From the IMG/VR virus record IMGVR_UViG_2751185968_000010: a DNA stretch of 8,544 nucleotides, one strand, 5' to 3'. This DNA comes from a virus. Lineage: Duplodnaviria; Heunggongvirae; Uroviricota; Caudoviricetes. This document shows, one piece after another, positions 1 to 8,544 of this stretch (position 1 is the first letter of the stretch; the number at the start of each line of letters is the position of its first letter). The position numbers and the translations under genes were made by a program. The notes below the pieces were generated by a model, which was given only the letters and a program-made list of their open reading frames with translations, did not search any database and was not told the DNA's origin.

Positions 1-163
1 CATCGTCGCCCTTCCACTGGTTATCCCAGCCCTCAGGCTTCACTTTAAAGTACGGCGGGTCCGTGACTATCAGGTCAACAGAATTTTCGGGTAACGACCG
101 GATAAATTCCAGGCAGTCGGCGTTGATTAACTCACAACTGGATATTTTTACAGTATTAAGCAT
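1..163 (-). CDS. DNA methyltransferase, N-terminal 54 codons (beta-class N6-adenine/N4-cytosine type); gene continues beyond the window start
   Basis: Minus-strand ORF starting at ATG (163-161) and open to position 1. My translation: MLNTVKISSCELINADCLEFIRSLPENSVDLIVTDPPYFKVKPEGWDNQWKGDD. The D-P-P-Y motif near the N-terminus is the catalytic motif IV of amino-MTases. Not in the ORF track because it is partial. Confidence 0.75.
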   Translation of the reverse strand, partial: MLNTVKISSCELINADCLEFIRSLPENSVDLIVTDPPYFKVKPEGWDNQWKGDD

Positions 164-256
164 GGATCATTAAGCCTGTCTCTGATAGGCTCATTCTGCT
201 TTTGCGCAAAGCAGTGGGCCTGAGGTTTGCTTGTGAACCCAACGCATGAGCAGATG

Positions 257-285
257 GCTGGTGGGTGCCCCTAACACCCACCAGC
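257..285. repeat. Perfect 11-bp inverted repeat GCTGGTGGGTG / CACCCACCAGC with 7-nt loop (GC-rich stem-loop); no adjacent U-tract
   Basis: Read directly from the sequence. Lies in the leader between a minus-strand terminator and the methyltransferase start. Confidence 0.6.
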
Positions 286-298
286 GCCCATTTACCAC

Positions 299-326
299 AA
301 ATAAAAAAGCCTTCACTGCGGAAGGC
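299..326 (-). terminator. Rho-independent terminator (minus strand) at the 3' end of the small ORF
   Basis: Stem GCCTTC / GAAGGC (309-314 / 321-326) with 6-nt loop; on the minus strand it is followed by UUUUUUAUUU (plus-strand A-tract 302-308). The stop codon of the 313-510 ORF lies within the stem. Confidence 0.5.
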
Positions 327-510
327 GTCTGTAACAACCGAACTGATAGTCTGCCAGATCCGCCATAACCAGCTGGGTCAGTATTAACTGGCAGCGTTCG
401 CGTGAAAGGTAAGTATTCTGCGCTATCTCCCCGACTGTCGCCGGTTCGGTAACGCTTAATTCATTAAACACCACTCTGGCGGTTTCTGTCATATCCTGCT
501 GTTTTAGCAT
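313..510 (-). CDS. Small hypothetical protein (65 aa from ATG 510-508); possible helix-turn-helix DNA-binding protein
   Basis: ORF-track ORF 313..597 trimmed to the first in-frame ATG (MLKQQDMTETARV...), preceded by AGGGA about 7 nt upstream. The segment ATVGEIAQNTYLSRERCQLILTQLV looks like an HTH. Bracketed by two minus-strand terminators. Confidence 0.45.
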   Translation of the reverse strand: MLKQQDMTETARVVFNELSVTEPATVGEIAQNTYLSRERCQLILTQLVMADLADYQFGCYRRLPQ

Positions 511-631
511 GTCTTTTTCCCTTTTCCGGTTAACGTGACACACCAATAACTCTTGTCGAAAAAGCCAGCAAGCTGAAAGACAGGTATTCACCGCCACCAG
601 CGCGTTTACTATACTGACGCGATTTCAGTCA

Positions 632-657
632 TAAAAAACCCGCCAGGCGGCGGGGTG
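632..657 (-). terminator. tR'-like intrinsic terminator about 60 nt downstream of the PR'-like start
   Basis: Minus-strand RNA CCCGCC-GCCU-GGCGGG followed by UUUUUUAU; no U-tract on the plus strand. Confidence 0.55.
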
Positions 658-690
658 TAAAAAATCTTCTAACGTCAGGCATAAAACGCC

Positions 691-731
691 CATCGTTAGA
701 GCAAATTTACCACAGATTCGGGAAAAATCAA
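691..731 (-). promoter_or_regulatory. PR'-like late promoter with probable Q-utilisation (qut) region
   Basis: Minus strand: -35 TTGATT (731-726), 16-nt spacer, -10 TAAATT (709-704). The segment GGTAAATTTGCTCTAACGATGGG closely resembles my recollection of lambda PR' (GGTAAATTTGACTCAACGATGGG). Sits immediately downstream of the Q gene. Confidence 0.55.
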
Positions 732-736
732 CAACA

Positions 737-1558
737 CTATCGCGTTACCCTCTTTAACTGCCGCTCCGCCCATGCCTCTTCAATGTCAAACCGAACCACC
801 AACGTATCGTAAAAGCGTTTCACTGATTTTTTCCACGTATCAAGCGTGATAGCACTCGTCACTTTGCATATGGCATTAAATGCCTCCGTTGATGGTAGTC
901 TTTCACAGCCACGACCACCACAACGCTGGCAGTCTCTGATAACAGGCATACCACGTTTTACCGACTCTTCACGATGAATGGCGACACCACGCCCACGGCA
1001 ATCCTTACAGGCGGTGGAAACCTCACCCTTTCCGCCACACTCCGGACAGGCAACTTTTACCACCTCCCTGACTTTTTTCCATTCTTCCCAGTAAGACGGA
1101 TACACACCTTTCGTACACTTTGCCCATACCGGCGGCTTACCATCCGGATACTGGATCTTGTTTGTAAAAACCTCGCTTTCAATAAATTTTTTTCCGTGAC
1201 AGCAGGAGCACTGTTTTTTGCTCGCCGCGCTACGGGCATAATCTTCAAACGCATACGAAGCCATAATACGCATCACTGCCGGTTTTATTTCTGCCGGGAG
1301 TTTTCTTAACGCCGCCACGCGATCACACCGACTGAGTGCATATTCTGTCAGCAATTCTGTTGCCCGCTCTCTGTCATTCATACTAATGCCCATTTTCCCA
1401 AGGAACGCAGAAAACCCCATCTCAGCCCGATTCTGTGTCATGCCCTGCGCGGCCATCACATCAGTGATACTCAGCGCATCTTTCGACGTTGAGGCCGATG
1501 CATCAGTCAGGCCGGGGGATTTTGGGGAGTAGTATTTCGGTAAATCTTCCAGTTTCAT
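737..1558 (-). CDS. Q: Late-gene antitermination protein Q (lambda-Q family) with an expanded cysteine-rich insert
   Basis: 273-aa ORF. N-terminus MKLEDLPKYYSPKSPGL...DVMAAQGM and C-terminus YDTLVV...RVTR align with my recollection of lambda Q (MRLESVAKFHSPKSP...DVMAAMGM ... YDALVV...AVTR). Contains CSCCHGKK, CPECGGKG, CKDCRGRG and CQRCGGRG repeats. Start ATG overlaps the rusA stop (ATGA). Confidence 0.8.
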   Translation of the reverse strand: MKLEDLPKYYSPKSPGLTDASASTSKDALSITDVMAAQGMTQNRAEMGFSAFLGKMGISMNDRERATELLTEYALSRCDRVAALRKLPAEIKPAVMRIMASYAFEDYARSAASKKQCSCCHGKKFIESEVFTNKIQYPDGKPPVWAKCTKGVYPSYWEEWKKVREVVKVACPECGGKGEVSTACKDCRGRGVAIHREESVKRGMPVIRDCQRCGGRGCERLPSTEAFNAICKVTSAITLDTWKKSVKRFYDTLVVRFDIEEAWAERQLKRVTR

Positions 1559-1929
1559 TTTTTGACCTGCCCTTCAAGCATTATGGGGTAAATCTTCACG
1601 CCCAGCCGCCCCCCAGGAACGCGCTGACCGCGCACAATATTGATTTCATCAAACTGCTCGTCGTCTATGAGAAGTCCGGCATGCGTCAGCGCATCCAGTG
1701 GTGCTTTCAGAATATTGTCCAGGTCGCGACGACGCTTATCCGGTGGCTCTGCAATCACCTTTATCGCCAGCCTTCCGGACAGGCTTAATTTCAGCCGCTG
1801 CTGGCGAACAATAAGCGCCACAGCCCGGCGATAACGCTTTCCCTCCTCCGAGATAAAATATGTGCTGCCACGGCGTCGCCAGTAAGTGTTCACCGTCGGC
1901 GGGTAAGGTAAAACCAAATCTATGAGCAT
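1555..1929 (-). CDS. rusA: Holliday junction resolvase RusA (prophage-encoded)
   Basis: 124-aa ORF. The segment KRRRDLDNILKAPLDALTHAGLLIDDEQ...GGRL matches the conserved RusA core (K-12 RusA has [22 protein letters not shown]). SD AAGAGGTGA upstream; 4-nt overlap with Q. Confidence 0.9.
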   Translation of the reverse strand: MLIDLVLPYPPTVNTYWRRRGSTYFISEEGKRYRRAVALIVRQQRLKLSLSGRLAIKVIAEPPDKRRRDLDNILKAPLDALTHAGLLIDDEQFDEINIVRGQRVPGGRLGVKIYPIMLEGQVKK

Positions 1930-1941
1930 CAGTCACCTCTT

Positions 1942-2988
1942 TTACCCAAGCACGCCAGTTGCAAAGGCGTGATCAAGAAAACGAAAAATTAAATCAACCT
2001 GAGAACCATGCTTTTCTTCGAACGCCAGAGGATCCGCATGAAGCTCGTTGTGATGCTCCCGACACAGCGGTAGCGTGAAAATATCGTGAGATTTTGTCCC
2101 CATTCCGCCCTGACCATGACCAATCAGGTGATGGGGATCGTCGGCTGGCTTACCACAACACGCACACGGCTGTGTCTTCACCCAGCGTGTGTATTTCTCG
2201 TTAACCCAGCGGCGACGTTTAGGTCGTTTCATGAAAGATTCCGGAGACTCAGGATCAACGGCAATGCTGACCACCGTCTCTTCCTGTGGCGGGTTTTGCT
2301 GGTGGGCGTGAGACAGCGGCGCAAGATTTTTTGTGCGCTGCTTCAGTATGCTGGTGGCGGTCTGCTCTCCCGGTACGATGTCGCTTTCACGGTACATTGA
2401 GCGGATTTTTTCCGCACGCAACCCCAGCGAACGACGTAATACCGCTTCCGGTAGCGCGTCCGCCACCTGATTGCGGACCGCCCACCAGGATAATTCAGCC
2501 AGCGATAATTCCCGTTCCTGCGAGCCATTCATTGCATGGAGTATGACGTCAATCATCCATGCAGACAGGTTTTGGTGAGCAAGTTGCCCGAGTGATTCGG
2601 AGGTCTGGTCGCGCAGCTGGTTGTCGCAGTGCCAGCACAACACCATTGCGCCGGTACCATAACGGTGAATGACGGTTTCACTGTGGTGATAATCGCCGTG
2701 TGGCCACTGGCAGGATTTAACATGGCGCAGTAACCAGTCAGACAATGCGCCAGCGCCACCAGCAGCACGAATCACTCGTTCGTCGCTGAAAAATGGCAGT
2801 AATGATTTATCCTCCGCCAGCGGCTGGCGAACGGCAGGAACGACCCCGGACGACAGATTACGCATGCTTTTCGGTTCCGGCTCCACCAGTACCCGGGTAT
2901 TGTGGAATACCGGCATGGATTCACGGCCCGGCTTAACGATCACCAGCCCGAGTTCCGGTACCAGAACAGGTCGAAGTAATACCCGCAC
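1942..2988 (-). CDS. Prophage DUF968-like protein with C-terminal HNH-like motif (YdfU-like)
   Basis: 348-aa ORF with GTG start directly after the upstream stop and SD GGAGG 4 nt upstream. C-terminus PCACCGKPADDPHHLIGHGQGGMGTKSHDIFTLPLCREHHNELH has a CxxC...HH...CxxHH...H pattern typical of HNH/zinc-ribbon nucleases. Size and position recall the Qin-prophage protein YdfU. Confidence 0.7.
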   Translation of the reverse strand: MRVLLRPVLVPELGLVIVKPGRESMPVFHNTRVLVEPEPKSMRNLSSGVVPAVRQPLAEDKSLLPFFSDERVIRAAGGAGALSDWLLRHVKSCQWPHGDYHHSETVIHRYGTGAMVLCWHCDNQLRDQTSESLGQLAHQNLSAWMIDVILHAMNGSQERELSLAELSWWAVRNQVADALPEAVLRRSLGLRAEKIRSMYRESDIVPGEQTATSILKQRTKNLAPLSHAHQQNPPQEETVVSIAVDPESPESFMKRPKRRRWVNEKYTRWVKTQPCACCGKPADDPHHLIGHGQGGMGTKSHDIFTLPLCREHHNELHADPLAFEEKHGSQVDLIFRFLDHAFATGVLG

Positions 2989-2989
2989 G

Positions 2990-3268
2990 TTACCTCCAGA
3001 TACGTTGCTGGAATGTGCGGGACGGACGCGGTGGCCGTTCGGAGTAAGGGAGCCTGACGGAGATTATCCAGTGACGGTAGTCGAGGCTAAGGGCTTTTTT
3101 AACCTCGCATCCGCGCCTGCGGTAACACTGAATGAGCCAATCGGCCTGTTCTTCAGTGCATGGGGGATGCTGGTACCAGTCTGACTTAAATGCATGAGAA
3201 TACCGCTCGTGCGTGTGGGCAAGAACGGTCGAATTATCATGATTGTAATATTTTGCGTTGCGTGCCAT
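2990..3268 (-). CDS. Hypothetical prophage protein (92 aa), translationally coupled to the downstream DUF968 gene
   Basis: ATG start with GGAG about 8 nt upstream; its stop is 1 nt before the next start; E. coli-like composition. No family recognised. Confidence 0.55.
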   Translation of the reverse strand: MARNAKYYNHDNSTVLAHTHERYSHAFKSDWYQHPPCTEEQADWLIQCYRRRGCEVKKALSLDYRHWIISVRLPYSERPPRPSRTFQQRIWR

Positions 3269-3334
3269 CGGTTTTCTCCGGTGGCACGGTGTTACTCAGC
3301 GGGAGTTCAGCCCCGCGCAAGATTGTAGATGAGT

Positions 3335-3586
3335 TTATTCTTCTGAAAAAGCAGAAAAGCCAGCTTTTATTCCGATCTCTTTCAATGCCTGTAATGAAGT
3401 GACAAACTCACCGTCGCGCAAGATAAATCCGTCCGTCACTCGGGCATCCACAAAATTAATTAACGCAGCCCCATTTTTTTGCAAACACACAATGCGGTAA
3501 TGACTAACAATATTTCCATTTTCAACGCACACAGCATAGAGGCCATCTTCACAAAAAATTTTACGCAGTTCTTCGATGTTCATCAT
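3335..3586 (-). CDS. Small hypothetical prophage protein (83 aa), immediately downstream of the hok locus
   Basis: ATG start with SD GGAAGGA 7 nt upstream. Same size and position as rem in the Qin prophage of K-12, as I recall that gene order; sequence identity not confirmed. Confidence 0.55.
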   Translation of the reverse strand: MMNIEELRKIFCEDGLYAVCVENGNIVSHYRIVCLQKNGAALINFVDARVTDGFILRDGEFVTSLQALKEIGIKAGFSAFSEE

Positions 3587-3664
3587 CAGAATCCTTCCGG
3601 ATAATTAGCTCTCCCCTTTAAGGGACCATCCCTCTTATCCCTGCGCGCTACTTAAGTATTTTTG

Positions 3665-3694
3665 ATTCTATTCCGGCACCGTCCAGAACTTCAA
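3665..3694 (-). promoter_or_regulatory. Candidate sigma70 promoter for the small-gene/DUF968/rusA/Q operon
   Basis: Minus strand: -35 TTGAAG (3694-3689), 18-nt spacer, -10 TAGAAT (3670-3665). Located between the hok terminator and the next gene. Weak by itself. Confidence 0.25.
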
Positions 3695-3700
3695 ACGCGT

Positions 3701-3733
3701 TGAAAATAAAAACAAAAACCCGCCGAAGCGGGT
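3701..3733 (-). terminator. Rho-independent terminator at the hok mRNA 3' end
   Basis: Minus-strand RNA CCCGC-UUCG-GCGGG followed by UUUUUGUUUUUAUUUU. Just upstream on the RNA, CCUCAACGCACC is complementary to the mRNA 5' end GGUGCUUGAGG (fbi/tac-like pairing). Confidence 0.65.
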
Positions 3734-3802
3734 TAAGTGCGGGTGCGTTGAGGATGCCTGCCACATCAGAGGTGGCGAGGGATTTCTCCCTCGCCGGGTC
3801 TC

Positions 3803-3958
3803 TTACTCCTCAGGTTCGTAAGCTGTGAAGACAGCGACCTCCGTCTGGCCGGTTCGGATTCGTACCTCGCAGAGGTCTTTCCTCGTTACCAGTGCCGTCA
3901 CTATGACGGTTAAACAGATGACGATCAGGGCGATTAGCATCGCCTTTTGCTGCTTCAT
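3803..3958 (-). CDS. hokD: Hok-family type I toxin (HokD/RelF-like), 51 aa
   Basis: Translation MKQQKAMLIALIVICLTVIVTALVTRKDLCEVRIRTGQTEVAVFTAYEPEE matches my recollection of HokD (RelF) and is close to Gef. SD AAGGAGAAG upstream. Single TM helix followed by the conserved C-terminal domain. Confidence 0.9.
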   Translation of the reverse strand: MKQQKAMLIALIVICLTVIVTALVTRKDLCEVRIRTGQTEVAVFTAYEPEE

Positions 3959-4128
3959 AGCCTGCTTCTCCTTGCCTTTCGGCACGTAAGAGGCTAACCT
4001 ACGTGTGTAGAGCATAGATATGGCCTCAGATTAATGTTAAGCGTCTTGCCGGACGCGTAATGTTAACTGGGGCTTTTCTCTATCTGCCTTTGGTGTTGAT
4101 GCCCGAGGCAGATAGCCTCAAGCACCCG
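3959..4128 (-). promoter_or_regulatory. hok mRNA leader: tac-like 5' element, sok-target region and an in-frame upstream (mok-like) start at 4015-4013
   Basis: Minus-strand leader GGTGCTTGAGGCTATCTGCCTCGGGC... parallels the plasmid R1 hok leader (GGCGCTTGAGGCTTTCTGCCTCATGACG...) as I recall it. The upstream ATG opens a frame continuous with hok (track ORF 3803..4015). Confidence 0.5.
3986..4060 (+). ncRNA. Candidate Sok-like antisense RNA (type I antitoxin); ends approximate
   Basis: Plus strand CTTGCCTTTCGGCACGTAAGAGGCTAACCT... is positionally and sequence-wise analogous to the R1 sok promoter/5' region (..CTTGCGCAAAGCGCGGTAAGAGGCTATCCT..). Antisense to the mok-like start. Confidence 0.35.
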
Positions 4129-4133
4129 CAGCA

Positions 4134-4162
4134 ATTCTACTTAACTACCGTTACCTCGCCAA
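4134..4162 (-). promoter_or_regulatory. Candidate hok promoter
   Basis: Minus strand: -35 TTGGCG (4162-4157), 17-nt spacer, -10 TAGAAT (4139-4134), about 7 nt upstream of the inferred mRNA 5' end GGTGCTTGAGG. Confidence 0.4.
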
Positions 4163-4537
4163 TATGAAATCAATCAGAAAGGTGATCCATAAGAACAACA
4201 GCAAGACAATAAATTGCCATTACAGCAGCAATAGCCAGCGCACATTTGAGAACCAGCACCACAACCTCCTGTATTGGACGTACACCAGTCCTGATAAATA
4301 TGAGGCTGTCTCGTCAGTGATTCAATACAACTACTGGGTATAGTTTCTATGATTTTGTTCTGTGGAAATGGAAAACAGCAACCAGTCACCACCAGCACTT
4401 CTTTAAACATGCCAAGTCACACGCAAGCCAACATTATAGTTCCCTTTGAGCGAGCAGATGAAGCTAGCAAAAATATTGATCACTTAGGATGCATTACTAA
4501 CGTTGCTATGTGTTAACGAACAGGGAGTGGGTCATCA

Positions 4538-4553
4538 GCATAAATATTTATGC
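4538..4553. repeat. Perfect 16-bp palindrome GCATAAATATTTATGC about 150 bp upstream of the membrane-protein gene
   Basis: Read directly; the reverse complement is identical. Confidence 0.6.
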
Positions 4554-4700
4554 AGTAGGTTTCTTTTAGGACTAGATTAATCAAAAACATTTAGATAAAA
4601 TTATAAAATCAAGAAATTGGTGGCAATTAATCTTTAATTGTGCCAGCTGAATTTCGTTATTATAGAAGATTAGCTTTTTTTTGAATGTTTGGAGAGTAAA

Positions 4701-5480
4701 ATGTTAGAACCACCAAAGAGTTATAATGAAATGTTGCCTATGCTCCATAAGGCGACTTTTATTACTACATTTATATTTTACCTATCATTAGTCATTTATG
4801 GCTACATGCCATTGGTTGGCATTAATGCCAAGTATATCCCCCCCGTTAAAGACTACGAGGAATTTATTAAATGGATATTAACCTTTGGCATATTACCAAT
4901 TGCATCTTCAGTTTTTTGGTCAGTAATTAGTGGAGCTTTAGATCTACATAATAATGTAGCAAAAATTATTGGAATAAGGAAGATGTGGGATAGTCATTTA
5001 ATTATTAAACCATTAGCAAAAATTGCAGGCGTTACGAGAAAATTAACTACTGATGAATCTCACAAGGTAATGAGTAAACTGTATTACCCAGAAGTTAAAG
5101 AGTTAAAAGACAAACATTACGTTGAACTTTTCTGGAACAAAGTTTATTACTTTTGGGTTTTCTTTGAACATACAGTAATCGCATTTGTTACTATTTTAAT
5201 AATAAGTATCGCCAAATTAACAAATATATTCTCTGTTACTGGCTCTTTAATTAATCTTTGGTTGTGGATTATTTCTCTTGTCGCATTTGACTTCCTTATT
5301 TTCATAGCATCAGTTAAACCAAGAACAGAAAGCCAAGTAAGACAAATACCTGATAGCAAAATAAAAGAATTCTTTAACAATAACAATATTTTTTTAAACG
5401 AGGTTGATTTTGAATTACAAAATAAATGGAATAAACATACGTTCAGAAAATGCAGCGAAACCGCACACTATGCCATCTAA
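4701..5480 (+). CDS. Hypothetical integral membrane protein, 259 aa, four predicted TM helices
   Basis: ATG at 4701 with SD GGAGAG 4 nt upstream (track ORF starts at an upstream TTG). Hydrophobic segments ATFITTFIFYLSLVIYGYMPLVGI, WILTFGILPIASSVFWSVISGAL, VYYFWVFFEHTVIAFVTILIISIA, LINLWLWIISLVAFDFLIFIASV. A 780-nt open frame in 30% GC DNA is unlikely by chance. Confidence 0.7.
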   Translation: MLEPPKSYNEMLPMLHKATFITTFIFYLSLVIYGYMPLVGINAKYIPPVKDYEEFIKWILTFGILPIASSVFWSVISGALDLHNNVAKIIGIRKMWDSHLIIKPLAKIAGVTRKLTTDESHKVMSKLYYPEVKELKDKHYVELFWNKVYYFWVFFEHTVIAFVTILIISIAKLTNIFSVTGSLINLWLWIISLVAFDFLIFIASVKPRTESQVRQIPDSKIKEFFNNNNIFLNEVDFELQNKWNKHTFRKCSETAHYAI

Positions 5481-6063
5481 CTATCTCTGTAAACAGATTG
5501 AAAGCACTAATAAAAATGGCAATGCCCTTGATTTTGGATGTGGAAAACTTAGATATTCAGAACAATTAGTAAATAAATTTGAAACTGTGACATTTTTAGA
5601 TTCCAGAAGACAACTAGAAAGAGTGCAAATTATCAGAGGTGTACAAACCACGATTCCAGATTACGTGATAAATAACTATAAGAATGCTAATATTGTTTCT
5701 TATGAAAATATAGATAAAATAACAAATCATTATGATTTCATACTTTGCGCAAACGTGCTTTCCGCAATTCCATGTGAATCCACAATTCACAAAGTCCTCA
5801 GTGCGATTAGAGAATTATTAAAGAGTGATGGTGAAGCACTGATTGTCAATCAATACAAAAGTTCTTATTTCAAGAGGTACGAGAGCGGTATTAAACATTT
5901 GCATGGGTATATATACCAAAACTCTCGTAATGCTTTCTACTATGGTTTATTAGATGTGGATACTGTAAGTAAAATATGCTCAGATAATAATTTAGAAATA
6001 ATAAAATCATGGAGCAAAGCAGGTAGTTCATATGTGGTTGTTGGTAAACATATACATATTTAG
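5470..6063 (+). CDS. Small class-I SAM-dependent methyltransferase (197 aa from ATG 5470; alternative TTG starts at 5404/5410)
   Basis: Rossmann MTase motifs in order: motif I ALDFGCGKL, acidic post-I VTFLD, motif II DFILCANVL, motif III LLKSDGEALIV. No (D/N/S)PP(Y/F) motif, so probably not a DNA amino-MTase. ATG 5470 overlaps the upstream stop (ATGCCATCTAA). Confidence 0.65.
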   Translation: MPSNYLCKQIESTNKNGNALDFGCGKLRYSEQLVNKFETVTFLDSRRQLERVQIIRGVQTTIPDYVINNYKNANIVSYENIDKITNHYDFILCANVLSAIPCESTIHKVLSAIRELLKSDGEALIVNQYKSSYFKRYESGIKHLHGYIYQNSRNAFYYGLLDVDTVSKICSDNNLEIIKSWSKAGSSYVVVGKHIHI

Positions 6064-6377
6064 TTTATTTCAACAAATTATTAGAAAGAGTGATTTGCTT
6101 GTTAATTATTAGCTCGGCAGTGCCGGATCAACATGACCCTGCCACTTAGGCCATTGCCGGTTTATCTACTTTTGTAAGGTTCAGCATGAAGTTTTTATAT
6201 ACTCTTCCTAATATCAATAGTGATGCTCGCTTATGTTAGCTGCTTCTTGTACATAGTAGCCTTCTCCGACAGTACTGCAATGAGCGGAGAGTAAAAGTCG
6301 ATAAACAATAAGGAGGTTCACAATAAATATTTCTCGGTGAAACTTTCAAAGCATTCTCTGTTTTGCTAAATCGACAA

Positions 6378-7277
6378 TTATAAATCAACAACATTTAGTG
6401 TTATATCAATATTATTTAGCCTTGCAATCTCTGATGAATCACTTGCTATTTTAGCTTTTAATTTATCAATATTAATCATATCTTCATGGCTTATATAAAC
6501 CATATCACCTTGGTTAACTTTAGATTTGTTCACTATGGCTTGAATAACAGACAAATCATCCATTACACCTCTCATAAATTTCACCATGCTTTGATCTTTG
6601 AAGTCAGATATCGATTTTGAACGTTGCTTACGTTGAATTGTTCCTTTTGTAATTACTTCATTAATTTCTTTTAAACCAGTGAGCATATCAGACAGACTGC
6701 CTTCGCAACTCATCCGATGTTTTATTGCATTGCGATTAATAATATTGAGTATAATTTCGAGTGAATCTTTATCACTCCATGGATGTAATGATGTATAATC
6801 ATGATGGCGTCGAATGGCGTCAATCATATCCTGGACCATATCTTCATCTGCTTTATCGCAAAGTTCATTCACGAAATAGCTGGGGTCGATTATTTTACAA
6901 TAACTTGGAGTTAGGTATCTTGAGGCTTTACAAAAACCAAAAATATATAAAGTAGAGTATTTATCTTTCAGACTCTCTCCTATTTCATTTGTTTCCTCAA
7001 AAGATTCGATAGTTTTTTTAATTTTTGCTGGACTTGCATTCGTAGTAACTTGAACTGCTATCATGTTTTTATTATCAGCTAAATCAATGGCGGGAAAATT
7101 AACTTTAATCTGATTCATGTTTACCAGTTCACCCATTTTCAGCGCGCGAAACATAAAGATGGTCAATGACTCAATTATTCTTTCCATGTCATGAAAGCCT
7201 GCCTGTTTGCGTTGCGCGATATAAAGCTGGAGTAGTGCAATATCACTCTGTAAGTTTCTAATAAGTGGATCAATCAT
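6378..7277 (-). CDS. Hypothetical 299-aa protein with a candidate HEPN-type R-N-x-x-x-H motif (putative RNase/abortive-infection-like)
   Basis: ATG start with SD AAGGA 9 nt upstream. Residues 182-187 RNAIKH (nt 6734-6717), in a predicted helical context LEIILNIINRNAIKHRMS, fit the HEPN Rx4-6H signature. N-terminal region has a strand-like AIDLADNKNMIAVQVTT segment. No family assignment is possible without a search. Confidence 0.65.
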   Translation of the reverse strand: MIDPLIRNLQSDIALLQLYIAQRKQAGFHDMERIIESLTIFMFRALKMGELVNMNQIKVNFPAIDLADNKNMIAVQVTTNASPAKIKKTIESFEETNEIGESLKDKYSTLYIFGFCKASRYLTPSYCKIIDPSYFVNELCDKADEDMVQDMIDAIRRHHDYTSLHPWSDKDSLEIILNIINRNAIKHRMSCEGSLSDMLTGLKEINEVITKGTIQRKQRSKSISDFKDQSMVKFMRGVMDDLSVIQAIVNKSKVNQGDMVYISHEDMINIDKLKAKIASDSSEIARLNNIDITLNVVDL

Positions 7278-7313
7278 AGCTAATAATCCTTTTCAATGAA
7301 GCTGGAGGTGTGT

Positions 7314-7346
7314 TTAACTATTAGTTAAATTTCTATTTTTATAGAA
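7314..7346. repeat. Two adjacent palindromes in the promoter region of the 299-aa gene (TTAACTA-T-TAGTTAA and TTCTAT-TTTT-ATAGAA)
   Basis: Read directly: 7314-7328 and 7331-7346, 37-70 bp upstream of the start codon at 7277. Confidence 0.5.
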
Positions 7347-7529
7347 ACAAGCTTTACAACTTCATCAAAGTTTCTCAAATCCTAATCCACTTTGCAAATC
7401 CACTAACCATGCTGAATGCTTTCTGTTGTTAAACATATCCGCTGCTGGCACCAAGCAGACAAACACACTAACTCTACCCTACTCCACAAAAGAGCCAATC
7501 AATATCTGAACTAATAAACTTTAATCTCA

Positions 7530-7952
7530 TCACTTCAATAAATATCGAGCATTTCCCTGATAGAATGCTAGTATGCGCTGCATAACTTCACTCTTCCGGC
7601 ACTCGCGACAGATTATGTTCTGACGCCTGTCGTAGCGACGTATTTCTCCGTCAGGTAATGACCAGATAAGGTCCGGATCAACCGCAGATGGTTCCTTCAG
7701 CTTTGCCCTTGAGAGCTTTTTACGGGCATTTTGCCAGTCCTTACGCGCCTGTTCAGACGGGAATAACCCGTAACCAGAGTTGTATACATCGCCGCTGGCA
7801 ACCAGCTCTCTTGCGAGAACGCTCATCAGATATCTTGTCGCACCTGTCTTGACTTCCAGTTGCCGTAACGTCTCACGACCGCTCTGGCGCACGAGTTCCA
7901 CCACCTGCCCTTTAATTTTTTCCCGCTCTTCTTGTGTAAAAACTTTTGCCAC
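7530..7952 (-). CDS. Hypothetical protein (140 aa), backbone-like GC
   Basis: GTG start with strong SD AAGGGGGA 4-5 nt upstream; about 50% GC; no family recognised. Confidence 0.6.
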   Translation of the reverse strand: MAKVFTQEEREKIKGQVVELVRQSGRETLRQLEVKTGATRYLMSVLARELVASGDVYNSGYGLFPSEQARKDWQNARKKLSRAKLKEPSAVDPDLIWSLPDGEIRRYDRRQNIICRECRKSEVMQRILAFYQGNARYLLK

Positions 7953-7992
7953 AAGTCCCCCTTAAAATTACCTCATGACCTGAAATCAAAAC

Positions 7993-8183
7993 TTATCCTC
8001 TGAAACCAGGCGGAATTTCTGTATCCGGTTCAGAAATATGATTAACACAACGCTGTACAGGTGAACGCCCCAGGCGGATGACCAGTTCGTCCCATTTTTC
8101 GCGGAGCTTTGACGGGCTCATGATGTTTTTTACCCAGAACGGATCCCGCTGTACCCGACCAAACATTTCACAAATTTGTCTGT
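7993..8183 (-). pseudogene. Possible 3' remnant of a gene truncated by the IS insertion (open frame abutting the IS end)
   Basis: Minus-strand frame open from the IS junction (8183) to a stop at 7995-7993: ...RQICEMFGRVQRDPFWVKNIMSPSKLREKWDELVIRLGRSPVQRCVNHISEPDTEIPPGFRG. Could also be non-coding. Confidence 0.25.
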
Positions 8184-8544
8184 TGAACCGCCCCGGGAAT
8201 CCTGGAGACTAAACTCCCTGAGAAAGAGGTAAACAGGATGACTAAAAATACTCGTTTTTCCCCCGAAGTCCGTCAGAGGGCGATTCGTATGGTTCTGGAA
8301 AGTCAGGGCGAATATGACTCACAGTGGGCGGCAATTTGTTCCATTGCCCCAAAGATTGGCTGTACACCGGAGACTCTGCGTGTCTGGGTACGCCAGCATG
8401 AGCGGGATACCGGAGGCGGTGATGGCGGGCTCACCACCGCTGAACGTCAGCGTCTGAAAGAGCTGGAACGTGAAAATCGTGAACTGCGCCGCAGTAACGA
8501 TATCCTTCGCCAGGCTTCCGCTTATTTTGCGAAGGCGGAGTTCG
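8184..8544 (+). mobile_element. IS3-family insertion sequence, left end (IS629-like); continues beyond the window
   Basis: Terminal sequence TGAACCGCCCCGGGAATCCTGGAGACTAAAC... starting with TG, followed 54 nt later by the OrfA start; matches my recollection of the IS629 left end. Confidence 0.8.
8238..8544 (+). CDS. IS3-family transposase OrfA (HTH subunit), first 102 codons; 3' end outside the window
   Basis: Translation [102 protein letters not shown] matches IS629/IS1203-type OrfA as I remember it. SD GAGG upstream. Confidence 0.9.

Follow-up and report, generated by a model that had tools for sequence, protein, structure and literature searches.

Sequence evidence for an intact hokD/sokD toxin-antitoxin cassette in a Qin/Rac-like lambdoid prophage of E. 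coli

Does the small hok gene at 3701-4162 of the window (by which we mean the whole 8,544-nucleotide stretch of phage DNA that was analyzed) belong to a complete type I toxin-antitoxin locus, or is it a decaying remnant with non-functional antisense and leader elements? The second possibility comes to mind because hokD (relF) of E. coli K-12 is such a remnant, without mok, sok, tac, and ucb, and because the gene is labelled "RelF inactive antibacterial toxin" in some phage records. We conclude that 3701-4162 is very probably an intact hokD/sokD cassette (the equivalent of the hokW/sokW type): a type I toxin-antitoxin module of the hok/sok family, which a Qin/Rac-like lambdoid prophage of E. 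coli carries as a moron in its early-right region. Such a cassette is already known from annotated phage records, and it is ordinary, given how widespread this variant is: of 5426 complete E. coli genomes, 3008, or more than half, have at least 80% of a 551-nt region covered, and 771 records reach an identity of 99% or more. E. coli 55989 and Ecol_AZ155 are examples of strains with the exact allele of the window. The initial annotation had described an apparently intact hok/sok-type locus with all of its regulatory elements. Every element that it listed is present, and its span runs exactly from the −35 hexamer of the hok promoter to just beyond the terminator, although it left unstated that the locus lies on the minus strand. 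More precisely, mok and hok are on the minus strand and Sok is on the plus strand. (In the numbering of the mok-hok mRNA, nucleotide n corresponds to window position 4128-n.)

The family assignment is based on a full-length match to the Rfam sok model, on the Pfam HOK_GEF family, and on a PHROG group described as "MokW-like host killing." Annotation of the surrounding genes confirmed that the locus is in a lambdoid prophage. Its neighbors in the early-right operon are rem on one side and a set of accessory genes on the other, and the locus is upstream of Q. The hok coding sequence (3803-3958, minus strand; Shine-Dalgarno GGAG at 3971-3968, stop codon TAA at 3805-3803) encodes a 51-amino-acid protein with the features of a small Hok/Gef membrane toxin (about 50 amino acids, one transmembrane helix, and a conserved cysteine). 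Because the NCBIfam models for the Hok family match only below their curated cut-offs (48.5 vs. 73), the name HokD rests on exact identity to a RefSeq protein, WP_000813254.1, which PGAP names HokD.

The mok reading frame (3803-4015, minus strand) is 70 codons long, and in the list of open reading frames it consists of a basic extension of 19 amino acids, MLYTRRLASYVPKGKEKQA, followed by Hok. As the mok ATG is at 4015 and the hok ATG is at 3958, the offset is 57 nt and the two are in frame. The 70-amino-acid product matches PF01848 (HOK_GEF) with 81.6 bits (cut-off 22, E = 2.9e-23) and PHROG 251 with E = 7.8e-33. Its Shine-Dalgarno sequence, GAGG (4024-4027, minus strand), was read directly from the sequence and lies 8 nt upstream of the AUG; the motif and the spacing are those of plasmid R1, where GAGG is at 105-108 (PMC9841398). 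Thus, mok is a leader frame that overlaps hok in frame, and its AUG is covered by the 5' tail of the predicted Sok RNA (4007-4021). It is not an R1-type Mok: it matches HOK_GEF only and not DUF5431, and the minus strand has no out-of-frame open reading frame of at least 30 amino acids overlapping hok. The locus belongs to the in-frame subgroup typified by mokC and mokW. The initial annotation had noted the in-frame start and had contrasted it with an out-of-frame mok in R1. Both statements were correct (in the published numbering of R1, the mok AUG is at 116-118 and the hok AUG is at 174-176, or 58 nt apart; PMC9841398), so the contrast with R1 holds, but it is not special to this copy. Besides K-12 mokC and mokW, 58 of 66 close relatives have mok in frame, and the other 8 have a 19-codon frame whose stop overlaps the hok start as AUGA.

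The hok promoter (4134-4162, minus strand) has a −35 of TTGGCG (4162-4157), a 17-nt spacer, and a −10 of TAGAAT (4139-4134). It was called independently by a consensus scan, with 9 of 12 matches, and its geometry is that of R1 (the −10, 6 nt, and then G as the +1). The −10 is conserved among relatives, and the −35 lies within a variable flank. Transcription would begin at G4127, which aligns with position 1 of the Rfam model and with the +1 of R1, and would end at the T-run of an intrinsic terminator. The predicted full-length mok-hok mRNA is about 415-419 nt (3709-4127, minus strand), with both ends placed by homology only. The terminator (3705-3734, minus strand) was found by a terminator scan and consists of AACCCGC-UUCG-GCGGGUU at 3734-3717 followed by the T-run (fold of −11.8 kcal/mol). 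The minimum-free-energy fold of the 419-nt RNA is −176.5 kcal/mol (z = −7.3).

The 5' leader was said to resemble that of R1 hok, and it does: Rfam RF01794 (sok) matches from 4127 to 3953 over its full length (cmscan, model positions 1-157 of 157), with 114 bits (gathering score 59, E = 4.8e-26). The architecture of this model is that of a long, structured hok leader, with a tac-ucb stem, a Sok terminator/target stem, and a hairpin of the Shine-Dalgarno sequence with dcb. The proposed complementarity of the 3' region to the 5' end was also borne out. The translational activator element tac (GGGUGCUUGAGG, 4116-4127, minus strand) forms 12 base pairs with the fold-back inhibitory element fbi (CCUCAAcGCACCC, 3741-3753, minus strand; 4127-4116 with 3753-3741, with C3747 bulged), and the minimum-free-energy fold of the full-length RNA includes these pairs. 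The complement pattern of tac matches only at fbi and at tac itself, where chance would give 0.01 matches. In the Rfam consensus structure, tac pairs instead with ucb.

The first 32 nt of the nascent transcript fold into a hairpin (4098-4126, minus strand; 12 bp, −21.4 kcal/mol, z = −5.5) that is predicted to be metastable and to sequester tac. The ucb or anti-SD box (AAGCCCCAG, 4067-4075, minus strand) pairs with the region of the mok Shine-Dalgarno sequence in the full-length fold. The downstream complementary box dcb (UUAGCCUCUUA, 3987-3997, minus strand), which shares positions with the Sok −10 of the opposite strand, forms a GAGGC/GCCUC stem with the mok Shine-Dalgarno sequence. Finally, a hairpin of the form GGCGAGGGA-GAAA-UCCCUCGCC (3774-3795, minus strand; −19.7 kcal/mol, z = −7.3) lies between the hok stop codon and fbi. 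It is the predicted 3' end of the processed (truncated and translatable) mRNA, and this putative structural prerequisite is the one part of 3' processing that is seen here. As a positive control, the R1 mRNA was folded at full length, and its tac-fbi and ucb-SD pair in the same way. The minimum-free-energy fold of the truncated window RNA has only a partial tac-ucb stem, but folding of the truncated R1 RNA likewise misses its published open form, so we did not use such folds as a test of the open form.

On the opposite strand, a cis-encoded Sok RNA with its own promoter and its own terminator (a hairpin and a U-tail) is predicted, in agreement with the "plausible antisense sok region" of the initial annotation. 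The promoter (3972-4000, plus strand) has a −35 of TTGCCT (3972-3977), a 17-nt spacer, and a −10 of TAACCT (3995-4000), and all three are base-for-base identical to those of sokW of phage VT2-Sakai. It is equivalent in position to the TTGCGC-17-TATCCT of R1. Only 3 of the 6 positions of its −10 fit the consensus, and the generic consensus scan scores the promoter under its threshold; we do not count this against it because the R1 Sok promoter would also be missed, by the same hexamer counts. The predicted RNA is about 75 nt (4007-4081, plus strand), with a single-stranded 5' tail (4007-4021), a hairpin (4022-4074), and a U-rich tail, and it folds with −29.7 kcal/mol (z = −5.3). The start near G4007 corresponds to the annotated 5' end of sokW, which is the complement of nucleotide 9 of mokW, and the overall geometry is that of the annotated sokW and sokC.

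These elements are conserved among relatives of the locus, which were sampled for encoding an identical Hok protein (the diversity at hok third-codon positions within the set is 0.012). All 65 intact relatives keep every pairing. Both tac itself and the 7-bp ucb-tac stem of the open Rfam structure are kept in 65 of 65, as is the SD-dcb stem. For tac-fbi, 98.8% of cells are paired, and fbi varies only at the bulge base or by G-C to G-U changes. Because tac is invariant, double changes are not possible in tac/fbi among close relatives, and none was seen; support for this helix comes from R1, where the changes on the two sides are complementary (by eye). Among these relatives, 12 pairs are changed on both sides, against 3.6 in shuffles. 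A double change at ucb, from CAG/CUG to CAC/GUG, is compensatory in 5 relatives, and the GAAA hairpin is paired in 99% of cells, with G-U, A-U, and G-C variation. According to the initial annotation, disruption of the sok promoter or of the fbi/tac pairing relative to functional loci would speak against an intact locus; neither is disrupted, as the Sok promoter is that of sokW and tac/fbi is kept in 65 of 65. We therefore reject, at the level of the sequence, the reading of a pseudogene or remnant, which we consider extremely improbable. The whole leader is present, with an end-to-end match to Rfam; the reading frames are open; the promoter, tac/fbi, ucb, dcb, and both terminators are intact and conserved; and homology begins at the K-12-type junction in only 3 of 71 distinct relative sequences (two of these being alignment rows L037 and L041).

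Given this anatomy and the established model for R1, we propose the following mechanism for the window cassette. A modest constitutive promoter would make an mok-hok mRNA of about 417 nt. While the RNA is nascent, its 5' end would fold into the strong local hairpin that hides tac. In the finished RNA, tac would pair with fbi, and ucb would cover the mok ribosome-binding site, so the full-length RNA should be neither translated nor bound by Sok. Slow 3'-exonucleolytic trimming to the GAAA hairpin would then remove fbi, which would allow tac to pair with ucb and would present the mok Shine-Dalgarno sequence and AUG in the SD/dcb hairpin. Meanwhile, an abundant but unstable Sok would be made off the other strand, with its start 9 nt inside mok. 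The single-stranded 5' tail of Sok would pair with the SD/dcb hairpin, block translation of mok, and trigger cleavage of the duplex. If Sok were no longer synthesized, because the element had been lost, transcription had been shut off, or SOS/prophage induction had occurred, initiation by ribosomes would take place at mok. Because mok is in frame, they would read straight into hok, and they could also open the hok start site; the membrane toxin would be made.

Whether the cassette acts in this way in the cell, and to what end, is where the reasonable alternatives lie. From its sequence and its likeness to the functional hokW/sokW, we predict that it is active. It could also be intact in sequence and yet physiologically quiet, that is, transcribed and regulated by Sok but with no killing upon loss or transcription arrest, in which case recombination and hitch-hiking with the prophage would maintain it. 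Other chromosomal hok loci set a precedent: the intact-looking hokA, hokB, and hokC gave no post-segregational killing (Pedersen and Gerdes 1999, as reported in a bioRxiv preprint, 10.1101/2025.08.07.668861). Also, the truncation of the K-12 copy shows that loss is tolerated. However, we consider a quiet cassette unlikely. The 94%-identical hokW/sokW system is an experimentally functional type I toxin-antitoxin system in which HokW is toxic and is neutralized by its Sok, a mutation in the sokW −10 abolishes the antitoxin activity, and the locus affects the release of phage Sp5 (PMC8621323). The retention of every pairing by the 65 intact relatives argues in the same direction, within a set chosen for identical Hok.

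An active cassette need not serve maintenance. With the same molecular mechanism, its primary role could be as a lysis helper coupled to induction or as an abortive-infection (phage-exclusion) device of the lysogen, and the trigger would be the collapse of Sok transcription in SOS or superinfection. This is a real possibility, although we lean slightly against it. For hokW/sokW, mitomycin C lowers sokW RNA and raises HokW in a way that depends on RecA, and phage release falls by half when the locus is deleted (PMC8621323). The hok/sok of R1 excludes phage T4, according to work cited in PMC10305079, and the window cassette adjoins accessory genes in the early-right operon. On the other hand, the window prophage may be cryptic, like Qin, and a survey found no enrichment of hok near defense systems (bioRxiv 10.1101/2025.08.07.668861).

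The relatives of the intact cassette also reveal a hypervariable block (4004-4023), which comprises the spacer between the Shine-Dalgarno sequence and the AUG as well as mok codons 2-5 and which the Sok 5' tail targets. The mean pairwise difference in this block is 0.29 per site, as compared to 0.06-0.08 in the rest of the untranslated regions (which are otherwise 92-94% identical) and 0.012 at hok third-codon positions, so the block is about 25-30 times as diverse as the latter. At least 14 discrete alleles occur, and the median number of differences is 7 in 20 nt. This is the one mildly new observation here. On a speculative reading, the Sok 5' tail and its target (about 15-20 nt) may be a deliberately diversified "address," with the pattern suggesting old specificity alleles that are held apart by selection while recombination homogenizes the remainder, and, linked to this, the mok frame may be free to change and the 70-amino-acid, N-terminally extended Hok may be the primary product of the in-frame form; we think this combination quite improbable. 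If true, such addresses could stop co-resident cassettes in polylysogens from cross-protecting one another. There is no evidence for allele exclusion among co-resident copies. A crude genome-wide count found the conserved leader at 8620 places in 4160 genomes and the window's Sok-tail allele 576 times across 535 genomes (1.08 per genome), which is about what we estimate for random assortment, and the relatedness of strains and phage immunity confound this comparison. Of two same-genome pairs among the IMG/VR loci that we examined, one pair differed in its Sok-tail allele and the other was identical.

The locus leaves the current understanding of hok/sok unchanged, and it matters mainly for annotation. 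In these genomes, PGAP marks only the 156-nt hokD coding sequence and omits mok, the Sok RNA, and about 260 nt of regulatory RNA. As a result, a complete cassette appears in thousands of E. coli genomes as an orphan toxin gene. Also, the fact that near-identical copies differ in their mok frame gives natural support to the published view that it is the translation of mok, and not the Mok peptide, that matters.

Among known systems, hok/sok (parB) of R1 has its elements in the same order as the window: promoter, tac, metastable hairpin, ucb, Sok terminator/target stem, mok Shine-Dalgarno GAGG, mok AUG, dcb, hok, protective hairpin, fbi, and UUCG hairpin. Its dcb, UAGCCUCUUAC, is identical to the window's, and the truncated R1 mRNA (Tr-hok) ends at +361 at a hairpin that has the same position as the window's GAAA hairpin (PMC9841398). 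Its tac/fbi (GGCGC/GCGCC vs. GGGUGC/GCACCC in the window) differs in a complementary way. In contrast, R1 Hok is only 42% identical to the window Hok; the R1 mok has 70 codons in a frame other than that of hok and belongs to DUF5431 (E = 2.6e-41), while the window mok is an in-frame extension; the Sok hairpin of the window is about 16 nt longer; and the setting is a plasmid instead of a prophage. The mokC/hokC/sokC (gef) locus of K-12 is like the window in that mok is in frame and shares its stop codon with hokC, the annotated sokC starts 9 nt inside mokC, and the sequence of tac (GGGUGCUUGAGGC) is the same. Unlike the window cassette, it is in the core chromosome with an IS186 disruption downstream, its sokC hairpin is shorter, and HokC differs from HokD at several residues.

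K-12 hokD in the Qin prophage encodes a protein identical to the window's and has an identical 3' untranslated region, fbi, terminator, and downstream context (rem, ydfU with DUF968, and Q). However, the homology ends 14 nt upstream of the hok ATG, and beyond that point relB-relE stand in place of the Sok promoter, the mok start, ucb, tac, and the hok promoter. Therefore, the window holds the untruncated form of the same locus, and it shows the textbook hokD/relF locus as it was before relBE displaced its control region. The mokW/hokW/sokW locus of the Stx2 phages VT2-Sakai (Sp5) and 933W is 93.8% identical in nucleotide sequence over 89% of the window locus. The VT2-Sakai cassette occupies a different position in the phage genome; it is without the UUCG terminator downstream of fbi, which is found in the window and in most relatives; its Sok 5' tail/target differs at 6 of 17 positions; and the C-terminus is FVDYESEK in HokW and FTAYEPEE in the window. 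Otherwise, it too is in a lambdoid prophage, with a 70-amino-acid, in-frame mokW that shares its stop codon with hokW and with the 5' end of Sok opposite nucleotide 9 of mok, and its hok promoter −10, tac, long 5' hairpin, ucb, Sok hairpin, Sok promoter, dcb, and fbi are identical to those of the window.

The hok mRNA is encoded on the minus strand, and we number it so that nucleotide n lies at window position 4128-n. In a whole-window scan, the sole Rfam match above the gathering score was to RF01794 (sok), which runs from 4127 to 3953 (114 bits, cut-off 59) and spans the model from end to end. The initial annotation had described an apparently intact hok/sok-type type I toxin-antitoxin locus at 3701-4162, and the elements are indeed found there. 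The hok promoter (TTGGCG and TAGAAT with a 17-nt spacer, 4162-4134) is followed by the +1 (a G at 4127, which we infer from Rfam position 1 and from the spacing to the -10 as in plasmid R1), tac (GGGUGCUUGAGG, 4127-4116), a local 5' hairpin that sequesters tac (4126-4098; fold of -21.4 kcal/mol, z -5.5), ucb (4075-4067), mok's Shine-Dalgarno sequence (SD; GAGG, 4027-4024), the mok ATG from the ORF list (4015), and dcb (UUAGCCUCUUA, 3997-3987). Next come the hok SD (3971-3968, read from the sequence), the hok coding sequence (3958-3803), a GAAA-tetraloop hairpin (3795-3774; fold of -19.7 kcal/mol, z -7.3), fbi (CCUCAAcGCACCC, 3753-3741), and the UUCG terminator with its T-run (3734-3705), which had also been recognized initially.

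The proposed 5'/3' complementarity holds as well. With a gap of 0-1 nt allowed, the complement of tac was found nowhere except at fbi, apart from the trivial match to tac (0.01 matches expected by chance). The 419-nt RNA folds at -176.5 kcal/mol, versus -129.7 ± 6.4 for shuffled sequences (z -7.3), and in its minimum free energy (MFE) structure, tac and fbi form a 12-bp helix and the mok SD is partly covered. The plausible antisense sok region is borne out on the plus strand: a promoter at 3972-4000 (-35 TTGCCT, 3972-3977; 17-nt spacer; -10 TAACCT, 3995-4000), a predicted start at about G4007, a single-stranded 5' tail (4007-4021), a long hairpin (4022-4074; fold of -29.7 kcal/mol, z -5.3), and a U-rich tail to 4081. 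Thus, the reading as a hok/sok-type locus with its regulatory elements was right, and the cassette appears intact by every criterion that can be tested on sequence.

These features are conserved among relatives. Scanning IMG/VR with Hok yielded 80 loci, all of which encode an identical 51-amino-acid Hok, with 71 distinct nucleotide sequences (87-100% identity). In an alignment of 67 of these loci with the window, homology extends from about 4147, just upstream of the hok -10, to about 3713 in the terminator T-run. An entropy profile shows that the flanks are unrelated between loci, with several flank types on both sides, so the cassette behaves as a discrete module that moves as a unit, with boundaries near the transcript ends. 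The -35 hexamer of the hok promoter falls in the variable flank. When the window's own MFE pairs were scored across the alignment, standard pairs were present in 95.1% of cells, versus 33-43% if the 3' partners were slid by 1-3 columns, and 12 pairs had changes on both sides (3.6 ± 1.6 in shuffles); these counts document conservation and are not independent proof, as the structure came from the window itself. Covariation is modest because divergence is low. In the tac-fbi helix, 98.8% of cells are paired (two truncated rows of the K-12 type account for all exceptions), and the tac-ucb stem (7 bp) and SD-dcb stem (5 bp) of the Rfam "open" structure are kept in all 65 of 65 intact loci. Relative to R1, there are complementary changes on both sides of tac/fbi (GGCGC/GCGCC in R1, GGGUGC/GCACCC in the window) and of ucb/SD (CCGU/ACGAGG in R1, CCAG/CUGAGG in the window). 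As a control, we folded R1 RNAs: the MFE structure of the full-length RNA (398 nt) contains tac-fbi and ucb-SD, and the published open form is absent from that of the truncated RNA, so MFE structures of the truncated species carry no weight for or against.

The ORF list includes a 70-codon minus-strand ORF at 3803-4015 that matches HOK_GEF in Pfam (81.6 bits) and PHROG 251 ("MokW-like host killing"). Its last 51 residues, from the ATG at 3958, are MKQQKAMLIALIVICLTVIVTALVTRKDLCEVRIRTGQTEVAVFTAYEPEE, with 42% identity to R1 Hok. The codon for Tyr47 of Hok (UAC) and the next G form a UACG context (3817-3820, minus strand), a motif that is conserved here; at the same position, the K-12 hokD mRNA is reported to undergo TadA-dependent A-to-I editing, from Tyr to Cys, at a low level of 6% (PMC12214031).

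The upstream mok-like start was noted initially to be in frame with hok, and with 57 nt between the two ATGs, mok is an in-frame 19-amino-acid extension of Hok. The statement that R1 mok is out of frame was also correct: in the canonical R1-type locus (100% identity in many plasmids), the mok ATG precedes the hok ATG by 58 nt, and the 70-codon Mok, which matches DUF5431 in Pfam, is in another frame. Published R1 numbering agrees (mok AUG 116-118, hok AUG 174-176; PMC9841398). In this branch of the family, in-frame mok is the usual state, since mok and hok share a stop codon in K-12 mokC/hokC and in mokW/hokW and are in frame in 58 of 66 distinct relatives. The other 8 relatives (L007, L017, L026, L029, L043, L058, L062, and L083) have a net 1-nt deletion within the mok region (some 56 nt before the hok ATG, which is at 701), so that mok is a 19-codon ORF (MRHIEISLLRTERSRRSRL) whose UGA overlaps the hok AUG (AUGA). 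Such a stop/start overlap is a classic coupling arrangement, and the AUGA type is a third architecture beside the in-frame form and the out-of-frame form of R1. The presence of three architectures among close relatives agrees with experiments concluding that what counts is translation of mok as far as the start region of hok, and not the peptide itself (PMC9841398).

Within the cassette, variation peaks at 4004-4023, a stretch that comprises, on both strands, the SD-AUG spacer and mok codons 2-5 and coincides with the single-stranded tail of Sok (4007-4021) and its target. Among relatives that all encode an identical Hok, the mean pairwise difference here is 0.29-0.34 per site, compared to 0.06-0.08 in other parts of the UTR and 0.012 at third-codon positions of hok. 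The stretch falls into 14 discrete alleles, whose median difference is 7 of 20 nt. This could reflect relaxed constraint, as a cis-antisense pair stays complementary whatever mutates. It seems improbable that the alleles are instead maintained for specificity, as a kind of "address." Of 5426 complete E. coli genomes, 535 carry the window's allele, and a crude count across these genomes found no depletion of same-allele copies within genomes: there are 1.08 copies per carrying genome, which is about the random-assortment estimate given 2.07 leader copies per positive genome.

The elements and pairings are demonstrated in the window itself, and the mechanism would most likely be as in R1. Tac would be trapped co-transcriptionally in the 5' hairpin; the tac-fbi helix would then lock the full-length RNA, with the mok SD covered by ucb. 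Slow 3' trimming back to the GAAA hairpin would let the RNA refold into the tac-ucb pairing and the SD-dcb hairpin. Sok would bind over the mok start region, leading to cleavage of the duplex, and toxin would be made once Sok was no longer replenished. The transcript ends, processing, RNase dependence, and killing are presumed by analogy to R1 and hokW/sokW. Biologically, the cassette could serve to maintain the prophage, to assist lysis at induction (as for phage Sp5), or to exclude other phages.

Annotations of identical genomes place the cassette in a lambdoid prophage. In order of transcription on the hok strand, hokD is preceded by genes for a Cro/CI-type regulator, a YdaT-family protein, a DUF977 protein, and a SMEK-domain protein, and is followed by rem, a hypothetical gene, DUF968 (ydfU-like), RusA, and antiterminator Q, past which are a DNA methyltransferase gene and tRNA genes. 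The interval from the SMEK gene to hokD also holds two genes on the opposite strand, one hypothetical and one for a SAM-methyltransferase. An accessory (moron-like) block at 4689-7277 adjoins the cassette and encodes the hypothetical protein (no PHROG match) and the class I SAM-dependent methyltransferase, plus the SMEK-domain protein in the reverse orientation to both; the corresponding place in Qin of K-12 holds relBE-ydfV-flxA. About 540 nt upstream of the hok promoter (4163-4700) are without annotation in RefSeq genomes; a 78-amino-acid cysteine-rich ORF at 4174-4410 (minus strand) has no Pfam or PHROG match. A promoter-like minus-strand sequence (TTGAAG and TAGAAT with an 18-nt spacer, 3665-3694), located between the hok terminator and rem (3335-3586), may be the rem promoter. 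Finally, the best genome matches (100% identity) end at 8183, and the last ~360 nt (8184-8544) are uncovered among the matches listed, which suggests a mosaic junction inside the replication-region gene.

The locus is already known, as a prophage hok/sok of the hokD/hokW type. Many E. coli chromosomes match the surrounding 551 nt at 100% identity, 3008 of 5426 complete E. coli genomes cover at least 80% of this region, and the coding sequence is annotated there as "type I toxin-antitoxin system toxin HokD." In K-12, hokD has the same rem-hokD context, in the Qin prophage, but homology to the window does not reach farther than 14 nt upstream of the hok ATG, and relB-relE stand where the window has the Sok promoter, mok start, ucb, tac, and hok promoter. 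Thus, the window has the classical hokD/relF locus in untruncated form. In a phage collection, 79 records match the locus, including the Stx2 phage VT2-Sakai (AP000422), which is annotated with mokW, hokW, and the antisense RNA sokW. hokW/sokW is a working type I system: it is toxic, it is neutralized by sokW from its own promoter, mitomycin C depletes sokW and induces HokW, and the system influences Sp5 phage release (PMC8621323). In a pairwise alignment, VT2-Sakai and the window are identical in the hok -10, tac, 5' hairpin, ucb, Sok hairpin, Sok promoter, dcb, and fbi, with differences clustered in the Sok tail, the C-terminus of Hok, and the region past fbi. There, VT2-Sakai loses homology directly after fbi and lacks the UUCG terminator hairpin that the window has at 3705-3734. 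The R1 full-length mRNA as published (398 nt) ends just after fbi, and R1-type plasmids have an equivalent UUCG hairpin 8 nt beyond it.

What the first reader, a model, noticed from the sequence alone, without database searches (positions are those of the whole stretch)
3803..7952. Variable cargo slot upstream of hokD: in K-12 Qin this position holds relBE, here a different island
The backbone order here (hok, small gene, DUF968 protein) matches what I recall for the Qin prophage of E. coli K-12, where relB-relE lie immediately upstream of hokD. No RelE/RelB coding sequence is present in this window; the same position carries the low-GC three-gene island instead. That makes the slot a likely exchange hotspot for toxin or defence modules.
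Basis: partly seen in the sequence, partly recalled or inferred. Interest (0 to 1): 0.65.

Follow-up and report, generated by a model that had tools for sequence, protein, structure and literature searches.

The report
Prophage cargo slot beside hokD
Between the replication genes and the hok toxin gene of this Qin/Rac-type E. coli prophage lies a slot that holds different genes in different strains, often anti-phage defence genes; in most sampled copies the cargo is bracketed by two short related palindromic DNA sites, which also bracket other accessory genes across enterobacteria.

Summary
The window carries the Qin-type backbone Q–RusA–DUF968–92-aa gene–rem–hokD on the minus strand. A three-gene block of 32% GC (about 4462–7437) follows, then a DUF977 (Ren-like) gene. 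There is no RelB or RelE.

The hotspot interpretation is supported. In 25 arrangements compared (the window's own and 24 others), this interval holds more than 20 different contents. Ten have family-level PADLOC hits or Abi-family annotation, including PD-T7-1, Tmn, AbiH, AbiGi and kinase/phosphatase. Two of these loci are deposited phage genome records.

One correction: relBE in K-12 is not a clean allele of the slot. It belongs to a larger replacement that runs from 14 nt upstream of hok to the middle of ydaT.

The window's cargo has two separable parts: a stand-alone SMEK (Mrr-like) nuclease gene, and a membrane-protein plus SAM-methyltransferase operon. Each occurs alone in other mobile elements.

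New here: the cargo is bracketed by two 22-nt palindromes with the same arms and different centres. These sites, and a composite of both, also bracket accessory-gene cassettes in many Enterobacterales. This suggests cassette exchange at the sites, but no recombinase was found.

The parts
737..1558 (-). Q-type antiterminator (backbone)
   Evidence: Pfam Antiterm E 1e-49; only 40% identical to K-12 YdfT
1555..1929 (-). RusA Holliday-junction resolvase (backbone; absent from K-12 Qin)
   Evidence: RefSeq annotation of the near-identical strain B-1109
1942..2988 (-). DUF968 / YdfU-like protein with an HNH-like C-terminus (backbone)
   Evidence: Pfam DUF968 E 1.4e-76; 84% identical to K-12 YdfU
2990..3268 (-). 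92-aa phage gene of unknown function (backbone)
   Evidence: PHROG 1212 E 2.9e-36; present in most sampled loci
3335..3586 (-). rem; in other strains this position is a second variable slot
   Evidence: 94% identical to K-12 Rem. Replaced by RmrT/RmrA (RosmerTA) in strain 83972 (RmrA E 6e-105, RmrT E 5e-25); by a similarly sized hypothetical + ImmA/IrrE-HTH pair in phage Tritos (annotation only); by HTH + ImmA/IrrE in JNE120393
3803..3958 (-). hokD toxin gene (51 aa); in-frame 70-codon ORF extends to 4015
   Evidence: Pfam HOK_GEF E 2.9e-23; 51/51 identical to K-12 HokD
3953..4127 (-). hok mRNA 5' leader / sok antisense region; a promoter-like site lies at 4162-4134
   Evidence: Rfam RF01794, 114 bits (gathering score 59), E 4.8e-26; no match in K-12; promoter-like TTGGCG-17-TAGAAT
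4170..4259 (-). unannotated 29-codon hydrophobic ORF (MLVLKCALAIAAVMAIYCLAVVLMDHLSD) within the shared backbone segment 4165-4460
   Evidence: GTG start preceded by AGGAGG/AGGAGA; ORF intact with mostly conservative substitutions in 6 loci
4440..4461 (+). degenerate left boundary site A (consensus TCCGCTTT-GAGCGA-GGAGCGGA)
   Evidence: 5 mismatches to the site A consensus. Intact copies at the same place in 11 other loci. Left homology ends at window 4433-4471 in 7 of the 15 non-identical loci tabulated
4701..5480 (+). 4-TM all-helical membrane protein. It is 231 aa (window 4701-5396) in relatives; here a T7 run replaces T6 at about 5390, removing the stop and extending the ORF to 5480
   Evidence: Hydrophobic segments 21-41, 59-80, 159-177, 187-205; AlphaFold2 model pLDDT 86.9; no Pfam, PADLOC, PHROG or fold match; homopolymer difference from B-1109
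5410..6063 (+). class I SAM-dependent methyltransferase of the small-molecule type, operon partner of the membrane protein
   Evidence: Pfam Methyltransf_12/23 and TehB (E 2e-8 to 2e-5); NCBIfam weak hits, all below curated cut-offs, to OvoA C-terminus, TehB, CpaM and BioC; adjacent to the membrane gene in all five other contexts examined
6378..7277 (-). SMEK-domain protein: N-terminal Mrr-like PD-(D/E)xK nuclease domain plus a C-terminal helical bundle
   Evidence: Pfam SMEK_N E 1.6e-22; NCBIfam E 4.9e-31; PDB sequence hit to the Mrr domain of Kordia Mrr-APAZ pAgo, E 2.2e-7; E36, D65, Q76, T78, K85 invariant in 30 homologues; AlphaFold2 pLDDT 83.7
7438..7459 (+). right boundary site B (TCCGCTGC-TGGCAC-CAAGCAGA; consensus TCCGCTTC-TGGCAC-AAAGCGGA), about 70 nt downstream of the DUF977 stop and 161 nt upstream of the SMEK start
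   Evidence: 3 mismatches to the consensus; conserved at this position in 12 other loci. A B site lies about 174 nt upstream of SMEK in unrelated Enterobacter elements
7530..7952 (-). DUF977 / Ren-like protein, right-hand anchor gene of the slot
   Evidence: Pfam DUF977 E 1.7e-30; PHROG 142 'Ren-like exclusion protein' E 1.5e-46
7993..8183 (-). 3' remnant of the O-like replication gene, cut by an insertion sequence
   Evidence: Identity to B-1109 (a 966-nt gene there) stops at 8183
8184..8544 (+). left end of an IS3-family insertion sequence
   Evidence: ALIL pseudoknot at 8519-8544; 98-99% identical to annotated IS3-family transposase genes

Best explanation
Window 3803-7952 spans one recurrent cargo slot of Qin/Rac/DicA-type lambdoid prophages. 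The slot lies just downstream of the replication module (O-like gene, DUF977/Ren-like gene) and upstream of the hok/sok locus and the rem-DUF968-RusA-Q block. This corresponds to the start of the 'nin' region of phage lambda.

Shown:
- The flanks are conserved at 84-97% identity while the content differs completely between strains and phage records.
- The content often matches defence-gene families.
- In most sampled loci the cargo sits between two related 22-nt palindromic sites. Site A (GAGCGA centre) is on the hok side. Site B (TGGCAC centre) lies roughly 70-90 nt after the DUF977 stop.
- Sequence identity between loci collapses at the inner edge of these sites.
- The same sites, and a composite 'B, about 18 nt, A' unit, separate accessory-gene cassettes in prophages, plasmids and chromosomes of many Enterobacterales.

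Shown for the window's cargo: it combines two modules that each occur alone elsewhere. One is a stand-alone SMEK (Mrr-like nuclease) plus helical-bundle protein. The other is a two-gene operon of a 4-TM membrane protein and a small-molecule-type SAM methyltransferase.

Inferred:
- Both modules are prophage-expressed anti-phage or exclusion functions. The SMEK protein probably acts as a DNA-degrading effector gated by its C-terminal bundle.
- Cargo is swapped between co-resident elements by recombination at or next to the A and B sites. Double exchange at two non-identical sites would replace the cassette while keeping the backbone.
For: Slot and flanks: the breakpoint table places the end of left homology at window 4146-4471 in four nested groups. 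Right homology starts at 7427-7446 in six loci and at 7504-7656 in six more. Unshared DNA is 0-3.2 kb with GC 0.32-0.47. The same architecture occurs in two deposited phage genome records, mEp460 (45.9 kb) and Tritos (46.4 kb).

Defence content: PADLOC hits.

Sites: 47 A/B sites were found in 644 kb of fetched loci, against 0 in each of five shuffles. In slot loci, identity to the consensus runs, for A, outside 0.91 / outer arm 0.92 / centre 0.92 / inner arm 0.74 / inside 0.43. For B it runs inside 0.49 / inner arm 0.81 / centre 0.94 / outer arm 0.94 / outside 0.84.

Wider occurrence: an exact scan of one genome per species found 74 stretches, 53 of which also carry B. The dominant neighbour orders are A..B and B..A in one orientation, with 29 composite BA units. 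Stems covary: 86.8% of cells are paired, 20 cells show double changes, 0 of 500 shuffles reach this, and slid controls give 33-47% paired. The composite is low-copy in E. coli, with a median of 1 and a maximum of 8 places per genome. Arrays were seen in a Rac-like prophage (A[c1]BA[c2]B[c3]B-DUF977) and on a plasmid.

Cargo modules: SMEK homologues of 45-83% identity lie in other mobile elements without the other two genes. Their neighbours include SMODS+S_4TM, SLATT_5, Abi_alpha, AbiGi, SymE and TacA/acetyltransferase genes. The membrane+methyltransferase pair occurs alone after ogr in P2/186-like prophages, directly after O-P in an Enterobacter lambdoid prophage, at a prophage end in Cronobacter, and on a relaxase-bearing element. 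One remote homologue of the membrane protein is fused to a ThsB-like TIR domain.
Against: No experiment links the window's three genes to phage resistance. None of them matches a PADLOC system as such; SMEK matches only the nuclease domain of pAgo-associated models.

Several slot occupants are not defence genes (QueH, paa adhesin, runs of small phage ORFs). Genes between A and B sites elsewhere are mostly ordinary accessory genes such as LysR regulators, GNAT acetyltransferases and ars genes. The sites are therefore not defence-specific.

No recombinase was found linked to the sites. The window's A site is degenerate, and some slot loci have breakpoints away from the sites (4146-4302). Ordinary homologous and illegitimate recombination therefore contributes as well.

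The three genes also travel together at 84% nucleotide identity in a different lambdoid backbone (strain A42), so functional linkage among them is not excluded.

The loci are a sample spread down one BLAST ranking, not a census.
Confidence: 0.7

Rival explanations
1. Ordinary lambdoid mosaicism. The region differs between strains only because cryptic prophages decay and recombine everywhere. On this view there is no privileged slot, and the A/B palindromes are incidental terminators or insulators that ride along with genes.
For: Left breakpoints are nested at four positions rather than one. K-12 and DL21 show plain deletions or replacements. A second variable position exists at rem. The window's own prophage is defective, with an IS in the O-like gene. 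Modular exchange among lambdoid phages is long established (Baker et al. 1991, as cited in PMC13586616).
Against: The neighbouring backbone genes stay collinear in most sampled loci. In most of them the variable DNA is confined between the same two short sites. Identity drops from above 0.9 to below 0.5 within a few bases. The sites lack a T-tract, and the same site pair brackets unrelated cassettes in other replicons and genera.
Confidence: 0.2
2. The three island genes form one restriction-modification-like system. The methyltransferase would protect host DNA from the SMEK nuclease, and the membrane protein would act as sensor or anchor.
For: A nuclease and a methyltransferase lie side by side. 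The trio is conserved as a block at 84% identity in a second prophage backbone. In a Yersinia element, SMEK sits next to a different, N6_N4 DNA methyltransferase.
Against: The methyltransferase matches small-molecule families (Methyltransf_12/23, TehB, OvoA C-terminus, BioC), not DNA methyltransferase families. SMEK homologues at 45-83% identity occur without it in eight other contexts. The membrane+methyltransferase pair occurs without SMEK in five contexts. The genes are convergent rather than an operon.
Confidence: 0.1
3. The membrane-protein/methyltransferase operon is a lysogenic-conversion or resistance module rather than an anti-phage system. It might methylate a small molecule or an envelope component, in the way that tehAB pairs a membrane protein with a methyltransferase.
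For: Pfam TehB scores above its cut-off (24.4 against 20.4 bits). The gene order membrane protein then methyltransferase resembles tehAB (my own knowledge). Non-defence cargo such as ars, MFS and GNAT genes is common between A/B sites.
Against: The membrane protein has 4 TM segments and no similarity to TehA or any Pfam family. It sits at recognised cargo positions of prophages, and a remote homologue is fused to a TIR domain.
Confidence: 0.25

Closest known systems
[quoted passage not shown] 2022, PMC9122126; Vassallo et al. 2022, PMC9519451; PMC13586616)
   Same: Conserved phage core genes flank a short interval whose content differs between otherwise similar prophages. The interval is rich in known and candidate defence systems. 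PD-T7-1, first found in the Vassallo screen, occupies this slot in phage mEp460. The window's membrane+methyltransferase pair also sits after ogr in P2/186-like prophages.
   Different: The phage type differs (lambdoid, Qin/Rac/DicA-DicC immunity type), as do the anchors (hok/sok and DUF977). I found no description of this slot in the searchable library. Here short palindromic sites bracket the cargo. The P2/P4 papers report no such sites, and PMC13586616 leaves the transfer mechanism open.
relBEF (relB-relE-hokD) operon of K-12 prophage Qin
   Same: Same backbone: hokD 100%, rem 94% and ydfU 84% identical at protein level. A toxin-antitoxin module lies directly upstream of hokD.
   Different: K-12 has lost the hok leader/sok, the small ORF, DUF977, the O-like gene and half of ydaT. 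There hokD is driven by the relBE promoter (PMC5120126). The window has an intact hok/sok locus and no relBE.
Integron gene cassettes, pdif modules and heterospecific-site cassette exchange (comparison from my own knowledge)
   Same: Arrays of diverse promoter-poor accessory genes are separated by short structured palindromic sites. Two related but non-identical sites flank each cassette.
   Different: No intI or other recombinase was seen next to the arrays, and there is no GTTRRRY core. Cassette genes show no orientation bias (56 against 50). The arrays lie inside prophages, plasmids and chromosomes. The mechanism is untested.
SMEK-APAZ / short prokaryotic Argonaute systems (PMC10810196)
   Same: The same SMEK (Mrr-like) nuclease domain, with a sequence match to the Kordia Mrr-APAZ structure at E 2.2e-7.
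   Different: The window has no APAZ domain and no Argonaute gene. The C-terminus is a roughly 130-residue helical bundle, and the protein is encoded alone.

Membership tests
Prophage-encoded defence/cargo hotspot (as defined for P2/P4) | Conserved core genes on both sides of the interval | tested here: met
   The hok/sok locus on one side and DUF977 plus about 70-95 nt on the other are conserved at 84-97% in 12 of the 15 non-identical loci tabulated
Prophage-encoded defence/cargo hotspot (as defined for P2/P4) | Many unrelated gene contents in the interval among related elements | tested here: met
   More than 20 different contents in 25 arrangements
Prophage-encoded defence/cargo hotspot (as defined for P2/P4) | Known defence systems among the contents | tested here: met
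   PD-T7-1, Tmn, AbiH, AbiGi, AIPR/AbiU-like, DUF262, kinase+PP2C, PDC-S15, PDC-S39. Enrichment over the genome background was not computed.
Prophage-encoded defence/cargo hotspot (as defined for P2/P4) | Anti-phage activity of the cargo in this window | not testable with these tools
   Needs cloning and phage challenge
hok/sok type I toxin-antitoxin locus | Hok toxin ORF plus the 5' leader carrying the sok target and antisense gene | tested here: met
   Pfam HOK_GEF E 2.9e-23; Rfam RF01794 at 114 bits, above the gathering score of 59. K-12 hokD fails the second feature.
RelBE type II toxin-antitoxin | RelE/ParE-fold toxin and RelB antitoxin ORFs | tested here: not met
   tblastn of K-12 RelE and RelB against the window: best E 0.27 and 2.4
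SMEK / Mrr-like PD-(D/E)xK nuclease | SMEK_N domain above the curated threshold, with a conserved putative active site | tested here: met
   Pfam 80.3 bits (cut-off 27); NCBIfam 106.4 bits (cut-off 30); E36, D65, Q76, T78 and K85 invariant in 30 sequences down to 31% identity. Assigning these residues to catalysis is inference.
Short pAgo system (SMEK-APAZ + Argonaute) | APAZ domain fused to the nuclease and an adjacent short pAgo gene | tested here: not met
   The PADLOC match covers only residues 8-146 of a 463-position model. The C-terminus is a helical bundle. No Argonaute in the window or in the 22.9 kb of B-1109 read.
Type II restriction-modification system | DNA methyltransferase (N6/N4/C5 families) obligatorily paired with the nuclease | tested here: not met
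   Only small-molecule methyltransferase families hit. The nuclease and the methyltransferase occur apart in 13 other contexts.
Integron cassette array | IntI integrase, attI, and attC sites with R/L boxes | tested here: not met
   No integrase lies next to the slot. The A and B sites lack the RYYYAAC/GTTRRRY cores (read from the sequences). A systematic search for a linked recombinase was not done.
High-copy intergenic palindromes (REP/BIME type) | Hundreds of copies dispersed through the core genome | tested here: not met
   The composite is present at 80% coverage or more in 927 of 5,426 E. coli genomes, with a median of 1 and a maximum of 8 places per genome

The most novel reading that the evidence does not exclude
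The hok-DUF977 slot may be one docking point of a widespread, undescribed cassette system of Enterobacterales (and some Alteromonadales). In it, defence and other accessory genes are bracketed by two hairpin sites with identical arms but different 6-nt centres: A (GAGCGA) and B (TGGCAC). The sites are joined as B-A composites in arrays. Cassettes would move between prophages, plasmids and chromosomes by exchange at these two non-identical sites. The agent would be a hairpin- or palindrome-specific recombinase acting in trans, not yet identified. This would offer a mechanism for the unexplained shuttling of defence genes between unrelated mobile elements.
Probability: 0.3. Interest if true: 0.85.

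Novelty: new variant of a known kind. Interest (0 to 1): 0.6.

Why it matters
Prophage hotspots are a productive source of new anti-phage systems, and the best-mapped ones are in P2 and P4. This slot occurs in Qin- and Rac-type prophages. The query spanning hok and its upstream segment matched 4,768 of 5,426 complete E. coli genomes, although that count also includes hok loci in other contexts such as plasmids and 933W-type phages. The slot already contains validated systems next to several uncharacterised occupants. Among these are the stand-alone SMEK nuclease and the membrane-protein/methyltransferase pair of this window, both testable candidates.

How defence genes hop between unrelated mobile elements is still an open question (PMC13586616, Discussion). 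The two bracketing palindromic sites recur around unrelated cassettes in phages, plasmids and chromosomes. They give a concrete hypothesis that a recombination assay can test.

The comparison also clarifies the K-12 relBEF operon. It is the product of a larger replacement that destroyed an intact hok/sok locus, not a simple insertion.

Tried and rejected
- Sequence search of solved structures with the methyltransferase: nothing.
- Promoter and terminator scan of 3600-8000: no more sites than in shuffles, and no signals for the island genes.
- Terminal direct or inverted repeats around the island: only short, low-identity pairs. This generic search also missed the A/B sites, because the window's A copy is degenerate.
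- RNAalifold on the DUF977-downstream element did not pick out the B hairpin. It was then tested with a named structure on composite units.
- Literature: searches for the slot, for DUF977, for the three RefSeq protein accessions and for the site sequences found no description.
- Early Python runs wrongly suggested that some loci were missing; the files hold several records each. One fuzzy-regex scan timed out.
- Rejected ideas: the ~630-nt cassettes as IS200-like transposase genes, since their ORFs are GNATs, NUDIX, cupin, SMR and similar; the A/B sites as a high-copy REP family; the island as a short-pAgo system.

Full report
**Anatomy of the window.** The backbone genes all lie on the minus strand:
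- Q antiterminator, 737-1558
- RusA, 1555-1929
- DUF968/YdfU-like, 1942-2988
- a 92-aa gene, 2990-3268
- rem, 3335-3586
- hokD, 3803-3958

Further right are DUF977 (7530-7952) and the 3' end of an O-like replication gene (7993-8183). Between hok and DUF977 the GC content falls from 0.51 to 0.32. Three genes lie there: a 4-TM membrane protein from 4701 (+), a class I SAM methyltransferase at 5410-6063 (+), and a SMEK-domain protein at 6378-7277 (-).

The window is 99.96% identical over 1-8183 to a prophage at ompW in strain B-1109. There the backbone continues with ydaT, a cro/dicC-like gene, a dicA-like gene, ydfA, ydfB, ydfC, dicB, exo, xis and int. After 8183 the window runs into an IS3-family insertion sequence.

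**Check against K-12.** At protein level HokD is 100% identical, Rem 94%, YdfU 84% and Q only 40%. RelE and RelB have no counterpart in the window (best tblastn E 0.27 and 2.4).

DNA homology between the window and K-12 ends at window 3972, 14 nt upstream of the hok ATG. The window keeps the complete hok leader/sok region (Rfam RF01794, 114 bits, 3953-4127), and K-12 has no such match. On the other side, homology between B-1109 and K-12 resumes only inside the ydaT-like gene. K-12 ydfX is the N-terminal 93 residues of YdaT (98% identity).

The K-12 block relE-relB-ydfV-flxA-ydfW is therefore a replacement of about 2 kb. It removed the hok leader, a small ORF, the cargo slot, DUF977, the O-like gene and half of ydaT. 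The truncation of the hokD reading frame by relBE is already in the literature (PMC6379469), as is relBEF co-transcription (PMC5120126).

**Is the position a hotspot?** A search with 3600-4700 matched 4,768 of 5,426 complete E. coli genomes. That count also includes hok loci in other contexts, such as plasmids and 933W-type phages. The right-hand ends of the matches fall into classes. I read the annotation of 22 genomes taken from rows spread down that ranking, plus two phage records. With the window's own arrangement this makes 25. The sample is a spread, not a census. Contents between hok and DUF977 or the replication genes were:

| Locus | Content |
|---|---|
| window / B-1109 | membrane protein + methyltransferase + SMEK |
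| GMF065 | DUF262/GmrSD_N protein |
| ECN24 | AIPR protein |
| strain 3150 | 340-aa protein of unknown function |
| G5 | QueH + a methyltransferase fragment |
| R7 | QueH alone |
| DL21 | a deletion |
| ZY22049 | Sll1717-family ATPase |
| O103:H2 CEC12044 | Ser/Thr kinase + PP2C phosphatase |
| O157 ATCC 43890 | paa adhesin |
| phage mEp460 | 449-aa protein |
| phage Tritos | 444-aa protein |
| E1433 | AbiH |
| 2010C_3902 | alpha/beta hydrolase |
| ECOR29 | DUF4209 protein |
| NIPH17_0020 | AbiGi |
| MLI121 | HAD + NUDIX hydrolases |
| CEA224S | 1,210-aa protein |
| 32F4 | DUF5677 protein |
| 83972, ESC818, JNE120393 | runs of small phage ORFs |
| E7-1N7 | two proteins of unknown function |
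| K-12 | relBE block |

PADLOC profiles assign the following:
- the mEp460 protein to PD-T7-1 (E 4e-157)
- the Tritos protein to PDC-S15 (E 1e-98)
- the CEA224S protein to Tmn (E 6e-67)
- the DUF4209 protein to PDC-S39 (E 3e-102)
- the kinase to mad6, PD-T4-6 and Stk2
- the AIPR protein to AbiU
- the DUF262 protein to NsnA and PD-T4-2_A

These are family-level matches, not proof of function in these loci. The slot is present in two deposited phage genome records, so it is not confined to decayed chromosomal prophages.

A second variable position lies on the other side of hok. There rem is replaced by RmrT/RmrA (RosmerTA) in strain 83972. Phage Tritos has a similarly sized hypothetical plus ImmA/IrrE-HTH pair at that position (annotation only).

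**Boundaries.** Left homology to the window ends in four nested groups: 4146-4154 (the end of the hok locus), 4181-4206, 4282-4302 and 4433-4471. Right homology begins at 7427-7446 in six loci and at 7504-7656 in six others. The shared segment 4165-4460 contains an unannotated 29-codon hydrophobic ORF with a Shine-Dalgarno sequence. It is intact, with mostly conservative changes, in six loci.

Close reading of the junctions showed two related palindromes. Site A is TCCGCTTT-GAGCGA-GGAGCGGA, on the hok side. Site B is TCCGCTTC-TGGCAC-AAAGCGGA, which lies about 70 nt after the DUF977 stop in the window and about 90 nt after it in the Rac-like locus L131. The window has B at 7438-7459 (3 mismatches) and a degenerate A at 4440-4461 (5 mismatches).

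Across slot loci the identity to the consensus is as follows:

| Site | Backbone side (30 nt) | Outer arm | Centre | Inner arm | Cargo side (30 nt) |
|---|---|---|---|---|---|
| A | 0.91 | 0.92 | 0.92 | 0.74 | 0.43 |
| B | 0.84 | 0.94 | 0.94 | 0.81 | 0.49 |

The cargo junction therefore coincides with the inner edge of the sites.

**The sites elsewhere.**
- In all fetched loci there were 47 A/B sites in 644 kb, and none in five shuffles.
- They flank the SMEK gene in unrelated Enterobacter elements (B about 174 nt upstream, A 85 nt downstream). They also flank an FRG-domain gene and an MFS+GGCT+LysR block.
- An exact scan for site A in one genome per species returned 74 stretches. Most are Enterobacterales (Pantoea, Erwinia, Ewingella, Citrobacter, Enterobacter, Yersinia, Hafnia, Proteus and others), with some Idiomarina and relatives.
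- Of these stretches, 53 also carry B. Neighbouring sites are mostly A..B or B..A in one orientation. A composite 'B, about 18 nt, A' occurs 29 times. The arrays therefore read (BA) cassette (BA) cassette.
- On the composite alignment the two stems are 86.8% paired. Seven pairs and 20 cells change on both sides, 0 of 500 shuffles reach this, and slid controls give 33-47%. Strand bias of wobble pairs is weak (34 against 21).
- The genes between A and B are diverse accessory genes: LysR regulators, GNATs, ars, TetR, MFS and an OLD-family protein. They show no orientation bias.
- In E. coli the composite is low-copy and never annotated. It is present at 80% coverage or more in 927 of 5,426 genomes, with a median of one and a maximum of eight places per genome. 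A REP-type repeat is thereby excluded.
- A Rac-like prophage shows A[c1]BA[c2]B[c3]B-DUF977, and a plasmid shows B[DUF6602]BA[hyp]B.

I found no linked recombinase. A full-text search for the site sequences found no paper. A recent analysis of P2/P4 hotspots states that the mechanism of defence-gene transfer between unrelated elements is unresolved (PMC13586616).

Full-length homologues are widespread in Proteobacteria. They stand alone in integrative elements, plasmids and small islets, next to SMODS+S_4TM, SLATT_5, Abi_alpha, AbiGi, SymE or TacA/acetyltransferase genes.

The membrane protein (4 TM segments, pLDDT 86.9) matches no Pfam, PADLOC or PHROG family and no solved fold. It was followed by the methyltransferase in all five other contexts examined: P2/186-like prophages after ogr, an Enterobacter lambdoid prophage directly after O-P, a Cronobacter prophage end, and a relaxase-bearing element. 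A profile search found about 219 remote relatives, one of them fused to a ThsB-like TIR domain. The methyltransferase matches only small-molecule families.

The island is therefore a composite of two separable modules. However, the trio also occurs as a block at 84% identity in a different lambdoid backbone, inverted relative to that backbone. Co-function is therefore not excluded. The defence role of either module is inferred from context only.

**Verdict.** The hotspot interpretation is supported, with the correction that K-12 relBE is part of a larger replacement. As a prophage hotspot this is a further example of a known phenomenon. The pair of bracketing palindromic sites, shared with cassette arrays in many enterobacterial replicons, is the unexpected element. 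Its mechanism remains to be shown.

Noticed in passing
window 8184-8544 (and 7993-8183): An IS3-family insertion sequence (ALIL frameshift pseudoknot at 8519-8544) interrupts the O-like replication gene, which is 966 nt in strain B-1109. This copy of the prophage is probably replication-defective.
   Followed up: yes
window about 5385-5396: The window has a run of 7 T where B-1109 has 6. This removes the stop codon of the membrane-protein gene and adds 28 residues that overlap the methyltransferase start. It could be a real frameshift or a homopolymer sequencing error. A compensating 1-nt difference lies near position 285.
   Followed up: partly
window 4170-4259 (-): An unannotated 29-codon hydrophobic ORF (MLVLKCALAIAAVMAIYCLAVVLMDHLSD) with a GTG start and an AGGAGG Shine-Dalgarno sequence lies between the cargo and the hok promoter. 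It is intact, with mostly conservative substitutions, in six loci. It may be a small membrane peptide.
   Followed up: partly
window 3335-3586 (rem) compared with L035 3191-4925, L037 3167-4923 and L055 3515-4353: The rem position on the other side of hok is a second variable slot. It holds RmrT/RmrA (RosmerTA) in strain 83972, a similarly sized hypothetical + ImmA/IrrE-HTH pair in phage Tritos (annotation only), and HTH + ImmA/IrrE in JNE120393. In E7-1N7, type I HsdM/HsdS genes lie beyond hok.
   Followed up: partly
L043 (K-12) 4983-5004, inside ydfV: A B-type site in inverted orientation (TCCGCTTTGTGCCAGGAGCAGC) lies within the ydfV ORF, about 110 nt beyond relB. The K-12 relBE block may have entered through the same kind of site.
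   Followed up: no
window 195-215; also L001 5895, L009 2580, L010 2862, L051 1347, L055 107: A third palindrome with similar arms (TCTGCTTT-TGCGC-AAAGCAGT) recurs downstream of Q, near the DNA-methyltransferase/tRNA cargo region. It may be another member of the same site family, at the Q-to-lysis slot.
   Followed up: no
P0269 (remote homologue of the window 4701-5396 protein): A 395-aa protein fuses this 4-TM domain (residues 4-205) to a ThsB-like TIR domain (Pfam TIR_2 E 2e-20; PADLOC PDC-S66 and ThsB). This links the membrane module to conflict-system architectures.
   Followed up: partly
L131 6948-13928 (Rac-like prophage near trkG) and L132 7253-10739 (plasmid pE401651_221): Multi-cassette arrays are separated by B and B-A composite sites, reading A[c1]BA[c2]B[c3]B-DUF977. 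The same post-DUF977 slot can therefore hold several cassettes in a row, and such arrays also occur on plasmids next to a Hok gene.
   Followed up: partly
window 3713-3794 (-): A weak Rfam isrK-like match (25.7 bits, below the gathering score of 50) overlaps the hok terminator hairpin at 3734-3717. The same weak match occurs in K-12. It is probably only the terminator.
   Followed up: no
L044 (E. coli A42) 6160-8748: The same three genes occur at 84% nucleotide identity in a different lambdoid prophage (RepO/DnaB-type replication module). The block is inverted relative to that backbone and is followed by further genes of unknown function.
   Followed up: partly

Follow-up and report, generated by a model that had tools for sequence, protein, structure and literature searches.

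We are highly confident that the low-GC segment in the 8,544-nt stretch of DNA analysed here (the window) is a composite hotspot cargo made up of two independent modules. Module A is a stand-alone SMEK-CTD protein, ORF3, encoded on the minus strand in the orientation of the phage early-right operon, and module B is ORF1 followed by ORF2 on the plus strand, translationally coupled and orthologous to YmfE-YmfD of the e14 prophage. The two modules would have landed side by side by happenstance. The fuller reading, in which the segment is accessory cargo of two functionally independent modules in a recombination-prone slot, we hold to be probable. The host element, a Rac/Qin-like lambdoid prophage, occupies the ompW site of E. 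coli, a setting that is borne out in NZ_CP019005. The features are collected in Table 1.

Table 1. Features of the window, with positions counted from its first letter
Feature	Position	Strand	Basis or remark
hokD toxin gene and sok antisense RNA (left flank, backbone)	3803..4127	-	Pfam HOK_GEF; Rfam sok 114 bits; PGAP annotation
Low-GC cargo segment	4458..7426	no strand	fills the variable prophage slot between hokD and DUF977
ORF1, YmfE-like inner-membrane protein	4701..5480	+	four TM helices predicted; helical insert on the cytoplasmic side
T7 homopolymer (T6 in aligned reference genome L001), destroying the ORF1 stop codon	5390..5396	+	base-by-base alignment
ORF2, YmfD-like class I SAM-dependent methyltransferase, small-molecule type	5410..6063	+	Pfam Methyltransf_12/23/TehB
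C-terminal helical bundle of ORF3, residues 147-299 and stop codon	6378..6839	-	family-specific
ORF3 N-terminal SMEK / Mrr-like PD-(D/E)xK nuclease domain, residues 1-146	6840..7277	-	
DUF977 gene, replication module (right flank, backbone)	7530..7952	-	PF06163 E 1.7e-30
IS3-family insertion sequence	8184..8544	no strand	interrupts the gene downstream of DUF977; outside the cargo

The cargo segment and its slot

It was claimed in a first-pass annotation that the composition falls abruptly over an island of about 3 kb, and the measurements bear this out. The GC content of the cargo is 0.323, as compared with 0.505 in the left flank and 0.495 in the right flank, and in successive 300-nt windows it drops from 0.42-0.57 to 0.28-0.38 across about 4450-7400 and recovers after that. 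The codon-usage check suggested there gives the same picture, with a GC3 of 0.25-0.28 in ORF1-3 vs 0.50-0.58 in the backbone genes Q, rusA, DUF968 and DUF977. The ORFs were also rightly taken as improbable by chance, the longest stop-free run in the cargo being 304 codons, while the longest run in first-order Markov simulations of the segment (n = 2000) had a median of 85, a 95th percentile of 120 and a maximum of 180 codons. Close housekeeping homologues of the three proteins and a uniform composition had been named as observations that would speak against the island, and neither was found. Of the sizes given for the three proteins, 299 aa stands; 259 aa holds only in this window, the canonical length being 231 aa, and the value of about 197 aa is more likely 217 aa, as discussed below. 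The cargo is found in 151 of 5426 complete E. coli genomes. In the three intergenic regions, promoter and terminator consensus scans and inverted-repeat searches gave counts no better than those of shuffles, and the gap between the convergent genes shows no obvious terminator.

The limits of the segment were taken from alignment with phage Tritos, where backbone homology stops at 4457 and restarts at 7427, giving a cargo of 2969 bp; the comparison with related prophages that had been proposed for locating the insertion junctions is thus supplied, with Nico21(DE3) having the slot empty. In every prophage compared the DUF977 gene adjoins the slot, and five alternative cargo types occur between hokD and DUF977 in other prophages: a RelA/SpoT protein (PADLOC PDC-S33 match at 5e-119), a 444-aa protein in phage Tritos (PDC-S15 match at 1e-98), a DUF5677 protein, QueH, and two hypotheticals. 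The slot therefore has the conserved flanks, the empty-site allele and the mutually exclusive cargo in related elements that define a hotspot, and the earlier view of foreign cargo inside a prophage, here a lambdoid one, is upheld. Variable defence or moron hotspots of temperate phages, such as those of P2 and P4, likewise combine these features with cargo rich in defence candidates, the difference being that the cargo here is a candidate, with no validated system. The slot was not mentioned in the literature retrieved by searches aimed at other subjects.

The island had been placed next to both a hok/sok locus and an IS element. The first adjacency is correct, while the IS3-family element, which has thousands of matches annotated as IS3 family transposase, begins about 760 bp past the cargo end and is not part of the island; the window and reference genome L001 part ways after 8183.

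ORF3 and its relatives

As judged from its sequence, ORF3 (299 aa) carries a SMEK nuclease domain, matching PF21941 (SMEK_N) with 80.3 bits (cut-off 27) and NF033859 with 106.4 bits (cut-off 30). The N-terminal domain has the predicted alpha/beta restriction-endonuclease core fold and is followed by a helical bundle. E36, D65, Q76, T78 and K85 are invariant among 26 sequences. The resulting motif, D...QxT...K, is unlike the classical D...(D/E)xK, and thus that ORF3 is catalytically competent is an assumption, made on the analogy of a Kordia SMEK/Mrr protein, the nuclease activity of which is weak (PMC12205087).

The C-terminal domain (AF2 model, pLDDT 85) gave generic four-helix-bundle matches and no informative relative on structure comparison, and none of the known DNA-reading folds, SRA and winged-helix among them, is matched by it. 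An HEPN RNase was rejected for this domain, the Rx4-6H motif in a four-helix bundle not being present. When 1.84 billion proteins were searched with a profile of the domain, 95 clusters came up; in the full-length matches it lies at about residues 120-300 of proteins of about 290-320 aa, and SMEK_N is present in all 10 distant full-length matches tested. Shuffling of the domain is rejected too, as the search finds it solely behind SMEK_N.

In the literature SMEK is described as the nuclease effector in the short forms of pAgo and Lamassu systems (PMC10810196, PMC12205087, PMC12663957, bioRxiv 10.1101/2023.06.08.544223), where documented SMEK domains are collateral nucleases switched on by assembly (PMC10810196, PMC12205087). 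The nuclease domain of the Kordia jejudonensis 'SPARMA' SMEK/Mrr-APAZ effector (PDB 26bh) is homologous to that of ORF3 (E 2.2e-7), both proteins having the motif block FPAIDLAD...QVT...K, and the short-pAgo model Aga_REase of PADLOC matches ORF3 at 1e-20. By contrast with SPARMA, ORF3 lacks an APAZ domain and an accompanying pAgo gene, and an unrelated helical bundle makes up its C-terminal 150 residues. An APAZ fusion was rejected because the Aga_REase-PNTD1-PNTD2 match covers only positions 9-143 of the 463 of the model, and membership in a short pAgo system because there is no MID-PIWI ORF in the window and no conserved neighbour in 21 loci. LmuA of short Lamassu has the same effector-domain class as ORF3, and in Citrobacter an ORF3 homologue directly follows a Lamassu operon; that operon, however, holds its own CTD7, MC3 and LmuB_C genes and is complete without the homologue, neither PADLOC nor Pfam detects an LmuA C-terminal region in ORF3, and LmuB/LmuC neighbours are absent from the window and from most homologue loci, so that a Lamassu assignment was also rejected. 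In PADLOC 2.0, ORF3 is covered by a model for the shared REase domain only.

The 21 loci were examined by all-against-all BLAST of the ORFs within 5 kb of the ORF3 homologues, which gave no conserved neighbour. The neighbours include Lamassu (LmuB_C/CTD7/MC3), AAA_21, Abi_alpha, a CBASS cyclase plus 4TM, GajB, DpdF, AriA, PtuA, RTs, PDC-S05/S19 and integrases, and some are housekeeping genes. The neighbours elsewhere being mostly defence systems, the defence-type context proposed from the window is consistent with these data. In mobile islands, such guilt by association is no more than suggestive. Since a tblastn search with the backbone genes found nothing in the other homologue loci retrieved, those homologues lie outside this prophage type.

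ORF1 and ORF2

Based on their homologies, ORF1 and ORF2 are YmfE and YmfD of the K-12 e14 prophage, with 60% identity over 230 aa (E 2e-108) for ORF1, 68% over 192 aa (E 2e-99) for ORF2, and 69% over 1371 nt between the ORF1-ORF2 and ymfE-ymfD DNA. The first-pass annotation could place none of the three proteins in a named defence system; YmfE, YmfD and SMEK are now identified, and what stands of that statement is that ORF1, ORF2 and ORF3 match no complete named defence system in PADLOC 2.0.

The canonical ORF1 product has 231 aa and ends at about 5396, and in the window a 28-aa read-through tail, which e14 YmfE does not have, extends it to 259 aa. The 25 best E. coli matches span 3300 bases each vs 3301 in the query, which agrees with T6; the T7 may be a sequencing error. 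With the stop codon lost in the window, module B is possibly impaired here. For ORF2 the conservative start is ATG 5470 (197 aa) and the alternative is TTG 5410 (217 aa), the latter being more likely, because the TTG is preceded by GAGG at a distance of 6 nt, K-12 YmfD shares the N-terminal extension and 217-aa forms are annotated elsewhere.

The family matches of ORF2 are of the small-molecule type only (Methyltransf_12/23, TehB, OvoA C-terminus) and lie far under the NCBIfam cut-offs. A search of its sequence against the PDB returned nothing at E <= 0.01. ORF1 matches no PADLOC 2.0 model. TehA/TehB likewise have the gene for a membrane protein followed by that for a small SAM methyltransferase; TehA, however, has 10 TM helices vs four in YmfE and the two are unrelated, and ORF2 as a TehB tellurite methyltransferase was rejected, the NCBIfam scores being 28-29 bits vs cut-offs of 218 and 303.

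The tightly coupled ymfED pair is conserved across Gammaproteobacteria. Its ORFs abut or overlap in eight independent contexts, with the membrane gene abutting the methyltransferase gene that follows it in e14, Enterobacter, Providencia, a metagenomic element, Microbulbifer, Marinobacter and Colwellia. The pair in e14 (b1138-b1137) shares gene order, abutting ORFs and low GC with ORF1-ORF2, and each adjoins a one-gene abortive-infection or nuclease function (lit for e14, the SMEK gene here); they differ in place, e14 ymfED lying at the att-proximal end of e14 and ORF1-ORF2 in the lambdoid hokD / DUF977 slot. Besides Lit, the neighbours of ymfED include Olokun (OloA 1e-88, OloB 5e-172), a type I-C retron RT-Toprim (1e-219) and a TIR-like effector (weak match, 3e-8).

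In K-12, deletion of ymfD reduces early biofilm formation (PMC3105296), and this is the sole reported phenotype of ymfED, the deletion giving no growth defect (PMC3105296, PMC12096079). Literature searches by protein accession, SMEK and ymfD/ymfE retrieved no functional study and no report of phage resistance. Note also that ymfED has been present in K-12 during decades of work with phages, which counts against a defence role of module B.

Independence of the modules and alternative explanations

The three genes had been read as one island unit, and this is not sustained: at the 21 genome loci of ORF3 homologues no homologue of ORF1 or ORF2 lies nearby, the ORF3 homologues at 82-88% identity adjoin CBASS or a GT4-conflict gene without ymfED, and ymfED occurs without SMEK in e14, in P2-like prophages, in a relaxase-bearing element, and in Microbulbifer, Marinobacter and Colwellia. 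Among the loci examined, ORF1-ORF2 and ORF3 are together only in this E. coli prophage lineage. If the three genes formed a restriction-modification-like system, with SMEK restricting, ORF2 protecting self DNA and ORF1 as accessory, the 314 bp between the nuclease and methyltransferase genes in a single low-GC block and the weak match of ORF2 to PADLOC mad2 (methylation-associated defence, E 9.7e-5) would be accounted for. The ORF2 and ORF3 genes are convergent, however, ORF2 has no (D/N/S)PP(Y/F) DNA-methyltransferase motif, no C5 motif and only small-molecule-type family matches, and, as ORF2 and ORF3 do not co-occur elsewhere in the loci examined, even around the SMEK homologues at 82-88% identity, this reading is largely refuted and extremely improbable. 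A Type II pair was also rejected, (D/N/S)PP(Y/F) and PC/ENV motifs being absent from ORF2 and co-inheritance with the nuclease being absent. It is just as hard to credit that the cargo genes serve the lytic cycle as backbone, by host-DNA degradation or DNA modification: ORF3 is indeed co-oriented with the early-right operon, between replication and nin-type genes, but the slot is empty or otherwise filled among otherwise near-identical prophages, the genes also occur in chromosomal islands outside phages in many genera, their composition is foreign to the backbone, and a PHROGs search gave no informative match. That the cargo is decaying and non-functional in this strain is very unlikely. The loss of the ORF1 stop codon by a homopolymer slip and the IS3-family insertion in a replication-region gene of the prophage would be in line with decay, as would the typical silencing of such AT-rich DNA by H-NS in E. 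coli; against it, ORF2 and ORF3 are intact with zero differences from L001, the 25 best matches are near-identical, and the change in ORF1 merely adds a C-terminal tail.

Within the two-module reading, each module has a rival of its own. It is unlikely that ORF3 is a constitutive Type IV-like restriction endonuclease with a C-terminal domain reading modified DNA, instead of an effector triggered for abortive infection. Its catalytic domain is of the Mrr superfamily, as for such an enzyme, yet its C-terminal domain is a generic helical bundle with neither an SRA nor a wHTH match, and the assembly-activated collateral action documented for SMEK domains also argues against constitutive restriction. 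As to YmfE-YmfD, a non-defence moron for lysogenic conversion or small-molecule handling seems somewhat unlikely, and the same can be said of the particular form suggested by the TehA/TehB analogy, in which the substrate methylated at the membrane would be a lipid of the envelope, a quinone or some toxic compound. The weak similarities of ORF2 to TehB, UbiG-type and OvoA-type enzymes, the gene order, the att-adjacent place in P2-like prophages and e14, which is a frequent site of conversion genes, and the biofilm effect in K-12 are what such a moron would lead one to expect. On the other side, no transporter or enzyme fold is detected in YmfE, which is not a TehA relative, the TehB-type scores are all about one tenth of the family cut-offs, and the recurrent immediate neighbours of ymfED are defence systems.

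Proposed model

We propose that ORF3 is probably a defence nuclease. Module A would be a single-protein anti-phage or anti-plasmid nuclease, in which the C-terminal bundle would restrain the nuclease and mediate sensing and/or oligomerisation; its activation would lead to DNA degradation, with an abortive-infection or restriction-like outcome. For module B, a role as a defence or exclusion module is possible, and we put it forward tentatively. In this case YmfE and YmfD would act jointly at the membrane, with YmfE recruiting or regulating the YmfD methyltransferase, resulting in phage exclusion or defence. That both modules are previously unrecognised anti-phage systems is doubtful; one would then be a partner-less SMEK-CTD with a helical domain of its own that detects infection and turns on an effector of the Argonaute/Lamassu type, and the other a novel sort of defence system with the small-molecule-type methyltransferase YmfD under the control of a membrane sensor.

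ORF3 presents a partner-less form, of about 300 aa, of an effector for which all studies so far concern multi-protein systems of the Argonaute and Lamassu kinds, and SMEK-CTD may offer a simple model for how such an effector is restrained and switched on. The hokD/sok / DUF977 slot, belonging to a very common E. coli prophage family, could be mined for defence genes. The conserved mobile ymfE-ymfD cassette near Lit, Olokun and retrons gives a testable hypothesis for two uncharacterised K-12 genes; methylation of a non-DNA substrate by YmfD in immunity, if true, would be mechanistically new, and if both modules are anti-phage, a function would be assigned to two E. coli K-12 y-genes.

The low-GC island and its host prophage

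It is noted that positions 1-8183 of the window are nearly identical to a lambdoid, Rac/Qin-like prophage, found in many E. coli genomes with ompW next to its integration site; in a base-by-base alignment with the copy in NZ_CP019005 (L001, the reference locus) only three single-base differences are present. The early-right operon is on the minus strand, with the cro-like gene first and the antiterminator Q last, and the complete island is found in 151 of the 5426 complete E. coli genomes.

Features of the early-right operon in operon order, with the island placed in it
Feature	Position	Strand	Remark
cro-like, ydaT-like, 321-aa gene		minus	
DUF977	7530-7952	minus	
island	4458-7426		between DUF977 and hokD/sok
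ORF3	6378-7277	minus	299 aa
spacer	6064-6377		between ORF2 and ORF3
ORF2	5410 or 5470 to 6063	plus	minimal class I SAM methyltransferase
hokD/sok	3803-4127	minus	
rem, 92-aa gene, DUF968, rusA		minus	
antiterminator Q	737-1558	minus	

In a sliding 300-nt profile the GC content is 0.28-0.38 from about 4450 to about 7400, down from 0.42-0.57, and rises again afterwards. Phage Tritos, which has both flanks in common with the window, gives the boundaries: the backbone homology stops at 4457 and restarts at 7427, and thus the cargo is the 2969 bp from 4458 to 7426, with a GC content of 0.323 compared with 0.505 in the left flank and 0.495 in the right flank. In the island ORFs the GC of the third codon position is 0.25-0.28, versus 0.50-0.58 in Q, rusA, DUF968 and DUF977. 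The longest stop-free run of the island is 304 codons; among 2000 sequences simulated from the island by a Markov model, this run reached 120 codons at the 95th percentile and 180 at most. The three island ORFs are genuine. The first-pass annotation had described a low-GC island at 4480-7420 with an abrupt drop and recovery of GC and ORFs too long for chance; its coordinates lie within about 20 bp of those set by the alignment, and each of these features is reproduced here.

ORF1 (YmfE-like, with four predicted transmembrane segments) and ORF2 run against the phage operon, towards the convergent ORF3. The spacer of 314 bp between the convergent ORF2 and ORF3 has a GC content of 0.37, slightly above that of the remaining island, and was negative for terminator-like hairpins, inverted repeats and Rfam matches; consensus scans around ORF1-ORF2 and ORF3 gave no consensus terminator and no convincing promoter.

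Past 8183 the window departs from L001 into an IS3-family element (8184-8544), the IS element that had been remarked near the island. It interrupts the 321-aa gene of the replication region, downstream of DUF977, with a remnant ORF at 7993-8166, and because of this interruption the window's copy of the prophage is probably defective. Note also that the NZ_CP019005 prophage has more accessory cargo (L001 7428-9057, 13320-13655 and 14603-15863), a 'beta family protein' paired with an 'sce7726 family protein' in the stretch from terminase to the lysis genes, IraM, and a DNA methyltransferase adjoining tRNA-Arg and tRNA-Ile.

A variable slot between hokD and DUF977

The flanks of the slot, slightly lengthened, match 3691 genomes. 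In the BL21-derived Nico21(DE3) the slot is essentially empty, with 195 bp between the flanks, while five other sources hold other cargo: a 341-aa RelA/SpoT protein in strain 14EC020, a DUF5677 protein in 'capsule spontaneous mutant 25a', QueH with a methyltransferase fragment in strain GF131, two hypothetical proteins in strain N68, and a 444-aa protein in phage Tritos. The 14EC020 protein matches the PADLOC candidate PDC-S33 (E 5e-119) and the Tritos protein matches PDC-S15 (E 1e-98). Such a pattern is typical of a prophage hotspot for accessory or defence genes, and the island behaves as cargo does in the known prophage defence hotspots. A second variable slot is present just past hokD. In the window (3335-3586) its occupant is rem (GC 0.40), and in phage Tritos and strain GF131 an ImmA/IrrE metallopeptidase with a hypothetical gene (L002 2581-4337; L052 1-979).

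Two modules rather than one unit

By tblastn, no homologue of ORF1 or ORF2 is present in 21 genome loci encoding ORF3 homologues, and when all ORFs up to 5 kb from these homologues were compared with one another, no conserved neighbour of any sort emerged. Close ORF3 homologues also occur without the ymfED pair (ORF1-ORF2). Those of 82-83% identity, in Pectobacterium and metagenomic contigs, lie upstream of a CBASS pair, and a Salmonella homologue of 88% identity adjoins a GT4-conflict glycosyltransferase and an integrase. In turn, ORF1-ORF2 homologues that abut or overlap, with SMEK absent, are present in e14, in P2-like prophages of Enterobacter and Providencia (directly past ogr), in a relaxase-bearing element, and in Microbulbifer, Marinobacter and Colwellia, where the upstream protein of 219-233 aa has the YmfE motifs and hydropathy pattern. 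From these distributions the island is a composite of two independent modules. A restriction-modification pair of ORF2 and ORF3 is rejected, since the ORF2 sequence has no DNA-methyltransferase catalytic motif and the two do not co-occur in the other loci compared. As to the CBASS pair (SMODS cyclase and S_4TM effector), it follows the homologues by about 150 bp in the same orientation (L004 8001-10978, L054 6001-8981, L056 96-3076); this adjacency recurs within one island type and may reflect linkage.

ORF3: a putative SMEK nuclease standing alone

Residues 5-146 of ORF3 match SMEK_N (Pfam 1.6e-22, NCBIfam 4.9e-31), the REase part only of the PADLOC Argonaute-associated REase model (1e-20), and the solved Mrr domain of the Kordia jejudonensis short-pAgo partner (26bh, 2.2e-7). 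SMEK is described in the literature as an Mrr-like nuclease effector, with APAZ as its fusion partner in short pAgo systems and LmuA in short Lamassu systems, the nucleases of which are turned on by target-induced assembly (PMC10810196, PMC12205087, PMC12663957, bioRxiv 10.1101/2023.06.08.544223). ORF3 shares a related nuclease domain with short pAgo and an effector domain of the same class with Lamassu, but, lacking APAZ as well as any pAgo, LmuB or LmuC partner, it is placed outside both systems.

About 108 homologues of an even length of about 300 aa are found in Gamma- and Betaproteobacteria, Campylobacterota and Bacteroidota, and E36, D65, Q76, T78 and K85, together with R182, A184, E192, G193 and M198 in the C-terminal half, are invariant among those aligned. 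A search of 1.84 billion representative proteins with a profile of the C-terminal domain gave no more than 95 clusters, the domain being at residues ~120-300 in full-length matches (proteins of ~290-320 aa), and SMEK_N is present in 10/10 distant full-length matches tested; this architecture is accordingly constant, and the C-terminal domain is confined to the family. Reading this domain as HEPN (R182-x4-H187) is rejected: H187 is replaced by Asp in the whole Bacteroidota clade, and neither profile nor fold gave a HEPN signal.

Many defence and mobility genes surround the homologues: Lamassu and AAA_21 genes in Citrobacter, Abi_alpha in Vibrio, an integrase-bounded island with AAA_13 and HNH_2 (SymE/TacAT close by) in Enterobacter, and, in 18 further loci, CBASS cyclase with 4TM effector, GajB, DpdF, AriA, PtuA, AbiLi, defence RTs, PDC-S05/S19 and Mrr_cat. 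We infer that ORF3 is a self-contained nuclease defence protein, in which the C-terminal domain would provide both autoinhibition and sensing, and cleavage would be non-specific or modification-dependent.

The ymfED pair

ORF2 has 68% identity to K-12 YmfD and belongs with Methyltransf_12/23; its similarity to TehB, OvoA and BioC is weak, far under the family cut-offs, and a sequence search of the PDB gave no relative. ORF1 and ORF2 are members of the YmfE/YmfD family. In K-12 the pair occupies the low-GC end of e14 nearest att, with lit directly adjoining. A ymfD knockout of K-12 grows normally and shows less early biofilm, and YmfD has been examined inconclusively as a candidate mRNA m6A methyltransferase (PMC12096079, PMC3105296).

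Elsewhere the cassette is found directly after Olokun OloA/OloB in Microbulbifer (1e-88, 5e-172) and, in Marinobacter, among transposases and YoeB/YefM. In a mobilisable element a type I-C retron RT-Toprim (1e-219) is close to it, and in Enterobacter a protein that weakly matches a TIR-like effector (3e-8). The Microbulbifer pair (L044 1725-6669) is on the same strand as OloA/OloB and may be either a defence-island neighbour or part of an extended operon. ORF1 and ORF2 would act jointly at the membrane as an accessory module of mobile elements. Our best guess for their role is defence or exclusion, held less firmly than that for ORF3; modification of the envelope or of a small molecule is a serious rival to it.

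Two details are specific to this pair in the window. The run at 5390-5396 is T7, where L001 has T6, and it turns the ORF1 stop (TTT TAA) into read-through, adding 28 residues that overlap the ORF2 start; the best 25 E. coli matches are each one base shorter than the query, as expected for T6. The extra T may be an error of sequencing or a genuine change, of an inactivating or phase type. ORF2 more probably starts at TTG 5410 than at ATG 5470, judging, within 5404-5470, from GAGG 6 nt 5' of the TTG and from the upstream 20 codons, the translation of which (LNY..G.NIRSENAAKPHT) is conserved with K-12 YmfD, giving a 217-aa product. Other records annotate 217-aa forms while RefSeq has 197 aa from ATG 5470, and many genomes may carry a wrong start for this gene.

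Implications

The composition and slot data bear out a foreign island in the prophage, next to hok/sok. That it is defence or moron cargo holds in part: the block is real, foreign and defence-flavoured, but it consists of two modules rather than one unit. The three proteins, which the first-pass annotation had not assigned to a named defence system, can be placed by homology, ORF1 and ORF2 being homologues of K-12 YmfE and YmfD and ORF3 having a SMEK nuclease effector domain. The observation is thus confirmed and its interpretation partly supported. Literature searches found no published test of stand-alone SMEK proteins or YmfED in phage defence. What is new here is the stand-alone architecture of a known SMEK effector, together with a functional lead for ymfED.

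Follow-up and report, generated by a model that had tools for sequence, protein, structure and literature searches.

The closest described counterpart of the locus analysed here lies in e14, the cryptic prophage of Escherichia coli K-12, where the membrane protein gene ymfE (b1138) is followed directly by the methyltransferase-type gene ymfD (b1137). YmfE was linked to phage defence in a preprint dated 11 September 2026, in which the lit/ymfE locus was found to be silenced by H-NS, and deletion of ymfE in a delta-hns strain restored plating of T5-like phages (bioRxiv 10.64898/2026.09.05.749240). Plasmid-borne ymfE, on a clone for which the presence of ymfD is unstated, protects against T5-like phages of differing receptors, and YmfE leaves adsorption unblocked; the authors named YmfE "Kunado" and proposed that it blocks DNA injection (bioRxiv 10.64898/2026.09.05.749240). 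The YmfE clone was both propagated and assayed in E. coli, and an e14 deletion screen returned only lit and ymfE as hits (bioRxiv 10.64898/2026.09.05.749240). Because the phages use different receptors and adsorption is unblocked, the step at which K-12 YmfE acts is DNA entry or a later one. Neither "ymfD" nor "methyltransferase" occurs (0 occurrences) in the text of the preprint (bioRxiv 10.64898/2026.09.05.749240), and a literature search on the name Kunado found no paper using it beyond this one. In older literature, ymfD is an uncharacterised putative methyltransferase gene whose knockout grows normally; YmfD is not the 23S m6A2030 enzyme, as the mark is kept in the knockout, nor is it the sole mRNA m6A enzyme (PMC3936739, PMC12096079).

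The window, meaning the whole 8,544-nt stretch of viral DNA that was analysed, is contained in a lambdoid prophage. Its bases 1-8183 are 99.96% identical to a prophage adjoining ompW in E. coli Ecol_AZ155, and the IMG/VR contig UViG_2751185970_000009 is identical to bases 1-7793. A composition profile, together with the RefSeq annotation of the identical region in Ecol_AZ155, delimits a low-GC accessory island at 4400-7450, with about 29-35% GC compared to 45-57% in the flanks; judged by composition, the island would be typical of H-NS targets. Bordered by the hok/sok-rem side of the prophage and, at its other end, by the DUF977/replication side, it contains three genes, encoding a membrane protein (from ATG 4701), a class I SAM-dependent methyltransferase (ending at 6063), and a convergent SMEK_N-domain protein. 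Of 5426 complete E. coli genomes, 153 carry this same 3 kb. On its left, the island is bounded by the hokD toxin gene and the sok antisense RNA (3803-4127, minus strand; RefSeq hokD, full-length Rfam sok match of 114 bits), a type I toxin-antitoxin locus that is separate from the membrane protein and methyltransferase pair. A promoter and terminator scan of 4000-7600 gave fewer sites than expected from shuffled sequence and is therefore not informative.

Similarity to the Ecol_AZ155 prophage ends at 8183, and bases 8184-8544 encode the start of an IS3-family-like transposase. A replication-region gene is truncated by it, leaving the ORF at 7993-8166 (minus strand) as the C-terminal fragment, and the prophage in the window looks as if it is decaying. 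In the reference genome, the same prophage carries genes for a 'beta family protein' and an 'sce7726 family protein' beyond the lysis module (L001 1-957), which may be another accessory or defence locus; systems of the gop-beta-cII type offer a comparison for these genes.

The first gene of the pair, encoding a YmfE/Kunado-family inner-membrane protein with four transmembrane (TM) helices, occupies 4701-5480 on the plus strand (259 aa in the window) and is preceded by a Shine-Dalgarno-like GGAG at 4691-4694, 6 nt before ATG 4701. An earlier note on this DNA had proposed two same-strand genes, the first for a 4-TM protein. Both genes are real, as the ORF at 4701-5480 and the methyltransferase ORF ending at 6063 attest, and the 4-TM assignment agrees with four hydrophobic helices in the hydropathy profile and with an all-helical AF2 model (pLDDT 87; helices 8-32, 53-80, 138-174, and 183-214). 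The model places a conserved helical domain of ~65 residues between TM2 and TM3, predicted to lie on the cytoplasmic side. Residues H83, R93, and Y129 of this domain and E156 of TM3 are invariant in the family, and the invariant polar residues map to the cytoplasmic membrane face. Counts of lysine and arginine favour a topology with both termini and the middle domain inside the cell, and a relative with a C-terminal TIR fusion, described below, agrees with a cytoplasmic C-terminus. Pfam, NCBIfam, and PADLOC gave no family assignment for the protein, with sub-threshold matches only in Pfam (E 0.07) and PHROGs (E 0.048). An exhaustive profile search of 1.84 billion representative proteins returned only 215 YmfE-family clusters, nearly all of 230-250 aa, and a profile search of a word-indexed protein database added only three distant members. 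On two viral contigs the YmfE-like gene is in two pieces 1.1-1.4 kb apart, as though an insertion element interrupts it, and the methyltransferase is intact (L069, 3534-3737 and 5142-5555; L073, 3478-3843 and 4986-5384).

The second gene encodes a YmfD-family class I SAM-dependent methyltransferase (5410-6063, plus strand; 217 aa from TTG 5410, or 219 aa from TTG 5404). Its class I character, noted earlier, stands, with Pfam matches to Methyltransf_12 and Methyltransf_23, but the full GxGxG motif does not, since motif I reads DFGCGKL and contains only GxG. Motif IV is NVLSAIP. The catalytic motifs are invariant across phyla in the homologue alignment, and from its sequence the enzyme looks catalytically intact. 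Its best fold matches are small-molecule and tRNA methyltransferases, no NCBIfam equivalog family was matched, and the sole PADLOC match is weak (mad2, 8e-5). As previously remarked, a DPPY-type motif is missing: neither PP[YFW] nor any PP dipeptide occurs in the protein. The enzyme does not fit the pattern of DNA amino-methyltransferases and restriction-modification systems, which comprises a (D/N/S)PP(Y/F/W) motif, a target-recognition domain, and a partner nuclease. One homologue carries the name ymfD from its source, and a literature search on three RefSeq protein accessions returned nothing.

Both proteins have full counterparts in e14. K-12 YmfE is 60% identical to the window membrane protein over 230 residues, covering its full length (BLASTP, E 5e-107), and K-12 YmfD is 68% identical to the methyltransferase, with the N-terminal ENAAKPHT motif included. 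The two loci share the 4-TM architecture of the membrane protein, its position directly upstream of a YmfD-type methyltransferase in an AT-rich prophage accessory locus, and a tight junction, the ymfE TGA directly abutting the ymfD ATG in K-12. Homology, the 4-TM fold with its helical domain, and the downstream methyltransferase identify the pair as the counterpart of ymfE-ymfD, and the earlier suggestion that it had no precedent is therefore set aside. The sites differ, with the window copy at the lambdoid replication/nin junction by hok/sok and the SMEK gene, and the K-12 copy by lit at the end of e14. The window copy also differs from K-12 YmfE by one additional T, which adds 28 C-terminal residues.

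This additional base lies in a run of seven T at 5389-5395 (plus strand) that has six T elsewhere, as seen by comparison with the reference genome, complete genomes, and viral contigs. Through the frameshift that this base causes, the membrane protein gains 28 residues and its translation continues past the methyltransferase start. Almost every other copy of the gene encodes 231 aa and ends at a TAA corresponding to 5395-5397, and all 38 homologues found in a large protein collection are ~231 aa long, spanning 89% of the 259-aa query. Ecol_AZ155 has T6 at this position. When a 91-base probe centred on the run was compared with complete E. coli genomes, all 146 genomes with this stretch matched at no more than 98.9% with one gap and none at 100%, corresponding to T6. 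T6 was also found in 16 of 17 viral contigs with the same allele, T7 being present only in the window's own source. The exact 259-aa product occurs in 26 E. coli/Shigella contigs, compared to at least 1000 contigs for the 217-aa methyltransferase. The T7 form is thus a minority allele or a recurrent homopolymer error. The other differences from Ecol_AZ155 over the 8183 bases are a 1-nt deletion in an intergenic CC run at 284 and a G/A difference at 7870; since two of the three differences are single-base homopolymer indels, the T7 run is possibly a sequencing error. The apparent decay of the prophage is consistent with a true frameshift in the membrane gene. The window copy may accordingly be impaired, or the extra T may be an error. 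On a true T7 allele, ribosomes translating the membrane gene would run over the methyltransferase start and halt at 5480, which could interfere with production of the methyltransferase or shift initiation towards ATG 5470, giving a truncated protein.

The position of the methyltransferase start also bears on the junction. The 20 residues encoded directly before ATG 5470, NYKINGINIRSENAAKPHT, are conserved in K-12 YmfD and in 34 homologues across phyla, down to 40% identity, and N14, A16, K17, and P18 of this N-terminal segment are invariant in the 34-homologue alignment. Because conserved residues lie upstream of ATG 5470, the start is most likely TTG 5410 (or TTG 5404), and the earlier placement at ATG 5470 is replaced accordingly. 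The RefSeq annotation, which also uses ATG 5470 (197 aa), cuts off the family-invariant N-terminal ENAAKP motif and is corrected here. A Shine-Dalgarno-like GAGG (5400-5403, plus strand) lies inside a 12-nt spacer, 6 nt before TTG 5410, and gene callers place the starts of homologous methyltransferases 11-14 nt past the upstream stop. The upstream start, the GAGG, and this spacing indicate that the native junction is a 12-nt spacer with no overlap. The overlap of ATG 5470 with the stop at 5478-5480, from which co-expression had been proposed, is present in the window, but it rests on the T7 run and is not native. In the T6 form, both genes lie in one frame with a single stop between them. Read-through fusion as a family trait was considered and rejected, because most spacer lengths elsewhere in the family are not divisible by three.

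The two genes are linked wherever the family was found. A methyltransferase-side scan with one genome per species returned 32 loci, 31 with enough flanking DNA, and in all 31 a YmfE-family ORF adjoins on the same strand. From the other side, all 28 viral-contig loci found through YmfE have the methyltransferase adjoining, as does every contig found through the membrane protein with enough room, including a mobile element with a relaxase and one pair that is 34% identical. The linked loci span about six phyla, with Gammaproteobacteria (among them Pseudomonas, Marinomonas, Halomonas, Colwellia, and Microbulbifer), Bradyrhizobium, Planctomycetota, Acidobacteriota, Dormibacterota, Acidimicrobiia, and Gemmatimonadales represented. 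Distant membrane partners are homologous by hhalign (probability 99.4%, E 1.8e-21, 211 columns). Gene order is swapped in 5 loci with adjacency retained, the intergenic gap is -23 to +14 nt in 42 of 43 distinct loci, and true overlaps of 11-23 nt occur in 9 of the 43. The two proteins co-evolve: their pairwise identities are correlated at r = 0.95, a value reached by 0 of 2000 permutations. No third conserved gene was found beside the pair across loci. Adjacency, strand, and near-zero spacing are thus conserved in every related locus, as the earlier description of a tightly linked two-gene unit implied, and the comparison of gene neighbourhoods that it had called for places the homologues together throughout. 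Both genes are genuine and linked in function, with the methyltransferase accompanying the membrane protein as a constant partner.

Several loci warrant separate comment. A 471-aa 'fusion' ORF in Bradyrhizobium (L041 3861-5276; L042 3534-4949) was rejected as a frameshifted copy because the rest of the membrane protein, with TM3, TM4, and the conserved tail, is found in the +1 frame; the same YmfE-like frameshift is common to both Bradyrhizobium assemblies. Three contigs of 2.4-3.0 kb labelled Candidatus Scatousia, Haemophilus, and Streptomyces (L014, L015, and L016) carry the pair with a methyltransferase 85-99% identical to that of the window, and are probably enterobacterial contamination or mis-binning.

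The genomic surroundings of the pair are those of defence systems and mobile elements. Hachiman (HamA plus helicase) directly adjoins it in three loci (L022, L029, and L011). Other direct neighbours are Olokun (L021), Lamassu (L030), and a type III restriction-modification system (L039). The pair stands just after ogr in Providencia and Enterobacter prophages of the P2-like kind, and in e14 it is beside lit. Sites of the cassette in enterobacterial prophages vary, and include positions after tail fibre genes, by integrases, after replication gene O, and by IS110. Plasmids gave only 3 matches, and the pair was not found in 50,697 sequenced phage isolates. On the Dormibacterota contigs L074-L076, a solo Cas1-family gene, a 182-aa gene, and a large serine recombinase precede the pair (3935-5286 in L074 coordinates), and an IS21 element follows it. 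A defence role, raised in the earlier note, gains support from these neighbourhoods and from the phage phenotype of the K-12 homologue YmfE/Kunado (bioRxiv 10.64898/2026.09.05.749240). It is further supported by a variant in which a YmfE-like protein (P0329, 395 aa) carries a C-terminal TIR domain (TIR_2, 2.1e-20). On its metagenome contig (L077 2059-3968), the gene preceding P0329 at a distance of 2 nt encodes a YmfD-family methyltransferase (HMM E 9e-66), and this retention of the methyltransferase also supports its standing as a constant partner. Just upstream on the same contig (748-1878) is a gene for a 376-aa protein of no known family. The likeness to membrane-anchored TIR defence proteins (TM plus TIR) extends to P0329 alone, as a TIR domain on a YmfE scaffold; the window membrane protein, unlike these proteins, has no TIR domain, and the TIR variant retains the methyltransferase.

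A further comparison is with HK97 gp15, P22 SieA, and T4 Imm, small inner-membrane superinfection-exclusion proteins of phages and prophages that block DNA entry. They act after adsorption, a mode also proposed for Kunado. Comparisons of sequence and fold showed no similarity between the membrane protein and superinfection-exclusion proteins, and to our knowledge none of the three has an obligate methyltransferase partner. The range of the YmfE family, by contrast, extends far beyond prophages to defence islands on the chromosomes of several phyla.

Taken as a whole, we consider it likely that the locus is a prophage-borne copy of the K-12 e14 YmfE-YmfD module, consisting of a membrane protein and its partner methyltransferase. 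As part of this explanation, the methyltransferase would be an obligate cytoplasmic partner of the membrane protein. Both proteins would be synthesised jointly from a single AT-rich transcript whose stop and start codons lie close together or overlap, and they may assemble into a complex at the membrane's inner face. The methyltransferase would serve there as a constant accessory that regulates, modifies, or extends the range of the membrane protein, rather than as an interchangeable effector, a role suggested by its retention in the TIR-fused variant. Since the screen of e14 deletions pointed to lit and ymfE alone, the enzyme is probably dispensable for the T5 phenotype. Several points count against this explanation: the defence phenotype was measured on the 60%-identical K-12 homologue rather than on the window allele, the preprint credits ymfE and never mentions ymfD, the pair is absent from the phage isolates, and the window allele is frameshifted at the junction. 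We suggest, tentatively and with somewhat less conviction than doubt, that the natural unit of Kunado is an ancient two-protein machine, present in six or more bacterial phyla, in which YmfE itself, a lipid, or an incoming phage component is methylated at the membrane's inner face so as to set or tune the block to genome entry, and in which, in some lineages, the same sensor drives a TIR effector.

The main rival is an abortive infection model of the sensor-effector kind, in which the membrane protein detects incoming phage DNA or a disturbed membrane and in response activates the methyltransferase, the true effector, which then stops infection by methylating an essential host or phage RNA, protein, or metabolite. 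The methyltransferase is the only enzyme of the canonical pair, is invariably linked to and co-evolving with the membrane protein, and has catalytic motifs invariant across phyla, all in favour of this model, and the TIR fusion indicates that the membrane module can be wired to an effector of the abortive-infection type. However, the TIR variant keeps the methyltransferase, as would be expected of a constant partner more than of one exchangeable effector, and the e14 screen named ymfE and not ymfD, while cloned 'Kunado (YmfE)' was active (bioRxiv 10.64898/2026.09.05.749240). We therefore regard this model as unlikely. Less likely still, and in our view improbable, is a non-defence prophage 'moron' in which a membrane protein and a small-molecule or lipid methyltransferase alter envelope chemistry or detoxify a compound in the manner of the tellurite resistance operon tehA-tehB, with any effect on phage secondary. 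The resemblance to tehA-tehB lies in the gene arrangement, where a small class I SAM methyltransferase is encoded after a membrane protein, and in weak TehB (Pfam, 24.6 bits) and UbiG-type similarity of the methyltransferase; invariant polar residues at the cytoplasmic membrane face could also present a lipid substrate. Yet the NCBIfam TehB scores of 28.0 and 29.1 bits are about one-tenth of the equivalog cut-offs of 218 and 303 and so fall far short. TehA is a 10-TM transporter, whereas the partner here has four TM helices and showed no TehA similarity in a Pfam search. The genomic contexts of tehA-tehB are unlike those of the pair, which adjoins defence systems and mobile-element hotspots rather than metabolic operons. 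The existence of a TIR-fused variant and the direct phage phenotype of YmfE also argue against a metabolic role (bioRxiv 10.64898/2026.09.05.749240).

The convergent gene of the island raises another alternative, a three-gene system with the SMEK nuclease as effector and the membrane protein and methyltransferase as sensor or modifier. This gene (6378-7277, minus strand) encodes a 299-aa protein with an N-terminal SMEK_N domain (Pfam, 1.6e-22) and an N-terminal match to the PADLOC model Aga_REase-PNTD1-PNTD2 (1e-20), its C-terminal half being unassigned. SMEK is a nuclease domain of effectors linked to short prokaryotic Argonaute (pAgo) proteins (PMC10810196), and together with the PADLOC match this would suit an effector role. 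The three genes stay together in 151 complete E. coli genomes, in L047-L066 (L065 excepted), and in L071, and the cassettes of L061-L064, L066, and L071 are 83-91% identical while their outer flanks differ. Against this, SMEK is transcribed convergently to the pair and is absent beside it in e14, P2-like prophages, L065, L067, L068, L070, and all 20-odd distant loci; moreover, e14 YmfE works without SMEK (bioRxiv 10.64898/2026.09.05.749240). Of the elements of short pAgo/SMEK-APAZ systems, only SMEK_N is matched, with neither an APAZ domain nor an Argonaute-like ORF within the window. A three-gene system is therefore very improbable, and the SMEK gene is probably a separate nuclease-type defence candidate rather than a constant component of the pair. 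A toxin and immunity relationship, also mentioned in the earlier note, is not supported, as no toxin-antitoxin-type family match was found for the pair in Pfam, PADLOC, PHROGs, or NCBIfam.

The phage defence activity of YmfE was already known; what is new here is its linkage to the methyltransferase in every genome examined, including in the TIR-bearing variant. Both ymfE and ymfD are long-unexplained K-12 genes, one of which has just been given a defence role in a study that left out its constant partner. The linkage makes the role of YmfD, whether in defence range, regulation, or self-modification, a direct experimental question. A methyltransferase that aids a membrane gatekeeper against phage DNA entry would represent a defence mechanism for which we know of no precedent.

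Follow-up and report, generated by a model that had tools for sequence, protein, structure and literature searches.

The locus studied here raises the question of what its 299-aa protein does: is it an HEPN RNase, as a short RNAIKH sequence within it led the preliminary description to propose, or an effector of some other kind? We refer to the whole stretch of DNA that was analysed, 8,544 nucleotides in length, as the window. The gene occupies exactly the coordinates first given for it, on the minus strand and with an ATG start, and it is convergent, as was also reported, with an operon for a membrane protein and a methyltransferase. These genes are placed as follows.

6378..7277, minus strand: SMEK-domain coding sequence, 299 aa, ATG start, taken from the list of open reading frames.
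4701-5480 (4701-5396 in reference genomes), plus strand: ymfE-like membrane protein.
About 5404/5470-6063, plus strand: ymfD-like class I SAM methyltransferase.
4701..6063, plus strand: the operon of these two genes, a co-travelling and not obligatory companion, recognised by its identity to e14 ymfE-ymfD.

The window shows 100% DNA identity to a lambdoid prophage that is integrated beside ompW in YJ4 and other E. coli strains. In the YJ4 annotation the gene is called ‘SMEK domain-containing protein’, its product is identical to RefSeq WP_000566847.1, and the convergent operon is labelled ‘hypothetical protein’ plus ‘class I SAM-dependent methyltransferase’. Within the prophage, hokD lies on one side of the SMEK gene and a DUF977 gene on the other. 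The GC content at window positions 4500-7500 is 30–36%, compared with 47–56% on either side, a contrast that fits an acquired moron cassette. Just upstream of this AT-rich cassette is the hokD-type type I toxin gene (3803-3958, minus strand), contained in a longer 70-aa ORF at 3803-4015. The SMEK gene was found in 151 of 5426 complete E. coli genomes (about 3%), and 108 homologues of its product, full length for the most part, were collected, some of them named ‘regulator’ in older records. It is nearly missing from sequenced phages, with 2 partial matches among 50,697 records. An 87%-identical copy occurs on a 3,048-nt contig labelled Streptomyces sp. NPDC088196, for which contamination is more likely than a real transfer.

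The main feature of the protein, which the preliminary description overlooked, is the SMEK/Mrr-like domain formed by residues 1-155. SMEK is an Mrr-like nuclease effector domain which is fused to APAZ in short pAgo systems (PMC10810196; bioRxiv 10.1101/2023.06.08.544223). Its extent and its putative active-site residues are listed here.

6813..7277, minus strand: SMEK / Mrr-like PD-(D/E)xK nuclease domain, aa 1-155, probably the catalytic effector.
7023..7172, minus strand: putative active-site stretch, from residue conservation and alignment to the KjAgo Mrr domain.
7170-7172, minus strand: E36, invariant, putative active site.
7083-7085, minus strand: D65, invariant, putative active site.
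7050-7052, minus strand: Q76, invariant, putative active site.
7044-7046, minus strand: T78, kept in 49 of 52 relatives, putative active site.
7023-7025, minus strand: K85, invariant, putative active site.

Pfam SMEK_N (PF21941) matches aa 10-120 with E=1.6e-22 (80.3 bits against a cut-off of 27) and NCBIfam SMEK_N (NF033859) matches aa 5-97 with E=4.9e-31 (106.4 bits against a cut-off of 30). The PADLOC Argonaute-associated (Aga) model matches aa 8-146 (E=1e-20), and this match is confined to its REase part, model positions 9-143 of 463. When a profile of the N-terminal domain built from 21 relatives was searched against solved structures, a single one was matched, the Mrr domain of the Kordia jejudonensis Mrr-APAZ pAgo (KjAgo), with E=3.3e-31 over positions 3-148. 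Residues 1-155 of the full-length AlphaFold model (pLDDT 85, pTM 0.60; the inter-domain geometry is uncertain) alternate between helices and strands, and we read them as a predicted alpha-beta-beta-beta-alpha-beta core. Among 52 relatives with identities down to 17%, E36, D65, Q76 and K85 are identical in every sequence and T78 in 49, and all five align with the same residues in the solved KjAgo Mrr domain. Thr78 occupies the third-strand position of the canonical (D/E)xK Lys; we infer that the part of this strand Lys is taken by K85, an invariant residue of the next helix, and E36, D65, Q76 and K85 are all candidates for a catalytic role. Judged by its sequence, the protein belongs to a nuclease family, of the PD-(D/E)xK type, and not to a non-nuclease one.

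A search with the N-terminal profile for further SMEK architectures returned fragments for the most part. Plasmid pHAU01 of Herpetosiphon aurantiacus carries a gene of ~1,105 codons (L039, 3920-7237) whose product is annotated as a TPR-repeat protein; the gene begins with a SMEK_N-like part, 31% identical over aa 27-125, and adjoins a reverse transcriptase gene. This SMEK_N-TPR gene would be another architecture, in which SMEK_N heads a larger protein that is probably a sensor.

The remainder of the protein, which contains RNAIKH at precisely the residues first reported, is a separate domain with the following features.

6381..6812, minus strand: family-specific up-down four-helix bundle, aa 156-299, from the structure model.
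6699..6737, minus strand: corner motif [D/N]-R-x-A-[ILV]-x-[H/D]-x4-E-G, aa 181-193, from column counts in 52 sequences.
6717-6734, minus strand: RNAIKH, aa 182-187, the sole Rx4H of the protein.
6717-6719, 6549-6551 and 6537-6539, minus strand: covarying residues 187, 243 and 247, from the two C-domain sub-families.

Residues 156-299 matched no Pfam, NCBIfam or PADLOC family, and PHROGs gave only a weak match to a family of unknown function. An exhaustive search of 1.84 billion representatives with a C-domain HMM returned 89 clusters; besides fragments, nearly all of these are proteins of ~290-320 aa with the domain at about 150-300. Since they comprise the same architecture and fragments only, other architectures for this domain were rejected, and it exists only behind SMEK_N. 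Modelled alone, the C domain gives four helices (pLDDT 84, pTM 0.79) at about 169-182, 195-210, 229-251 and 264-287, the second and third being separated by an inserted beta-hairpin. The motif had been said to lie in a helical-looking context, and the model agrees: the domain is all-alpha, bundle helix 1 ends on R182, and helix 2 begins after E192-G193-[S/N/D].

The preliminary description had cautioned that a single short motif is weak evidence, and rightly so. Some Rx4H occurs in 23% of composition-preserving shuffles of the protein, and R[NDHQS]xxxH in 7%, so that RNAIKH is not significant from a single sequence; it is real because it is conserved in 52 relatives down to 17% identity. In the corner-motif columns R182 is kept in 50 of these, A184 in 52, E192 in 51 and G193 in 47. 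Position 187 is His in 34, Asp in 15 and another residue in 3. In the Asp187 group (29% of relatives) the R, A, E and G are unchanged, and its 15 members hold no alternative conserved His. Further conserved polar positions in the domain are D169, K221, D271, K/R274 and N282, and D271 and K/R274 join the corner between helices 1 and 2 in a conserved polar patch. The invariant polar residues exceed the needs of a passive scaffold, and a catalytic or ligand-binding role is therefore possible; D169, R182, E192, K221, D271, K/R274 and N282 are the residues that may serve it.

The switch between His and Asp at position 187 covaries with helix-3 positions 243 (S/G to R) and 247 (A to Q/N/R). Proteins with His187 carry small residues (S/G243, A247), and those with Asp187 carry Arg243 together with Q/N/R247, giving two C-domain sub-families; the Asp187 sub-family has the better Pfam SMEK_N match (E about 1e-38). 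The pattern suggests that side chain 187 packs on helix 3 or forms a salt bridge to it, and is consistent with either role; the two groups are also two clades, so phylogeny could mimic covariation.

HEPN families are notoriously divergent; as endoRNases they work without metal, usually through a composite site in a dimer. The C domain was compared with them in several ways. At E<=10, a Pfam scan of 23 C-domain sequences and 2 hmmemit consensus sequences returned no match to the HEPN clan, a C-domain profile search of PDB sequences matched nothing, and Foldseek with the structure model gave nothing below E=0.09, its structural neighbours not being HEPN domains. The DUF4145 protein encoded on plasmid pK820-1 is a genuine HEPN protein with the motif RNKASH near its C-terminus, and hhalign aligned the C domain to it with 0.07% probability. 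The four-helix core expected of an HEPN protein is present in the model, as an all-alpha up-down bundle. The HEPN domain is likewise an up-down bundle of four helices, with Rx4-6H where helix 3 ends and the loop towards helix 4 starts, an acidic residue in helix 2 and frequent inserts between helices 2 and 3 (PMC3710099). Here the motif ends bundle helix 1 (aa 169-182) and not helix 3. Two short helices do precede the bundle (aa 131-155), and they are part of the SMEK_N profile: in members of the Asp187 group the match to that profile extends as far as position 139/140, and these helices are included in the KjAgo Mrr structure. The mismatch in helix order would be rescued only by an undescribed two-helix permutation. 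Profile searches show no HEPN fold, and by the refuting criterion set in the preliminary description the HEPN RNase call fails; the place of the motif on helix 1 and the replacement of the His by Asp in 15 of 52 relatives also speak against it. The RNAIKH corner is not a demonstrable HEPN RNase centre, and we consider HEPN membership, which these comparisons leave unsupported, to be unlikely.

The upstream region of the gene had been described as having its own Shine-Dalgarno sequence, two palindromes and direct repeats, and all of these are present.

7287-7291, minus strand: Shine-Dalgarno AAGGA, 9 nt upstream of the ATG.
7313-7329 and 7330-7347: two palindromes.
7384-7391 and 7397-7404: direct repeat AATCCACT, from the sequence.

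The 24 nt before the ATG, including the Shine-Dalgarno sequence, are identical across three orthologous cassettes. Neither the palindromes nor the direct repeat are preserved in the two cassettes nearest to that of the window (L014 and L038). Compared with these sister cassettes, the window has a 14-nt gap in the alignment at the palindrome TTTAACTA-T-TAGTTAAA (7313-7329), which marks it as lineage-specific and not a conserved operator. The upstream spacer contains no sigma-70-like site that we could find. The palindromes were therefore rejected as operators, and the suggestion of regulated expression that had been drawn from them is weakened.

The convergent operon is 68.8% identical in nucleotide sequence to ymfE-ymfD of the K-12 prophage e14, where the pair directly adjoins the phage-exclusion gene lit; its methyltransferase is a class I, TehB-like, SAM enzyme and a homologue of YmfD. 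A ymfED-type pair thus stands beside a different candidate exclusion gene in the window and in e14. We found no paper on ymfD or ymfE function. In E. coli the SMEK gene is always accompanied by the ymfE/ymfD-like operon, and the triad is kept in three backbones: the window prophage, a second prophage in strain ECO21, whose versions of the proteins are 84%, 81% and 83% identical in aa sequence, and the Citrobacter koseri IncHI2A plasmid pK820-1. The triad spans 4701-7277 in the window, 4312-6900 in L014 and 5001-7589 in L038. Divergence of the three genes is parallel, at 81–90% aa identity, across two unrelated prophage backbones and an IncHI2A conjugative plasmid, so that the triad could be a compact mobile cassette or reflect lineage-specific functional coupling. 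It is co-inherited within the Enterobacteriaceae. The membrane protein and methyltransferase were rejected as obligate partners, since 283 E. coli genomes have ymfED without the SMEK gene and a ymfED-like pair is absent beside the more distant homologues, at all non-enterobacterial loci examined. Restriction-modification with the neighbouring methyltransferase was rejected because the two do not co-occur consistently, as the same 283 genomes show.

Positions 5389-5395 of the window are a run of 7 T, compared with 6 T in E. coli YJ4 and ECO21, and among the full-length matches listed all 15 are 1 nt shorter than the window. The extra T removes the TAA of the ymfE-like gene and extends its ORF to 5480, overlapping the methyltransferase start; this may be a genuine frameshift allele or else an error of sequencing in the homopolymer.

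All-vs-all clustering of neighbour ORFs from 37 loci revealed no common family beyond near-identical loci, and the SMEK-plus-bundle protein accordingly appears to act alone. A toxin-antitoxin module was rejected, as no small antitoxin gene is conserved next to it in the 37 loci, and so was a short pAgo (SPARDA-type) system, as the protein has no APAZ domain and no PIWI occurs among Pfam-annotated neighbours. Carriers of the gene include prophages, chromosomal islands, a plasmid and an apparent integron array; the last is in Vibrio parahaemolyticus, where the gene lies within an array of short same-strand genes that we read as integron cassettes. Defence genes are very often neighbours of SMEK homologues. 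In Pectobacterium brasiliense (L018, 6001-8978) an 83%-identical homologue is followed, ~150 nt downstream on the same strand, by a complete CBASS pair (cyclase, E=6e-147; 4TM effector, E=4e-164). Lamassu and AAA_15/21 genes are neighbours in Citrobacter, DUF4145 on the IncHI2A plasmid pK820-1, and a Mrr_cat gene lies near the homologue at L016. Elsewhere we observed IetS, AriA/PtuA/GajA-like (PARIS/Gabija-like) ATPases, LmuB-like ATPases, a reverse transcriptase, SduA_C, AbiGi, SLATT_5, SymE, TacAT, integrases and resolvases. The broader proposal, that a mobile element here carries a defence or toxin effector of nuclease type, is supported mainly by the SMEK domain and these neighbourhoods; in its HEPN form it is not supported.

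Based on these observations, the protein is likely a single-gene defence nuclease of new architecture. More specifically, we think it somewhat probable that it is a stand-alone, horizontally mobile two-domain nuclease, and as such a candidate single-gene defence protein against phages or mobile elements. The SMEK N domain, as the effector module of SMEK/Mrr-APAZ short-Argonaute systems, would most likely cut DNA. The four-helix bundle would replace APAZ/pAgo as a sensor, regulator or oligomerisation module, and would most likely keep the nuclease off until a trigger arrives; an infection cue would then lead to activation, and activation to restriction or abortive infection. We infer the DNase activity, the trigger-dependent activation and the defence phenotype from this likeness and setting.

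The closest rival keeps the HEPN idea by taking the C-terminal bundle to be a very divergent, circularly permuted HEPN RNase with the helix order H3-H4-H1-H2, which would make the protein a REase-HEPN dual nuclease with R182 and H187 as the catalytic pair and D271 as the acidic residue of helix 2. R182 is near-invariant, mostly with D/N before it and a polar residue after it, position 187 is His in 65% of relatives, and D271 is conserved near the start of bundle helix 4. The motif runs from a helix end into a loop, so that the local geometry is as for HEPN (PMC3710099). The KEN domain is the one known permutation, and both D-for-H variants and REase-HEPN fusions have precedent (PMC3710099); the defence-island contexts would also suit such a protein. 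The profile, topology and His conservation results given above weigh on the other side, and we regard the permuted RNase as doubtful, keeping it at that level because a near-invariant Arg does end a helix of a four-helix bundle. A related and wider claim, that the gene is an uncatalogued single-polypeptide defence system whose C domain is either a new circularly permuted HEPN-like RNase, giving a DNase/RNase dual effector, or a new phage-sensing module that activates a pAgo-type effector nuclease with no Argonaute involved, seems to us decidedly unlikely.

Another reading takes the protein to be a Type IV-like modification-dependent restriction endonuclease in which the bundle recognises modified or foreign DNA, and it would account for the absence of a methyltransferase or antitoxin partner. 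The nuclease fold and sequence family are Mrr-like, and the modification-dependent AspBHI is the closest homologue of the SMEK nuclease (bioRxiv 10.1101/2023.06.08.544223). The gene is also stand-alone, with no conserved partner, and sits in restriction and defence neighbourhoods, among them the one with Mrr_cat. However, the searches detected none of the known readers of modified bases (SRA, winged helix, YTH or similar), and the bundle matched no DNA-binding family. A plain four-helix bundle is, to our knowledge, not a known DNA-modification reader. We therefore hold this reading to be distinctly improbable. Less probable again, and in our view very unlikely, is a role outside defence, as a housekeeping nuclease or regulator of prophages and mobile elements, or as an inactive nuclease fold used for binding. 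The old ‘regulator’ labels, the Thr in place of the canonical (D/E)xK Lys, and a literature search that found no defence phenotype reported could be taken in its favour, but the strict invariance of E36, D65, Q76 and K85 favours catalysis, and the gene occupies moron, cassette or island positions, not a fixed phage module, with just the two partial matches in phage records and with chromosomal islands, an apparent integron array and a plasmid among its carriers.

The candidate defence nuclease can be set beside several known systems. The SMEK/Mrr-APAZ effector of Kordia jejudonensis, the KjAgo partner (S2B clade, SPARDA-type), is homologous over the full length of the nuclease domain and shares the signature NFPAIDLxD...AxQ[VI]T...K; it represents a family of defence effectors for which collateral DNase activity is reported (PMC10810196; PMC12205087), an activity that is weak in KjAgo/SMEK-APAZ (PMC12205087). 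Unlike that effector, the protein studied here has neither APAZ nor a neighbouring PIWI/pAgo, and carries a family-specific four-helix bundle of 144 aa instead. With the HEPN RNases (DUF4145, HepT/DUF86, RnlA, Abi2) it shares an all-alpha four-helix up-down bundle, a conserved helix-end Arg with a His five residues on in most members, and defence or mobile contexts, but its strongly conserved A184 and E192-G193 lie outside the HEPN signature. Compared with the Mrr-family, Type IV and Type ISP nucleases (E. coli Mrr, AspBHI, the N-terminal nuclease of LlaBIII, AF1548), it has Thr for the strand Lys and an invariant Lys in the next helix, and consists of an N-terminal nuclease with a small helical tail, with no recognisable DNA-reader, helicase or methyltransferase domain. 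Lit of e14, a prophage single-gene exclusion system, likewise lies beside a ymfE/ymfD-type operon, the SMEK gene doing so as an AT-rich moron in a lambdoid prophage. Lit is, however, a protease to which the SMEK protein bears no relation in sequence or fold, and lit is divergent from ymfED in e14, whereas the SMEK gene is convergent with it here.

The N-domain family is already known, and the gene is annotated by its domain name; previously undescribed are the C-terminal domain, its combination with SMEK in one protein and the stand-alone way of life. A literature search found no paper on the 299-aa protein or on stand-alone SMEK proteins, and PADLOC 2.0 has no model for the SMEK-plus-bundle protein as a system. 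The analysis also illustrates how much weight a conserved Rx4H in a helical bundle can bear: conservation and fold class agreed with HEPN, and topology, profile comparison and conservation of the His did not.

SMEK/Mrr effectors have been known as nucleases switched on by short Argonautes by way of an APAZ adaptor. In the present protein that effector is joined to a small helical domain private to the family, and it moves by itself, near CBASS, Lamassu, Ietat and PARIS/Gabija-like genes. The SMEK gene can reasonably be put forward as a candidate compact defence gene that would be new, although not a surprise in kind. If it does protect against phage, it would add a single-gene system of only 0.9 kb, and would mean that a pAgo effector module has been reused with other sensors.
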